Shown here: piece by piece, positions 1 to 64,000 of the stretch
Layout: every line of letters begins with the position of its first letter
How positions within the stretch are numbered: position 1 is the stretch's first letter
Source: a virus
Lineage: Duplodnaviria; Caudoviricetes
Length of the DNA: 64,000 bases
IMG/VR virus record: IMGVR_UViG_3300025121_000013
Direction: 5' to 3' (one strand)
Notes under the pieces: generated by a model
Databases searched by the model: none
What the model saw: only the letters and a program-made list of their open reading frames with translations
What the model was told of the DNA's origin: nothing
Translations under genes and position numbers: made by a program

Positions 1-24
1 TTTCTTCAAGGGATCAAATAATCT

Positions 25-291
25 ATGGTTTCGTTTAAAGAAATGGAGGCTGGTGTGTACAGAGAAGAAGGTATTATGGTTGTTAGAAGGCATAAAGAAA
101 CATTTGAAGAAATGATGAGGCGCTTCAAAAAGAAGTATTCAAAAAGTGGTATCTTACAAGATTTGAAAAAGGTTATGTTTTTTGAAAAAGATTCTGTCCG
201 TAAACGTCGTAAGCGTTCTGTATCTGAAAAAAGGCGCAAGAAGGAACTTGAAAAAATTTATGAATCAAAAGAAAGAAAGGAATCAAAATAA
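25..291 (+). CDS. rpsU: Ribosomal protein bS21, phage-encoded (alternative start ATG at 76)
   Basis: FEEMMRRFKKKYSKSGILQDLKKVMFFEKDSVRKRRKR matches the bS21 pattern (ALRRFK..V.K.G...E.....YEKPS..RK.K); small and basic. Confidence 0.85.
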   Translation: MVSFKEMEAGVYREEGIMVVRRHKETFEEMMRRFKKKYSKSGILQDLKKVMFFEKDSVRKRRKRSVSEKRRKKELEKIYESKERKESK

Positions 292-292
292 C

Positions 293-574
293 ATGAATAT
301 TAAAGCGGGTTTTGATAAAGTGATTGTTAAGCCTTTTGAGGTCGAAAATAAAGTGGGTTCAATAATTCTTTCAGCGACAACCACTCCTCCTCAATCTTAT
401 GGAAAGGTTTTATCAATTGGTAAAGATGTAAAAACTGATGTTAAGATTGGCGAGGTTGCAATTTTTGCAAGATTCGCAGGGCAAACAATTGTAGTTGGAA
501 AAGAAGAATATCGGGTTCTTATGGATGGAGAAATTTATGGAGTTTTAGAAAACATCGAATCTTTAAATGGTTAA
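293..574 (+). CDS. groES: Co-chaperonin GroES; start reassigned to ATG 293, just after the rpsU stop
   Basis: DKVIVKP...GSIIL...GKVLSIG...VKIGEVAIFARFAGQTIVVGKEEYRVLMDGEIYGV is a typical Cpn10 sequence. Confidence 0.9.
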   Translation: MNIKAGFDKVIVKPFEVENKVGSIILSATTTPPQSYGKVLSIGKDVKTDVKIGEVAIFARFAGQTIVVGKEEYRVLMDGEIYGVLENIESLNG

Positions 575-585
575 GGATACAAAAA

Positions 586-1227
586 ATGAAAAAGGGTCTT
601 GATCATATCATTGTGGTTATAGACAAAAGTGGGTCTATGGATGTTGCTAAAAATGAAACGATTACCGGGTTTAATAAATTCATTGAGGAACAAAAGAATT
701 TAAAAGATCGAAACGCTTTTATCACAGTGATTCAATTTAATACAGATTATAATTTTTATTGCAAGAATATTCCTATCAACGAAGTGAAAGATCTTAATGA
801 AAGTGCCTATAGACCTTATGGGTTCACTGCATATTTCGACGCTTTAGGAAAAGCGATTGATGAAACAGGAATTTATTTAGATGGCTTGACAGAAGATGAA
901 AAGCCAGAAAATGTAATTATGGTTTCAATAACTGACGGGCAAGAAAATGCCTCAAAAGAATATAATTCTGAAAAAATTAAAAATATGATTAAACATCAAC
1001 AAGATAAATATTTGTGGAAATTTATATTTTTATCAGCCGGTGAAGAAGCTTTTAAGACTATTAAATCCCTCAATATAGATCCATCTTTTACTTATAAATT
1101 TGATAATGGCGCTAGAGGAATTAATTCTTCTTATTTATCTATGTCCATGGGGACAACTTGTATGAGAACATCTTGCTACAACAAAAAAGATATTCTAGAT
1201 AAAACTGGGCAAAAAGAAAGCGATTAA
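586..1227 (+). CDS. vWA domain protein
   Basis: MIDAS motif IDKSGS, T..DA (FTAYFDA) and ITDGQENAS. Confidence 0.85.
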   Translation: MKKGLDHIIVVIDKSGSMDVAKNETITGFNKFIEEQKNLKDRNAFITVIQFNTDYNFYCKNIPINEVKDLNESAYRPYGFTAYFDALGKAIDETGIYLDGLTEDEKPENVIMVSITDGQENASKEYNSEKIKNMIKHQQDKYLWKFIFLSAGEEAFKTIKSLNIDPSFTYKFDNGARGINSSYLSMSMGTTCMRTSCYNKKDILDKTGQKESD

Positions 1228-1229
1228 GA

Positions 1230-2018
1230 ATGAATTTAACTTTTATTAATGCCACAACAATTTCAGATTTGTGGTTTCAAGCAATTTATTCAATTATTGA
1301 TAATGGAAAAAGATTTAAGATTGATGAAGGCTCATACGCTGGACAAATGAGATTGGAGTTTGATTATTTTATCGGCCAAATTAAATGTCCATGGGGTGAA
1401 CCAATTCTTCCTGTAATTCCTCCGGGTTTAGACATCCCTCCACCTGTGGAAAATGATTATATTTTTGGTGGAAAAAATTATGATAGATCATATATTGAAT
1501 ATTTAATGACACCGACAAAAATGGCAAATGAATCATATACTTATGGTGAAAGATTAACACAATACAATGTATCAGAATTTATAAAAGAAAAGAGAGATGA
1601 AAAAAAGCATGAAATCGTCAATGTTGAAAAATATGATGATAAGATTTTATTGGCTGATAATTCAAATTTGTTCATCAATCAGATAGAATATGTTATAAAT
1701 AAATATAAGACCTCAGGACATAGAAATAATCAATTGATTTTACAGGTTGGAAATCCTGATGATCTTTTGTTAGTTGATCCACCATGTCTAAGACATATTG
1801 ATACAAGAATTCAAGATAACAAACTTCATTTTTTTGTGTATTTTAGATCATGGGATTTATGGGGTGGGTTGCCAGCAAATTTAGCGGGGATACAATATTT
1901 AAAAAATTACATGTCAAATGAAATTGGGGTAGAAGATGGGGAAATGGTTGTAGAGTCAAAGGGTTTGCACATATATGGTTATGCTGAAGATCTTGTAAAA
2001 TTGAGGTGCGGAAAATAA
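1230..2018 (+). CDS. thyA: Thymidylate synthase-family enzyme (archaeal-like ThyA or dUMP-modifying paralog)
   Basis: YTYGERL, catalytic PPCL, YFRSWDLWGGLPAN, and KGLHIY (S.HIY equivalent). Confidence 0.75.
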   Translation: MNLTFINATTISDLWFQAIYSIIDNGKRFKIDEGSYAGQMRLEFDYFIGQIKCPWGEPILPVIPPGLDIPPPVENDYIFGGKNYDRSYIEYLMTPTKMANESYTYGERLTQYNVSEFIKEKRDEKKHEIVNVEKYDDKILLADNSNLFINQIEYVINKYKTSGHRNNQLILQVGNPDDLLLVDPPCLRHIDTRIQDNKLHFFVYFRSWDLWGGLPANLAGIQYLKNYMSNEIGVEDGEMVVESKGLHIYGYAEDLVKLRCGK

Positions 2019-2019
2019 A

Positions 2020-2667
2020 ATGGAAAAGACAAAGAAGATTTATGTAAATGAATTGATCGTTAGCGATAAATGGATTCTTAATAATAATGAAATAAAAACT
2101 TTGGTCAATCCAAAAACTATTTTAAAAAGTGTTGAATTTGATAAAATTGAAAGACGATCTATTTTTTGTGAAGCGATGTTTTCTTCGGAAAATGCACAAA
2201 CTCAATTTATTAGGGTCGGTGAAAATATTTTTCTAAATGGTGGGTATATCACAGCTAAAGTCGCAACAAAAAATCTAACAGAGTGGTTTATGGCAAGTCA
2301 AAATCATTTTAAAAAAAATAAGTTATTTGAATATGAATATTATAAATTCTTTGAATTAATTTCTTCTATTCCAGAAAATAAATCTTTATTTTATAGAACA
2401 AGTTATCCCGACTATTTATTCATTAAAGAAAATATGAATTCATCTTTTTTTCCGTTAACGCTTACATTTTTAGTAGAACTTTTTTCTATAAATGAAAAGA
2501 TAAGAACTAATATAGAAATTAATAAATTTGAATTGGAACTTTTAACTCAAGACTCTCCTTTTAATTTTGATCAAAATAAAATATTTCTAAGAGATAAATT
2601 TTCTTCTTATGATCCCCGTATGTATAATTTCTTTTGGATGCTTCAAAAATTGGAAATTAATCAATGA
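2020..2667 (+). CDS. Hypothetical protein in the thyA / Q-salvage operon
   Basis: 215-aa ORF tightly packed between neighbours, with an ATGA overlap at its 3' end. Confidence 0.7.
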   Translation: MEKTKKIYVNELIVSDKWILNNNEIKTLVNPKTILKSVEFDKIERRSIFCEAMFSSENAQTQFIRVGENIFLNGGYITAKVATKNLTEWFMASQNHFKKNKLFEYEYYKFFELISSIPENKSLFYRTSYPDYLFIKENMNSSFFPLTLTFLVELFSINEKIRTNIEINKFELELLTQDSPFNFDQNKIFLRDKFSSYDPRMYNFFWMLQKLEINQ

Positions 2668-3515
2668 GAAGTTTTTCAACAATTCAAAATATAATCAATT
2701 TTTCAGAAAATTTCTTAAATTCTAAAAATGATTTTATTAGAATTAATGATGAAGAATATTTTAGTTTATTAGTCTCAAAGATAAAAAACTTTAATTCTAA
2801 TTATAAAAAGATTGAGATAAATCCAAAAATCATTAAACAATTGATTTTAATGACATCCATTAATTTTTGTTATTGGTATGGAAATTCATATCATAGAATT
2901 AATAATTCTTCTTCAAGTAAATTAGGAAATATTATTTATGAAGCCATAGAAAATTCTAATGGATTAAATCATAACGGTATTATAAGAGAAATAATTTCTA
3001 AAATGGTAATGGAAAGATTTCCTTTATTAGATGAGAGAATTAGAATTTTAAAAAGTATTTCTGATTGGGATATAAATTCTATAATTAGAAATGTGACATC
3101 AACTAAAAGTTTGGAAGAAGTTTTTTCTATTTTTCTTTGTACCATTCCACATTTTGGAAATGATTTTTTTCTTAAAAAGGCATGTTTATTTTTTATCGAA
3201 TTGAATAGAATTTTTGGATTATATGAAGATGAAATAAATATGTTGATAGTTCCGGCAGATTATCAAGTCCCAAAAATCCTCCATTATTTTAATTGTTTTC
3301 AATATTCAGAATATTTAAGAAATAAGATAGATAGCGATCTTTTGATTTTACCAAATTCTAAAGAAGAAATTTCAATAAGAACAGCTACAGTTTTTTCTTG
3401 TGAACAATTGAAAAAATTAACTAATAAAAGTATCTCAGATATTGACGAATTTTTATGGGGAAATAGAGATCTTTGTAAAAATCCATTTCATTTAACAATT
3501 ACCACAGATTATTAA
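2664..3515 (+). CDS. Queuosine salvage hydrolase-like protein (DUF2419/QNG1 family)
   Basis: FLKKACL...PADYQVPKIL...YS..L...I....EEISIR.AT...DEFLW...PFHLTITTDY follows the Q_salvage pattern (FYKRAQI...FADYRVPQ.L...EVEIRA...D..LW...PFH.T.SIFY). Confidence 0.8.
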   Translation: MRSFSTIQNIINFSENFLNSKNDFIRINDEEYFSLLVSKIKNFNSNYKKIEINPKIIKQLILMTSINFCYWYGNSYHRINNSSSSKLGNIIYEAIENSNGLNHNGIIREIISKMVMERFPLLDERIRILKSISDWDINSIIRNVTSTKSLEEVFSIFLCTIPHFGNDFFLKKACLFFIELNRIFGLYEDEINMLIVPADYQVPKILHYFNCFQYSEYLRNKIDSDLLILPNSKEEISIRTATVFSCEQLKKLTNKSISDIDEFLWGNRDLCKNPFHLTITTDY

Positions 3516-3562
3516 CATAAAGTTTTAAATGAGTCCATCGGTAACAAAACATAAAAAGGTGA

Positions 3563-4951
3563 ATGTCAATGAGTCAAAAGAAAAGTGGATTCATTTTAGC
3601 TGGAGGGGAAACTTTAAATTCCATTTGTGATAGATATTTAAAAAGTGAAGGCGAGGATTATATTACAAGAGAAGGAATTAATTCTATGTTAAATAAATCT
3701 ATCTCTGGAGTTTTACATTCTTTCGGTGAGGCTTTTGAAAAGAGAAGAAATATAAACACTCATATTAAATCTCATAGAAAAATTTTTCAGTCTATGATAG
3801 ATACAAAAATTTTAGATGGAATTAATATATTTTGTGACTCTGGAGGATTTCAAGCTTCCATAGGAAGGCTCGAAAAAGAATCCACTGATGATTTAATTCA
3901 GGCATATCATAAATTTTTAAGAGAAGAACATAATCTTATTGATAGGGCTTTTGTATTAGATTTGCCCCCAGGCCCAGGGTGCAAAATATTTCATTCTTTT
4001 GAAGAGATATATGAAAAGAATTTAGAAACATATAAAATGGCTTCTGAATTCCCTGATGAAATTAGATCTAAAATGATTTATATTCATCATTTTAGAACAC
4101 CAAAATTATGGAATATATTTAATAGAATTCTTTTTGAAAATGATTTGTTTGAAAAGTTTTCACATTTTGCAACAGGGGGAATTGTCGCAAATACAAAAGG
4201 AGATAGTAATATACCTTGCATAATTTATGTTTTGCCTTTAATTCCCCTTTTAATACAATGTAAAAAAAGAAATATTAAAAAATTAGATTTTCATATTTTA
4301 GGAGGCGCTACATTTAGGGATTTATTTTTTTATGAGATATTAGAAAAACATATAAAAGAAGTTCATGATATTCAAGTGAATTTTACGTTTGATTCTTCCA
4401 GTCTATTTAAAGGGTTGATGATAGGAAGATTTATTGTAATAATTGAAGAAGATGGAACTTTTAGAAAATTAGATTTGAGAAGTTCTTTATTAGATTTGAG
4501 ATTTAAGGGAAAAGAAACTCATAGAACAACATATTTAAAACATTTAAATAAGATGGCTCAGAAATATAATTTTAAACCATTAAATTTAACTGAGCCATAT
4601 TCTAAAGAAACAGGAACTTTTTTTCCAATATTTTCAGTTTATACAATGTTATTTATGCTTGATCAGTTTTCTGAATGTCAAACGATGTTTTCAAAATCCG
4701 CTACAAATTTTTATGAATTATATAAAATGGATAAGATTGAAGAGTTAAATTTTGAAACCAATGAAATTACAAAAAAAATAAACAAAGGAAATATTACAAG
4801 AAAACAAACTGCAAAAAACTTTGGGCTTATAAATTCATTAAAAATAATTACCGAACTAAATTATGATTATTGTGAATATATTGTTAACAAATGTTTATCG
4901 AAAGATGAGTTCATCAATTTATCCGATAGAAAGAAAATTCTAACGTTTTAA
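3563..4951 (+). CDS. tRNA-guanine transglycosylase-fold protein (TGT/DpdA-like)
   Basis: DSGGFQ signature, then VLD, ATGG, HILGG and FDSS in the TGT barrel order; no C-terminal CxCxxC-H zinc motif seen. Confidence 0.75.
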   Translation: MSMSQKKSGFILAGGETLNSICDRYLKSEGEDYITREGINSMLNKSISGVLHSFGEAFEKRRNINTHIKSHRKIFQSMIDTKILDGINIFCDSGGFQASIGRLEKESTDDLIQAYHKFLREEHNLIDRAFVLDLPPGPGCKIFHSFEEIYEKNLETYKMASEFPDEIRSKMIYIHHFRTPKLWNIFNRILFENDLFEKFSHFATGGIVANTKGDSNIPCIIYVLPLIPLLIQCKKRNIKKLDFHILGGATFRDLFFYEILEKHIKEVHDIQVNFTFDSSSLFKGLMIGRFIVIIEEDGTFRKLDLRSSLLDLRFKGKETHRTTYLKHLNKMAQKYNFKPLNLTEPYSKETGTFFPIFSVYTMLFMLDQFSECQTMFSKSATNFYELYKMDKIEELNFETNEITKKINKGNITRKQTAKNFGLINSLKIITELNYDYCEYIVNKCLSKDEFINLSDRKKILTF

Positions 4952-4970
4952 TTTTTAATGGGAGGTTTAT

Positions 4971-6452
4971 GTGATTACAGAATCCTTTTTGGAATCTTGC
5001 TTTTCTATGATTCTTTCTGAATCTTCGAAAATCAAGAAGACAAAAGTTTTGTATCGAGATATATTAGAAATTATCACGTTTTATGAAAAAAGTAAAGAGA
5101 TTAGTATTCCTATCAATATTCAACAAAAAACAGATCTTTTGAAAAAAATTACAGAATTACTTTCTTCAGATAAATCTTTAAATGAATCTATAGATAGCAT
5201 TTTATATAGCGAAAAGTATAAACAATTTTCTGAATATATTGATAATAAAAGAAAAGAAAAATTAAATAGTGGAGAATGGGATAGTATTATTAATCAAATA
5301 CGTTTAAGAAAAAAAATAAATGCGTTATTTAAAAATTTCGATTATTTAAATAATGTAATTGAAACTATAAAAGATGGAACATTTGATAGTTTAGATGATG
5401 CAGTTTTAGATTATGAAAATATGGTTAGAATTTTATTTTCAAATATGATGGATAATAATAGATCGATTTCTTTAGAGGCCGCTTCTTCTTTAGATTTAAA
5501 GAAAGATGATTTTGACGATGTTCTTTCTATGATCATAAAAAAATATGAAAGAAAAAATGTAACCCCAACTGGATTTCCTTTATTTGACAGAGAGGTATTT
5601 AATGGTGGGTTTGAGCCATCGAGATTATATCTTTTTGCTGGCGGGTCAGGCTCAGGAAAATCGACACTTTTATTAAATTTAATTACAAATAGTTCTACGA
5701 ACAATTATTTAAAATTAGTTAATAAAGATGAAAAGCCAAGAGATATTCCAAACGTATATGTTTATATTACAATGGAAAATACAATTGAAGAATCTTTACT
5801 TAGATTGTATATGCAACTTTTTAATAAGACAATTCTTGATTCTCTTGAAGATATAAAAAATCATATAGATATAAAGAAAGAAATTTTAAGATATTTAAAT
5901 ATTACAAATTCCACAATTATAATGAAATATTTTCCCCCAATGTCTATAAGTGCATCGGATATTATGGTCGTTTTAGATGATGCGATAAATGAATATGGAA
6001 AGGACTCTATAAAAGGTCTTTATGTTGATTATTTAGACCTTTTAAAACTTGATGTAAAATATGATATTTATCGTTTAGAATTAGGACATATAACTTTATC
6101 TTTAAAAACTATCGCTGTTCATTATAATATTCCCGTTATAACCGCTTCACAATTGGGAAGGGCTTCATACAGAATAAGTAAAGCGTCAGAATTGAATATC
6201 GACCAAATCGGAGAATCTATTAAAAAGGTTGAACATGCAGATTTCGTTTGTTTAATGGCTAGAAATCTTTTTAATCAAGATATTGTTCATGGAAAGGTTG
6301 GAAAGAATAGAGGCGGAAAATCAAATGTCGATATTCAGTTTAAGGTAGATTTTCAAATATATAAATTTATCAGCGCATCTAAAGAATCTGTTATGAAGGA
6401 TGGAAACATAAGTGAATCAGCAAAGTTCAATACAATCAAATCTGGTTTTTAA
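4971..6452 (+). CDS. Replicative DNA helicase (DnaB/T4 gp41-like)
   Basis: TPTGF..FD...GG, Walker A AGGSGSGKS, YITME, Walker B VDYLD, TASQLGR, ESIKKVEHADF and KNRGG. Confidence 0.9.
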   Translation: MITESFLESCFSMILSESSKIKKTKVLYRDILEIITFYEKSKEISIPINIQQKTDLLKKITELLSSDKSLNESIDSILYSEKYKQFSEYIDNKRKEKLNSGEWDSIINQIRLRKKINALFKNFDYLNNVIETIKDGTFDSLDDAVLDYENMVRILFSNMMDNNRSISLEAASSLDLKKDDFDDVLSMIIKKYERKNVTPTGFPLFDREVFNGGFEPSRLYLFAGGSGSGKSTLLLNLITNSSTNNYLKLVNKDEKPRDIPNVYVYITMENTIEESLLRLYMQLFNKTILDSLEDIKNHIDIKKEILRYLNITNSTIIMKYFPPMSISASDIMVVLDDAINEYGKDSIKGLYVDYLDLLKLDVKYDIYRLELGHITLSLKTIAVHYNIPVITASQLGRASYRISKASELNIDQIGESIKKVEHADFVCLMARNLFNQDIVHGKVGKNRGGKSNVDIQFKVDFQIYKFISASKESVMKDGNISESAKFNTIKSGF

Positions 6453-6471
6453 GATCTGATCTTAAGATTTT
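6448..6471. repeat. Intergenic 24-mer TTTAAGATCTGATCTTAAGATTTT, copy 1
   Basis: Identical to 14091-14114; both copies precede head genes. Confidence 0.85.
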
Positions 6472-6543
6472 GTGAAATATTTTTATGAACAAAATCTAAA
6501 TTGATGGTGTTTTATTTTTAACAATATCTTTGGAGGTAGGGAA

Positions 6544-7338
6544 ATGTCTAAAAGAATGTCTTATCTTGAACTTTTAAGAGAGGCTGTAAATGGTGATATT
6601 GAAACTGTGACGAAGTTTGTTGATACGAAAGGCCCAATGGTTGAGCCTATCTTGTCTTATCGTGGTGAAGGGGAAATGTCCACTCATAAGGATGCCGCTT
6701 CAATTCTTGAAAGATATTATTATAATGAAAATGAGGAGCCTTATATCCAGGTTGAGGATGAGCCAATTGATAATCCTATTTCAACCGTCCCTGAAGAGAA
6801 TCCCGAAGAGACAAAAAATGATATTGAGCAGGCTTTAACTGAGGCTGAGGAAGAGGGTGGAGAAGAGGAAAAAGAAGACAAAGACGAAGATGAAAAAGAA
6901 GAAGATGAAGAGACTGATGAAAAAGAAGAGGACGAAGATAAGAAAGAAGTGACAACCGAAAGTATGGAAAGAACTATTATTGAGAGACTCATCTCTGAAA
7001 TGGAGTCTGAGTCTGAAGAGGATGAAAAGGGTGAGGGAAGTGAAGGAGAAAAGGAAACTGAGACAGGAACAGAAGCAGCCGGTCTTGGAGATGGAAAAGA
7101 AGTTTTAGCAGAGGAAGATGATGAGGAAAATATGGATAAGGAAGATGAAGACGAGAATGATATAGAAGACGAAGATGAGGATGAAGACGAAGATGAAAGC
7201 AAAGTGGATGAGTTTGATGTTGATAATAAAATCTCTGAAGGATTTCCAATAGGTCCGATTTCTAACAGAGAAGAGAAAGATCTTCAAGAAACCTTTAAGA
7301 TTTTTATGGATGAAATAAAGGTTTACAGAAAGAAATAA
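6544..7338 (+). CDS. Highly acidic protein, possibly a prohead core or internal head protein
   Basis: GGAGG RBS; long E/D-rich tracts; lies just upstream of the head module. Confidence 0.6.
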   Translation: MSKRMSYLELLREAVNGDIETVTKFVDTKGPMVEPILSYRGEGEMSTHKDAASILERYYYNENEEPYIQVEDEPIDNPISTVPEENPEETKNDIEQALTEAEEEGGEEEKEDKDEDEKEEDEETDEKEEDEDKKEVTTESMERTIIERLISEMESESEEDEKGEGSEGEKETETGTEAAGLGDGKEVLAEEDDEENMDKEDEDENDIEDEDEDEDEDESKVDEFDVDNKISEGFPIGPISNREEKDLQETFKIFMDEIKVYRKK

Positions 7339-7378
7339 AAAGTCAAAGAAAAGCTTCAACGTAAGGAAAAATACTAAA

Positions 7379-7417
7379 CCCCATTGACCTATGTTATAAA
7401 GATATAGGTCAATGGGG
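7379..7417 (+). terminator. Rho-independent terminator
   Basis: 14-bp perfect stem CCCCATTGACCTAT/ATAGGTCAATGGGG followed by TTTCTTTT. Confidence 0.75.
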
Positions 7418-7446
7418 GTTTCTTTTCAATGAAAGAGAGAATTGAA

Positions 7447-7842
7447 ATGTCAGAGAAAAAGAAAATCTATTTAGCTGGACCGTATTCTCATAAAGAAAAA
7501 GAAATTAGAAATAAAAGATTTGAAGATTTAAATAAAATTTCTGGAATTTTAATTTTAATGGGATATCATGTTTTTAGTCCAATATCTCATTCTCATCCAA
7601 TTGCTGAATCGGTTGAATTACCTACTGAGTTTGATTTTTGGTGTGAATATGATACGTGCTTTATTAATTGGTCTGATGGGATTTTTGTTTATTGTAATGA
7701 TGGATGGAAAATAAGTAAAGGAGTTACAAAAGAGATCGAAATTGGAAAATCTTTAGATAAACCAATATATTATATTTATCCAGAGAATGTGGATTTCGAA
7801 AGAAAAAATCTTTTGGCATTTGTATCGCCACCTTTAAAATAA
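7447..7842 (+). CDS. Nucleoside 2-deoxyribosyltransferase-fold protein (DUF1937-like)
   Basis: IYLAGPYS...VFSP...D.......SDGI....GW..SKGV..EI......KPI. Confidence 0.7.
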   Translation: MSEKKKIYLAGPYSHKEKEIRNKRFEDLNKISGILILMGYHVFSPISHSHPIAESVELPTEFDFWCEYDTCFINWSDGIFVYCNDGWKISKGVTKEIEIGKSLDKPIYYIYPENVDFERKNLLAFVSPPLK

Positions 7843-7853
7843 AAGAGGATACT

Positions 7854-8787
7854 ATGAAAGTTATAACCGTTACAAATCATTCAATTTTAAAAGTTTCTGG
7901 AAAAGTCTTTAGAACTCCAGCAGTTTTCACAATCCACGAAAAAGAGTTGCCATCAGTTTTACTTCAATTAAAACAAAATTCATGTGAATATTTTATTAAC
8001 GAAAAATCTCCAAGGGAAATTAAAAAAGAAAAATTCTCTAAGATTGAAATTACTGATAATAGTATAATTGAAGAGATTGAGGAAACAAAGGAAGGAAAAT
8101 AAATATTATGTATTATACAATTTCAATTTTTTGTAAAGATAAAAATGAACCAATCATTCTAAATATTGAAGAAGAATTAAAAGATGAAGACTTAATCAAA
8201 ATTCAAAACATGTTCACTCAAACAAATATCGTTAGGATAAAGTTAGAGAAAGAAGAAATTCTTATTCGACCCTCAACGATTTTGGCTATTCATATTAAGA
8301 ATAATTTAGAAACAATAAGAGAGATATAAAAATGGAATATCTATTTTTTTATTTAGGATTTATGTTATTTCTTGTTGTAATATCTTTTATTGGGATAAGG
8401 ATTTTAGTTAATTTTTTACATGATAAAAACATCCATCAAAGAATTATGACGTTTGAAACATATATGGTCGTTTTAGAATATCATTTACAAAAGGCGTATA
8501 AAACTATACATAAAGATAATATATTAATTTATTCAATCTCAGCAGTTTATCACAGCGAAAAAGAAATAGATGAGTTAGCTAAAAAATTTGTTAAATTATC
8601 ATATGATTTAATTGGCCCTAATTTGATAAAAGAATTTATAATTCTTTATGGGGATGAATCAACATTTTTGAAAATTGTTTTAGATTATTTTATAGAATCA
8701 TATGAAAATGATGAAATAAGAAAGACTGCAATAAATAATTTAACTAAAGATGAAAATAAAAAAGAGACTAATATTGGGGAAATATAA
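7854..8787 (+). CDS. Three hypothetical ORFs (7854-8102, 8108-8329, 8332-8787; the last has an N-terminal TM helix)
   Basis: Tightly packed, co-oriented ORFs. Confidence 0.65.
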
Positions 8788-11700
8788 ATGGCTTCAATTA
8801 AAGATACGTTTGCAAAGTTAAAAACTTCTATCGTTGGAACAACCACCACAAATATTGATAATAAATTAGATCAGGCTTTAACTGATATTAATTCATATAG
8901 AAATCAAAGTGGTAAAAATGGTTATATTGATTTAATGAAAACTTTGATTTCAAAGAATGTTGATTTTGTTCCCGACGTTGCTAACACCGGAACTGGGTTA
9001 TTTGGGTCTGCTGGTTCTTCTCCAGCTAATTATGGACAAAGTGGCAGAATTTTAAGATATAAAGTTTATCAATCAATTGTTACAAATATTAGTTATTGTT
9101 TTAGAGCATTGGATGTTTTAGTTGATAATATTTTATCTCCAGATGACATTACAAAAATTTCATTAGACGTAAAAGAAATTAAAAATATAAATGATATAAA
9201 TGTTCAAAGTTTGACAGAAAAAACTAAATTATTAATAAATGATATAAAGCTTGAAAAACATTTGCCTTTAATTATTAAAGAGACATTAAAGTTTGGAGAT
9301 TTCTTTGTCGAGATTAGCAATTCAAAAGATGTTTTATTTACAAAAACAATTTTAACTGAAGAGAGTATTTTAGGACAGGATGAAAACAGAGGAAAACAAA
9401 GAATCAAATTACAAGAAAAACTTATTGATGAAAAAGATTCAAAGTTAAAAATTCCTGAAATTTTAATAGATTATAAGATATTAGAAAATGAAAGAAAAGA
9501 AGGAAAAAAAGAAGAGAAAAAATTAACTTCTAAAGATATTAAATTAGTTTTTCATGCCCCTCAAAGAGTGGTAAAATTACAGAGTGTCGCATATCCAATT
9601 TGTTTTGGATATTTAATATTTCCACAATCCTCATTTACTCCAATAGAGATGTTTCAAGACACCACAATAAATAATATTTGTAATCAAATTTTAAAAAATC
9701 TTGAATCAAATATTCCAGCGATGGGTGACTTTGATGCGCCGGATGATTTAAAAGATGTCATCCGTTTAATGATTCAAAATGCCGATCCAACCAGAGCATT
9801 GAGTATTAGATATGTTCCGCCTAATAAAATTGCACATTTTTTGGTCCCATCTTATAAATATTATCCTTATGGAGAATCCATATATGATAGCGCTCAATAC
9901 ACGGCGAAAGTTTTAATCGCTTTAGAAACGGCTTTAGCCATTCAAAGACTTTCAAGATCAACTGAGAAAAGAAAGATCACGGTTGATATTGGATTGCCAA
10001 GAGATGCAAAAAAAGAGATTGAAAGTTTAAAAGAAGTTTTTAGAAAGAGAAAAATCAATTTAGATTCGTTTGGAACTATCGACACTATAGCGTGTTTAGA
10101 TTTGGATACTGAGATTATGTTGACAAATGGCAAATCAATGCCAATAGGAGACATTGTAAAATATTTTAATGAAGGAAAAGAATTTGAAATTTTAGCCTAT
10201 GATAAAGAGTCTGGGACAATTGTTCCTGATAAAGTTGTAAGCGCTAAAATAACTGGAAGAAATGTTAAAACTATAAAGGTGATTTTAGATAATAATGAAT
10301 TTGTAATTTGTACGCCTGAACATTTATTTATGATGAGAGATGGCTCATATAAGGAAGCAAAAGATCTTATTCTTGGTGATTCTTTAATGCCTTTATATAC
10401 ACGATCTTCAAATAGTACAACTTCTAAGGGGTTTACTTATGAAGAAATGTATCAACCTGGGTTAAATACTTGGAAATTAACCCATCAAGTTTTTGGAAAA
10501 TATTTAGGACTTTATGAAAATAAAGATGTTGTGCATCATATTAATAAAAATCCAAGAGATAATAGTTCTTGTAATCTTTTAGGATGTACACATACAGAAC
10601 ATGCTGAGATTCACTCAAATGATAAAGAAAATGGTTATAACGGTGGAAATATTGGAAGGACTCAAATTAGAAAGAAAATAAATTGTGTTATTTGTGAAAA
10701 AGAATTTGAGAAAAATTATTGGGAAGAAAAACTAACTTGTTCCAATGAATGCTTTTTAATTTATAAGAAAAACTATAGCGTAAAGTCTTGGGAAACAAGA
10801 AAAGATCAAAATGAATATGTGCTTCATTCGGAAAAGTGTTTTATTTGTGGGAAAGAGTTTAAGATCACTAGATCTTTATATAATAAGATGATCGACGATG
10901 GTTTGAGATTAGTTTGTGAAAGTAAAAAATGCAAAGAAATTAATAAAGCGGTAAGAAAAGAAAGTTGTCCTATTTTTTATGTAGAATGTGTTAATTGTAA
11001 AAGAAATTTTATATCTGAAGATAAAAATAGAAAGGCTTGCAATGTTTTTTGTTGGAATAAACATATTAAAGAAAATGGGTTTAAACAAAATAGAGTTTCA
11101 GGAAAATGTCAAAACTGCGGAAAAAACGATATAGTATATTCTAAAGGTTTTTATAAAACATGTGATAATAAGAATTGTAAAAAAATAACAAAATCTTTAA
11201 ATACAACTTTATGTAAAAATGGAAATTGTACATTAATTGATTTTACAAAATGTTCTATATGTGGAAAAGATACTGTAATTTCCAAAAAGAAATCTGGATA
11301 CACTTTTGGAACTTGTGGAATAAGATCTTGTAGCCATAAAGCAATGCATAGGGGAATTTATCGAAATAAAGATCTTCAGGTTTTAAGAGAAGGAGTGAAG
11401 ATTGAAAAAAAGATTTTTTCAAATCATAAAGTTGAATCTATCGAGTATTTAAATGAAGGAAGAGATGTCGCAGACATTCAGACATCTAAATATCATAATT
11501 TCGGACTTAAAGCTAGTATATTCGTACATAATTCGCAAATCTCCACATTCGAGGATATCTATATTCCTACCAAGGACGGTAAGGCTTTTTTCGATGTTGA
11601 CACATTTACCGGTGGAAATGTTGATATTAGATCAAAAGTTGATGAGTTAAAATTCCTTAGAGATCAATTAGTTGCATCACTTTCGATTCCACCAGCGTTT

Positions 11701-12132
11701 TTGGGGATAGAAGAAAACGCGATCGTTAAAGCCACGTTATCCGAAGAGAATATTCTTTTTGCTAGAACAATTATTGCAGACCAGAAATTTATTTCTGAAC
11801 AAATAAATGATTTAATAGAAAAGATTTATCAAATTATTGATCCAGAAGAATATTTAACAGCTTGGGAAAATATTAAAATTACTTTGCCTCCGCCAAAGTC
11901 TTTACAATTTGAGAGAGAAGCAAAATATACAAATGATTTAGTCACTTTAGTTGAATCGCTTGAAAGAATAGGGATTCCAAAAAGTTATAGTGTTAAGAAA
12001 TATTTACAAAATATTGACTGGAAAGAAATAGATCAAATAAAAGCTGAAGAAGAAACTGAGGAAAAACTTAATTCAAAAGACAAAGATACAACAGGAGGAA
12101 TGGGTGGCAGTGGGTTGCCTCCTATGTACTAA
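8788..12132 (+). CDS. Portal protein (T4 gp20-like) containing an intein
   Basis: KFGDFF, YGESI, R...TEKRKI.VDIG.LP and EDIYIP..DG....VDTFTGG...DEL..L...L..SL.IP match gp20; lies upstream of the protease and capsid genes. Confidence 0.85.
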   Translation: MASIKDTFAKLKTSIVGTTTTNIDNKLDQALTDINSYRNQSGKNGYIDLMKTLISKNVDFVPDVANTGTGLFGSAGSSPANYGQSGRILRYKVYQSIVTNISYCFRALDVLVDNILSPDDITKISLDVKEIKNINDINVQSLTEKTKLLINDIKLEKHLPLIIKETLKFGDFFVEISNSKDVLFTKTILTEESILGQDENRGKQRIKLQEKLIDEKDSKLKIPEILIDYKILENERKEGKKEEKKLTSKDIKLVFHAPQRVVKLQSVAYPICFGYLIFPQSSFTPIEMFQDTTINNICNQILKNLESNIPAMGDFDAPDDLKDVIRLMIQNADPTRALSIRYVPPNKIAHFLVPSYKYYPYGESIYDSAQYTAKVLIALETALAIQRLSRSTEKRKITVDIGLPRDAKKEIESLKEVFRKRKINLDSFGTIDTIACLDLDTEIMLTNGKSMPIGDIVKYFNEGKEFEILAYDKESGTIVPDKVVSAKITGRNVKTIKVILDNNEFVICTPEHLFMMRDGSYKEAKDLILGDSLMPLYTRSSNSTTSKGFTYEEMYQPGLNTWKLTHQVFGKYLGLYENKDVVHHINKNPRDNSSCNLLGCTHTEHAEIHSNDKENGYNGGNIGRTQIRKKINCVICEKEFEKNYWEEKLTCSNECFLIYKKNYSVKSWETRKDQNEYVLHSEKCFICGKEFKITRSLYNKMIDDGLRLVCESKKCKEINKAVRKESCPIFYVECVNCKRNFISEDKNRKACNVFCWNKHIKENGFKQNRVSGKCQNCGKNDIVYSKGFYKTCDNKNCKKITKSLNTTLCKNGNCTLIDFTKCSICGKDTVISKKKSGYTFGTCGIRSCSHKAMHRGIYRNKDLQVLREGVKIEKKIFSNHKVESIEYLNEGRDVADIQTSKYHNFGLKASIFVHNSQISTFEDIYIPTKDGKAFFDVDTFTGGNVDIRSKVDELKFLRDQLVASLSIPPAFLGIEENAIVKATLSEENILFARTIIADQKFISEQINDLIEKIYQIIDPEEYLTAWENIKITLPPPKSLQFEREAKYTNDLVTLVESLERIGIPKSYSVKKYLQNIDWKEIDQIKAEEETEEKLNSKDKDTTGGMGGSGLPPMY
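10093..11532 (+). mobile_element. Intein (480 aa) with HNH homing endonuclease and Cys-rich repeats
   Basis: Block A CLDLDTEIMLTNG, block B CTPEHLF, HNH VHHINKNPRDN..CNL...H...H, and C-terminal HNF...FVHN followed by Ser. Confidence 0.9.
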
Positions 12133-12147
12133 GGAGATTTTAATATA

Positions 12148-12729
12148 ATGAAAAAAATTGATGAAAAAATACATGATTTAGTAAAAAAAATAAAGACAGA
12201 AACTTTTTCTGACTTTTTTAATGACTATGATAATTTAGGAGATTTTCAAGTAAGTGACAGACCCTATAATACAAATATTCCATATACGTTAGAACAAGAA
12301 GAAGTTCCGACAGATCCATCTTTACCTCAACAACCCCCAGTTGATGATGCATCTGGGATGCAAGATCCATCTTTACAAGGTGGAATGGTTGGAACAGATC
12401 AATATGGAAATCCATTACCAACTGGAGAAGCGGAAATTCAAGATCCCGAAGTTTTGGGAAAAGTATATGAATTAAAAAAGATTTATTCAAGATTGACAGA
12501 CGCTTCTGATTTATTAGAAGGCATCACAGATCCTGAAATAATTCAATTGAAACGTTATACCGAAGAAACTATAGAATTATATCAATTATTATTATCCAAT
12601 GTTGAAAAGTTTGAAAATCAGCTTGATGATATTATTATACATTTTTATAATTTCATCTTAAGAATTTATGAGGAGTTAACAAATTATTATCAAAAAGAAA
12701 AACGTAGGGATAAAGCGGAGGCTAAATAA
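12148..12729 (+). CDS. Head-module protein (prohead core-like position), Pro/Gln-rich linker
   Basis: Lies between portal and protease; AAGGAG RBS; DPSL motif repeated. Confidence 0.55.
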   Translation: MKKIDEKIHDLVKKIKTETFSDFFNDYDNLGDFQVSDRPYNTNIPYTLEQEEVPTDPSLPQQPPVDDASGMQDPSLQGGMVGTDQYGNPLPTGEAEIQDPEVLGKVYELKKIYSRLTDASDLLEGITDPEIIQLKRYTEETIELYQLLLSNVEKFENQLDDIIIHFYNFILRIYEELTNYYQKEKRRDKAEAK

Positions 12730-12730
12730 T

Positions 12731-13390
12731 ATGTCTCATTTTATTATGGAAAGTCCTATTTACCAAGAGCCTAAGGTTTTAAAAGATTCAATACAAAAAG
12801 CAAGATTTCGTATGATTTTACAAGATTTAGACACTATAAATGCGAATAGAAGAATGTACCCTTCAGACGTTATTTCAGAAGGTTTGAATGATTGTAATAT
12901 AAGAATGAAAAGGAAAGCCTTTTTTGGCGAATTGGATCATCCATTTCCAACAGGAAAAGAAGAGTTTGATGCGATTAGACAAACTACAGTTTCTTTAGAG
13001 AAAGTTTCACATTATATTTGTGATTATGAAATTAAAAATAAACAAGTTATTGGAGAGATAGAAACCGCAAATACTAATTCGGGGTATATTTTATTGGGTC
13101 TTTTAAAAGATAAAGCGGGCATTGGCATGTCCATGAGAGGCGTCGCTGAATTAGAAAGAACACGAGAATATAATAGGGTAATGAGACCATTGACCATTAT
13201 CGGCTATGATGCGGTTTCAATGCCCTCCCATACCTCTGCATTGGTCGACTTCAATGAAATGAAATTTGAATCAAAATGTTTGATGGAAAATTCAAGAATG
13301 ATTTGTGTTGGGGGAAAATGTTTCTTGCCTGATTATTTTGATAAACTTGTTGAATCAAAAATTATAACCTTTTTTGATAGGTGGGTGTAA
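12731..13390 (+). CDS. Prohead protease (T4 gp21-like)
   Basis: NANRRMYP, GELDHP, VSLEKVSH, GMSMRG and YDAVSMPS. Confidence 0.9.
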   Translation: MSHFIMESPIYQEPKVLKDSIQKARFRMILQDLDTINANRRMYPSDVISEGLNDCNIRMKRKAFFGELDHPFPTGKEEFDAIRQTTVSLEKVSHYICDYEIKNKQVIGEIETANTNSGYILLGLLKDKAGIGMSMRGVAELERTREYNRVMRPLTIIGYDAVSMPSHTSALVDFNEMKFESKCLMENSRMICVGGKCFLPDYFDKLVESKIITFFDRWV

Positions 13391-14064
13391 ATGGAAATTA
13401 TTATCGAGAATGAAGGAAGAAAATTAAATGATATTGAATTTAAGAATATTGTAGAATCTTTTGCAAAAAGTTTTGACCCTGAAGTTCAGAAACAAATTGA
13501 TAAGTTAGATAAACAAATTTATATCACAGAAGAAAAGTTATCAAGACAAAAAGAATTAATTGCTAAATCAAAGGATTTGAAAGATATGATGATTAAAGAA
13601 AATGATGAATTGGATAATAGAATCTTTTTACTAAAATCTCAAATTTTACAAAAGTTAGGGGGTGACTTGTGAATATCGAAGCAACTGAAATGCCAGATAT
13701 TTTATCTGAGAATATAGATAAAATAAAAGTGAAATTGGCTGATTCATTAATAGATAAAATTAAGCCTTTGGTTAATTTAGGGTATGAAAAAAGAAATAAT
13801 ATAATTAAAGAATTGGAATTAAAGATTTTACAAAATAAGCAAATAATGGAATCTTTAAAAAATAACCTTGTTAGTATCGATAAAGAAAAAAAGAAAAAAA
13901 ATAAAACGATTGAATTATTAGAAAATACCCTTAGATTAGTCTCAAAAGAAAATTTATCAAAATTAGCTTCAAGAAATGAATTGGTCACTTTGATAAATAT
14001 TTCTGATAAAGTGAGTATAGATAGATTGGAAGAACATATTCGATTTATCAAAAATATGTTATAA
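13391..14064 (+). CDS. Two coiled-coil ORFs (13391-13672, 13669-14064), probable scaffold/core proteins
   Basis: Heptad-rich; GTGA overlap; lie between protease and capsid genes. Confidence 0.55.
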
Positions 14065-14114
14065 GATCTGATCTGAATAAATATTTTTAATTTAAGATCT
14101 GATCTTAAGATTTT
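14062..14114. repeat. Partial copy (14062-14074) and full copy (14091-14114) of the TAAGATCTGATCT(TAAGATTT) motif
   Basis: Direct repeats upstream of the major capsid gene. Confidence 0.85.
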
Positions 14115-14208
14115 TTAAGTTCTGTTATATGTAATATTAAAGAACAAAAAAATAACTAAAGTTTATAACTATTTATTGATTTAGATAGCAACCTAAAGGA
14201 GGAAATGT

Positions 14209-15666
14209 GTGATGAAGGAACTTTTACTTGAGGTTTATAAGACGACAAAGAGGCTTACTTCGGTTGACCCCAGTAAGCCAGGAAATTTAAAACCTTTCCT
14301 GGTGGATGACAATGCTTTCAAGACTTATATGGAAGGACTTTGCGAGTCTTTTCAGAACAAGAAGGACCGTGAGGCTTTTATGGTCCTGGCGGAAAATACT
14401 CGAGTTCGTTTACTTGAAAACTCTATGTTCCAAATGAACCCCTATGAATCTTTAATTTTTCCTGTTTTAAGAGTTTTCTATCCAAAGCTTGTTGCCAAGG
14501 AAGCCGTGACTGTGACTCCTATGGACAAGCCTGAAACCGTGCAAGCTATTTTGACAGCGACTTTCACCCAAGCGAATGGCAACACTCAGTATACCGCCCC
14601 CGTGACTTCTCAGGACATTTCCGGTGGGCCTTCTGTGGGAACTCCAGTGGCGGCTTCAATGCCTGTTCCTAGCACAGATTATGATGTTTTGGCTCAGATC
14701 AGCTTAACCAGTACTCAGGCTCATCTTGAGAGAGATTTTGAAATTACTGGCGTTTCTGCCGATGGTACAAATTTTACCTCAGTCTCGATTCAACCCGCTG
14801 TGGAAGGACATTTTGCTTCTTCAGTGACCATCGTTGGAACTGGAACCGATGTCATTACGGGTAAGGTTGATTATCTCAATGGCACGGTTTCTGTGGCTAG
14901 CACAAGCGCAGTCGTGACTTTTATTCGTTACACGGTTACATGTTCCCTCGAAGAGAATAGAATTAACCCGACTGTGACTCTTTCTGTGGATAAGCTCAGA
15001 CTGTACTCAAAGGATCGTCAGATCACTGCGAACTGGAGCGTGAACTTTGAGCAAGATATGCGTTCACTGTTTGACATGAATACCCAAGCTGAAATGGTTA
15101 ATATTATTGGTCAGCAGGTCGCGCTTGATATTGACAGAGAAATCGTCAATGCTTTAATCGCGGCTAACACGAATTTAAATGCTGCCACCCATAGACGGAC
15201 TTTTAATAGAACTCCCCCTGGAACTTACGTGTGGGGCGTTAAGTATTGGCACGAAAATATTATTTCCGATCTGAATATTCTTTCTTCGAGAATTTTTACC
15301 GATACAAATATTGACCAAGGCAATACCATTTTAGCGAATCCCGTTGACGTTGCCATTTTAGAAGATATCAATACTTTCAATTATACCGGTACTTCGAGCG
15401 TTGATGGGGAAGTTGGTTATCGGTCAGCTACCGTGGCCGGTGGAAAATGGAAGATTCTCACTTCCAATGTGGTTCCCGCTGGAAGCATGATTGTGATTTA
15501 CAAACCAGTTGAAGACATGAAAGCCATTTATATTTATGCGCCTTATATTCCGGCTGTGTTGCATCCTTACCCACTGGGTGCTAAGCCCTCCTTGACGATT
15601 TTAAGTCGGTACGCTAATGCCATGGTGAGAAGCAATGGCGTTGCGGTTCTGACAATCGGTGCGTAA
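14209..15666 (+). CDS. Major capsid protein (T4 gp23-like)
   Basis: LIFPVLRV.YP.L.A..V.V.PM..P, R....W......D, DIDREIV and YAPYIP; AGGAGG RBS; visibly higher GC than neighbours. Confidence 0.9.
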   Translation: MMKELLLEVYKTTKRLTSVDPSKPGNLKPFLVDDNAFKTYMEGLCESFQNKKDREAFMVLAENTRVRLLENSMFQMNPYESLIFPVLRVFYPKLVAKEAVTVTPMDKPETVQAILTATFTQANGNTQYTAPVTSQDISGGPSVGTPVAASMPVPSTDYDVLAQISLTSTQAHLERDFEITGVSADGTNFTSVSIQPAVEGHFASSVTIVGTGTDVITGKVDYLNGTVSVASTSAVVTFIRYTVTCSLEENRINPTVTLSVDKLRLYSKDRQITANWSVNFEQDMRSLFDMNTQAEMVNIIGQQVALDIDREIVNALIAANTNLNAATHRRTFNRTPPGTYVWGVKYWHENIISDLNILSSRIFTDTNIDQGNTILANPVDVAILEDINTFNYTGTSSVDGEVGYRSATVAGGKWKILTSNVVPAGSMIVIYKPVEDMKAIYIYAPYIPAVLHPYPLGAKPSLTILSRYANAMVRSNGVAVLTIGA

Positions 15667-15687
15667 TTTACCTTAAAAATTAGCAAA

Positions 15688-15727
15688 AAAATGTCCCGGG
15701 GATGAAGCAAATTCCCCGGGACATTTT
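15688..15727. terminator. Bidirectional terminator between convergent blocks
   Basis: 15-bp stem AAAATGTCCCGGGGA/TCCCCGGGACATTTT with A and T flanks. Confidence 0.85.
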
Positions 15728-15757
15728 CCTCTCGTCGGTTTGAGCCTTCCTTAAACT

Positions 15758-16279
15758 TTATCCTTTAAGATTTTTTATCTCGGCATGAAATTCCTGGATC
15801 GTTTTTTGGAGTCGAGTAATTACCAACCCTTTTTGATAAACTTCTTCCTCGAGTTCTTCAACCCTTTTCTGAAGGGCAAGACATCGTTTTTCAGATGGGG
15901 TAAGACTTCTGTTTCTTGGAATCAATGAGACAATTTCTCCATCGATCCTAATTAATCCCAAATCAATCAAATTTTTAAATAAAGGCAGCCTTACTTTTTC
16001 AACGTTTAATGATCTTCGAGCTTTTCTTAATTCTGAAATAGTGCATGAACCTTTGCACCGTTTTAGAGTTCTTAGAACTGTTGATCCAACTTCCTTACTA
16101 AAATCTCTTGTCAATTTAAATCCATTTTCAACCTTCTCCACACCAGGCTTACGATTTAGACGAATATTTACAAAGGTTTGCGGCAGATCCCATTCGTCCG
16201 CAAACTCTTTATAAGAAATCACCTCCCCAATTTTTTTCATTCCCAAAGCGAGGTTAATCAGCTGAGCTTCTTTTTGCAT
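15758..16279 (-). CDS. Hypothetical protein, possible winged-HTH plus C-terminal coiled coil
   Basis: CTISEL...LFKNLIDLGLIRIDGE resembles a wHTH; heptad-rich tail. Confidence 0.5.
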   Translation of the reverse strand: MQKEAQLINLALGMKKIGEVISYKEFADEWDLPQTFVNIRLNRKPGVEKVENGFKLTRDFSKEVGSTVLRTLKRCKGSCTISELRKARRSLNVEKVRLPLFKNLIDLGLIRIDGEIVSLIPRNRSLTPSEKRCLALQKRVEELEEEVYQKGLVITRLQKTIQEFHAEIKNLKG

Positions 16280-16310
16280 CTTTTTCTCCCCTCTTGTTTA
16301 TGATAGTGGG

Positions 16311-16363
16311 ATAATCTGAGAGTTTGATCAAACGAAAAACACTTGATCAAACTCTCAGATTAT
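16311..16363. repeat. Perfect 21-bp inverted repeat with an 11-nt spacer
   Basis: ATAATCTGAGAGTTTGATCAA / TTGATCAAACTCTCAGATTAT. Confidence 0.9.
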
Positions 16364-16666
16364 TTAGTTTATAATTTTCGATTATGATTCAAATATCAAT
16401 TCATCTGGTTCATCAAGGGGAAATCCTTCTTCATCCCAGTCTTCTTGAAATGTTCTCTCCAAATTCTTTGGGCCAGTTTCTTTATTTTTTCTTGACGATA
16501 AGCGATAGGTTTCGTTCTCAGACCCACCATGATGATATGCCATCTTTTAATCTCCCATTCTGAGAAGAGTGAAGAGAAGAAAATCAAAGATTAATAATGG
16601 AGTTGTTTTCTTTTATGGTACATCTGAAGAAGGGCGGAAAAAATTTTAAATATATCAAATCCTTTC

Positions 16667-16741
16667 TGGCAGACCCGGGAGGATTCGAACCTCCGAATGC
16701 AGGAACCAAAATCCTGTGTCTTACCGCTTGACGACGGGTCT
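16667..16741 (-). tRNA. tRNA-Gln(UUG)
   Basis: Cloverleaf; anticodon arm CAGGA-TT TTG GT-TCCTG; TTCGAAT T-loop; encoded CCA. Confidence 0.93.
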
Positions 16742-16749
16742 TTAGCGAC

Positions 16750-17370
16750 TCAATGAAATACTATATTTATCCATTCTTTAGATTCTTTAGACCATATTTT
16801 CTTTTTTTCTAAAAATATTAAAAGAATAATCAAAGCTTTTTCTATCGTATCTTCTTTAAAAGAGAAACCATTATAATCAACCATAAATTCATTTTCTAAT
16901 TTTGTAATATTAAGTTTAGAATCTGGATATTTTTCAAACATTTTAAAAAGTTGTTCTTTATGTGGAATCCATATGGTATCTTTGATATGACTACCCTCAT
17001 AACCTAAAACATAATCACCTTTTTTAGGAATCCAAAAACTTTGGACTTCTTCAGTACTACATAAATTTATAAACTCATTTGAAAAATCCATAGACTTTTG
17101 ACCCTTTTACTTCTCTTTCCTTTTATTTTTTTGAATCGTCTCTAAAGTTAAAAAAGTTGTAATCCATTTTGAATCATCTTTTTTTTGAATACAAAAAGGA
17201 ATCCAACCATTTTTAATAAATAAATTTTTTATATCTTTGTATTTCAATTCCATATTCATTGTTGGTTGAATTGTGAATGGAGTTCTTGGCCAAATATAAA
17301 TTTTTCCTTTAATCCACGCTTTTATAAAATGAATTAAAAATAAAATTTTCTTCAAATTATATAAGACCAA
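16750..17370 (-). CDS. Two hypothetical ORFs (16750-17091, 17107-17370)
   Basis: Co-oriented with the block; the first has a W.P..EQL motif typical of YopX-like phage proteins. Confidence 0.55.
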
Positions 17371-17578
17371 AACATAATTTCATTTCTATCAAATTCATTT
17401 GTCCCATCTGTGAAATATATCCCATTCCAATATACAATTCTATAATATGGTTTATCAAATTTTTTAATTTTTACAATTAGCTCAGATTCATCTGTTGGCA
17501 TATTCTCAACATCAGACCTAAATCTCATTCTTCAAAAACCTCCTTGAAAATCTTTTATAATTGAAACATTATTTTGTC

Positions 17579-17653
17579 TGGCTCCGGGAGGAGGGATCGA
17601 ACCTCCGACTGTCACATTAACAGTGTGATGCTCTTCCGCTGAGCTATCCCGGA
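17579..17653 (-). tRNA. tRNA-Asn(GUU)
   Basis: TCACA-CT GTT AA-TGTGA; encoded CCA. Confidence 0.93.
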
Positions 17654-17746
17654 GAGTTTGAGGGGCTATAGAAATTAGGCGACGTTTAAGCACAGAGTAT
17701 ATGAATTTTCTCGAAAGTCATTTCTTTCTCCTAGTTTTTTAGTTTT

Positions 17747-17822
17747 TGGTGGAAGCAAAGAGATTTGAACTCTTATCTTTCGCCTTGCAAAAGCGATGCT
17801 TTCCCTATTAAGCTATGCCCCC
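17747..17822 (-). tRNA. tRNA-Ala(UGC)
   Basis: TCGCT-TT TGC AA-GGCGA; G3:U70; A73; encoded CCA. Confidence 0.9.
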
Positions 17823-17829
17823 TAATAAT

Positions 17830-18045
17830 TTAAATAATAGCCTCTATAATATTATTTAGTTCTTTTAGTCTATTTCCTTTTGAATGACCTAAATGCCATT
17901 TCTTACAAAAAGCACATTTATAAACGCTAACAGAAATTTGTTTCTCAAATTTTAATTCTTTTCGAGCTTTTAAGGCGATGTCTTCATTGCTATATTTATG
18001 TTTAAATCGACATTGATTTCTCTTAAGTCTTCGTTTACTTGACAA
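17830..18045 (-). CDS. Small basic protein with YxCxxCxxWH motif
   Basis: VYKCAFCKKWHLGH; GGAGG RBS. Confidence 0.65.
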   Translation of the reverse strand: MSSKRRLKRNQCRFKHKYSNEDIALKARKELKFEKQISVSVYKCAFCKKWHLGHSKGNRLKELNNIIEAII

Positions 18046-18082
18046 TTCAAATTTTATCCTCCTTTCTTTTTTAATTTGTTCA

Positions 18083-18466
18083 TTATAATAATTTTAAATT
18101 CTTTGTTATTTTATCAATATCTTCAGATTTAGCTGGCCCAATAGCAATACATGTTTCTGTTGGAATTCCATGAAATTCTGTTAAGCCTGCATCAATTATT
18201 AAAGATGCTGGAAACCCGTTATCCAAAGCTTTTTGATATATCTCTAATAATTCTTCTTTTGAATTGACTTGCAAACAAATTTTTGTAAAAAGTCCATTTA
18301 ACCATTCTGAAATGTTTTCATCCAATTCTAATGTCCAATTGTCATTATTTATTTTTGACATTTTATCTAATAAAATTTTCATTGACGCATGTGCGCCTTG
18401 AGCGATCATTTTTCCTTTTCTCATATTTAAATCTGTTCTCATTAATATAACTTGTTTAACCTTCAT
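18083..18466 (-). CDS. pth2: Peptidyl-tRNA hydrolase, Pth2 family
   Basis: KQVIL.R.DL.M..GK..AQ.AHA, KICL.V.S..EL, DAGLTE and T..AIGP....ID.IT..LKLL. Confidence 0.92.
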   Translation of the reverse strand: MKVKQVILMRTDLNMRKGKMIAQGAHASMKILLDKMSKINNDNWTLELDENISEWLNGLFTKICLQVNSKEELLEIYQKALDNGFPASLIIDAGLTEFHGIPTETCIAIGPAKSEDIDKITKNLKLL

Positions 18467-19220
18467 ATTTTTCTTTCATTTCTTTTAAAAGTTCTAATTC
18501 ATTGGCTATTTTTTCTATTTGAATCACCTTCATTGATGGCAAAACTATACAAGATAATTTCCCACCCATATCTAAATATGCGGCTCCGGTATCTATACCA
18601 ATTTTTCCATATTTAACATAAATGTCAGATATATATTTTCCTTCAAAAAATGGTGTATGTCCAAACACAATTGTTTTACCAAAATTTGAAAAATCTTTAT
18701 ATAAAAATAAATCTCGAATCCAAAGGATTTCAGTGTAAAATGGTTTTTCAGCACTGGGATCTATTGTGGTTACAATTTCTTCTAAATCAAGATCTTCAAA
18801 TTTAGGATTTGGATTTTTTACCATATTAATTCCGCCATGAATAAAGAAATAATTTTCAGTTACATAAAACTTTTTAAGTTTATTTTTAATAAATTCAATG
18901 TGTTCATCAGGAATTTTATGGTTATAACTTTTAATAGTTTGATATCCGCCATTATATATAAACACTCCTTCATCAATACCCATCATATAATTATTAAACA
19001 TTTCTTCATGATTTCCCATCAAAGGAATGACAGAATTGGGATATTTTGAAACTAGACTTATAATATAAGAAATAACTTTATTCGAGTCTGGGCCTCGATC
19101 AATATAATCTCCGATAAAAATCAATTGATCTTTTTCATAATCAATTTCTTTTTCTATTTTTGCCATCAAAGATATTAACATATCATATTGACCATGTATA
19201 TCTCCGATTACATAGTACAT
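18456..19220 (-). CDS. Ser/Thr protein phosphatase (PPP, lambda-phosphatase-like)
   Basis: GDIHG, GDYIDRG, GNHE, HGG, FGHTP and IDTG. Confidence 0.9.
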   Translation of the reverse strand: MYYVIGDIHGQYDMLISLMAKIEKEIDYEKDQLIFIGDYIDRGPDSNKVISYIISLVSKYPNSVIPLMGNHEEMFNNYMMGIDEGVFIYNGGYQTIKSYNHKIPDEHIEFIKNKLKKFYVTENYFFIHGGINMVKNPNPKFEDLDLEEIVTTIDPSAEKPFYTEILWIRDLFLYKDFSNFGKTIVFGHTPFFEGKYISDIYVKYGKIGIDTGAAYLDMGGKLSCIVLPSMKVIQIEKIANELELLKEMKEKYEG

Positions 19221-19241
19221 ATCTTTTCTCCTTTCAAAAAT

Positions 19242-19430
19242 CTAACTATCAATATATTCTTCATCAAAAGATTCATCCCATAATTGAATTTCTTTTAAAC
19301 AATCATCACATGTGATCATTTCATATCCGTCTCTACCGCCTTTAAATTTAACTATTTTTCCACAATTAACACATTTAAATTTATTTTCATCTATCCTATG
19401 TTTTTCTAATTCTTCAAAAGAAATAGTCAT
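19242..19430 (-). CDS. Small zinc-ribbon protein
   Basis: CVNC...CDDC. Confidence 0.55.
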   Translation of the reverse strand: MTISFEELEKHRIDENKFKCVNCGKIVKFKGGRDGYEMITCDDCLKEIQLWDESFDEEYIDS

Positions 19431-19629
19431 TTTATCCTCATTTCCTTTATTGGAAATAAATAAACAGTTAGTTTTGGGGTTGGATCAGTATTTAAAACTG
19501 CATCTTGAATTACAAACCATTTGCCTTCCTTTTTTATTTTATTTCCAACTATATCAAGGGGTGATTTCCATGATAAACCTTCTTTTTCTTTAGCCATGTA
19601 AAACCCTCTTGAGAAAGAGTTTTATTTTT

Positions 19630-19666
19630 AGGCTGGCTCTAGTCATAAGTCGACTAGAGCCAGCCT
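19630..19666 (-). terminator. Rho-independent terminator
   Basis: 15-bp stem AGGCTGGCTCTAGTC/GACTAGAGCCAGCCT just after the TAXI-like gene. Confidence 0.7.
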
Positions 19667-19692
19667 TTATTAATTGATCAGTATTTTAAATT

Positions 19693-20649
19693 CTACTTCA
19701 AAGGAACCTCATATTTGATCCAAGAAACTTTTTCAGGGTCTTCCACCTCTTGCCAAGCTGGGTGGGATGCCCTATCTTCTTTAATTTCTTCGAGATTCTC
19801 AATGATTGCATTCTTTAGAGCAATTAGATCTGCTGCTCTTTTTCCTTTATAATTCCATACAAACAGTTCATTTTGAACAGACAAACAGGGAAGCCCAAAC
19901 AGTCCCAAATTTTTGTAAGAGACTTTTGTCGGAATATAAAAATTTCCCAGTCTTTGAATATCAGAAGGATCAAAAGCTGCAAGGTTAAACATTTTTCCAT
20001 CGAGTTTTTCTACCCACGAAAGAGGTTTTCCACCCATAGCCAAAAAGGCGACAACCTCATTGTTTTGGAGTTTTGAAATTCCCTCTTCAGGTTTGAAAAC
20101 CTCAATAGCGTCAATGCTTAGCTGAAGACGTTCATTTATAATTGTCGAAGTGGGAAGTGCGCTTCCAAGAACCGCCACTTTCTTTCCACGGAGATCTCTC
20201 ATGTCTACAATGATTTGCCTTTGTTCTTTCGAGGATCCATAACCAAGGAACCCTTCAGAACCTTCCTTCAAAAGAATTCCATTTCTAAGAACAATAATGT
20301 GCATTGTATTTGCATGAAGTGACATGAGAGACCTAATATTTTTTGTTACCATTGAATCGGTTCTTTGAACAATATCAATGGTATCGGACTGTGCAAGACC
20401 AACGTCTGCATTTCTTCGAAGAATATTTAGAATATTATCAAATCCACCTGTCGTATTTGAATTCTCGCATAAATTAGGATAATAAGCGGAAATATTTTTA
20501 AACATCTTTGCATATGTATTTTGAGGATTTCCAGTCGAAAAAATCAAATAATTATCGGGGCATGTTTCTGATGGCTCAGTGGCGAAGCAATAAAAAGGAT
20601 TAATCAAAAAAGAGATTAGGATGAGAAAACCCAGAACCCAACGTTTCAT
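19693..20649 (-). CDS. Secreted TAXI-family (TRAP-type) solute-binding-like protein
   Basis: Signal peptide; STG....TY, TTGG.DN, AD.GLAQSD, L...H.N..HIIV and DLRGKKVA. Confidence 0.7.
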   Translation of the reverse strand: MKRWVLGFLILISFLINPFYCFATEPSETCPDNYLIFSTGNPQNTYAKMFKNISAYYPNLCENSNTTGGFDNILNILRRNADVGLAQSDTIDIVQRTDSMVTKNIRSLMSLHANTMHIIVLRNGILLKEGSEGFLGYGSSKEQRQIIVDMRDLRGKKVAVLGSALPTSTIINERLQLSIDAIEVFKPEEGISKLQNNEVVAFLAMGGKPLSWVEKLDGKMFNLAAFDPSDIQRLGNFYIPTKVSYKNLGLFGLPCLSVQNELFVWNYKGKRAADLIALKNAIIENLEEIKEDRASHPAWQEVEDPEKVSWIKYEVPLK

Positions 20650-20689
20650 GAAAACTCCTTTTCTCCGGATATCAGTGATTTATATAATT

Positions 20690-20857
20690 CTATTTATAAA
20701 ACTTAGGTCCATTATTTATGGGTTGAGATTGTGTAATATTTTCCTCAGAATAAATTTCATTATTTATTGATTTTGTTTTCATGGATCCAAAAATTACAAT
20801 TCCTATGAGAAATATCATGAGAATCAGGCCTACGATTTTAATAACCTTGTAGTACAT
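20690..20857 (-). CDS. Small membrane protein (55 aa; below the ORF-track cutoff)
   Basis: MYYKVIKIVGLILMIFLIGIVIFGSM...; GGAGG upstream. Confidence 0.55.
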   Translation of the reverse strand: MYYKVIKIVGLILMIFLIGIVIFGSMKTKSINNEIYSEENITQSQPINNGPKFYK

Positions 20858-20880
20858 TCGCCCTCCTGGAAAAGATGATT

Positions 20881-21609
20881 CTATTCTCCAGTATTTTCTA
20901 CCAATAGTTCAGTTTTTGCATGCCTAATAAATTCTCCGTCAATTTCCAAATCTGCAAATGCCCTATCAAAATTTTCCGAAATTGCATTGGAGGCTTCTTC
21001 AGCCAATAGGTCTCTGGTAATTGTTTCTTTATCAGTTGACGAAACACTCGAAAGTGCATCAGCGCTAGCAATGGCGAATTCTTGTTGAAATTTTTGTCTT
21101 TCTACCTCATTTTTAAATTCAATTAGGGCTTCTTCAAATTTCTTTAGCTTAGCACTTTGCATCTCAAAGAGTTTTCTCATTTTCTCAAGGGCTTGACGTT
21201 CCTTACTCAAATTACAATTGGGATCTCTTTTTTCTCTTTCTTCAATAAGTCTTTGTAATCCCTGAACTTTTGAAAAAAGGACTTTTGTTCCATTTTTAAA
21301 TATCGCTACATGTTCTGACCGTGCGATAATGGTATTTTCCAATTGTTCAATCGGGTTTTGTCTTGCTTCAACTTTTCTCATTTTAATAATCCAGTTTTCT
21401 AATTTTTGTCCCATAAGAGGAATTGTCATAACCACTCCAGTTCCAACAATTCCGATGGCTCCAATTGCAAAGAGACTGACTGCTGCAACTAGAGCATTAT
21501 AAATAATAAATGAAAAACCGGCTAAAGCGCCAACCATTGTCAAACCAGTTAATGTTTTGATAGCTACAGCCTTTTTATTTATAGATACTTGTGGGAGATG
21601 AGGGGTCAT
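20881..21609 (-). CDS. Membrane-anchored coiled-coil protein
   Basis: Two N-terminal TM helices followed by a long coiled coil. Confidence 0.65.
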   Translation of the reverse strand: MTPHLPQVSINKKAVAIKTLTGLTMVGALAGFSFIIYNALVAAVSLFAIGAIGIVGTGVVMTIPLMGQKLENWIIKMRKVEARQNPIEQLENTIIARSEHVAIFKNGTKVLFSKVQGLQRLIEEREKRDPNCNLSKERQALEKMRKLFEMQSAKLKKFEEALIEFKNEVERQKFQQEFAIASADALSSVSSTDKETITRDLLAEEASNAISENFDRAFADLEIDGEFIRHAKTELLVENTGE

Positions 21610-21711
21610 CCTTCATTCCTTTGACGGGATTTATTAGGGGAGAATTTATTTCACTCTTAATTTTTTTAATGTCTTTAAAATTAAATATAATCGGAGGATT
21701 TAATTCAATCT

Positions 21712-21951
21712 TCAAAGTTTTTCTCGAGGAAAAATTTCAGTGAAAAATCTAAATTTTTTAAAGTCTTCATGAAGAGAGTCATAACATCCATTTATAGTAT
21801 AAATGAACAATTTATCTTTTTCTTCTAAAGGAATAATTCTTTTTACAAAAACCCAATTAGATTCATTTGTATCTTCATCCGTTTCTAGATAAAGAATACT
21901 ATACTTTTTATTAAAAGAATCTAAAATATATTTTACTTGTTCTTTTGTCAT
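21712..21951 (-). CDS. Hypothetical protein; true start at 21951 (the track ORF runs through the tRNA)
   Basis: MTKEQVKYILDSF...; preceded by a short TM peptide ORF (MAFGLILLAIVAIVILAGYLGTKTK). Confidence 0.55.
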   Translation of the reverse strand: MTKEQVKYILDSFNKKYSILYLETDEDTNESNWVFVKRIIPLEEKDKLFIYTINGCYDSLHEDFKKFRFFTEIFPREKL

Positions 21952-22052
21952 TTGGTTTTCGTTCCTAAATAACCAGCTAAAATAACTATTGCTACAATCG
22001 CTAAAAGAATTAATCCAAAAGCCATTCGTTCCTTTCCTTTCTAGATATTTTT

Positions 22053-22142
22053 TGGTGCCGAGGACGGGAGTCGAACCCGTACAGGGATTTCTCCACCGAG
22101 GGATTTTAAGTCCCTTGCGTCTACCAGTTCCGCCACCCCGGC
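22053..22142 (-). tRNA. tRNA-Leu(UAA)
   Basis: AGGGA-CT TAA AA-TCCCT; long variable arm; encoded CCA; no intron. Confidence 0.93.
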
Positions 22143-22161
22143 ACAAGATTATATTAGACTT

Positions 22162-23493
22162 TTAACAGATTGAATTGAAAAAGGTTTTATCTATATGTTT
22201 AGGGCCAAAAGATAATATTTTGATAGGAACTTCAGTTTCTTCTCTTATAAATCTAAAAAATTTACTTTCCCATCCCCTTCCTTGAAAAGTTTCATAAGAG
22301 GGTTTAACAAAAGGTAAATATTTTGTAAGAAAGTTCTCTTCTGAAAGATCATATATTTCATTAGATTGAATATATTCGAAAAACAATTTATCTATATTTT
22401 TTAGTTCATCAAAAACATAATTTGTACAAACCTTTATTTTATCCATTTTATTAAGAAGATCAATATGGGTCAAAGCAATTCCATCTAAACCATTCGAAAT
22501 ATTTAAAGAATATTTCAAAGCAACTAAATCTAAATGTCCAATTCTAAATTTTCCCTGCCATCCATTATTTACATTATGTTTATCAAAAAATCTTAGAGAT
22601 TCATCTTCTGTAATTAATGGGCCATTACCATGTCTTGTGGTAAAAATTCTTGAAATGCCAATCATTTGAATATTTTCAATATCTTTAAAATCTATCGGAT
22701 TAATGGCAACATGTCTTTTTGTTACATATGGCAAGACCCCATATCTTGGGTCAAGAAGATTTCCTTGGGAGCTCTCAAAGATTATAACATCATTTGAAAT
22801 TTCATCGAGCTTTTCAAAAGGAAGATTATGAACATGACTTTCAATATATACTTTAAATTTTTTATATTCAGAATGTAAAAATTTAATATATTTTTTATTT
22901 ATAAAAGTACTAATAATTTTATCTTCTCGTATTGAAGAAGGAAATTCATCTAACAATTCATTTAAAATAAAATTGATTTTATCAAGCAAATATTTATCAG
23001 GTTTAAATAAATCAATGACTTTCAAAGTTGGGATATTTTTTTGTTTAGACCTTACATATTCTCCAACTCCAGCACCGCATGTGCTAAATTTTTTAACCCT
23101 ATCATATTCTCTTTTTCTGCCGAATAAAACATGAAAAGGAAGAATCAATTCACAATTTTCATGGATATCTATTCTTTCCCAAATATTTCTCGTTTTTGTA
23201 TTTAATACTTTCGCTTCTTCCATCATAGTCAAAGGGTCAAAAACCATATCTTCTGAATAAACGGTATTTGACTTTAAGTTTGATAAAGAATTGGAACCGA
23301 AGTGACTAAAACAATGATGAATATTTTTATTTATAACATTATGAGCGGCTTGATGTGCTCCATTAAATCGAATAGCTGTTGAAGGCCCAAACTTATGTCC
23401 AAGGGCATCAATAATACTTCCTTTTCCTTCATCTCCATAATTTAAGCCGAAAATCAAAAAACATTTTTTTCCTTTAAATATTTTATTATTCAT
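22162..23493 (-). CDS. Divergent adenylosuccinate synthetase-family ligase
   Basis: YGDEGKG, RFNGAHQAAHN, FESSQG.LLD, PYVT, TTRHG.GP, THID and SFGP; Asp-binding loop replaced by NNGWQGKFR. Confidence 0.85.
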   Translation of the reverse strand: MNNKIFKGKKCFLIFGLNYGDEGKGSIIDALGHKFGPSTAIRFNGAHQAAHNVINKNIHHCFSHFGSNSLSNLKSNTVYSEDMVFDPLTMMEEAKVLNTKTRNIWERIDIHENCELILPFHVLFGRKREYDRVKKFSTCGAGVGEYVRSKQKNIPTLKVIDLFKPDKYLLDKINFILNELLDEFPSSIREDKIISTFINKKYIKFLHSEYKKFKVYIESHVHNLPFEKLDEISNDVIIFESSQGNLLDPRYGVLPYVTKRHVAINPIDFKDIENIQMIGISRIFTTRHGNGPLITEDESLRFFDKHNVNNGWQGKFRIGHLDLVALKYSLNISNGLDGIALTHIDLLNKMDKIKVCTNYVFDELKNIDKLFFEYIQSNEIYDLSEENFLTKYLPFVKPSYETFQGRGWESKFFRFIREETEVPIKILSFGPKHIDKTFFNSIC

Positions 23494-24394
23494 TTTTATA
23501 TTCAGGATTGAAAGGATATATATAGTTTGGAGTGATTACCGCTTTATGAGATATTTCATCCCCCAAAAGAAAATTTTTATAACCAAGAGATTTCATAAAT
23601 TTTATATCCATAAAATTAGCCATATTATTTGGTTCTACATCTAAAGGAAGGTCTGTCGCTAAAATAGCTTCAGGATCCTTTTTAATAATAAAGTCTAAAT
23701 AAAGGGTGAAGAAATTTATATCATTTAATGAATTTATAAATAAATCTTGCCTCGCTGCCATCAAATTACATTTTAAATCAGAAAGATTTTTAGGGCTTAT
23801 GGTTGTCAAAAGACGAAGCCCTTCCATTGATTCGATTTTTAATATAAGATTAGATTCTGGATAAAGATCTCTTATTATCTGCAGATCTTCATATTTTTCA
23901 AAAAAGGAAATCATAAAATTCTGACAAGAAAACTCTTTACAAGCCTTAATAAATTCTAAATCTTCATTAGTTAAAAACCCGTCAACCTTTAAATTTTTTC
24001 CAATGATATTAACTGATTGCCCTTTTCCTACAGCATACCTCGGAATAGGGTCAACAAAAATTTTATTTCCAACTATTGATTTAATTTCACTTGGTTCAGA
24101 AGAACCTCTGAAATATATTGTAGCGGGGAGATCAACTTTTACATTATGATTTAATAATATATCTCCATATTTTGGAAACGCCCATTCAAGAATTCTTAAT
24201 TGCCTTCCTTTAAGATCAACCCATAAATTTTTATCAAATCTTATGCATTCTCGTGTCAAAAATTCTATTGTTTTAAAAGGAGTTAGATCCGAAGTACATC
24301 CGGTATTATATCTAACATTTTTAATTTTTTCATTTTTTAAAATATCATAAAGAATTTTTGTTTGATATATTGGAGGTAAAGTACAATATAGCAA
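23486..24394 (-). CDS. Pyruvate kinase-like protein (A and B domains only)
   Basis: YCTLPP, RYN, VDLKGRQLR, LKIES.EG, MAARQDL, ATD and LLGDE parallel the PK barrel motifs; no C domain. Confidence 0.75.
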   Translation of the reverse strand: MLYCTLPPIYQTKILYDILKNEKIKNVRYNTGCTSDLTPFKTIEFLTRECIRFDKNLWVDLKGRQLRILEWAFPKYGDILLNHNVKVDLPATIYFRGSSEPSEIKSIVGNKIFVDPIPRYAVGKGQSVNIIGKNLKVDGFLTNEDLEFIKACKEFSCQNFMISFFEKYEDLQIIRDLYPESNLILKIESMEGLRLLTTISPKNLSDLKCNLMAARQDLFINSLNDINFFTLYLDFIIKKDPEAILATDLPLDVEPNNMANFMDIKFMKSLGYKNFLLGDEISHKAVITPNYIYPFNPEYKNE

Positions 24395-24395
24395 T

Positions 24396-25361
24396 TTATA
24401 ATTTTCTTATAGAACTTTTTCTAGAAATATTTGATTGTTCAGGAAGTTTATTTATAGGAACCGAGGGAACTAATGATCTACAAAATTCTCCAAGACTATT
24501 AGAAACATTTTCAATTCTTTCATTTGTTTGTTTTCTATTTTTCATATCATCAATATAACTTGACATATCTCTTGAATTATAAGCCATGGCTATAATTCCC
24601 AAAATAATATCGATCACAGATTTTTCTTCTTTTAGAAGAATAATATTTTGAGAAGGAAGCATTGCTTTCCAAGAGCGAATAATACTTTCTTCAAAATCAA
24701 ATCCCTGATATTTATTTAACAAAACAAAAACATTATTTTTAAATTTTTTCATAAGTTTCGTAAATATTGTTTTTGAGGGGATTTCATTGTTAAGGGTAAT
24801 ATTTAAGATTGATGAACTTATTCTATTTGTTAAATATGAATATGGACTTTCATCAGCGAGAAAGAAAAAGAATGGAAATACATCTTTATGGGTTAATTTA
24901 CATTTTTCATTAAAGTACTCAGCAGCCAATTCATAAGTTTCCGTTTGTTGCCCACCACCACTTCCCTCTAGATATAATTTTTCAATCCATTTTTCATTTT
25001 CAATTCCATAAGCAAAATCAGAAATTTGTAAAGGGGCTGAATCACAATATGCATCTCCAACTGCGGAGAAGGAAAGTTCAAATTCATCTTTTGGCAAATA
25101 ACCTTGTTGTTCAATTTGTCCATGTAACATTGGGGCCTTGTCATAAAATACCTTTGCAAAATTTATATTTGATCCCGTAACGTCAAGCATCAATACAATT
25201 GGATGTTTAGCCGAACATACAATATTTCTTTTTGGGTCTAAATCTTTATGTAATTCCTCAGATTTAAAAATTGTATTGGAAACTGTTGAGGCCATACCAC
25301 TGCCAAAATTGGAAGATGACCTACTGCCATAGACAGGTCTGTCATATGATGAGCCGCCCAT
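24396..25361 (-). CDS. vWA domain protein
   Basis: LDVTGS MIDAS, AVGDAY.D..PLQ, LEG.GGG...E.YELA and FF.ADE. Confidence 0.8.
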   Translation of the reverse strand: MGGSSYDRPVYGSRSSSNFGSGMASTVSNTIFKSEELHKDLDPKRNIVCSAKHPIVLMLDVTGSNINFAKVFYDKAPMLHGQIEQQGYLPKDEFELSFSAVGDAYCDSAPLQISDFAYGIENEKWIEKLYLEGSGGGQQTETYELAAEYFNEKCKLTHKDVFPFFFFLADESPYSYLTNRISSSILNITLNNEIPSKTIFTKLMKKFKNNVFVLLNKYQGFDFEESIIRSWKAMLPSQNIILLKEEKSVIDIILGIIAMAYNSRDMSSYIDDMKNRKQTNERIENVSNSLGEFCRSLVPSVPINKLPEQSNISRKSSIRKL

Positions 25362-25362
25362 T

Positions 25363-26454
25363 TCATATTCCCTTCCCTGGAACTTTATCTAAGAAATCTC
25401 TAAAACGATCTGGTCCAAAATATTTGGTTCTAATTTTTTCTAATTTTTCCCATTCTTGAAAACAATCATCAGATCTTTTTTTAGGATTTGACTCAACCAT
25501 TTTTTGAATTAGAGAATCAAAATCTGGATAATCTTTTATATTTTTTTGATAATTATTTTCATTGTTTCCTGACAACAAATATATCATAGATTTTCCTATT
25601 GAGAATAAATCAGTTCTTGGATGGGGTGAAAGGTCTTTAGTTATTTCTGGAGCTGAAAAATCATTTAATAAACTATATTTTGCATCATTTGAATTAGCAT
25701 CTTGGATCGCTCCGCAAAAATCAATTATGGTTACGTTATGATTATAATGGGTTACAATTAAATTTGAAGGTTCAATGAGGCCATGAATAATTAATTTTGA
25801 ATGTAAATTACCACAGGCTGATAAAATTCTTTCAAGTATCCATACAGCATTCGAAACAGAAATTCCTTCAGTATAAAAATTTTGTAAAGTACAAAAATCA
25901 AACCCCTCAATATATTTAGTTACATTGGCTAAAGAATCATCTGAAAATTTAAAATGATCTAAATAAACAGGAAATGACAATGGGTTTAAATTTTTTTGAA
26001 TATGTATTAACATTTCTTTTTCATGTAAAATTAAATCATTGGAATCTTTTGAAACCTTCATACAAACTTTTATTTTTGCTCCGGTGTGATATTCTCGATC
26101 ACATAAATAAATATTTGAGAAATCTCCTTCTATCATATGTTTTAAAATATGATAAGTTTTATCATTTATTTTAAATATACTTTCATTTTTATCCATTCGT
26201 TTAAAAGGAATATTATTATCGAGACAAAAAAGTACAAGGTCTTTTAATTCAGTTAAATGTCTAAATGCTTCATTTGACAATTCTTGTTCTTTACTTGTCA
26301 TAGGATTACATTTATCTGGATGGAGAATAAACAAAAATGATCGATAGCACGAAATAATTTCTTTTTTGCCTTGATAAAGTATCCCACCAAAAAGATCTTT
26401 TGGATCAATGATTTTTAAAATTTTTTCACAAAAATCTTTTTGTTCTTGATCCAA
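25363..26454 (-). CDS. J-domain fused to a Ser/Thr kinase-like domain (pseudokinase)
   Basis: YR.....LHPDK J motif; MKVS, HEKE, HGLIEPSN (HRD Asp absent), IDF, APE and DLFSIG. Confidence 0.75.
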   Translation of the reverse strand: MDQEQKDFCEKILKIIDPKDLFGGILYQGKKEIISCYRSFLFILHPDKCNPMTSKEQELSNEAFRHLTELKDLVLFCLDNNIPFKRMDKNESIFKINDKTYHILKHMIEGDFSNIYLCDREYHTGAKIKVCMKVSKDSNDLILHEKEMLIHIQKNLNPLSFPVYLDHFKFSDDSLANVTKYIEGFDFCTLQNFYTEGISVSNAVWILERILSACGNLHSKLIIHGLIEPSNLIVTHYNHNVTIIDFCGAIQDANSNDAKYSLLNDFSAPEITKDLSPHPRTDLFSIGKSMIYLLSGNNENNYQKNIKDYPDFDSLIQKMVESNPKKRSDDCFQEWEKLEKIRTKYFGPDRFRDFLDKVPGKGI

Positions 26455-26457
26455 GTC

Positions 26458-27768
26458 TTATATCTTCTCCTTCCAAAATAGATTCAAGGCTAAAGTTGAA
26501 CATCTCTCTTGAAATTGTGCTCCGGTATCTCCATCTCCATCTTGAACTATTTTATTTATTTCATCAGGAAAATCAGAAAGGATTCTTTCAGCGATTTCTA
26601 ATCTACATTTTTCATCAAGAATTGTTAAATGAATAATTCTATCTATTCTTCCGGGCCTTATTGTCATTTTTCCATTTGAGACTTTTGAAGCGATTGCGTC
26701 ATCTAAATGATCTATATTATTTGTAGTTATGAAAGTTAAAATTCCATTTGAATTATAAATTCCATCTATGCAATTTAATAGACAATCAAATGAAAGAGGT
26801 TTTTTTAACATGTCTTGTTTTGATATATTTTCTCTTTTTTTGAACGTTGCGTCAATATCTTCAAAAAGTGCAATACAAGGAGAATTAGAAAGCATTTCAT
26901 TCCAATTTGTTATAAGCTCTTCATTTGATAAAGTTGATAAATCAAAAGACCAAATGGGAAAATCAAATTCTTGCCCAAGAGAACGAACTAAAGATGTTTT
27001 TCCTGTTCCGGGCAAACCATATAATAATATTCCTCTTTTCCAAGGAATTCCTTTTTCTTTAAACCAATCTCTACTTTCTTTCCATGTTTTTATTTCGTTA
27101 ATAATATTTTTTATTTCTTCAGGAAACGCCAAATTTTTTATTGGTGTATTATGAATTGAAGAAGTTATATCATCGAGATCAAAATTAAGTATTCTTTTTG
27201 ATCTAAAAAAATATGAATCTTGTGAAAAATCTATATTATTTTGATTCGGTTGAGAACGCTCAATTGAAGGAGATTTCCCCATTACTCTGGTTACAAAAAA
27301 CCTTTGAGGAAAATTGCCCGCATTGTCATTAAATTCTTTTACTATTTCAGAAATAAATTTATCTGGATCTAAAGTTCCCCTTAAAAAAGTTATAGTAAAA
27401 GAAATGTTATATTCTTCATTTCTAATATGTTTTTGTACTCCATTTATAAATAAAATTTTAAATCCATTTCTAAATATTAAATTAGGAGCATTAATTTTTT
27501 GATAAGAAACGAGAACATTTCTATCTTTTGATTTAGAAAATGTGAAAACAGAATTATAAGTTTTATTTAAGATTTTTAAAGGCTTATAATTTTTTAGTAT
27601 ATTTGAGATTGCTAAATCTATTAAATTATTATTTTCAATTTTTACTGTCACAAAAATTAAACTAAATAAATGTTGAAGAATGGTTTTCACTTTTTCCCAA
27701 AATGCTGCAATGAAGCCGGCTGCGGCACCTCCCAATAAGATAGAACTTCCTGAAAGATTTTCTAGCAT
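26458..27768 (-). CDS. BCS1-like AAA+ ATPase with N-terminal membrane anchor
   Basis: WKRGILLYG.PGTGKTS, FEDID, LLN.IDG, TTN..D.LD.A and RPGRID. Confidence 0.85.
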   Translation of the reverse strand: MLENLSGSSILLGGAAAGFIAAFWEKVKTILQHLFSLIFVTVKIENNNLIDLAISNILKNYKPLKILNKTYNSVFTFSKSKDRNVLVSYQKINAPNLIFRNGFKILFINGVQKHIRNEEYNISFTITFLRGTLDPDKFISEIVKEFNDNAGNFPQRFFVTRVMGKSPSIERSQPNQNNIDFSQDSYFFRSKRILNFDLDDITSSIHNTPIKNLAFPEEIKNIINEIKTWKESRDWFKEKGIPWKRGILLYGLPGTGKTSLVRSLGQEFDFPIWSFDLSTLSNEELITNWNEMLSNSPCIALFEDIDATFKKRENISKQDMLKKPLSFDCLLNCIDGIYNSNGILTFITTNNIDHLDDAIASKVSNGKMTIRPGRIDRIIHLTILDEKCRLEIAERILSDFPDEINKIVQDGDGDTGAQFQERCSTLALNLFWKEKI

Positions 27769-27792
27769 CTTTTCTCCTTAACCTGGTCTGGA

Positions 27793-27828
27793 GGGGCCCC
27801 TCATGAGAAAAGTCTCACAAGGGGCCCC
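27793..27828 (-). promoter_or_regulatory. GC-rich hairpin upstream of the AAA operon
   Basis: GGGGCCCCT..TGAGA/TCTCA..AGGGGCCCC. Confidence 0.5.
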
Positions 27829-27995
27829 ATACAATTCAACGGAAAAACAAACTAATAATTCCATCTAAAATATCTGGTTCTTTTATGAGAAGAATGAAAC
27901 AGAAAAACGAAATCCAAGATATAGTTCTAAAAAATAAATATTTTGTCATTTTAATCCTTTCTATGGATTTATCTCATTCTTTATAATTTTTAGAC

Positions 27996-28661
27996 TTAAA
28001 ACATTCTTTCAAATTCTTCATAACTTTTATCAAATAATAAAAAACATGCTTTATCAATTTCGGAAATATTTTTATCAAAACGAGGAATTGAAGGAAGGAT
28101 CTTATTTTCTTCTAAATTTTTAAAATCTATTAAATTATTCAAAAACTTTTTTCTAATGCTATCCAATAAAATATCAAAACAAATTTTTGTTATTTTAGTT
28201 CCAAGAATTACTAACAAGTCTTCAAAATCTTGAGTATTTTTCTCTATTTTATTTAAGGACGCTTCAATATTTTTCTTATATTCGTCCAATGCTTTATCAA
28301 AAATAATACTTTCATTTTCATCAATTTTATAATCTAATTCTTTTACAACGTTTTTAGCAAATTCTAACCATCCACCATTTATACGTTTTTGTTTATGTAA
28401 TTTTATTTGTTTATCTTCAATATCATTATACTTTTGGAAAATTGCACAAAATTCTTCAATTGTTCTCCTTAGAGAATCTCTCATTGACAGTGATGCAAAT
28501 TTATTTCCATAAATAAATTGAATTTTTTTGATTGAAAATTCACAATTAAACTTATCTAATTCTGAATCTGTTATATTTAAGGAATCAAAAAAAGAACTTA
28601 TATCTATTTCAATAAAATGACTCGTAAAAAATTTTGAGATAGAATCCGAAAATAATTTCAT
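27996..28661 (-). CDS. Hypothetical helical protein
   Basis: ATGA overlap with the upstream TelA-like gene. Confidence 0.6.
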   Translation of the reverse strand: MKLFSDSISKFFTSHFIEIDISSFFDSLNITDSELDKFNCEFSIKKIQFIYGNKFASLSMRDSLRRTIEEFCAIFQKYNDIEDKQIKLHKQKRINGGWLEFAKNVVKELDYKIDENESIIFDKALDEYKKNIEASLNKIEKNTQDFEDLLVILGTKITKICFDILLDSIRKKFLNNLIDFKNLEENKILPSIPRFDKNISEIDKACFLLFDKSYEEFERMF

Positions 28662-29656
28662 TCAATAAATCTTGTATCAGATGTGCTTCCCATTAATTTA
28701 GGTAATTCTTTTCTTAACCGAGCATCTTCCGCAATAACTTTATTTGCGGTTTCGATACATTTTGCTCTTCCGTTTTCGACAGCAGCTTTTACCCCTTCCA
28801 GAAGTTTTATTGTGGATATTGAAACTTGTCCAATTGTTTCAGGAAATATATCCGGAGACGATACCATTTCAGTGACTCTTTTTGTATCCGATGCGATTGT
28901 TTGGCTGCATTGAACGACAAGAGAATTTAATCCATTTCTAACCGAAGTGACTTTCTCACTTGTTAAAGCGTTTCCTAATTGCATGATATATGTGGATAAT
29001 TCGGTTTTAATTAGAACATTTAATTGAGGATAGGTATTTTCGATAAAATCTAAGAGAAGTTCAATTTCTGTTATTTGCCCTCCTAGATGAATAATATTAT
29101 TTTTAAAAATAAAAAGAAATGAATCAATATTTACAAGAGTTTTCTTCAACTTATCTAACATTTTTGAATTATCATTTATATTATTTTCAATATTATCTGA
29201 TTTATTATTTTGGACGTTTTCAATTTCTTTTGATATATCTTTTCTTAAAATATTCAATTCTGAAACTATCTGTTCTGCTTTTGACCCATAACTATAACAA
29301 GTTTCCATTTTAGCTTTAAGTTTGATAGCGTCTTCATCAAATGATTTTTTGATATCTTCCAAAACATCGCTGACCATTTTTCTATCAGTTATTTTTGAAA
29401 CAATGGAACGTTTTGTTTTTTGATAAAATTTATCTATAAATGAAGGAAGAAATTTCGTTTTTTGATCCTTGAGGTTTTCAATGCAGGAATTCATTCTTTC
29501 TATTGTATTTTTCATGTCTTCTAAATCAGCCATATTTGTATTGGCTAAAATTCCATCACTAATTTTTGTCGCCTCTTGAAAAATTACAGAAATTCTTTCT
29601 TTGACTGAAGTATATGCATCGTTGGGGCGAACATAAGAAGAAAGCTGACCCGGCAT
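28658..29656 (-). CDS. TelA-like (toxic anion resistance family) coiled-coil protein
   Basis: Length and helical pattern; C-terminal P.I..ET......L...V....NG..K resembles TelA. Confidence 0.55.
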   Translation of the reverse strand: MPGQLSSYVRPNDAYTSVKERISVIFQEATKISDGILANTNMADLEDMKNTIERMNSCIENLKDQKTKFLPSFIDKFYQKTKRSIVSKITDRKMVSDVLEDIKKSFDEDAIKLKAKMETCYSYGSKAEQIVSELNILRKDISKEIENVQNNKSDNIENNINDNSKMLDKLKKTLVNIDSFLFIFKNNIIHLGGQITEIELLLDFIENTYPQLNVLIKTELSTYIMQLGNALTSEKVTSVRNGLNSLVVQCSQTIASDTKRVTEMVSSPDIFPETIGQVSISTIKLLEGVKAAVENGRAKCIETANKVIAEDARLRKELPKLMGSTSDTRFIE

Positions 29657-29672
29657 GTTTAGTTTCTCTTTC

Positions 29673-30509
29673 TTATGAGATATTCAGTATTTCTAATTCA
29701 TCTTTTCCTGCATGTCAAGAACAACATTCAGGAAAATCTACAATAAATTCTCCATCAGATGAACGTTCTTTAATATATCCAATGCTTTCTGGTGTGACAC
29801 TTCCCCAACTGTATCTTGGGGTAATTCCTTTTTTGACTTTTACGGCTGTTCCTTTATCTAAATAAAATCCTAAACATTGAAAACAATGTTCTATAAATCC
29901 ATCTGAATAATATTTTGTATTTACATAAATTTTTTCTCCATCTTTGAACTTAATTAATATATCCATATGTAATTGACCTAAAAAATGCAATAATAATTTA
30001 TAACACAGATTTGAAATATTAGCCCCTAAAATGTTTAATAAGTTTTTTGTTTCTTTTATGTTTTCAGATAATTTATCAACAATAATACCATAATTATTTT
30101 CAACATCTAAATAAGATTTTTGAAATAATTTTTTATCATCTTTTTCTTTTTCATTAATCATATCTGAGCCGATTAATATTTCTAATTTTTCTGTCATGTC
30201 ATTGATTACTTTTAAAGTAATTTTTGTTTTTCCTATATATTCACATAAATCATCTTGTTCTTTTTGTAGTTTTGTAAATGTTGAATATATCCTTAAAAAC
30301 TCATTGCAACTTTTTAAAATATCTGTTTTATAAATTTCACCTTGATATTTTTTCTGACTTAACAATTGTTTTATTTGCTCTATTGAAAAATCTGAATTAA
30401 ATTTTTTTATAGTATCCGTATCAATTGATTTGAAAAAATCTAATGATTCTCCATCTAATTTATTTTTCTTTTTAAATATTTTCTTATAAAAAGGTGTGTT
30501 AACTGACAT
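29673..30509 (-). CDS. Coiled-coil protein with a C-terminal HERC2/KEG-like SH3 repeat, interrupted by TGA at 29715-29717
   Basis: VKVKKG.TPRYSWGSVT.ESIG.I......IVDFPE, then TGA-H-A-G-K-D-E-L-E-I before TAA at 29673. Confidence 0.55.
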
Positions 30510-30678
30510 TTGAAAATTTAATCAACACACTTTCTTTTAATTTCATTATATCTTTTTTGACAAATAAACAATAATAATCACAAATCCTTATTAAAATACA
30601 TTGTTTACAGTTTAAAAATTTTTTTCCATAATAATGAAAAATCATAGGATTTAAGTCAAACATAATAAATTTGGGCGA

Positions 30679-31026
30679 TTAATCTTTTTCAACTTTATAT
30701 CCTTCTTTAGGAATATTATATGTTTGATATTTTATAATTTTTGTCATTCCACAATGTTCACAAGTTGATGTCTCAACTTCTTCTTTTATTTCTAATTCAA
30801 CATAATTATATCCGTGTCCTGTTTCTGGATCATTTCCGTTTGTTAAATCCACTGAATTCCACCAGACCATTTCTTCATCACAAATTGGACACTTCCATTT
30901 CTCTTGTAAAGGAATTTCATCATCCACCCAAGAATAATTTCCAGTTGGATTTTTTGGATCAAAAGAGTCAAATGAAAATTGATGACCATTTTTACAAAGT
31001 ATTTGATCATAACCTTCATAGGACAT
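30679..31026 (-). CDS. Hypothetical Cys/His-rich protein
   Basis: C.NGH, CPIC and CEHC motifs; AAGG RBS. Confidence 0.65.
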   Translation of the reverse strand: MSYEGYDQILCKNGHQFSFDSFDPKNPTGNYSWVDDEIPLQEKWKCPICDEEMVWWNSVDLTNGNDPETGHGYNYVELEIKEEVETSTCEHCGMTKIIKYQTYNIPKEGYKVEKD

Positions 31027-31089
31027 ATTTGGCGTTTCCTTTCAGAGTTTTTGAGTTCAATTAATATTTTTATTTTAAGATGAAAAGGT

Positions 31090-31166
31090 TGGTCAGGGCG
31101 AGAGGATTTGAACCTCCGACATCCAGCTCCCAAAGCTGGCGCGCTACCAGACTGCGCTACGCCCTG
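31090..31166 (-). tRNA. tRNA-Pro(UGG)
   Basis: CCAGC-TT TGG GA-GCTGG; encoded CCA. Confidence 0.93.
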
Positions 31167-31174
31167 ACTTGAAA

Positions 31175-31474
31175 CTATTTACTTAGAGACTTTATTTTCG
31201 ATTCTTTCCATTCAAAAAGTTTTTCACCACTTTCACTTTGAAGACAGAAGAAATACATTGGGCCGTTAGACCATGGAGTACATTGAACTATTTCTTTTAT
31301 AATTATGCCAGTTTTTGTTTTATATTGTTTTAGACATGGACACCATCCCATATCATTCTCAGTTGGTTGATTATAAATTGTTCCTATTGGGGTTCCTTTT
31401 TTATCTAAATTACAGTTTGTTTTTAACCATTCCTTTGCTTTTTTAGTCAACCCAACTTCCTGGTATGATCTCAT
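31175..31474 (-). CDS. Hypothetical protein
   Basis: AAGGAG RBS; fills the gap between two tRNAs. Confidence 0.65.
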   Translation of the reverse strand: MRSYQEVGLTKKAKEWLKTNCNLDKKGTPIGTIYNQPTENDMGWCPCLKQYKTKTGIIIKEIVQCTPWSNGPMYFFCLQSESGEKLFEWKESKIKSLSK

Positions 31475-31558
31475 GAAACTCCTTGGAGAGGGATTGGATT
31501 GAATGGATTGATTGTGAGATTAGAAATTTACAAAGATGACATGAAAATTAAAAATATT

Positions 31559-31854
31559 TGGCGCGCTCGGAAAGATTCGAACTTTCGACCTACAGCTTCA
31601 TACCACTACGGCTTTCACCGCCAATTAGAAATTGTTTGTGGTCTGGACTTTGCCTTTACCATGCGCAAATATTGCGTTTAGGTACCCCCCGTCAAGTCTC
31701 TACACCTTCCCAAAAATCTTGGGCTTGGCTCGGCGTTACCATCGACTTTACGTTAAGGATTCACCGAGTTTGAGGGAATTCGACATTGAGTTTCCTCAAT
31801 GAAGTCCAATAGTTACATAGAAGGCTGTTGCTCTATCCGCTGAGCTACGAGCGC
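31559..31854 (-). tRNA. tRNA-Arg(UCU) split by a group I intron (exon 1 31819-31854, exon 2 31559-31598)
   Basis: Spliced exons give a 76-nt cloverleaf: GCGCTCG acceptor, ACAGC-CT TCT|AA-GCTGT, TTCGAAT T-loop, G-CCA. Confidence 0.92.
31599..31818 (-). mobile_element. Group I intron (IC3-like, 220 nt, no ORF) inserted after U36
   Basis: 5' exon ends in U and intron ends in G; core strings CAAACTCGGTGAATCCT, GGTAACGCCGAGCCAAG, GAAGGTGTAGAGACTTGACGG and GGTAAAGGCAAAGTCCAG. Confidence 0.9.
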
Positions 31855-31895
31855 GTGATTTATTCTTTATTTTATCACTTTAATAATTTTCTCTC

Positions 31896-33614
31896 CTAAG
31901 AAATTAATTCTTGTTCAATTTCTCTGACCAATCTCAAAAGATTATTTTTTCGGGTAATAGAAGTATTATATTCCCACAATATACCTCTAGTGCTTACTAA
32001 TGCATGAATTGTCGCTAATTCATCATTTGAGGTAAAAGTCCAAATCCAATTTCGATGAGAATAATTTTTTGTCGTATATTGTTTTCCAAATTTGTTTTTA
32101 AAATATTCTTTATTTTTTAAATCTTTTACCCTCTCATGATATTTTTTAATGAAATCGATGTTATTATAGAAAAAACATTCTCTTAAAACATTACTTAAGG
32201 GATCGGTATTATTCTCATCATATGTAACTAAGTTGATTTTCATATAATATTTTCCTTTCAAAGCGGATTTAAAAAACATAAATATTTTTTATCTTGTTCT
32301 TTCGGAATTTCAAAAGTTTTATCTTCATCTAAATAAAATGTCTCAGTTAATCCCACTGTAAATAAAAGACAATCTTTTGTTCTAGTACATGTTTTTATAT
32401 ATCCGTTTCTAAATTTATTAGCCAACCCATAAGATTCTGAACAAAAAATAATTTTTCGACCTTGTATCGATTTTCCCATATCCAATTCTTTTAGGACATC
32501 TGGATGGATATTATCAAAATGATAATGCCACGGAACCCATTTAATAATAACTAAATCTAAAAGAGGTAACATGTATTGATAATTTCCATTAAGAGGGAAA
32601 CAAAAAATTAACCCTTGTTCTTTTAATCTTTTTCCCACTTTTGAACATAAAGGACAAAATAATGTTTCACTCGCAGCTTCTTTTATAAATTCTTGTCTAC
32701 AAGATGCACAATATATTTTTTCTTCCATTTATTTTGACCCCAGAATTTTAGAAGAAGGATTTAATTTTTATTTTAGTTCTATGTATTTTTTCCAGTCACT
32801 ATTATATATTTGAAAAAGTGGTCTCTTACGTATAGTAATTAATTTATCTTTTAAAAATTTATTATATTCAATTGGAAGCAATTTATAAACATAAAATGTT
32901 GATAAAAATAAATCAAAAAATAAATATGCATTATTTATATTTAAAACAAGTCGTTGATCATTTTTATTAAGATGATAAATGATTTTACATTTTTTACAAA
33001 TCATTGTTAAAAGGCTAGTATCATAGTCATCTATAATCTCTAAAAATTGATTTGGACAAAATATACATTTTATCTCTGAAAAATGAGATGAAATATTAGC
33101 TTTTAAAAAATTTTTAGTATTGATACATAAATTATCACAAGAAGGATTTAAAATACATGACGGGCAAGGAAACATATTCTTTTCCTTTCTTTAAAATATT
33201 TTAAAAAATTAATAATTTTCTTTATGTGAACTTCTGGACAGCTGAAGCCGCCAGTCTTCTTCAGACTACAGCTCAATAAAAATTTTAATGTACTGGTTTT
33301 TTAGTTTCAACAAAAGGACAAAATTCTTTCATTTCACGATCCCCACAAAATTCTATATCGTTAATAATCTCAGAAATATCAAAATAACCTTTTTTAAATT
33401 GTTCAGAAAAAGTTTTAAAACATTTTTTAGTATCATGCTTTACGTCAAAACAAAAAGCAATTTCTCCACTAACATCCTGTTGCCAATTATCATCTGAATA
33501 AATTAATGTAAATCCTATTAAAGGATCAATTTCGGCTATAATGCAGGTTTCTATTAAAATATCTTTACTTTGAATCTTGATAACTTTCCCCTTTAATTCT
33601 TTTAAGTCTTCCAT
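31896..33614 (-). CDS. Four hypothetical ORFs (31896-32279, 32258-32728, 32768-33175, and the 33285 ORF with probable start near 33614)
   Basis: Co-oriented; several carry CxxC motifs. Confidence 0.55.
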
Positions 33615-33635
33615 AAGAATCCCTTCTTTTTGAAA

Positions 33636-33711
33636 TGGTGGGCCCACCTGGGTTCGAACCAGGGACCGACCGGTTATGAGCCGGTGGCTCTACCATCTGA
33701 GCTATGGGCCC
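33636..33711 (-). tRNA. tRNA with CAU anticodon, probably tRNA-Ile2 (lysidine type) rather than Met
   Basis: ACCGG-CT CAT AA-CCGGT; paired G1-C72, so not an initiator; body resembles bacterial Ile2 tRNAs. Confidence 0.85.
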
Positions 33712-33726
33712 AAAAAATAGTTTAAG

Positions 33727-35210
33727 TTATTTTTGATTTAATTTATTTTTGATTCTTATGAATAATTCTTTTTGAGTCGCTGAGTCTTTTTCACATTTTG
33801 AAATGATCGCCCCATCCACTACTAAAAACCAATGTTCATCATTTTTTAATATCGTTGCCTCAAAATCACTTTCATTTTTGATTGGGACTCTAACTTTTTT
33901 TCCGTTCAATAATTCATTAAATTTTTCAGTTGGATGATTATCTGAATAATTAATATTTTTTGAAAAATTTTCTAGCGACCTCATACAATTTTTATAAAAT
34001 GAATAAGCATTTCTAATCATTTCAGGATCATTAAGATCAATCAACATCTTAAAAAATTTTTCAACAGTAAAGTTATTGGGAATCGGTCCTTTTTCCTCTG
34101 TCATTTTTTCGTTCCTTTCGTCTCTTTAACCTTTAATTCATTTTTTCCTTTTATTATAATATCTCCTATATTTTTCACAGCTCATTACACAATCGTCTTC
34201 AAGTTCACAGCCATCACAGGGATGGTTTGTTTTAGAATTATTTTTATTCTCAATAGCAATACACTTTTCGTGTCTTAGAGTGCCTTTTTTAAAATCAAGT
34301 TCTAACCCGATCTTTCCGCCCAATTCTTCAGAAAATAATCGGCATTGATATGTTCTGCCCATATTTGAAACGACTAATTGAGGACATTTCACACCACATA
34401 ATTCTTTATTGAAAGGATTGATTGGAACGTAGACATACTTGAGATTTTTCAGATCATCTTCCATATGATAATCTCCCTTTTTGAAGTACCCAGGGCCCTA
34501 TAGTCTGAGAGGCCGGAATGACCCTATAGAGCCCTGGGACTTGTAACTAGCCCGTTTGCCGTGGTGTTGTCGTCTGAATCGGTTTAATTCGGAGGGGAAC
34601 GAGCCATGTTGGCTCCTTTCAGAAAGAGTTAAAATAATTCCTTAAAGGTCGTATATATAATTTCTCAGGGTCGATTCATCTTGAAGATTTGAATTCAAAC
34701 CCTGAGAAAAATCACTTAGTTTCAAACTCCAATCGACACTCAATTCGATTAAGCATTTTATATTCTCTTCTTTTGATTTTTAAAATTTTTCTGGCTTTTG
34801 GCTCTTGACACCATTCTGAAATATAAAATGTTCGTCCTGTATAATTAGAGAAACATATGACTCTGGCGGATTGATTTGATATTGGTAGATTCTTTTTCTT
34901 AGCCAATATCATACTCCTTTCATTGATTTTGATAATTGGAGATTGTGAATGAGATGCCTTTTTCCACTAGCCACAATATATCAGTGAGGAGACAATCAAT
35001 TATATAATGCGGAATGATAATTAATTCGGGACCTTGATTTTTTTGAATTTCCTCGGGAGATTGTTCTCGAAAAGAAAGGTCAATTATTTTTAAATTATCA
35101 TTGAGAAATTTAGATACGGAATCAATGAGGGTTCTAAAACCAATTGATTCATAATCACTATAATCGAATCGAACCTCAACCTTTTCATCAGAAATCTTGG
35201 AAACCTTCAT
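33727..35210 (-). CDS. Four hypothetical ORFs (33727-34104, 34138-34464, 34712-34912, 34920-35210)
   Basis: AAGGA/GGAG RBSs; co-oriented. Confidence 0.55.
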
Positions 35211-35240
35211 GGAACGACCCTTTCCATTCTTAACATATTG

Positions 35241-35329
35241 TGGTGCGGAGGGGAGGATTCGAACCTCCAGTGTTTCCTATGTGCCTGATTTACAGTCAGG
35301 TGCCTTCAACCAGTTCGGCGCACCTCCGC
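35241..35329 (-). tRNA. tRNA-Tyr(GUA)
   Basis: CCTGA-CT GTA AA-TCAGG; long variable arm; encoded CCA. Confidence 0.92.
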
Positions 35330-35356
35330 GTATTTTATCTTAAATAAATTCTTTCT

Positions 35357-36945
35357 TTAATCGTCATCATATTGTTTTTCAAATCCCAATCTAATTCTTC
35401 CTTCATTTTCAATTTGTTCAGTTAAATATTGCATTCTATCTATTAAATCATTGCATTTATCTTGGATCATTTCATTTGCTTTTTCTGTTAACATTCTTTC
35501 TAATTGATCATACATATCATTCAAAGTTTTTCTTGCTGGAATTTTAATTCCATTGACAATTAATTCTACGTCAAACGTCCAATCTTCTCCAGCCTTATGG
35601 TTATTATGAAGATTTTCAACTTTATGGTTTTTAGAATAAAAATCGCCCAAGCATGTCATTACAAACCAATAGAAGAAAGAACCTTGATCATTTTTAAATG
35701 AAAATTCATCTTTATTTTTTTCAATTTCTTCCAATAATTTATTTGCCTTTTCTTTAGCTTGTTCCTGAGCTTCAGGAGACATTCGTTTTCTTAGTTCTTC
35801 GAATGGTTTAGCCATTTATCTCCTTCAATCAATCCAAGGAATCCCAGGGTTATTATAATATGCGCAATACGCTGCGGTTACCACATAATGCTCATCAAAA
35901 TAAGGTTTAAATTTTTTATAAAAAGTTACTTTTGAACGAATAAATGCAGCACATTTAGGGCCTATGCAAAATTCATCATTTCTTCTTGGACATTTTCTTC
36001 CAGAAACAATTCCTTCACTCTGAGCTGATAATGACATTGCAGTATTTTTATTATTAATATTTTTTTGATTTATACTAAGAAAAGCAAGAGAGTCTGGAAA
36101 ATCATGAACGGTCATATTTTCTCCTTTTTGAAGAAAGTAGTCGTTTAAAAATAAATCAATTAAAATATGTTTTATTTATCTTTCTTTCTTTTTTTACCTT
36201 CGGACATTTTTCTAAATGACCATTTATCAAATCCTTTTTTAATTAACATATCTTTATCAGAAATATTTACAATGGGATTTTCCGTTCTAGGCAAAACCCC
36301 ACCAATGAACATTGATAATTCTTGAAAGGCGGTTTGAGCATCCATGACCTTAAAAAATTCATAATCTTTTAACATTGGATTTTTTGTGAATATGCCATTG
36401 ATGCTTCTATCAAGACGAGATATTGGGGGCTCACCTAATAAAATTGGTATTTTATTTTCTACAACATATCTCTTATATTTTTCACTTCCATTTTCTAAAA
36501 AGATGTTATCAAGAATTGTATCATATGAATCTTCTTTTCTCCTAAAGGAGATTTTTTCTAACCATTTCCAATGTATAAATAACTCTTTAATTTTTTCTTC
36601 TTTAATATTATAAGATTCTAATTTTTTTAAAAAGCTTTCTTTTGTATAATGAAAAGAAATTAAGGTTTTAGGATGTACTTCAACCATCTTATAATTTTCA
36701 ATCATAAAGGAAAAAGATAGTCGTATCCCCCTATAATATTTTCCACAGAAAATAATGAAAAACTCATCAATATTTAAATTGTTTCGCATTTTTATAGTTA
36801 TGTAACAATTATGAAAAAGAGGAATGCTTAATTCTTTAATTCCAAAAATTTCATCTTCAAACTTTCTATTAAAAATTAAGGTTCTATCTTGCCCTTGTTT
36901 TTGAACTCCATCATAATAATCATGTCGAGAGTCAATGATCCTCAA
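35357..36945 (-). CDS. Three hypothetical ORFs (35357-35815, 35825-36115, 36172-36945)
   Basis: AAGGAG RBSs; the last carries MRIID..HDYYD and FQELSMFIG...KGFDK.SFRK blocks that look conserved. Confidence 0.6.
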
Positions 36946-36969
36946 TATATATCTCCTTTCTTTTTAAAA

Positions 36970-37041
36970 TGGGGGAGTCATCTACGGGATTGCAACGCAC
37001 TCCCTAGAAAGTCTTTAGAAGACTTTCCGATGACTCCCCCA
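36970..37041 (-). ncRNA. Branched structured element: 12-13 bp closing stem and two internal hairpins
   Basis: TGGGGGAGTCATC/GATGACTCCCCCA; GAAAGTC-TTCTAAA-GACTTTC; GGGA-G-TGC-GTT-GCA-A-TCCC. Confidence 0.55.
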
Positions 37042-37092
37042 AGTAAAATTAGCGATCCTCTTCCGTCTCCTATGGATAGGGAAGGTTTGTTC

Positions 37093-37183
37093 TGGCGCCC
37101 GGATCCTGATTCGAACAGGAAACTCATTTTTCACCTTGGATCGCTCTAGATGAAAATCGCTTTGCCTTTTAAGCTATCCGGGT
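37093..37183 (-). ncRNA. tRNA-like RNA with the anticodon loop expanded by about 15 nt
   Basis: Acceptor ACCCGGA/TCCGGGC-G-CCA, D arm GCTT/AAGC and T arm TCCTG-TTCGAAT-CAGGA; no canonical 7-nt anticodon loop. Confidence 0.7.
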
Positions 37184-37188
37184 CAAAA

Positions 37189-37600
37189 TGGTGGAGGTGC
37201 ACGGGAGCTGCCCCCGTGGTCCGCAATGTTTTTCGCATGAAGATCCTACGCTCATAGTCTTCATAAATACTCACATAAAACAGAAGACCTTTTTATGTGA
37301 GGGAAGATATCCAAAACAACATTCGAAATCAAAAGACCTGGAACTTCCAATTCAGTCTAACGATTTCTATTCCTCTGTCGTTACGCCTCAATGAGACTCA
37401 AAGAGGAAGACAGTCTCAAAGAAACGTGCCCGTCGAGCGGACAATGCTGCGTTAAGCTATTAAGCGGCCAAAGCCACCTCATAGCCATCAGCAGCGGCAA
37501 ACGTGAAGTTCGCGGTTATTTTGTTCCGGCATTTTCGGAAGCCAGGCTCCGGAGCGCACTTCAAAGCTACTAATACACCACGTCGAATCTACGCACCCCC
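37189..37600 (-). ncRNA. ssrA: tmRNA, tag (A)ANFTFAAADGYEVALAA**
   Basis: 5' GGGGGTG..GATTCGAC and 3' CACCTCC-A-CCA with G3:U70; resume context AAATAACC-GCG; tag frame 37460-37513 ending ALAA TAA TAG. Confidence 0.92.
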
Positions 37601-37611
37601 AAAAGTATTCT

Positions 37612-38192
37612 TTAAAGATGGATTTGAGATTCTCTGAACTTATCTAAAAAGATTTTATAATTTTTAACCATGTTTTCAAAGATTTCTTCTTCCCAAGGTT
37701 CATCAGTATGAAATAAATGAATTGTACACATATTTATTTGACAAGAAATTCTAAAAGAATTTAACAAAACAATTATATTTTCTAGGCCACAAATTTTAAC
37801 TATTTCTTTTTCTGTTAAGGATATAATTTTGTTCTTTTTTAACCATGATGCTAGTTCAAAATCATTAACATCGTCACTTGTCCATTTCATGAAATATTTT
37901 AAATATGTTTTTTGTTCATTGAACATATCTCCCTTAACAGAAATACCTAAAAGATAATAATATTTTTTCTCAATCATAAGTTATTATTATCATTATTAAA
38001 TTTAGGATCTTTAATATAAAAGATCCCAGTTCCTCTTGAATTATTAAGCCATTCATCCAAACAATCATGAAGAAACACCCTATGATTTAAATTTATAGAA
38101 TTAAAATCACAACCTTTTGGCTCAATATCTGAATGAACCCAAGTTCCATCTTCTCTTTGATATTCGATCTCAGCTCGTATTTCAGGCATCAA
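37612..38192 (-). CDS. Two hypothetical ORFs (37612-37977, 37974-38192)
   Basis: Overlapping, co-oriented ORFs. Confidence 0.55.
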
Positions 38193-38200
38193 AAATCTCC

Positions 38201-38632
38201 TTAAATTTCTCTATTGGGAACTTCATCATTTCTTTCCCATGGAAAAACTATCCACATATCATTTGAAATTTCTTCGACAAAAACATCTGGCTTAATTATA
38301 GATCGATGTTTATAAAATAATGATGCGGAATATATTTTTTCAAATGCTGAGTTTTCCACAGAAGTCCATTCAATAAAAGTTTTAAGAGTTTTTCCTGTGT
38401 CAACAATATCATCGACAAAAAGTACGGTTTTTTTATCTATAGTAAAAAGATCAAATTCATCAAAAAATGGAATTTTTAAATAATGTGATAAATGAACAGC
38501 AATCGGCAGTCCGCCTCTGACCGGGCCATAAATACCATCAATATGTCTTACAGGAAGGTTTCCTATAATCAATTGTTCTAATCTGTTTAATAAAAATCCA
38601 TATCGTTCATATGTTATGATGTCTTTTTTCAT
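38201..38632 (-). CDS. Purine phosphoribosyltransferase (Gpt/Hpt-like, type I PRTase)
   Basis: RGGL, PRPP loop VLFVDDIVDTGKT and WIVFPWE. Confidence 0.88.
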   Translation of the reverse strand: MKKDIITYERYGFLLNRLEQLIIGNLPVRHIDGIYGPVRGGLPIAVHLSHYLKIPFFDEFDLFTIDKKTVLFVDDIVDTGKTLKTFIEWTSVENSAFEKIYSASLFYKHRSIIKPDVFVEEISNDMWIVFPWERNDEVPNREI

Positions 38633-38699
38633 TCTGCCTCCTTATCAAAGTTAGAACAAAAATTAAATCTTTAATCCATTTTTTGAAAGGATAAAATTC

Positions 38700-39329
38700 A
38701 TGAATGAAGAATCCACAAAAGTGACTTGTCAAATCTGCAATAAAGAATTTAATGTAATCACTCCAGCACATTTGCAAAAGAGTCATCAAATTTCAATGAA
38801 AGAATATCGAAACCAATTTCCAAATTCAAAACTTGTTTCAAAAGAAACTAGAGCCAGAACAGCATATTCTCTTTCCCAACTATTTAAGAATAATCAACAA
38901 ACAAATGAGATTAAAGATTTATCTCCTCAAGAGGAAAGAATTTTCGAAGAAATTTCAACTGATAGGGTTCCTATAATCCAGGAAATAGAAGATATCACTC
39001 CAATAAAAAAAGTAGAAAAGAAAAAAGATATCAAGGAAAATCTTCTTGACATTATTCATAGATATCTTCCTTTCGCAAAGAGAGATTTCTTGATTCGCTT
39101 TCAAGAAAAAGATGGAAGGTTAAGATACGAATATATTTCAGATATTGCTGATCCAAAAAATAAAATATTTTTTGATTTTCCTGAAATGTTTATGCATAAT
39201 AAAGACAAATATATTGATCCCTCAAGAGATGTTCAATTGAAAGATGATGGATGGATTATCATTTCAGTTTTAGGGGCATCGCCCTCAACAAAAACTTTAG
39301 AGGAAGAATTAAAAAAAATAAAATTATAA
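38700..39329 (+). CDS. C2H2-like zinc-finger protein with a DUF559/Vsr-like C-terminal domain
   Basis: VTCQIC.K.F..IT..HL...H.I...EY...FP; C-terminal DIAD......D...MH...D..RD..L...GW.II. Confidence 0.6.
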   Translation: MNEESTKVTCQICNKEFNVITPAHLQKSHQISMKEYRNQFPNSKLVSKETRARTAYSLSQLFKNNQQTNEIKDLSPQEERIFEEISTDRVPIIQEIEDITPIKKVEKKKDIKENLLDIIHRYLPFAKRDFLIRFQEKDGRLRYEYISDIADPKNKIFFDFPEMFMHNKDKYIDPSRDVQLKDDGWIIISVLGASPSTKTLEEELKKIKL

Positions 39330-39452
39330 ACCTTCTCTATCATTTATTAATATATATAGCAAAATATTGCTATACAGATTTATTTTTTAGAACAAATACT
39401 AAATCCGTAAAAAGCATTTTCTCATTAAAGAAAAATACAATGGGAGATTTTG

Positions 39453-41687
39453 ATGAGTATTTATCCCGCTCAGGCTAGGGCTGTTGATCCATATGCATCT
39501 TATGACAGCAATGTGATTAATCGTCTCACACGTTTGATCTCTAAGGGAAGAAATTGCATATTTCATTCTAACGCTGTCGACGTTGCCTTAGATACAACAA
39601 GCCCATCTGATTATGTTGTGGTTACAAATGGACAAATTATTAAAGATGATGTTCTTATAGATTTTACCGGAAACCATAGAGTTCAGATGAGTGATTCCAC
39701 ATATTACCTCCCATTGTCGTCTCCTTTTAGCGAAGCTGGAATATATTATATTGCTTTAAATTATTCATATATAAAATCTAGACCTGCGCCAAGGGCGTCT
39801 ATAAGAATTCTTCTTCCAAGTCAACGAGCAAATATTTCAGATGCCTCATACTTATTTTTAAAAGCAGTGTCAGTAAGTTTTAATGGAGTTTCCTATCAGG
39901 TTGATTCTTTTCATGATCTTGACCCAACAAACAATTCTGTAAAAAGAGAATATACCCAAGTTTGGGCTGGAACAGAAACGACCCTCCCATCTTTCGATTC
40001 AACAAATGATGAATCAAGATTGATATATGTTCAAAATGAAAAGGAATTATATTTTGGAACCTCAACTGGTTGGGAATCTTTTAATTCGATAAGAACGGCA
40101 GCAAATACGTCTTTATGTTCTGTGGGTCAAATGGTTTATATCTCCACAGATGGATTTGCAAGACCGGCAATTGCGACAAATGAATCTTATTTATGCGATG
40201 CTGGAGTTTTGTCTGTTGGAACGGTTTTAGCCGGAACAGGAAAAGTTCGTTTATATGGTTTTGTACAAAGCGTTCCCATAGAATCGGGAAGATCAATTCA
40301 TTACGGAGAAAATGTTTATTTATCTGAAACTGAAGCTGGGTCAATCACTGATTTGGCTCCATCAGATTTTCAACAATTTTTAGGAATCTCAGTAACCGCA
40401 GGCTCCAGTACAACAGTTTGTGATATTTGGTTTATGCCAGCGAGATCATCAATCCCTGGGCCAATTTCTAGATTTGATAGATATCAAGATCTTTTATTAG
40501 CGTCAGTCTTTAAAAGATTGACCGTTGATGATTTTAGCAATTTGGAATACACAGATATGATTTTAACCACTTCGACTTTAAATACAGATAATTATAGAAT
40601 GGAAGGAACTTCAGGAGAACAATTTGTTTCTAAAAATTTAACAGAATCCGGATATGATGGAACATTTATCACATCTGCGCAAATCACTTCAGATAGCACA
40701 GGGGATATAGATTGGTTTATTACAAATGATGGAACGACTTGGGAAAATGCAACTTTAAATTCAATTCATATGTTTGCAACATATTCCCAAACAATATCAT
40801 TGGTCTCAGGAACTTTTATTCCTAATGAACAAGTTTTATATGGAACTTCTGGAAACTCAGCAATAATTGCTGGGACAGATGGAACATCGACTTTATTAAT
40901 TTCAAATGTTTTAGACACAACGGCATTTGAAATCTTTGAGACTATTACCGGTCAAACAAGTGGAGCGATTGCAACCCTTCTTACAAGTGTACAAAAAAAT
41001 AGCGGGTTTGATTTAAGAATCAAAGCGGTTTTTAATGAAACAGGAAATATAAATGATTATGGGGTTATTTACGATCCCGACTTATCTTTGTTTTCAGTCT
41101 TAACGGGAATGGGTTCTGAAGAGGAAGAAGATTTTATAAGAAAGTTCGTTGGTAAATCTGGCGCTGGGTCAGAAATGCCAACATATTCTTCAACAAATTA
41201 TATCTCCCAAAGTTCTTCTTTAGAAACTGCAATTGGAGTTTTAGATAACGAAATGCCCATTGAGCCAGCCTATATAAGAACGTTTATTGGCAAGACCGGC
41301 GCTGGCTCTGAAACTCCGACTTATAGTTCTCATAATATTTTAGTAAATGGGCAGAGTCTTGAAACCTCTTTATCATTATTGGATTTATATCATGGATATG
41401 TTCCATTTCTTGAAAATAATACAACGGGAACGGTTGCAGCTTATAATTTAGTTAATGGAAAAAAAGTTGGATTAATTTCAATGAACGGAACTGACCTCAC
41501 GACTATAACCGGTGGAGATTCTGGACAAATTATAATTTGTTTATTTTTAGCTTCTTGCTCAATTATATCTGGCGCAACAATTCTTCTTCAGGGTGGAATC
41601 GATTTTGATGGTGAAGCTGGGGATACGTTAACAATTTGTTTAACAGCTTTAGGATGGCTCGAAATTGGAAGAAGTGTAAATTCTTAA
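39453..41687 (+). CDS. Virion structural or tail-associated protein
   Basis: S/T/G-rich beta-type sequence; internal ~38-aa duplication; heads the tail cluster. Confidence 0.6.
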   Translation: MSIYPAQARAVDPYASYDSNVINRLTRLISKGRNCIFHSNAVDVALDTTSPSDYVVVTNGQIIKDDVLIDFTGNHRVQMSDSTYYLPLSSPFSEAGIYYIALNYSYIKSRPAPRASIRILLPSQRANISDASYLFLKAVSVSFNGVSYQVDSFHDLDPTNNSVKREYTQVWAGTETTLPSFDSTNDESRLIYVQNEKELYFGTSTGWESFNSIRTAANTSLCSVGQMVYISTDGFARPAIATNESYLCDAGVLSVGTVLAGTGKVRLYGFVQSVPIESGRSIHYGENVYLSETEAGSITDLAPSDFQQFLGISVTAGSSTTVCDIWFMPARSSIPGPISRFDRYQDLLLASVFKRLTVDDFSNLEYTDMILTTSTLNTDNYRMEGTSGEQFVSKNLTESGYDGTFITSAQITSDSTGDIDWFITNDGTTWENATLNSIHMFATYSQTISLVSGTFIPNEQVLYGTSGNSAIIAGTDGTSTLLISNVLDTTAFEIFETITGQTSGAIATLLTSVQKNSGFDLRIKAVFNETGNINDYGVIYDPDLSLFSVLTGMGSEEEEDFIRKFVGKSGAGSEMPTYSSTNYISQSSSLETAIGVLDNEMPIEPAYIRTFIGKTGAGSETPTYSSHNILVNGQSLETSLSLLDLYHGYVPFLENNTTGTVAAYNLVNGKKVGLISMNGTDLTTITGGDSGQIIICLFLASCSIISGATILLQGGIDFDGEAGDTLTICLTALGWLEIGRSVNS

Positions 41688-41699
41688 GGAGTTTTATAA

Positions 41700-42452
41700 A
41701 TGCCTGATTTAAAAGAAGTTAACACAAGACAATATAGAAAAATTTCAACGGGGGCGGATTATAATCGTCCGGTTGGAGTTTTGAAAGATGAGATACTTAT
41801 TGTAGACACTACAGAATCAGGTTATATAGAAATACAAACAGGCTTTTATTATAATATGGGAATCAACGAATTAGAAGTTTATTTAAATGGGATTTTATTA
41901 AGATCAATTCAAACCATCGATGGAATTGATTATGGAGAATATTCTGAATATTCTAATTATTCAGTTTTATTTGAGCCGTTGATTATAACAACTGGAGATA
42001 TTTTAAGATTTAGAGTCACTTCTGCAAATTATAGAAATAATGGGTCTGGACTCATCAGCATTTCAAATATTATTGATTCTTTACAAACCCAACAAAATAA
42101 TATTTTGCGTTTAGCAAGAGAAATTTTTGGATCGAATTATTCTTTTATTGGAGGCGGAGCCACACCCCTTGCTAGAGCCATTGGGGTTATAACCGTTGGA
42201 GATGCGACTCCAGATTTATCTGATAGACATGCTTGGTTTGTTCCTGCATTGGGAGTCACAGTTACAAATTTTGATGGGTGTTTAGAAGGAGATATAAGAT
42301 ATCTCATTTTTCAAGGAAATAACACAATTCAAAATAATGCAAATATTAAGTTAAATAATGCAACAAACTTTTCTGCCGTAAATTTAGATACTTTAACAAT
42401 TATTTTTGATGGAACAATTTGGTATGAATTAGCCAGAAGTGTGAATACTTAA
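41700..42452 (+). CDS. Virion structural protein sharing a C-terminal module with the upstream gene
   Basis: Both end F....DTLT.....W.E..RSVN. Confidence 0.6.
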   Translation: MPDLKEVNTRQYRKISTGADYNRPVGVLKDEILIVDTTESGYIEIQTGFYYNMGINELEVYLNGILLRSIQTIDGIDYGEYSEYSNYSVLFEPLIITTGDILRFRVTSANYRNNGSGLISISNIIDSLQTQQNNILRLAREIFGSNYSFIGGGATPLARAIGVITVGDATPDLSDRHAWFVPALGVTVTNFDGCLEGDIRYLIFQGNNTIQNNANIKLNNATNFSAVNLDTLTIIFDGTIWYELARSVNT

Positions 42453-42496
42453 AAAATATTTTAAATATTTTTTTGAATAAAATGGAGGAATAAAAC

Positions 42497-43147
42497 GTGG
42501 GAAGAAGAGGATTTATAGGGCCTGAAATTGTTGCGACCGAAGCTCTAATTTTAAAAGAAGCTTCGCAGCCAGCCCAAGAAATTGGATTTGGAAAATTATA
42601 TGTCGATACGACAAATAATGATTTATATTATTTACATCCAGTAGATGGTTTATATAATTTGCTTAAATCTTTAGTTCCTATCGGAACAGTGATCGCAGTG
42701 TCTTCTGAAATTATTCCTGACCCAAATACATATTTGGAGTGCAACGGCGCTCTCATTTCAAAAACTGATTTTCCAGAATTATATGCTTATTATTTATTAG
42801 CTGGTGGCGGGGTCACGGCTCTTTATGGAGAAACTGCAACAGATTTTTATTTGCCAGATTATCAAGGGAGATTTTTGAGAGGCTGGGATAATTCAGCTGG
42901 GAGAGATCCAGATGCCGCTTCAAGAACTATGGATCACGGGGCTTTAATTGGAGATTATGTTGGAACAATACAAAGTGATAATGTCGGTGCTCATGATCAT
43001 GATTATTATAGAAGGGTTGACGGTTCTGCAGATAGCGGTGGAAAAGGGCTAGATAACGGTTTGACTACAACGGCTACCGTTAATAATCCAACAGGAGAAA
43101 CTCGTCCATTGAATATCAATGTCATGTATTGTGTAAAGTTTATTTAA
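42497..43147 (+). CDS. Tail fibre protein with a phage tail-collar domain
   Basis: PIGTVI.......YLECNG..IS...FPELY....F.LPD.QGRFLRGWD...RDPD and ETRP.NI.V.Y..K. Confidence 0.85.
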   Translation: MGRRGFIGPEIVATEALILKEASQPAQEIGFGKLYVDTTNNDLYYLHPVDGLYNLLKSLVPIGTVIAVSSEIIPDPNTYLECNGALISKTDFPELYAYYLLAGGGVTALYGETATDFYLPDYQGRFLRGWDNSAGRDPDAASRTMDHGALIGDYVGTIQSDNVGAHDHDYYRRVDGSADSGGKGLDNGLTTTATVNNPTGETRPLNINVMYCVKFI

Positions 43148-43167
43148 AAATATAAAGGGAGATTTAA

Positions 43168-43725
43168 ATGAAAGTTTATTCCTTTGATAGAAATACAAGA
43201 GAATATATCTATGAAAGAGAGGCTAGAGAAAATCCGAGGTCTCCTGGGGATTTTATTATTCCTGCAAATTCAACCACAATAAAGCCTCCAGAACCAGAAC
43301 AAAATAAAAAAGCAATTTTTTCTGGGGAAGGTTGGGAATTAATTCCTGATTATAGGGATCAAATATTTTTTAGTAAAGAGAATGGAACAAAATGTATAAT
43401 TAAAGAACTTGGGTTTGAACCACCAAAAAATTATATTTCTGAAGAACCTCCAAAACATTTTCATAAGCCAAAATATAAATATAATAAATGGACTGAAACT
43501 TCTTTAATTTTTGAAAATGTTTCTGTTGAGACAAAAGAAGATGTTTTAAAAATTATTTATAATAAAATATCTAATTTAGGAGAACAAAGAGCTCAAACCG
43601 AAAAACTTATTTCCATAGAAAAGAACGAACCATGCCCTTTATGGGATGAATTTATTTTAAGAAGAAATGAATTATTAGAGTTGGCCAATAATTTTATTAA
43701 AGATAATGGATTGGATAAGGATTAA
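43168..43725 (+). CDS. Tail fibre assembly protein (Tfa-like)
   Basis: VYSFD..T.EY.......P....F.IPANST...PP......W..IPDYR; directly follows the collar gene. Confidence 0.75.
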   Translation: MKVYSFDRNTREYIYEREARENPRSPGDFIIPANSTTIKPPEPEQNKKAIFSGEGWELIPDYRDQIFFSKENGTKCIIKELGFEPPKNYISEEPPKHFHKPKYKYNKWTETSLIFENVSVETKEDVLKIIYNKISNLGEQRAQTEKLISIEKNEPCPLWDEFILRRNELLELANNFIKDNGLDKD

Positions 43726-43729
43726 AATA

Positions 43730-44287
43730 ATGTATAGTATAAAACCTTCCAATGAATTTTTAGATGAATTAAGAAAGTTAAAAGAGAAAGAAGAATCTTT
43801 AAATATTCAACATACTTTAAAAGCAAAAATTATTCATTTAGAAGAGGAAATTATTATTTTAAAAGAAATATTAAAATTGGGAAAGGTAAATATTAGATAT
43901 AATCCAAGAGCCAAATTGTTCTTTAATTATTTAAACGGAACTATAATGGAGGAAAGCAATGAACCAACAACCCAAGAGTGCTAAAAGCATATGGAGAAAA
44001 ACTTAAAAATGTTACAGATAGAACTTCTTTGTAAAAGACTTTTAGAACAATTACAAAATAAAAGTAAAGGAACTAATTTAATCGAGTCAGTTAACGTAAT
44101 TTGTGAATATCTTGAAAACAAAGAAGATCCTGAGACTTATGAGATCGAGCTAATAAGCGATATGTATCAATTACAAGAAAGACTTAGAATTATTGAATCT
44201 GAATTAAATATGATTTTAAAGAAATCATTAAAGAGAAATTTACTTGGTGAAAAAATAAACGAACTACATAATAAAATAGATTTTTGA
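43730..44287 (+). CDS. Two small coiled-coil ORFs (43730-43984, 43991-44287)
   Basis: Co-oriented ORFs; AAGGA upstream of the first. Confidence 0.55.
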
Positions 44288-44354
44288 ACAGAGATTTAAT
44301 TTATCGAAAAAATAAATATTTTAATAGCTCTTTCTACGGAGGAATAAAAATCTT

Positions 44355-44774
44355 ATGGCTGAAGGCAAGCAATTAAGTCGAGACGATCTTTATTTATTAA
44401 TGTCATCTTATGAAAACTGGATTAAGTCGTATTCAGTGCTTTCAGAACAACAGAAAAGAAATATTGAAAAATCAGATGAAATATATGATTTGATTGAAGA
44501 TATTAAAACGAAAATTGCAGATTTAAAAGATAATGGAAATAAGTCTGAAGATGAATTATGTGATAAAATTTCTGAGTTAGATAAAAGATTGAATGAAAAG
44601 ATTGGCTCTTCAAATGTCGAAGCTATAAAAAATTATAATAGTTTAAAGATAATGTTATGGGGCGCATTCTTTGGAATGGTTGGCATTATAGGAAGTCTTA
44701 TAAAACTGTATTTTGATTTTAAATCTAATTTTGATATTTTAAAAGAATTGATAAAAAGTTTGGGGTTACCTTAA
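44355..44774 (+). CDS. Coiled-coil protein with a C-terminal TM helix
   Basis: GGAGG RBS; IMLWGAFFGMVGIIGSLIKLYF. Confidence 0.65.
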   Translation: MAEGKQLSRDDLYLLMSSYENWIKSYSVLSEQQKRNIEKSDEIYDLIEDIKTKIADLKDNGNKSEDELCDKISELDKRLNEKIGSSNVEAIKNYNSLKIMLWGAFFGMVGIIGSLIKLYFDFKSNFDILKELIKSLGLP

Positions 44775-44794
44775 TAATTTTTTCGGAGGTTGAA

Positions 44795-46090
44795 TTGATG
44801 GTTATGGACGAAAAATCTATTATATATGTCATAGATGATGATATAGCCTCAAATTCTGTTATAAGCGATTGGATAGAAAAATTTTTTCCCAATTGCATTG
44901 TTAAATCTTTTTGTAGTTTTGAAGATGCAAATAAAGATGATTATATTGAATTGGTTGATGTTTTTATAATCGATGTAATGTTAAAAACTTTACCTTACAA
45001 TGGGATGGAACTTTGTAGAAAAATTCATGAAAATAGAAATAAAAGTGCATCGTATCTCTTCATATCTGGTTACGAAGATGGGAGAGATATGGTTGATAAA
45101 GTTTTAGACAATTCAGATTGTTTATTTGATTTTATTTCAAAACCTTTTTTACTTGAGCCCTTTATCAATAGATTAAAACTTTTAATTAAAACATCTCATT
45201 TAACTAGGCAAAATGAAAATAAATACAATTTGAGTGAAGGAAAATTTAAATATTTATATGAGGCTTCAGATGAGGGGATCATTATACATCACAATAATAA
45301 AATAGTTCATGCTAATATTTCGTTTTGTAATTTGTTTAAAATAGATTGTGATAAGATTTTTAAGGGAAGATATAAGGTCACTGATTTTATTACTAAAAGT
45401 GATCATGTTGTATTTTTTGATAAATTAAAAAATAATGAAAAATCAATTTATAAAATCAATGCATTGAAAAATGACAATACAGAATTTTTAGCAGAGTTTT
45501 CAACTGGTTATATGTTAAATAATATTGAAAAATGTGATGAAGAAAATGTTTTGGTCACAACAATTAGAGACTTAAGTGAAGTTAAAAAAGCTAAGGAAAC
45601 CATTTCTTTTATTTGGAGTATATTTAATTATTCTAAATTTTTTGTTTTAGTTTTATCCAATGATTTTAAGGTAAAATTATGCAATTGGTATTTGGCATCT
45701 AGATTAGGATATGATGATGAAACAAAAATTATAGGGTCAGATTGGAGAAGATTTGTCCCTCAAAATTATATTCCAATTTTAGGAAATTTAAGGGATATTA
45801 TTTTAAAAAATAGCGATAATAATTATCAAGAATTTGTGAATGATATTATTACTTTAGATAATAAGGTCATAACCGTTAGATGGTTTAACGGCATGATTCA
45901 AACAAATGGAAAAGGAATATTCTCGATAGGCGTTCCTATTGAGCAAACAAATGCAATTTTAGATTCTGAAGAGTCGATTCGGTCTTATTGGAAAAATATG
46001 ATTTTAAAAGATGGACAAGCCTTAGACATAATGAAAGAGGTTATAAAGGGTCAGCCAAAACAAAATCCAAATTCGTTTCTCGATATATAG
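44795..46090 (+). CDS. Response-regulator receiver plus two PAS domains, no output domain
   Basis: VIDDD, IIDVML, ISG and SKPF; PAS1 LYEAS.EGI.I...I..AN..F; PAS2 VLVL...V...N...LGY...IG..W. Confidence 0.85.
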   Translation: MMVMDEKSIIYVIDDDIASNSVISDWIEKFFPNCIVKSFCSFEDANKDDYIELVDVFIIDVMLKTLPYNGMELCRKIHENRNKSASYLFISGYEDGRDMVDKVLDNSDCLFDFISKPFLLEPFINRLKLLIKTSHLTRQNENKYNLSEGKFKYLYEASDEGIIIHHNNKIVHANISFCNLFKIDCDKIFKGRYKVTDFITKSDHVVFFDKLKNNEKSIYKINALKNDNTEFLAEFSTGYMLNNIEKCDEENVLVTTIRDLSEVKKAKETISFIWSIFNYSKFFVLVLSNDFKVKLCNWYLASRLGYDDETKIIGSDWRRFVPQNYIPILGNLRDIILKNSDNNYQEFVNDIITLDNKVITVRWFNGMIQTNGKGIFSIGVPIEQTNAILDSEESIRSYWKNMILKDGQALDIMKEVIKGQPKQNPNSFLDI

Positions 46091-46101
46091 AGAGGGTTTT
46101 T

Positions 46102-46485
46102 ATGCTAACTGACAATTATAAGACACCTTCAAAAAGTGTTTCAACCACAACAATTGAGAATAGTGTCGTGTTTACAAATAATAATTTACAAGGACAATTT
46201 TATTTTGTTGATGCGACTGGAGAAATAACCGTGACGCTTGAGGATGTTGTGGATTGTATAGATGGAGCCAGTGCCACTTTTAGAACGTTAAACGCTCAAG
46301 TTTTAAATATAAGACCCGATGCGACAGATAGAATTATAAATTCTGATGGAACAGTTTTGGCCGTAGGAAATAAATTGACTTCTTCAGGCGCAGCAGGAGA
46401 TCAGGTTACAATTTTAAAAGATAGTTTAAGTGGATGGTCTGTGGTTGGACGAGGTGAACAGGCATGGACAGATGGCGGGGCCTAA
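46102..46485 (+). CDS. Small beta-rich virion-type protein; start reassigned to 46102
   Basis: AGAGGG RBS; GDQVTI.....W.V..RG...W motif. Confidence 0.55.
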   Translation: MLTDNYKTPSKSVSTTTIENSVVFTNNNLQGQFYFVDATGEITVTLEDVVDCIDGASATFRTLNAQVLNIRPDATDRIINSDGTVLAVGNKLTSSGAAGDQVTILKDSLSGWSVVGRGEQAWTDGGA

Positions 46486-46593
46486 AAAATTTGGCTCATT
46501 TTATATCTGAAAACATAACTTTATCTATAAAAATTATATTTGGTAAAGAACCGTTTTTAAAATCAATGAAGAGAAATTTGGAGAAAAGACATC

Positions 46594-47235
46594 ATGGCTA
46601 ATTTCGAAATCTCATATAATAAAACTTTAAATTTTGAGGGTGGATATGCAAATCATCCAAATGATATGGGTGGGGAAACTTATAAAGGTGTAGCACGAAA
46701 AAAGAATCCAAATTGGGAAGGGTGGCCTATCATTGATCAGATGAGGAATAAACCAGGCTTTCCTTCAAATTTAGATTCTATTTCTGAATTACAAAAATAT
46801 ATAAGAAATTTCTATAAAGCTGAGTTTTGGGATAAGTTTTGGGGAGACAAACAATCAAGTCAAAATATAGCGAATGAATTATTTGATACGTCTATTCTTT
46901 GCGGTCCGGGAACAGCTATAGGGTTTCTTCAAGTTGCTTTAAATGTTTTGAATAAAGGTGGAAAATTATATCCGGAAATAAGTGAAGATGGTAATTATGG
47001 CATGAATACAAATAATTCTATTATAGCTTATTTAAAGAAAGATGATGAAAATCTTTTGTTAAAGATTTTAAATGTTTTATTGGGATATCATTTTATAAAA
47101 TTATCGAGAAATAAAGAAACCCAAGAAGACTTTATTAGAGGGTGGTTTAAAAGAGTTGAATTACCATTAAATGATGATAATGAATTTAGATCACAGGTTC
47201 AAAATGCTTTGACATTTAAACCATTGAGGTTCTAA
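46594..47235 (+). CDS. Endolysin, glycoside hydrolase family 108 with a peptidoglycan-binding domain
   Basis: EGGY.NHPND.GGET..G, FDT...G...A..LQ.ALN, DG..G..T and F..GW..R. Confidence 0.9.
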   Translation: MANFEISYNKTLNFEGGYANHPNDMGGETYKGVARKKNPNWEGWPIIDQMRNKPGFPSNLDSISELQKYIRNFYKAEFWDKFWGDKQSSQNIANELFDTSILCGPGTAIGFLQVALNVLNKGGKLYPEISEDGNYGMNTNNSIIAYLKKDDENLLLKILNVLLGYHFIKLSRNKETQEDFIRGWFKRVELPLNDDNEFRSQVQNALTFKPLRF

Positions 47236-47239
47236 AGCC

Positions 47240-47602
47240 ATGAAAGACGAAACTTTAAAAAAATCAGTAAAAATAAGATTTTTAGAGAATATTATGTCAG
47301 TTAAAGTTTGGATGTATTTGATCTCACTTTTCGTTTTAGGATTTTTTGGGGCATGGATAATTTACAATGATTTTGAATTGGTTTTTAGAGTTTTAAAATC
47401 TGATTTACAACCTGATTCATATGTATATATAGTTGAAATGTCAAGGGTTATAAAGGATACATTTTTAGGTTTATGTATGTCAATAACGAGCTTAGTGGGA
47501 ACTATTGTGGTTGTTAGAGAAACCTTTAAGGTTGGAAAACTAAGAGCCTTGAATAATGAGAAAACTGATAATTCAGAAACCATAAAAAGAATGGATATAT
47601 AA
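47240..47602 (+). CDS. Holin candidate (2 TM helices)
   Basis: Two hydrophobic helices; directly follows the endolysin. Confidence 0.5.
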   Translation: MKDETLKKSVKIRFLENIMSVKVWMYLISLFVLGFFGAWIIYNDFELVFRVLKSDLQPDSYVYIVEMSRVIKDTFLGLCMSITSLVGTIVVVRETFKVGKLRALNNEKTDNSETIKRMDI

Positions 47603-47604
47603 AA

Positions 47605-47997
47605 ATGGATCCAAATTCAATTTTAACCTATGGAAAAGACACTTTAGATTATGTCGATGTTTTAAAATATGGTTTGGGTGGAATAGGCGTCTTTGGAATT
47701 TTAATGTTAATTTTTTCTAAAGGATTAGGCTTTCTATCTAAACGAAATATTCAAAATCATGAAAATACAGTTCAGAATGCGATTCCCTTAATTAACAATG
47801 TTACACAAAAACAAACAGAGGTTTTACAAAAAATTGATGCTTTAGAAAATGTCGAAAAAGATAAAAAAGAAGAAATTAAAAAAATAATCGAAGATACAAA
47901 TCAAGAAGTAAATGAAGCTTTGAATAGTTCTTCATTGAATATGACAAATAATTCTGTGAGGTCTAAATGGGAAGAATTACAAAAGCGGCATCGATAA
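47605..47997 (+). CDS. i-spanin-like protein
   Basis: One N-terminal TM helix followed by a coiled coil. Confidence 0.55.
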   Translation: MDPNSILTYGKDTLDYVDVLKYGLGGIGVFGILMLIFSKGLGFLSKRNIQNHENTVQNAIPLINNVTQKQTEVLQKIDALENVEKDKKEEIKKIIEDTNQEVNEALNSSSLNMTNNSVRSKWEELQKRHR

Positions 47998-48533
47998 TTT
48001 GTTTTTTACTTTTTTTTAGTTTATCCTGTGCTTCTGCTCCCTATGAAAAACAATTAATTCCTGAACCAAACTTTCCTGAAAGTTTTAATTCTCCAGAAAT
48101 AAAAATAGATCCGAAGGAATTTTTAAAACAAATTAAAATTCCTGATATGCCCAATTTTATATTTGTTAATATTGATCAAACAGGAAAGATCATTCAAGTT
48201 CCTGATAATCAAATTGATGATGCAAAATACATTTTAATGACAGATGATGGATATAAGAAATTAGATGCTTTATTAAGCATTATTTTAAAATATGAAGAAT
48301 TGATGATAGCAAATGGAGAATTAACAAATATAAAAATTGAAAAAATTAATTTGTTAATTGATGCTTTAAAATTTGAAAGATATAAAGCTGATACATATAA
48401 AAGTTTATGGCAAAACACGGAAGAAACTTTAAGAAAAGAACAAAAATATAATAAATTAAGAGAAAGTATAGATAATGGAGTTTTTAGAGTTTTATCAGTT
48501 GGAGCGATAATCGCTTTAATAATGAGTTTATAA
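47967..48533 (+). CDS. Spanin-like lipoprotein with an additional C-terminal TM helix
   Basis: Signal MGRITKAASIICFLLFFSLS-C, Pro-rich linker, coiled coil, VFRVLSVGAIIALIMSL; overlaps the upstream gene. Confidence 0.55.
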   Translation: MGRITKAASIICFLLFFSLSCASAPYEKQLIPEPNFPESFNSPEIKIDPKEFLKQIKIPDMPNFIFVNIDQTGKIIQVPDNQIDDAKYILMTDDGYKKLDALLSIILKYEELMIANGELTNIKIEKINLLIDALKFERYKADTYKSLWQNTEETLRKEQKYNKLRESIDNGVFRVLSVGAIIALIMSL

Positions 48534-48548
48534 GGAGCCAAAAAATAT

Positions 48549-50894
48549 ATGCATCTTATTGGCCGAATCGGAATCATGCCTTCAGGAACTCCACCTGGCC
48601 CCACTTATATTTTGAATATGCCCCTTTTATTAAATTTTACGGATACGATTAGCAGTACATCTGGAACGACTTCTAGAACTGGCTCGGGCATGAATCCAAC
48701 CGGAGGTATTTTAGTTCAAGACACAGAAAATCAACCTGTTTTTAATGATGGATTAATTTATGTGCCACAAATTACAAATTATAGCATTGGAGAAACTTTA
48801 AGTAGTTCACAATATTGGAATTATATAGATGTGAGTATTGGGTCTGGAATTATCTCTTCGCCTTTATCTGGAGTCAATTCAGATTCAATTCAAGCGATAA
48901 ATGGTTTTGGTGGTTTCGGGCTTCATCTTCTTTTTGGAAAATATTCGGGAAGCAGAATCCCTGCTGTTGAAAATGATAATTTTTTAGTCATGGCGGCAAC
49001 GAAAAATGGGATATATAATGGAGCGTTAGGATTTAATTTTAGCAATAGCGGTGTCCCAGTTTCTTTACCTGTCGCTGTGGTAAATAATGGCGTAATCACT
49101 CTTGAGACAGATCTTCTTTCCGCTGGAGGAACTTTTAATTTTTCTGGCATAATTTCTTTATCAAATGGGTGGAGTATTATTTATATCTCAGGAACGGCTC
49201 CTGCCGGAATTGATGGCATGGAACCAACAATCGCCATTTTTGATGGAAATAATCCATCTGTTAATGGAACCGGAACAAATGATTTTTATGTTTTTGGACT
49301 TTTGACTTTAAAAACAGATTATCCCCTTCCTATTTTAATAAGAGATGTTATTTTACCAAAAGTTAATTTTGGAGATTATTCAGATCATACTTTAATTACA
49401 GATTTAAATTGGGTTTATGGACCGGGTTGGGAAATTATGTCATCGACATTAATTAACCCAAATGTTCCAAATATTGATCCCGGAGAAGAAATTGTAAATT
49501 ATGATTTTTCAACTTGGACAGATCCTCAATGTCCAGATGGTTGGGCTTTAGAGTTCACCCCGGATTTAAATAATTATGTTGAACAAAGTGTGAGCGGGCA
49601 TCTTCATATTGTTTCAAATGGAGATACTAGAGTTATTTTATCCAAAGGTTTAAATACGTTATTTAATTATCTTTATCATCAAATTATTTTTACGTTAGAA
49701 CCTGGTGGAGGCGGTGTCATAGATCTTATATCAATCGGAAGGGATTTTTCAGGAGGGTATCCTTATATTAATAGAGATATCTCTGCAAATTTTACAATTG
49801 CCTCTATAGGAATTGGGCAAGGAGTTTTAAATGATGCGCTATTTCTCAGAGCTGGAGAAGTACTTGATTTAGTTGTAGAATCTATTTCATCGAAGCCAGT
49901 CACTGATATTGAAAATTGTTTAGCCTGTGTCACGACACAAGACTATACCGATAGTTTTGAAATTGAGTGTGCAGTGGGAGGCCAGGGTGTTGGTGGATTA
50001 TTTATGATGGTGGACGATCCAACAAATCCTCAATATGGAGTTTTTGCCATAACTAATCGAGGAGGGGGATTTATAATCGCCTTAGTCGCTGGGGCGTACG
50101 CTCTTATCGATTCAATTTTTATTGGAGACTATGATCCTAAAACTATAAATTTCGCAATTACACAATTACCTTCTGGTGGAGGCTTACAAGTTAGAGCAAT
50201 TTTCTCTCCTACTCATTGGGTCACTGCCAATATTGACGATTCAATTTATACCTTTGGAAATAATGGATATTATGGCGTAACGACAATTACTTGTTCAAGT
50301 AATGAAATGAGTTTTTATAATTGTGATTTTCCTTTACCAGATTTTAATAGATCTGAGGATATAAATACTTTTGTCAGAACCGCAAGTTTAGATAATGCGC
50401 TTTCAGATGAAGGGACATGTGTGGCTCAGATTATCCCATGGTTTGACTCGAGTGATCAGAGTATTTGGGATGAAGCCGCTGCGACCCCTCCGGGAACAGT
50501 GATTGATTTAGTTAATTTAACCTCGACCATAGGTGGAGGCATGAGTCTATATTTTCCGGCTGGAGGTTCATCAACTGATATTGTTTTAATTTATCTTGAT
50601 TTAGGAACATTTACAGCTGCGTCAGTTTCGTGTGAATTTACACGATTTGAGACTTTTTGGATTGGAATTCAATGGAGAAATAACGGAACTGAAGTTAGAA
50701 TGTGCAGACGTTTTAATGGCGAAGATTGGGTTTATGGCGCGTGGACGGCTACTACAGGTTTTGATTTAAGCAATCCAAATATGATTATTGGCGGTTCAGG
50801 AGGGGCTTCAAAAAGACCTTTCAAAACAAAAAATTTAAAAGCTACGGATTCTGTTTTGGATGTTGCCACTATGAACTCTCAATTTGGATTCTAA
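48549..50894 (+). CDS. Large beta-rich virion or receptor-binding protein
   Basis: 781 aa, G/S/T/N-rich, acidic, lectin-like segments. Confidence 0.55.
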   Translation: MHLIGRIGIMPSGTPPGPTYILNMPLLLNFTDTISSTSGTTSRTGSGMNPTGGILVQDTENQPVFNDGLIYVPQITNYSIGETLSSSQYWNYIDVSIGSGIISSPLSGVNSDSIQAINGFGGFGLHLLFGKYSGSRIPAVENDNFLVMAATKNGIYNGALGFNFSNSGVPVSLPVAVVNNGVITLETDLLSAGGTFNFSGIISLSNGWSIIYISGTAPAGIDGMEPTIAIFDGNNPSVNGTGTNDFYVFGLLTLKTDYPLPILIRDVILPKVNFGDYSDHTLITDLNWVYGPGWEIMSSTLINPNVPNIDPGEEIVNYDFSTWTDPQCPDGWALEFTPDLNNYVEQSVSGHLHIVSNGDTRVILSKGLNTLFNYLYHQIIFTLEPGGGGVIDLISIGRDFSGGYPYINRDISANFTIASIGIGQGVLNDALFLRAGEVLDLVVESISSKPVTDIENCLACVTTQDYTDSFEIECAVGGQGVGGLFMMVDDPTNPQYGVFAITNRGGGFIIALVAGAYALIDSIFIGDYDPKTINFAITQLPSGGGLQVRAIFSPTHWVTANIDDSIYTFGNNGYYGVTTITCSSNEMSFYNCDFPLPDFNRSEDINTFVRTASLDNALSDEGTCVAQIIPWFDSSDQSIWDEAAATPPGTVIDLVNLTSTIGGGMSLYFPAGGSSTDIVLIYLDLGTFTAASVSCEFTRFETFWIGIQWRNNGTEVRMCRRFNGEDWVYGAWTATTGFDLSNPNMIIGGSGGASKRPFKTKNLKATDSVLDVATMNSQFGF

Positions 50895-51171
50895 AAAAAT
50901 GAATGAGAATATGAATAAAGCCCAAGAATTGTTTTTTGAAATGGTTGAATATTTAGTGAACAAATATAATTGTGAAATAGAAGAAATGAAATTAGATTCT
51001 TTTAATCTTCATGTTAAGATAAATGGAAATAAAAAAGATCAATCTCTTTGTTATATTGAAATAGATGTTTTATATAAATTGATTTATCAAAGAATGATGA
51101 CTGATTCTGATGATGAAAATGAATTGGATGAAAATAATACTTTTGACAATTGGAAACATTTGATTGTTTAG
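50884..51171 (+). CDS. Hypothetical acidic protein
   Basis: ORF fills the gap between two virion genes. Confidence 0.5.
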   Translation: MDSKKMNENMNKAQELFFEMVEYLVNKYNCEIEEMKLDSFNLHVKINGNKKDQSLCYIEIDVLYKLIYQRMMTDSDDENELDENNTFDNWKHLIV

Positions 51172-51183
51172 TAGGGGAATCCT

Positions 51184-51843
51184 ATGCCTATAAGCCAAAA
51201 ACAAATAAGAAATTTAGTTTTTTCATCTGTCTCTGAAGCTGAGAATAATGGAAATAATGGAGAATTTTGCGTTGTGCTTTCAACGAGAATGTTTTATAGA
51301 TATATAAAATATGGGGCGGCATATACAATTGATCATGTTGTGGTTTTAGAAACCGGCAATGGTGGAGATACAAGATGGGTTGCTGAAGCACATGGAAATT
51401 TGTACGGTTTGGATAGTGATGATCATCCACAATATTTATTGAGAACAGATAATATAAAAACCATTGGGCTGTCTTTATGTGATAAAGATACGGCGTTAAC
51501 AACGGGGCTTGAAAAGATTTGTCTTCCTATTCCCTCAGAATATGATCAATGGTATATTATCAATGTTCAATTACATGCGTCAACGGCTTCCACATCAGGA
51601 GGGGTTGAATGCAATTTAGATAAAAAAAGTATTTCAGATGATTCGACTTCTGAGATTTTAACACAGAATGTTTTTTTAGATCAAGATGAAAGGGACAGCT
51701 CTTCTGCTACGACCCAGCCAACAATTGATATTTTAAATAACCAGGTTTTTACCGGGGATGAATTATGGCCAGGAGTCATAGATGATGGGACTGGAGCAAA
51801 AGGGGTTATTATGACTATCACTTTAAGCCTCTATCAGATTTAG
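51184..51843 (+). CDS. Virion/fibre-associated protein with the MPISQKQ N-terminal module
   Basis: First ~65 aa paralogous to 53280-53789. Confidence 0.6.
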   Translation: MPISQKQIRNLVFSSVSEAENNGNNGEFCVVLSTRMFYRYIKYGAAYTIDHVVVLETGNGGDTRWVAEAHGNLYGLDSDDHPQYLLRTDNIKTIGLSLCDKDTALTTGLEKICLPIPSEYDQWYIINVQLHASTASTSGGVECNLDKKSISDDSTSEILTQNVFLDQDERDSSSATTQPTIDILNNQVFTGDELWPGVIDDGTGAKGVIMTITLSLYQI

Positions 51844-51853
51844 GAAAAAATAA

Positions 51854-52282
51854 ATGGCTGCGACTATTGAATTTTTAATTGCAAGAAGAGATGAAATTGA
51901 AGAGCATAGATGGAAACAAGGAGATATTATTGGAGCACATTTATCTCCTCATGCATGGGGAACAAAAGAACTTCTTCATTATTTGGTTGTTCCAGCAACA
52001 GGAATTTCTTTTGATAATGCAAGAAAATTAGCTGTGGAACTTTTAGAAAATGAAGATTTTTTAATTTCAAGAAGAATTGCAAAAAGAAAATATAAAATAC
52101 CATTAGAAATTATAAAAGATGGTTGGTATCCTGAAATGAGCATTCCTTTGATCTCTGATAAAACATTTGGAGATCAACCCCTTAAAGCTAATAATATTGT
52201 GATAGATTTTTCTGAACATGTATCAATTTGTTTTGACAAACAAAAAAATTCTTTTAAATATTTGACTAAAAAGGTAAAATAA
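51854..52282 (+). CDS. Hypothetical virion-cluster protein
   Basis: Tightly packed in the cluster. Confidence 0.55.
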   Translation: MAATIEFLIARRDEIEEHRWKQGDIIGAHLSPHAWGTKELLHYLVVPATGISFDNARKLAVELLENEDFLISRRIAKRKYKIPLEIIKDGWYPEMSIPLISDKTFGDQPLKANNIVIDFSEHVSICFDKQKNSFKYLTKKVK

Positions 52283-52286
52283 GAAT

Positions 52287-53240
52287 ATGGCCTCAGCCTG
52301 GATTATGCCATCAAGTTATAATATCAGTACATATGGAACTATTGGATACGATTATACTTTGCTTTCAGCGTGGGAAGGGGATACCGATATTAATCTTGTG
52401 CTTGCGGCAAAAGGAGAAGTTCTTCAATGTGCTGAAGGACTTTATGATGACAAAGTGGATATTAGTGCGGCAACTGCAAATACAAATTATTTTAGAGTTA
52501 TTATGCCAATTTCAGGACAAGAAAATGATGGAACCGCATTGACAGGCCCTAGATTTAATTGGACAACAAATGATTTATCTAACCTTTCATGGGCTTTTAC
52601 AATGACAGGGGAAAATGCTCCAGGATTTTATGGGGTGTCAATCACATCGACAAATCAAAATACTGCGGATAATATTGGAAATATTTTTATAAATGGATGT
52701 CCTAACGCAAAAGTTATTTCTTGTATAGGAAATGGCGGAACGAATATTGGTTCTGGAGCGTACTCAGGTTTACATGTTTATTCTATGGGGGGAGGAAACG
52801 CATATATTGTAAATACTATTATTTATAAAACTGAATATGGCTTTATTTGTAATCCAGTTGGGGGAACAGGGTATTTTTATAATTGTGATACTATTTCTTG
52901 TACTCAAGTTGGGTTTTATCTTGCCTCTGGAGTTGGTGTTTCAAAAAATTGTATATCTGAAAGCAATGGAACAAATTGGTTTGGGGCATGGACAAAAACT
53001 AATTTCACAGATGGCGGAGGGGTGGTTTTTCTTGATGCTTTGAATGATAATTATCATTTAGATCCCACTGACACAATTGCCAGGGGTCAAGGCTCTGATT
53101 TATCATCAGATCTTTCATATCCTTTTAATGACACAATTGAAAAAATCTTAAGAACTGCTCCTTGGGATATAGGCGCGACACAAGACGCTTCTTCCCCCCC
53201 TGTTACAGAGATAAAACAACTTTATTTTTATTTTATGTAA
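52287..53240 (+). CDS. Parallel beta-helix (pectin lyase-like) tailspike-type protein
   Basis: Repeating N..I/GF beta-helix rungs; C-terminal D.HL...D..A...G.DL....D.....R..PWDIGA. Confidence 0.65.
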   Translation: MASAWIMPSSYNISTYGTIGYDYTLLSAWEGDTDINLVLAAKGEVLQCAEGLYDDKVDISAATANTNYFRVIMPISGQENDGTALTGPRFNWTTNDLSNLSWAFTMTGENAPGFYGVSITSTNQNTADNIGNIFINGCPNAKVISCIGNGGTNIGSGAYSGLHVYSMGGGNAYIVNTIIYKTEYGFICNPVGGTGYFYNCDTISCTQVGFYLASGVGVSKNCISESNGTNWFGAWTKTNFTDGGGVVFLDALNDNYHLDPTDTIARGQGSDLSSDLSYPFNDTIEKILRTAPWDIGATQDASSPPVTEIKQLYFYFM

Positions 53241-53279
53241 AAAAATAAGATACCCTTGAGTTTTTGATAGGAATTTAAC

Positions 53280-53789
53280 ATGCCTATAAGTCAAAAACAA
53301 GTTAGAAATTTAATTTTTAATTCTATTGCACAAGCAGAAACAGAGGGAAGAAATGGAGAATATTGTGTCATATTAGAAGTCAATTCAATTTATAAATTTA
53401 TAAAATATGGATCTGAATATGTGATAGATCATTTAAGAGTTTTAGAAACGTCACAAGGAGAAGAATCTAGATGGGTTTCTTTTGCTGGAGAATATTCATA
53501 TGTGGACATAAAAAATTCTATTTTAATAAAACCATCTGATTATTTGATTAAAGAAATTGATCATACAATTTTAATTAATGGAAGTTTAAATTCTGTAAAT
53601 ATTTCTTTACCACCATCAAATGGTTTAGAAGGGAAAAAATATAATATAAAATGTATAAATGATTCTTTTCAATGTTCTGTAACCCCACATGGCCTTGAAA
53701 CTATTGATAACGAAAATTCCCCCATCACTTTAATTCAAAATGAGTCAGTCACAATTCAATCTGATAATACAAATTGGTGGATTATTTAA
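53280..53789 (+). CDS. Virion protein with the MPISQKQ module and a small C-terminal fibre domain
   Basis: Paralogous N-terminus; I.LP...G.EG..Y.IK...ETID...ESV.IQSD..NW.I. Confidence 0.65.
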   Translation: MPISQKQVRNLIFNSIAQAETEGRNGEYCVILEVNSIYKFIKYGSEYVIDHLRVLETSQGEESRWVSFAGEYSYVDIKNSILIKPSDYLIKEIDHTILINGSLNSVNISLPPSNGLEGKKYNIKCINDSFQCSVTPHGLETIDNENSPITLIQNESVTIQSDNTNWWII

Positions 53790-53837
53790 CCCAACCTTTT
53801 AATTTTTTCGAAATTTCCTTTAAAAGTTTTTTGTAGT

Positions 53838-55270
53838 TTGGAGAATATTCAAATGACAGTTTTACGGAAAATACATTTGACTGATTCTAATGAAATGAAC
53901 ATTGTTTCTAAAGAAGATATTAATGGAGATTTTAATCTTGGGGTTTCTGTAATTCAAAGTTGCCATATTGATCTAAATAATAGTTCTGAAGAAAATTTGA
54001 TAAGCAATGAAACATATATTGGATCGTCAACATGCACAGAAAATTTTACTGGAGTTCAAGTATGTTTAAAAACTGATCAAAATTGTATTGTATATTTGGA
54101 TCAATCTCATGATGGAACAAATTGGGACATAACAAATGATTTTGAATATTATTATTCAATGGGAGGAAAAGGCTGGATAATTCAATCAGTAACAATGTTT
54201 ATACGGGTTCGTGTTACAAATTTAAGTACAAATAACACAACCGTTTTTAGATTGCAAACAAGTTTTTGCCCAGTTTTATCGACTCTACCAAAAAGTCTAG
54301 ATAAAAAGGGACGTTTGAAAACCACAACAAGAATTATAGATTCAGAGAATGAAAAAGAAGTTTATATTACTTATGCCAGAGAAATGAAAACTATGCAACC
54401 AACAAGATTAATAGGAACGGCATTTCACGATAATACAAAAGATACAAATTTTTGGACAGAAACTGTGACTGGTTCTGGTTCAGCTTCTCAATCTGGAAAA
54501 ATAGTTTTAGGAACCGGGGCAACGGCAAATTCTACGGTAAAATATCAATCGAATAGAAAAGCAAGAAATATTGCCGGAACAATTAATAGTTTTAGAGGAG
54601 CGGTGTCTTTCACTTCAGACGCGACAAGTGACAATGTTAGAAGAGTTGGGTGTTTCGATTCAAATAATGGTTTTTTCTTTCAATTATCTGGAAACACTTT
54701 AAGTGTCGCAAATAGAGATTCTGGATCTGACACAATAGTTTCTTCAGGAGATTTTAATGGGACATATGGAAATGATTTTTTATGGATAATAATTATCATT
54801 GTTTAGTAATTGATTATTCCGCTATGGGGGCACAATTTTATGTCGATGAAATTTTATTACATGCAATAATCTGTGGCCTTGGCCCTTTAACAAATAGTCT
54901 CGTTTTTCCTTGCACTGTCGAAAATATAAATTCAAATGGGTATGGAGCGAATATTTTATTTACAATTCGAATGATGTCAATTAGTAGCTATGCAAAAATG
55001 TTAACCCTTCCAGTATATAAACATATTTCAACCTCGACCACAACTATTTGTAAATATGGCCCAGGCATGTTACATAAAATAGTTTTAAATAATCCGACAA
55101 ATAATTTTATTACAGTTTATGACAATACTGCGGCTTCAGGAAATATAATTGCTATTATTGATCCCGATGCCAGCGCAACACCAATTGGTTTAGAATATAA
55201 ATGTCCTTTTTTCACAGGGTTAACAATTGTGACAGAGGGAACTCCAGATTTGACTGTTATTTATGAATAA
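53838..55270 (+). CDS. Virion/lectin-like protein split into two frames (53838-54806, 54782-55270) at T-TTT-TTA
   Basis: A -1 shift at 54776-54782 fuses the two ORFs into a continuous beta-sandwich-like sequence. Confidence 0.6.
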
Positions 55271-55422
55271 TTTTTAAAAAATAAAATCTTAAAATTTTTA
55301 GTTTTAGTCTTTAACTTTTTTGGGAAAACTATTTAGATATATTTACAAAAAGTATGAACAAATTTTAAACCCCTTCTCAGGGTTGACTTTGAGCTTTTAA
55401 CCAAAAAAGTTGGAGGCTTATA

Positions 55423-56655
55423 ATGGGTAATGATTATTCAAAATTATATGATTTTGTTTTAACAAGTATTAAAGAAAATAAATCAAGACGAGAAACTTAC
55501 GAAAAAGCTGTTAATGATTATGAATACAAATCATCTTTTGAAGGCTTTAAAACTTTATGGAAAAGAGTTAATCGAAAGTTCAATAATTCAACCCCAATTA
55601 TAAAAAAATGGTTTCCCACTCCTGAAGAATTTAAAGAAAGTGTTATTCAAGATAATTCCTTTATAGATATCATTAAGAAAAAGAAAAATATAAAAATAAC
55701 AGAATTATGTGATTTGTTATATTGTCCCCCTATACGCATAATTGAATTTGTGGATTATTATAGATCAAAAGGTTATGAGATAAGTGTGTTTTCAGATTTT
55801 GTTTGTCTGAGTAAAGACGCCCCAAATTTAAATGTTTCAAAGGTTGAAAAATTAGAAGATAAAGAAATTATCTTTGGCGTTGCCTCTGATATTCACTTCG
55901 GTTCAACATCCTGCCAAATCACCGCTTTAAATGAATTCGCTGAGATATGTAAAAACAATAATGTTAAATATATGTTTTCTCCAGGAGATTTAGTTTCTGG
56001 AATTAAAATGTTTCCAGGTCATGAATATGACGTTTATGAAATGTCAGCCGAAGGCCAAGAAAATTCCGCAATTATAAATCTTCCAAAAGGTTTTATCTGG
56101 TATATTCTTGGCGGAAATCACGATTATTCTTTTATCACAAAAGGAGGCGGACATAATCCTTTGTTAAGAGTTTCATCAGAAAGAGAAGATGTAAATTATG
56201 TTGGGTATGATGAAGTCGATATTCCTATATTAAATGGTGTGGATATGAAAATGTGGCATCCTTCAGGTGGGGTTCCCTACGCTATGTCTTATAGATTACA
56301 AAAAGGAATTGAACAAGCTGCCTATAATGAATTATCTAGCATCGCTAATGGTTTGAAAAATAAACAGAGTTTGAGATTTGTTTTATGTGGTCATTTACAT
56401 ATTCAATTACAAGCAATGTTTGGCTCTATTTTTGGAGCACAATGTGGAACGTTTGAAGGAAAAACAAACTATTTAAAAAAGAAAGGTTTGACTCCAAATA
56501 TCGGCGGATATATTATCAAGGCTACATTAGATAAAAATGGAATGTTCAAAAACTTCTCAGCAAAATTTTATGTATTTCCTGAGATTGAAAATGATTGGAA
56601 AAATTATAAACATTCAGTAACAAATAATAAAATAGAAAAACCTATTTTTGGATAG
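55423..56655 (+). CDS. Calcineurin-like metallophosphoesterase with an N-terminal HTH-like region
   Basis: ASDIHFGS, PGDL..G, GGNHD, WHP.GG and GHLH. Confidence 0.85.
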   Translation: MGNDYSKLYDFVLTSIKENKSRRETYEKAVNDYEYKSSFEGFKTLWKRVNRKFNNSTPIIKKWFPTPEEFKESVIQDNSFIDIIKKKKNIKITELCDLLYCPPIRIIEFVDYYRSKGYEISVFSDFVCLSKDAPNLNVSKVEKLEDKEIIFGVASDIHFGSTSCQITALNEFAEICKNNNVKYMFSPGDLVSGIKMFPGHEYDVYEMSAEGQENSAIINLPKGFIWYILGGNHDYSFITKGGGHNPLLRVSSEREDVNYVGYDEVDIPILNGVDMKMWHPSGGVPYAMSYRLQKGIEQAAYNELSSIANGLKNKQSLRFVLCGHLHIQLQAMFGSIFGAQCGTFEGKTNYLKKKGLTPNIGGYIIKATLDKNGMFKNFSAKFYVFPEIENDWKNYKHSVTNNKIEKPIFG

Positions 56656-56661
56656 GAAAAT

Positions 56662-57410
56662 ATGATGCTAATCGAAGAAAACTTGAGAAGAAATAATTCT
56701 TTTCTGGAGTGTGATCAAAAAGATAAATGTTTCTTTTGTGATATTCCTTTAATAGAAATTTGGCAGAGAATAACTGAAGAAACAAAAGGTTCAATTTCTG
56801 GACCAATTATGTATGAATGTAAGATATGTAAGCAGAAGTATTTAACACGAACATTTTTATTGAAAGGAAAAGAAAATGTCATCATTTAAAACGGAAGATG
56901 TTGTTGTACTGGTTATCGCGACTGTATGTTTTTCCACTGAGTCGGAAAAATTTTTTAAGATTATCTCGATACCTGGAAATATTCCTCCTTATGTGAAAGA
57001 AGTTTCTGTTGATTTTATATCTGTTCCTTTAAAAGAAATATTTTTAGACATTGATGATAAACAATACAAATTTTATAAATTTTTAGGTTTAGATAAACAA
57101 AAAACTTTTTTGGAATATAAAGAATTGTTTATATCTAGAGGTTGGGTTAAAAAGAACTGAAATGAAAAAAGAACTTGATGGAAATATTGTAGATATAGAT
57201 TTAGAAAATGTGAGATGTGAATTAAAAGATTTAGGGTTTTATTCTTTTCCAAAGGAATATTTTTCATATGATAAAATCCATCTAAATTATAATTTTAAAA
57301 TCTATTTTGAAAATAATCAACTATTATTTGAAGATAAAACACCTATCCCTGAAACAGAAGAAAATTTTATAGACTTATTGTATATCAAAGAACAGATGGA
57401 AAGGCTATAA
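56662..57410 (+). CDS. Three small hypothetical ORFs (56662-56889 zinc finger, 56876-57160, 57162-57410)
   Basis: Overlapping or abutting, co-oriented ORFs. Confidence 0.55.
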
Positions 57411-57411
57411 A

Positions 57412-58278
57412 ATGGATTTTAAAATTGTTATAGAAACTGATTCTCATTTTGAGAATATCTCTAATATATTAATCAATAATTTTAAAAGATTGAATTGTAA
57501 GGTTGAAGAAATAAAATATATTCCTTTTTCTTTGAAAGATAGCTATAATAATCTTTTTACTGGAGAATATATGTTTCCCTTAGGATCCATCAATATGATG
57601 AGATCATTACAGAGATGTGAAAAGAAAGAAAATTTGATTGATTTTTGTGGATGGCCTTTATTCTCTTTTACAAATTGTTTTATGAGTTATTCTCAAACTA
57701 CAAAAAATGAAAAACATTTTTTTAATTACCCTTTTATGGTTAGAGAATATTCTTTTTTAGAAAATGAAAATAGTATTATTTTTGGAGAGTATAAAGATAA
57801 TGGACATATTTTTATAAGGCCAGATAGTTCTGATAAATGTTTTGCAGGAAAGATATTTGATTTAAATTCTAGAGATTATAAAGAGGCTTTACAAAAAGCT
57901 ACAGATTGGTCATGTGAAGATGTTGAATATATTATCATTTCAAAACCAAAATATATTATGCAAGAATGCAGATTTATTATTTATAATAAAAATGTTATAA
58001 CCAGTTCAATATATAAAAACAATGGAAAAAATGTTAGTTATCCTGAAGAACAAACTCCTCAAGAAGCGGTAGAAAAAGCAAGGTATTTTTCAAATTATTA
58101 TTCTCCATATCCTTTATTCGTTTTAGATTTAGCTTGTGATGAAAATAATGTTTGGAAAATATTAGAGATTGGAAGCATTCATGTTTGTGGTTTATATAAT
58201 TGTAATCTTAAAAAAGTATGTGAAAGTATTTCAGATTATATGAAGAATTTAAAAGGAAAGGGGGTGACGTTTAACTAG
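57412..58278 (+). CDS. ATP-grasp domain protein (DUF4343-like)
   Basis: FIRPD...K.F.G, IS.P..I..E.RF.I....V...S.Y, FVLDLA and ILEI.....GLY. Confidence 0.75.
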   Translation: MDFKIVIETDSHFENISNILINNFKRLNCKVEEIKYIPFSLKDSYNNLFTGEYMFPLGSINMMRSLQRCEKKENLIDFCGWPLFSFTNCFMSYSQTTKNEKHFFNYPFMVREYSFLENENSIIFGEYKDNGHIFIRPDSSDKCFAGKIFDLNSRDYKEALQKATDWSCEDVEYIIISKPKYIMQECRFIIYNKNVITSSIYKNNGKNVSYPEEQTPQEAVEKARYFSNYYSPYPLFVLDLACDENNVWKILEIGSIHVCGLYNCNLKKVCESISDYMKNLKGKGVTFN

Positions 58279-58408
58279 GAGGAAAATAAATGCTTTTTAG
58301 ATTAATTATAAAAATGTGGGATATCTGGAATAATTTTAAATGGCTATTAGATGGTGAAGCCCCTAGAACTCCAAACTGGATCTTTAATTTAAAGAAAAAG
58401 GTTAAAAA

Positions 58409-59141
58409 ATGTTCTTAAAAATCATGGATCTATATAACAATACTGAAATATTTTTTATATATTATCTTACCACATTTTTGATTTGTTGTGGGTGGATAGT
58501 TTATGGTTATTTATTTTTATTAATTTGGAATTATTTTTTTGTAAATAAAAGTGTTATTAAATTTGTGATAGGGGTATTTTTAACTTCTATATATTTATTG
58601 TCCATAATTTTAGGAATAATTTTTTCACCAGTTATTTTTGAAACTGTAAAATTTTCCTTAGAAAATACTTTAATATAAAGGATTGAAAAATGCCTCTTTT
58701 TTTAGTTTTGGGACTTTTCTTAAGTAGTATTTTATCATTTTGCATAGTTTTAAAAATGGCTAAAATGGAGAAGATAAAGTTTCCTGAAAACAATTGGCAT
58801 GTAGTTCTGTATATTTCATTTTTATTTATGAGCATTTTATATTTTATTATTGCTGTGATTAGTTCTCTATTTCTATTTTTAAATTTTCTTTTGACGGGAA
58901 TCTAGAATTCTAAAGGAGTTGAGAAATGTCTATATTGGTGTTATTATTATTTATAGTTTTGGGGGTTGTTTTAGGAATTATCTCATTTTATCTATTTGAT
59001 ATATTTCACGATCCTGAACATATAATGGACTTAACTTTAAAATATATTTTTCTAATTTCATTTTTCATTTCTTGTGGAATTGTGATAGCCTCTTTCGGAA
59101 AAATATGTTTCAGAATTTTTGAAGCGATCTTTTTGATTTGA
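58409..59141 (+). CDS. Three small 2-TM membrane proteins (58409-58678, 58690-58905, 58926-59141)
   Basis: Highly hydrophobic; AAGG/AGGA RBSs. Confidence 0.55.
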
Positions 59142-59345
59142 TGGGAATGTTTTGAAATGAAGAAACTGAAAAGTCCCAATTCTTCTCAAGAAAAATCTCT
59201 ACCTGAAGATAAATCTTTAGTTGTATGTCGTGAAAATCATTTAGATAAACACATCATTCGTCAAATTCCTCTTTCTATTTGGGATAAATCAAAAAATAAC
59301 AAAGTTCCTAAATCACTCGATAAAAGAGATAAGAAAGGAAATTCT

Positions 59346-59642
59346 ATGCTCAGTATTAAGGAATGGCAAAAAGAAATCCATCAATGTGCTAAGGATCATG
59401 GATGGTGGGAGACAGAAAGAAATTTTCCAGAAATGCTTTGTTTAATTCATAGTGAAATATCTGAAGCTTTAGAGGGTTATATAAAAGGAGACGATGAAAA
59501 TATTAAGGAAGAATTAGCCGATGCAGTGATTAGAATTTTAGATTTGTGTGAACATATGGGGTTTGATTTAGAATTAGAAATTTCAAAGAAACATACGTAT
59601 AATCTAACTCGTCCTTATAGGCATGGCGGAAAAAAATGTTAA
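59346..59642 (+). CDS. MazG-like NTP pyrophosphohydrolase; start reassigned to 59346
   Basis: GWW, LIHSEISEALE, EELAD..IR..D and YN..RPYRHG; AAAGGA RBS. Confidence 0.85.
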   Translation: MLSIKEWQKEIHQCAKDHGWWETERNFPEMLCLIHSEISEALEGYIKGDDENIKEELADAVIRILDLCEHMGFDLELEISKKHTYNLTRPYRHGGKKC

Positions 59643-59893
59643 CTTTTCCATACATTTGTGAAATGTTAATTGATCAAAATAAATATATCGGTGAAGATCC
59701 AATTGGTCATAGCTGTTCAAATAAAGCGCGGTTTACAAAAGATGGTTATTTAATATGTGAAAAATGTTTAATGATTTTAGAGAATGAACCTGAGAGAATT
59801 ACTTTTCCAAAATGTGGGCATGGAAAAGAATTTCAAGATGAAATAATTAGAAATGCTTTGATAGAAATCCAAAGGACTTTTTCTTATGATTAA
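59636..59893 (+). CDS. Small Cys-rich hypothetical protein
   Basis: C..., C and CEKC motifs. Confidence 0.5.
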   Translation: MLTFPYICEMLIDQNKYIGEDPIGHSCSNKARFTKDGYLICEKCLMILENEPERITFPKCGHGKEFQDEIIRNALIEIQRTFSYD

Positions 59894-60359
59894 AATTTAT
59901 ACTGATGGGGCTTGTTATAGAAACCCAGGGCCTTCTGGTTGTGCTTGTATGATAATTCAAGATAATTTCATTTTTGAATTCTCAAAATACTTGGGATTTA
60001 AAACAAACAATTTTGCCGAATTAGCAGCCATTGAATTAGCTTTAAAAAACGTTAGAGATAAAGATTTGAAAGTTACATTGTATTCAGATAGTGAATATGC
60101 GATTAATATCTTAACAAAAGATTGGAAAATTAAAAAACATGTTGAATTTATAAATAATATAAAAAGTCTAATTGGAGAATTTAAAGATTTATCATTTGAA
60201 TGGGTCAAAGCCCATAATGGACATCCAGAAAATGAAAAGGTAGATCAGCTTTGTAAAGATAGTATTAATAATAAGAAAAAAGGAACATATACCGAAAGAG
60301 TTTATATAATTCAAGAAAATAGTATTCCATCTTTGATTATGGAAAGCACTTTTTTTTAA
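59886..60359 (+). CDS. rnhA: Ribonuclease HI
   Basis: YTDGAC..NPGP.G, TNN.AEL.A, YSDSEY and WVKAH.G...NE.VD. Confidence 0.93.
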   Translation: MIKIYTDGACYRNPGPSGCACMIIQDNFIFEFSKYLGFKTNNFAELAAIELALKNVRDKDLKVTLYSDSEYAINILTKDWKIKKHVEFINNIKSLIGEFKDLSFEWVKAHNGHPENEKVDQLCKDSINNKKKGTYTERVYIIQENSIPSLIMESTFF

Positions 60360-60375
60360 AAAGGAAAAAGAAAGA

Positions 60376-61159
60376 ATGTCGATTGTTGATTATTACAATT
60401 CTTGTGATGATTGTAATTTAAAAAGAACTATTAAAAAATTAACTGATGAGATTGATTTTTTAAGATGCAAAAATAGAGTTTCATTGATTGTTTGTGATAT
60501 GATTAAAGATAAAGAACATAATCCATTCATTTGTGATGGAAAAGCGTCTAGACCCTTTTGGTGTCCAAGGAAAGGACTTTTAAATGTCAACAATGGTTTG
60601 GGTTGATACATTGAATTATAAGACATTTCTTAAATTTGTTAAAAGAGGAGAATTAAAATTTGTTCCTGATGATTATCATATTTTAAATAATCACAGATGC
60701 CCAAATCATTCTTGTAGAACTGAGATCGTTTTTCTTCATGGTAGATTTGAAGATAAACGCGAAGTTCATGTTTTTCAGCATGGTGATAAATTAGCAGAGA
60801 AATTTGTATTTTATGATGATGAGTACAGAGATGAAATTAGAAGAGGATATAAAACTTGTTTTAACTGCAAAGATGAAATACATTATAGAATTGTAAATAA
60901 CCCACAATCTAGCCATGATCTACCTTTTAAGATAGAAACTAGGGTTTTGCCTAATAAGAATTCATTGAAAATTGATTTTGAAAAAGATCCCATTATTAAT
61001 TACCAGAATATAAAATGTATATTTTGTGATCTAGAATTAAAAAAGAGTCAGATAAAAGAAATAAAAAATAAAAAGGCAACCGATGATAATAAAATTAAAT
61101 TAACTAAATATAGTTGTGAAATTTGTAAACAGGAATATATAAGGACAGATTTGATATGA
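60376..61159 (+). CDS. Two Cys-rich hypothetical ORFs (60376-60606, 60584-61159)
   Basis: Multiple CxxC motifs. Confidence 0.55.
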
Positions 61160-61536
61160 GCTCGACAATCATCGCTGGATCAAGAAATATTCAAGATTAT
61201 GAATTAGTCAAATATGCAATCGAAATCTCTAACCTTCAAATCGATCAAATTATTTCTGGAGGGGCAAAAGGTGTTGATATTTTAGGTGAAAGATATGCTA
61301 AAGAAAATAATATTCCTTTTAAGAGATATCCAGCTAATTGGGGTAGAGATGGAAAAAGAGCTGGATTTTTAAGAAATCAAAAAATGGCTGAAAACGCTGA
61401 TACTTTAATTGCTATATGGGATGGAGAATCAAAAGGGACAGAACATATGATTTCAATCATGAGAAAAATGAATAAGAAAATTTTTATATTCAACATGAAG
61501 AATATAGATTTAAAACCAGATATGTTTTTTGATTGA
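61156..61536 (+). CDS. SLOG-family protein (YspA/DUF2493-like)
   Basis: IIAGSR, ISGGAKGVD, AG..RN..MA and WDG.SKGT..MI. Confidence 0.85.
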   Translation: MSSTIIAGSRNIQDYELVKYAIEISNLQIDQIISGGAKGVDILGERYAKENNIPFKRYPANWGRDGKRAGFLRNQKMAENADTLIAIWDGESKGTEHMISIMRKMNKKIFIFNMKNIDLKPDMFFD

Positions 61537-61741
61537 TAAGAGGATAAATATAAAATGAATAAAATAAAAATTCATTTAAAAGAAATAAAGAAAGATACTA
61601 AATTATGTTTTGAATGTAATGAAGATATAAATATCAATGATATTGATTTTAGAGATGAAGAATCTGCAAGAAAAACTTTTTTAGATGTGTTCAGTGATAA
61701 ATTAATATCTAAGCAATAAAAGTTAGAAAGGCTTACTATCA

Positions 61742-62434
61742 ATGTCAGACGCTCAGGAAAGAAAAGATATCTATAAGGTACTTAGTATACTAAAAGATAG
61801 CCAATACTGTATAGAGGATTTTAAACGGAATGAGAATGGTAAACAATTTTTATTTGAAATAGAACAAAGAGTGAAATTGAATATTTCTGAAAATTTGAAT
61901 ATTGTTGAAAAACTAAAATTGATTAATTATGACATAATCAATTTATCATTCAATATTGTTAAAACTATAATTCAAGGAAAGAAGATTTTGATTTTTGGTA
62001 ATGGTGGTAGTGCATCAGATTCTCAACATTTTGCTGCAGAAATGGTAAATAGATTTAAATACAATCGACATTCGTATCCAGCGATTTCTCTAAATACCGA
62101 TACATCAATTATAACAAGTATTTCAAATGATTTTGGATATGAATATATTTTTAAGAGACAGATAGAATGTTTAGGAAATCAAGGAGATATGGCGATAGGA
62201 ATCTCGACAAGCGGAAATTCTAAAAATGTTATATTAGGGTTAAAAGAAGCTTTTAAAAATGGTTTATGCACTGTTTCTTTTATAGGGAAAAATAATTCTT
62301 TTGTTAAAGAATTTTCAGAAATTGTTATCTCTGTTGATAGTGATGATACTCCAAGGATTCAAGAATGTCACATTCTAATAATTCATATAATATGTGATCT
62401 TGTTGAAAGGATCATGGAAGGGATAGACTTTTAA
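61742..62434 (+). CDS. gmhA: Phosphoheptose isomerase (with N-terminal extension)
   Basis: FGNGGSASDSQHFAAE, ND.GY..IF.RQ, GISTSGNS.NV and TPRIQE.H....H..C. Confidence 0.92.
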   Translation: MSDAQERKDIYKVLSILKDSQYCIEDFKRNENGKQFLFEIEQRVKLNISENLNIVEKLKLINYDIINLSFNIVKTIIQGKKILIFGNGGSASDSQHFAAEMVNRFKYNRHSYPAISLNTDTSIITSISNDFGYEYIFKRQIECLGNQGDMAIGISTSGNSKNVILGLKEAFKNGLCTVSFIGKNNSFVKEFSEIVISVDSDDTPRIQECHILIIHIICDLVERIMEGIDF

Positions 62435-62436
62435 AA

Positions 62437-63007
62437 ATGAACTTAGGAATTATTCTAAACGAAGATAACAAAATCATTAATCATAGATCATTATTTAAAG
62501 TTCTCTTTAATCCTTTTTTTAGAACAATGGGGTTCGAAGTCGCAACTATAGGAGATGATAAAAGACTGTATAAAAGAGTGATTCAACGTTGTAAAAAAAG
62601 AAAATTAAAATTTCATTTTCATTATGATATGTCTAGAAAAACAAGAATTTTAAAAAGTCGAATCTTTTAGCTATAACTTTAACAATCTTTTAATATAAGG
62701 AAGGGTTTTAAAAATGAAAAGAGATCTTATAAAAAGATATTATCATCTATCAAAAATATATCCAATTTTCTTTTGGAAAGAATGTTCTTCTTGTAATAAA
62801 GAATTTAGGAGAGAATGGGGATGGAAAGTTAAAGTTGAGATGAATAAAATATATTTATGTAAAACATGTGCTGAAACAGAAAATGAAGTTTATAATTTTG
62901 TACAAAAATCCTTAAGACCACAATTACCAAAGTCAACTGTTCCAAACATATCCTTGATTCCCCCTCCGCCTCCAAGAAGTTGGAGTTATGAAGATTTAAG
63001 ACAATGA
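62437..63007 (+). CDS. Two hypothetical ORFs (62437-62670, 62714-63007)
   Basis: Co-oriented; the second has CxxC pairs and a Pro-rich tail. Confidence 0.5.
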
Positions 63008-63380
63008 AATAAAATCCAAAGAAGAGGAGAGGAAGAATCTCAATATTAAAATTTTTAGATTGACATAGATATCCTACAGGTTTGGGCATAAACTTCATTT
63101 TCATCAAAAAACGATGAAAAAATGGGTATAGATCTAATCTTAAGACAATTTTTAAAAATTGCTAAAATTTTTTAAAGTTGATAGGGAGCAACCTACATAG
63201 AAAGGAGAAATAAAAATGAATCTTGTCAGATCTATTGCTTTTATTTTCTTTTCAGCAATTGAAAAAATCAGATATGGGATTTGGGTACTTAAAGGAAGGA
63301 AAGGAAAGAAACCTGTTCCTTTTATCTCTTTATAAGAAAGGAATATTTCTTTGACTATCATTAGTAATTTTTGGAGAAAA

Positions 63381-63716
63381 ATGATGAAGAAAAATATTGA
63401 GATTATATTTGTAGACAAAGAAAAAATATTTCCTAATTATGGCCGTACAAAGATCTTTCCTAATTATGCTAGAATCATGATAAGAAATGACTTATCAAAT
63501 ATTGTTACAAAAAGTGTTTTGAAACATGAGCAAATTCATGCTAATAGATTATTAAAAGGGGAAGATACAGAAAATATTTTGTGGGAAGAAATTATTGCTA
63601 ATTGGGAATCTTTTAAATTTTTTCCTTTAGGATGGATTATATGTCTTTTATCTACAATGACAGATAAAGATCGTTTGATTTGGTATTTGAACAAATATCT
63701 ATTAAATAAAAAATAA
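63381..63716 (+). CDS. Putative zincin-like protein (HExxH)
   Basis: VLKHEQIHA...EE..A. Confidence 0.45.
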   Translation: MMKKNIEIIFVDKEKIFPNYGRTKIFPNYARIMIRNDLSNIVTKSVLKHEQIHANRLLKGEDTENILWEEIIANWESFKFFPLGWIICLLSTMTDKDRLIWYLNKYLLNKK

Positions 63717-63773
63717 TGGGGTAGAGAAGACAGAATAATCAACAATATGATTAAAAAATGAAAGATTGATAAA

Positions 63774-64000
63774 ATGACAAGAACAGGAAAATTTCTAAGA
63801 TTTTTAGAAGAGACTAATGTTCTTCAAAAAGGAGAATTTCTTTTAAAAGATGGTTCTAAATCTAATAAATTTTTTAATTTTGGAAATATTAAAAATGGAA
63901 GAGATTTAATAGAATTAGGAAAGTTCTATTCTGATTATATTTATTTAAAAAAGATTTATGAAAAAATAGATTTTATTTTTGGGCCATCATATAAAGGAAT
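63774..64000 (+). CDS. pyrE: Orotate phosphoribosyltransferase (partial; runs off the window)
   Basis: GEF.LK.G..S..FFN.G ... IFGPSYKG. Confidence 0.8.
   Translation, partial: MTRTGKFLRFLEETNVLQKGEFLLKDGSKSNKFFNFGNIKNGRDLIELGKFYSDYIYLKKIYEKIDFIFGPSYKG

What the first reader, a model, noticed from the sequence alone, without database searches (positions are those of the whole stretch)
37093..37183. tRNA-shaped RNA with no normal anticodon, 5 nt downstream of tmRNA, whose loop can pair with a downstream trailer
Seen: canonical D arm, T arm, 5-nt variable loop and CCA, but an A1:C72 mismatch. The ATTTT/AAAAT stem encloses 22 nt instead of 7. The insert can extend the helix (CATCT/AGGTG) and end in a GCGA tetraloop. 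No 15-nt excision in this register gives U33. In a shifted register (TTTTC/GAAAA) the loop starts AT-CTA-G, so removing 12 nt would give a CUA anticodon. The insert's AGCGATCC (37145-37138) is exactly complementary to GGATCGCT (37058-37051) in the trailer. Inference: a tRNA mimic (decoy for anticodon nucleases or uncharged-tRNA sensors), a short-intron amber suppressor, or one domain of a larger structured RNA.
Basis: partly seen in the sequence, partly recalled or inferred. Interest (0 to 1): 0.72.

Follow-up and report, generated by a model that had tools for sequence, protein, structure and literature searches.

The report
Anticodon-less tRNA-shaped RNA behind phage tmRNA
A giant groundwater phage carries, 5 bases after its own ribosome-rescue RNA (tmRNA), a gene for an RNA with a complete tRNA body but a long capped hairpin where the anticodon loop should be. 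It almost certainly cannot read codons, and it belongs to a long-known but unexplained group of odd tRNA-like RNAs in phage tRNA operons.

Summary
At 37093-37183 (-) lies a 91-nt tRNA cloverleaf, 5 nt after a solid tmRNA. All core tertiary positions and an encoded GCCA are present, with an A1xC72 mismatch. The anticodon stem encloses 22 nt that stack into a 9-10 bp rod with a GCGA tip. Searched alone, Rfam's tRNA model scores it 37.7 bits (cut-off 29).

It is not a working decoder. No excision in the canonical register gives U33. The CUA reading needs a six-layer stem, G37 and splice sites inside a helix, with no bulge-helix-bulge motif. The phage shows no amber recoding.

No homologue or sequence variant exists in any collection I could reach, so covariation cannot be tested. 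The helix extension (p~0.03) and the 8-nt match to the trailer (p~0.02) are only marginal.

Context helps. Three of eight related tmRNA loci have an aberrant, mutually unrelated tRNA-like unit 5-9 nt after the tmRNA. This phage has a second anticodon-less tRNA-like RNA, 5 nt after tRNA-Leu. T4 rnaC is built the same way.

Best reading (about 0.4): a non-decoding, tRNA-derived RNA co-transcribed with tmRNA, which host RNase P cuts out, freeing the tmRNA 3' end. Earlier notes of this scan describe similar RNAs in other phages.

The parts
37652..37679 (-). sigma-70-like promoter candidate (TTGAAA-16-TAAAAT) about 50 nt upstream of the tmRNA
   Evidence: Consensus scan. It is a consensus match only, and the number of such matches in the region is not above the shuffles.
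37189..37600 (-). phage tmRNA, full length, ending in ACCA
   Evidence: Rfam RF00023, 88.9 bits, model positions 1-374. ARAGORN misses it.
37184..37188 (-). 5-nt spacer UUUUG between the tmRNA CCA and position 1 of the tRNA-like RNA; expected RNase P cut at its 3' side
   Evidence: Sequence. The cleavage is inferred, not shown.
37093..37183 (-). 91-nt tRNA-shaped RNA with encoded GCCA
   Evidence: Rfam tRNA model 37.7 bits against a cut-off of 29, with a 21-nt insert. Fold. ARAGORN -i call.
37126..37157 (-). elongated anticodon arm (element positions 27-58): 9-10 bp, bulges, and a 2-bp tip with a GCGA tetraloop at 37141-37144
   Evidence: -7.5 kcal/mol; 3.3% of insert shuffles fold as well.
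37138..37145 (-). AGCGAUCC in the tip of the arm
37060..37084 (-). first trailer hairpin (CUUCC...GGAAG)
   Evidence: Fold.
37051..37058 (-). GGAUCGCU, single-stranded in the predicted fold and an exact complement of the arm tip
36970..37040 (-). Y-shaped structured element (12-13 bp closing helix, 8-10 bp hairpin with a UUCUAAA/CUA loop, second small arm), followed by AUUUUAAAAA; likely end of the RNA operon or a terminator
   Evidence: Fold z-score -4.9, with 0 of 200 shuffles as stable. The simple terminator scan did not call it.
36172..36945 (-). next gene, a 257-aa ORF with TTG start and an AAAGGAG ribosome-binding site; no known family
   Evidence: Homologues sit in the tRNA regions of other jumbo phages, some beside RtcB.

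Best explanation
The element is a tRNA-derived RNA that no longer decodes. It is transcribed as the second unit of a tmRNA operon (promoter, tmRNA, 5 nt, tRNA-like RNA, structured trailer).

Proposed mechanism:
- It keeps the acceptor stem, D/T elbow and CCA, which are the parts that tRNA-processing enzymes recognise. Host RNase P should therefore cut at its position 1.
- That cut would leave the tmRNA with a 5-nt tail, which exonucleases could trim back to CCA.
- It would also release the element as a stable, CCA-ended tRNA-shaped RNA.
- The anticodon loop is replaced by a rod about twice the normal length with a GNRA cap, and the 1:72 pair is mismatched. Both should keep it out of elongation.

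Shown here: the tRNA body, the aberrant arm, the obligate co-transcription geometry, and the recurrence of aberrant tRNA-like units at this position in related phages.

Inferred, not shown: RNase P cleavage, stability, and any role beyond processing.
For: 1. The tRNA body is intact. It scores 37.7 bits on RF00005. U8-A14, A9, R15-Y48, G18G19 with U55C56, A21, G26, G53-C61 and U54-A58 are all present (read).
2. All the damage is confined to the anticodon loop. The extra 15 nt extend the helix with a G.U pair and a GNRA cap, which points to an RNA-level structure rather than a DNA-level palindrome.
3. A 5-nt spacer leaves no room for a separate promoter.
4. Among 8 tmRNA loci of related T4-like jumbo phages, 3 have an aberrant tRNA-like unit 5-9 nt after the tmRNA: this one, L216 (5 nt) and L181/G003 (9 nt). 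All three keep an acceptor stem plus T arm, and two encode CCA. The units are not homologous to each other, so what recurs is the position and the tRNA top half, not a sequence.
5. In less related phages the same slot holds an ordinary tRNA 3-4 nt after the tmRNA (L070, L078).
6. The same phage has a second anticodon-less, class II tRNA-like RNA 5 nt after tRNA-Leu(UAA).
7. T4 rnaC, the last unit of the T4 tRNA operon, has a canonical T arm next to long hairpins.
8. From established knowledge: RNase P separates units in bacterial polycistronic tRNA transcripts, its minimal substrate is the acceptor/T-arm helix, and a 1:72 mismatch disfavours EF-Tu binding, as in initiator tRNA.
Against: - There is no RNA evidence of any kind, and no homologue or variant of this element, so no covariation.
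- Five of the 8 related tmRNA loci have no tRNA-like unit after the tmRNA, so such a handle is not required.
- An ordinary tRNA would serve equally well as an RNase P handle. Processing alone therefore does not explain why the decoding arm is rebuilt into a neat rod.
- The statistical support for the rod (p~0.03) is modest and post hoc.
Confidence: 0.4

Rival explanations
1. A recently dead tRNA gene: a 15-nt insertion killed the anticodon loop, and the rest has not yet decayed. It has no function.
For: The element is unique to this phage lineage. There is no counterpart in 31 capsid-related phages by BLAST or by covariance model. All public assemblies of this phage are identical, so no selection can be shown. 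The helix and complementarity statistics are only marginal. Oddly sized tRNA-like genes are scattered through phage tRNA arrays.
Against: Every stem and every tertiary position outside the anticodon loop is intact. The insert extends the helix by 5 bp including a G.U pair and carries a GNRA cap, which a random insertion gives in about 3% of shuffles. A second tRNA-like RNA in the same genome is also damaged only in the anticodon arm. Aberrant units recur directly after the tmRNA in related phages.
Confidence: 0.25
2. A tRNA body used as a scaffold that displays an 8-11 nt loop. The tip AGCGAUCC pairs with GGAUCGCU in its own trailer, forming one larger folded RNA or controlling trailer processing or termination before the 257-aa gene. 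Alternatively it pairs with an unknown host RNA.
For: The 8-nt complement is exact, and its target is single-stranded in the predicted fold. It arises in 1.8% of trailer shuffles. Opening the 2-bp tip costs little. The trailer is strongly structured (z -4.9). The 8-mer is otherwise nearly absent from the 139-kb record.
Against: The probability rises to 12% if any part of the element is allowed to pair. There is no covariation. The minimum-free-energy fold of the whole region does not use the pairing. No comparable pairing was looked for or seen in L216 or L181.
Confidence: 0.12
3. A decoy or sponge for a host factor that recognises the tRNA elbow or acceptor end rather than the anticodon, for example a defence toxin that modifies tRNA 3' ends.
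For: The tRNA top half and CCA are intact while decoding is lost. That such toxins exist is established knowledge, not tested here.
Against: There is no evidence for any partner, and a sponge would need very high copy number.
Confidence: 0.1
4. A decoding tRNA with a mini-intron: 12 nt are removed enzymatically to give a CUA (amber) or related anticodon loop, like the 'enigmatic introns' reported in Lak megaphage tRNAs.
For: ARAGORN -i calls tRNA(CUA) with a 12-nt intron after position 37. Intron-anticodon helices are typical of pre-tRNAs. Phage tRNA genes with inserts exist: L089 tRNA-Glu with 39 nt after position 37, and L045 with four genes sharing a ~41-nt insert, plus Devoto et al. 2019 (PMC6784885). 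RtcB ligase genes lie beside homologues of the neighbouring ORF in other phages.
Against: In the canonical register no excision gives U33. The CUA solution needs a six-layer stem topped by A.A, a 6-nt variable region and G37. The proposed cuts fall inside a continuous 9-bp helix, with bulges of 1 and 2 nt rather than 3-4-3. The insert is far too short for a group I intron. ARAGORN -i is very permissive. No amber recoding is seen: capsid, portal and helicase genes are intact under code 11, TAG ends 16 of 158 long ORFs, and no domain spans a TAG. No RtcB was found in the 139-kb record.
Confidence: 0.08

Closest known systems
Bacteriophage T4 species 1 and species 2 stable RNAs (rnaC, rnaD)
   Same: They are small stable RNAs of unknown function at the 3' end of a T4-type phage tRNA operon, starting 1-6 nt after the preceding unit. 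rnaC has a canonical T arm (CCGGG-UUCGAAU-CCCGG) next to long hairpins where the D and anticodon arms would be. This phage is T4-like by its Gp23-family capsid protein.
   Different: There is no sequence similarity. Our element keeps a full D arm and a canonical 7-bp acceptor with encoded CCA, and only its anticodon loop is altered. It follows a tmRNA, not a tRNA.
'Enigmatic' introns in Lak megaphage tRNA genes (Devoto et al. 2019, PMC6784885)
   Same: They are phage tRNA genes that bacterial tRNA finders miss because of extra sequence in the anticodon region. No splicing mechanism is known for them.
   Different: Lak phages read TAG as an amino acid and need suppressors, and their inserts leave a sensible tRNA when removed. 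Here there is no recoding, and no excision restores a canonical loop.
mascRNA / MALAT1 3'-end tRNA-like element (own knowledge)
   Same: A tRNA-like fold placed directly after a functional RNA, so that RNase P cleavage creates that RNA's 3' end and releases a small tRNA-like by-product.
   Different: That system is eukaryotic. Cleavage here is only inferred, and the bacterial tmRNA 3' end can be matured in other ways.
TLD-only mini-tmRNA of mycobacteriophage DS6A (Hudson et al. 2014, PMC4131195)
   Same: It is a phage-encoded tRNA top half without decoding capacity, linked to the tmRNA system. The unit after the tmRNA in relative G003 is of this type.
   Different: Our element has D and anticodon arms, C3-G70 rather than G3.U70, and no similarity to its own tmRNA ends.
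Bacillus cereus tRNA-Other, a non-translating pseudo-tRNA with a regulatory effect (Rogers et al. 2012, PMC3399842)
   Same: It is a tRNA-shaped RNA that does not work in translation yet has a phenotype (abstract seen).
   Different: It is chromosomal, has a normal-length anticodon arm, and has no link to tmRNA.

Membership tests
tRNA (Rfam RF00005) | Covariance-model score at or above the gathering cut-off of 29 bits | tested here: met
   37.7 bits, E 9e-7, model positions 1-71 with a 21-nt insert in the anticodon loop. Filters lost it in the full-window scan.
tRNA (functional decoder) | 7-nt anticodon loop with U33 and a purine at position 37 | tested here: not met
   The loop is 22 nt. No 15-nt excision gives U33 (sequence). 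Default ARAGORN does not call it.
tRNA (functional decoder) | Conserved core and tertiary positions (U8, A14, G18G19, A21, R15-Y48, G53-C61, UUCRA T-loop) | tested here: met
   All present, by direct reading and the alignment.
Protein-spliced (archaeal/eukaryal type) intron-containing tRNA | Bulge-helix-bulge motif (3-nt bulges separated by 4 bp) at the splice sites | tested here: not met
   The fold gives a continuous 9-bp helix followed by 1-nt and 2-nt bulges around a 2-bp stem. ARAGORN's 3' cut lies inside the helix.
Protein-spliced (archaeal/eukaryal type) intron-containing tRNA | Splicing endonuclease and ligase available | tested here: inconclusive
   No RtcB or T4 Rnl1 family hit in the 139-kb record, which is only about 45% of the genome. 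For Rnl1 no control genome matched either. The host is unknown.
Group I intron in a tRNA gene | Self-splicing ribozyme core, typically 200 nt or more | tested here: not met
   The insert is 12-15 nt, and there is no Rfam intron hit.
Suppressor tRNA of a stop-codon-recoded phage | In-frame TAG codons in phage genes, especially late genes | tested here: not met
   Capsid, portal and helicase genes are intact in code 11. Coverage by ORFs of at least 100 aa is 86% in code 11. TAG is not enriched at same-frame ORF junctions (5 of 28), and no Pfam domain spans a TAG. Only about 45% of the genome is on hand.
T4 rnaC/rnaD-type stable RNAs | Terminal position in a tRNA-type operon, abutting the preceding unit, with a tRNA-like T arm | tested here: met
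T4 rnaC/rnaD-type stable RNAs | Sequence homology to T4 rnaC or rnaD | tested here: not met
   Short-word blastn gives only chance 8-9-mers.
Bacterial Y RNA (YrlA) with tRNA-like domain | Rfam match; Ro/Rsr (TROVE) gene nearby; RNA ends in the Ro-binding stem rather than the acceptor | tested here: not met
   No Rfam hit, no TROVE hit in the record, and the ends lie at the acceptor stem with CCA.
TLD-only mini-tmRNA | Acceptor with G3.U70, no D or anticodon arm, similarity to tmRNA termini | tested here: not met
   C3-G70, full D arm and a long anticodon arm. There is no resemblance to its own tmRNA ends.
RNase P processing handle (mascRNA-like logic) | RNase P cleavage at position 1 that creates the upstream RNA's 3' end | not testable with these tools
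   No RNA runs hold this sequence. This needs end-mapping or an in vitro assay.

The most novel reading that the evidence does not exclude
The 12 nt at the tip of the arm are a true mini-intron, removed by a cut-and-rejoin pathway (an endoribonuclease plus an RtcB-type ligase of phage or host). The product would be a rare amber-reading (CUA) or CUG tRNA. This would be protein-dependent tRNA splicing in a bacterial virus, possibly used to switch a suppressor on late in infection.
Probability: 0.06. Interest if true: 0.9.

Novelty: new variant of a known kind. Interest (0 to 1): 0.5.

Why it matters
Phage tRNA operons have been known since T4 to carry stable tRNA-like RNAs whose function is still unknown after 50 years. 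Giant-phage surveys keep reporting 'tRNAs with enigmatic introns'.

This case adds two concrete points:
- The altered unit can be an otherwise perfect class I tRNA whose only change is a capped rod in place of the anticodon loop.
- In a clade of T4-like jumbo phages, the slot directly after the phage tmRNA is repeatedly occupied by non-decoding tRNA-like units of independent origin.

If these units are RNase P handles, they explain how phage tmRNA is matured from polycistronic transcripts. If they do more, as sponges, scaffolds or spliced suppressors, they are a new layer of phage control over host translation. For annotation, such genes are missed by default tRNA finders or mislabelled as suppressor or Pyl tRNAs.

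Tried and rejected
- blastn of the tmRNA-to-trailer region against 50,697 phage records: no match.
- Exact or degenerate pattern scans of IMG/VR for the anticodon arm with any 12-nt insert (19 hits, all chance, none tRNA-like), for the D arm plus T loop (0 hits), and for a tmRNA block shared with L216 (0 hits).
- The single metagenome scan gave 4 chance hits, none a tmRNA.
- A GTDB genome scan for the D arm plus T loop gave one unrelated odd tRNA in an Alistipes contig.
- Relatives sought through the flanking 257-aa and 745-aa proteins in IMG/VR: none.
- Sequencing runs: no RNA holder is listed. The DNA holders are groundwater and soil metagenomes, and laid contigs show no variant in the element.
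- Members of the neighbouring protein's 90% cluster lead only to identical copies of this locus.
- BLAST and a covariance model of the element against 31 capsid-related phage records returned only the element itself and ordinary tRNA-Ser genes.
- Assigning an amino-acid identity by comparing the body with 1,157 phage tRNAs gave no clear nearest isotype; G73 fits Asn, Gln, Asp, Glu or Trp types.
- ARAGORN with forced introns proved too permissive to count as evidence.
- SmpB, CCA-adding enzyme, RtcB, TROVE and Rnl1 families: no hits in the 139-kb fragment. This is uninformative, because more than half the genome is missing.
- GOLLD, ROOL, Y RNA and other curated RNA families: no Rfam hits here or after the L216 tmRNA.

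Full report
**What the window is.** The window lies in a 139-kb IMG/VR virus record, about 45% complete and 29% GC. Its major capsid protein belongs to the T4 Gp23 family, and it has hundreds of relatives at about 70% identity, many on contigs of 240-335 kb. The same phage occurs as a ~265-kb contig in several groundwater and soil assemblies. It is therefore a T4-like jumbo phage. The record carries 13 tRNA genes above the Rfam cut-off, most with encoded CCA, and a tmRNA at 37189-37600 (-) that Rfam scores at 88.9 bits.

**Checking the observation.**
- The element starts 5 nt (UUUUG) after the tmRNA's CCA.
- It has a 7-bp acceptor with an A1xC72 mismatch, a 4-bp D stem with an AAAAGGCA loop, a 5-nt variable loop, a UCCUG/CAGGA T stem with UUCGAAU, and then G-CCA.
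- All the usual tertiary positions are in place: U8-A14, A9, A15-U48, G18G19 opposite U55C56, A21, G26, G53-C61 and U54-A58.
- The AUUUU/AAAAU anticodon stem encloses 22 nt instead of 7.
- The minimum-free-energy fold makes a 9-bp helix (using one more A of the A-run), a bulged A, two more pairs, a GCGA tetraloop and a CA bulge.

Searched on its own, the region scores 37.7 bits on the Rfam tRNA model against a cut-off of 29. The alignment uses the canonical register and a 21-nt insert. The whole-window scan lost it to filters, and default ARAGORN does not call it.

**How much is beyond chance.**
- The tRNA body certainly is.
- The rod is marginal: 3.3% of shuffles of the 22-nt insert fold as well.
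- The 8-nt complement between AGCGAUCC in the tip and GGAUCGCU in the trailer is exact. It arises in 1.8% of trailer shuffles, or in 12% if any part of the element may pair.
- Both features were noticed post hoc.

**Can it decode?**
- In the canonical register, no removal of 15 contiguous nucleotides gives U33.
- ARAGORN with introns allowed reports tRNA(CUA) with a 12-nt intron. That solution needs a six-layer anticodon stem topped by A.A, a 6-nt variable region and G37, and its 3' cut falls inside the 9-bp helix.
- There is no 3-4-3 bulge-helix-bulge motif, and 12-15 nt cannot be a group I intron.
- ARAGORN's intron mode also 'finds' introns in most ordinary tRNAs, so its call carries little weight.
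- The phage shows no amber recoding. Capsid, portal and helicase genes are intact under code 11. ORFs of at least 100 aa cover 86% of the record. TAG ends 16 of 158 long ORFs and is not enriched at same-frame junctions. No Pfam domain spans a TAG in the three window cases.

I therefore rate the suppressor-with-intron reading as unlikely but not excluded. Part of the reason it stays open is that phage tRNA genes with unexplained inserts do exist. Examples are L089, a tRNA-Glu(UUC) with a 39-nt hairpin after position 37; L045, four genes sharing a ~41-nt insert in the anticodon stem; and the Lak megaphage 'enigmatic introns' (PMC6784885).

**Search for homologues.** None was found by any route:
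- INPHARED blastn.
- Three IMG/VR pattern scans.
- One metagenome scan, with chance hits only.
- Flanking-protein searches.
- BLAST and a purpose-built covariance model over 31 capsid-related phage records.

All public assemblies of this phage are identical across the locus. No RNA run is listed. Covariation and expression therefore cannot be tested here.

**Comparative context, the most informative result.** Among the 31 capsid relatives, six have a real tmRNA. A seventh related tmRNA locus, L216, was reached through a 34%-identical homologue of the downstream 257-aa ORF. Its tmRNA shares several sequence blocks with ours when the two are read side by side.
- In L216 the tmRNA is followed, again after exactly 5 nt, by a 114-nt class II-like tRNA-shaped unit. 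It has an enlarged D loop and an AAUUACA 'anticodon' loop without U33 (weak tRNA-Sec match, 26.9 bits).
- About 550 nt without called genes follow. They hold two more units with an acceptor helix, a T arm with a UAYAAGU loop, and ACCA.
- In G003 (L181) the tmRNA is followed after 9 nt by a 65-nt unit with only an acceptor stem, T arm and ACCA. Its ends resemble the ends of its own tmRNA, with compensatory changes in both stems and G3-C70 in place of G3.U70. It is a TLD-only paralogue, like the one described in mycobacteriophage DS6A.
- The other five loci run straight into a hairpin or an ORF.
- The three units share no sequence.
- In more distant phages the same slot holds an ordinary tRNA 3-4 nt after the tmRNA (L070, L078).
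- This phage also has a second anticodon-less unit. It is a class II tRNA-like RNA at G000:90921-91007, 5 nt after tRNA-Leu(UAA), with intact acceptor, D, variable and T arms but a stunted anticodon hairpin.
- In T4, the last two units of the tRNA operon are the stable RNAs rnaD and rnaC. rnaC shows a canonical T arm beside long hairpins.

**Interpretation.** What recurs is a tRNA top half (acceptor, T arm, often CCA) without a decoding arm, placed immediately after a tmRNA or tRNA. That top half is what RNase P, 3' exonucleases, the CCA-adding enzyme and T-loop modification enzymes recognise (established knowledge). In bacterial polycistronic tRNA transcripts, RNase P is the enzyme that separates the units.

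The explanation with the most support is therefore that the element is cut out by RNase P, and that this cut defines a short 3' tail on the tmRNA. The released tRNA-shaped RNA would be kept out of elongation by its long capped arm and its 1:72 mismatch.

This does not explain why the arm is a neat rod rather than an ordinary anticodon arm, so an additional role is likely. Candidates are display of the AGCGAUCC loop for pairing with the trailer or another RNA, or titration of a factor that binds the tRNA body. Simple decay remains a serious rival, because this exact element is lineage-specific and invariant in the data.

**Neighbourhood.**
- A promoter-like site lies about 50 nt upstream of the tmRNA, and none can fit in the 5-nt spacer.
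- After the element come a small hairpin, the single-stranded GGAUCGCU, and a very stable Y-shaped element at 36970-37040 (z -4.9) followed by AUUUUAAAAA. This is probably the end of the RNA operon.
- The next gene starts 24 nt later.
- Homologues of that gene sit in the tRNA regions of other jumbo phages, in two cases beside RtcB, a radical-SAM enzyme and a metallophosphatase. No RtcB, TROVE, SmpB, CCA-adding enzyme or Rnl1 was detected in the fragment on hand.

**Comparison with earlier notes of this scan.** Several earlier notes describe tRNA-shaped phage RNAs with inserts in place of the anticodon arm in other genomes. One is a GNRA-capped case behind a structured RNA, and another is a large phage-only family. 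These are unchecked AI notes. They agree with what I found independently, and one pointed me to T4 rnaC, which I then inspected myself.

**Verdict.** The feature is real and correctly described. It is tRNA-derived but non-decoding, and it is a new variant within a known but unexplained kind. The mechanism is inferred, not shown.

Noticed in passing
L181:1862-1926 (IMG/VR record G003), 9 nt after its tmRNA (L181:1501-1851): A 65-nt unit with only an acceptor stem, T arm and ACCA. Its 5' and 3' ends resemble those of the adjacent tmRNA, with compensatory changes in the acceptor and T stems and G3-C70 instead of G3.U70. It looks like a TLD-only mini-tmRNA paralogue next to a full tmRNA, as in mycobacteriophage DS6A.
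   Followed up: partly
L216:1895-2570 (NCBI GCA_029935835.1, 335-kb contig): About 680 nt without called genes directly after a tmRNA related to ours. It holds three aberrant tRNA-like units (114, 108 and ~177 nt; two end in ACCA and have UAYAAGU T-loops) and a long hairpin. No Rfam family matches apart from a weak tRNA-Sec hit for the first unit.
   Followed up: partly
G000:C1:90921-91007 (-), outside the window (would be about window 84606-84692): A second anticodon-less tRNA-like RNA in the same phage. It is class II shaped with intact acceptor, D, long variable and T arms but a stunted anticodon hairpin and no encoded CCA. It lies 5 nt after tRNA-Leu(UAA). Rfam tRNA score 37.4 bits.
   Followed up: partly
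Rfam at gathering thresholds reports nothing there. Another first-stage note covers it.
   Followed up: no
L045:10101-10771 (IMG/VR 3300042309_001501): Four neighbouring tRNA genes of 116-121 nt with normal acceptor, D and T arms. At least two share a nearly identical ~41-nt insert that splits the 5' strand of the anticodon stem (between positions 29 and 30), leaving readable UGG and UCU loops. This looks like a small mobile insert family.
   Followed up: partly
L089:3394-3508 (-): A tRNA-Glu(UUC) with an intact UUUUCA start of the anticodon loop, followed by a 39-nt GC-rich hairpin insert at the classical 37/38 position.
   Followed up: no
L218:2488-5667, L220:1-6049: Homologues of the 257-aa ORF downstream of the element lie beside RtcB RNA ligase, a radical-SAM enzyme and a metallophosphatase in other jumbo-phage contigs. 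This may be an RNA-repair neighbourhood.
   Followed up: no
window 22053-22142 (-) and G000:C1:91013-91102 (-): Two tRNA-Leu(UAA) copies that are identical except for the acceptor stem, where the changes are compensatory (GCCGGGG/CCUCGGC versus GCCUGAG/CUUAGGC).
   Followed up: no
window 8788-12132 (+): The 1114-aa portal-like protein has an HNH-endonuclease-like segment in its middle (residues ~578-615), which suggests an inserted mobile element or intein.
   Followed up: no
window 36970-37040 (-): A very stable Y-shaped RNA (z -4.9) with a perfect 8-10 bp hairpin whose loop reads UUCUAAA (CUA in the anticodon-like position). It ends the tmRNA operon. It has no CCA and no T-loop, so I read it as a terminator or structured 3' end rather than a second tRNA mimic.
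   Followed up: partly
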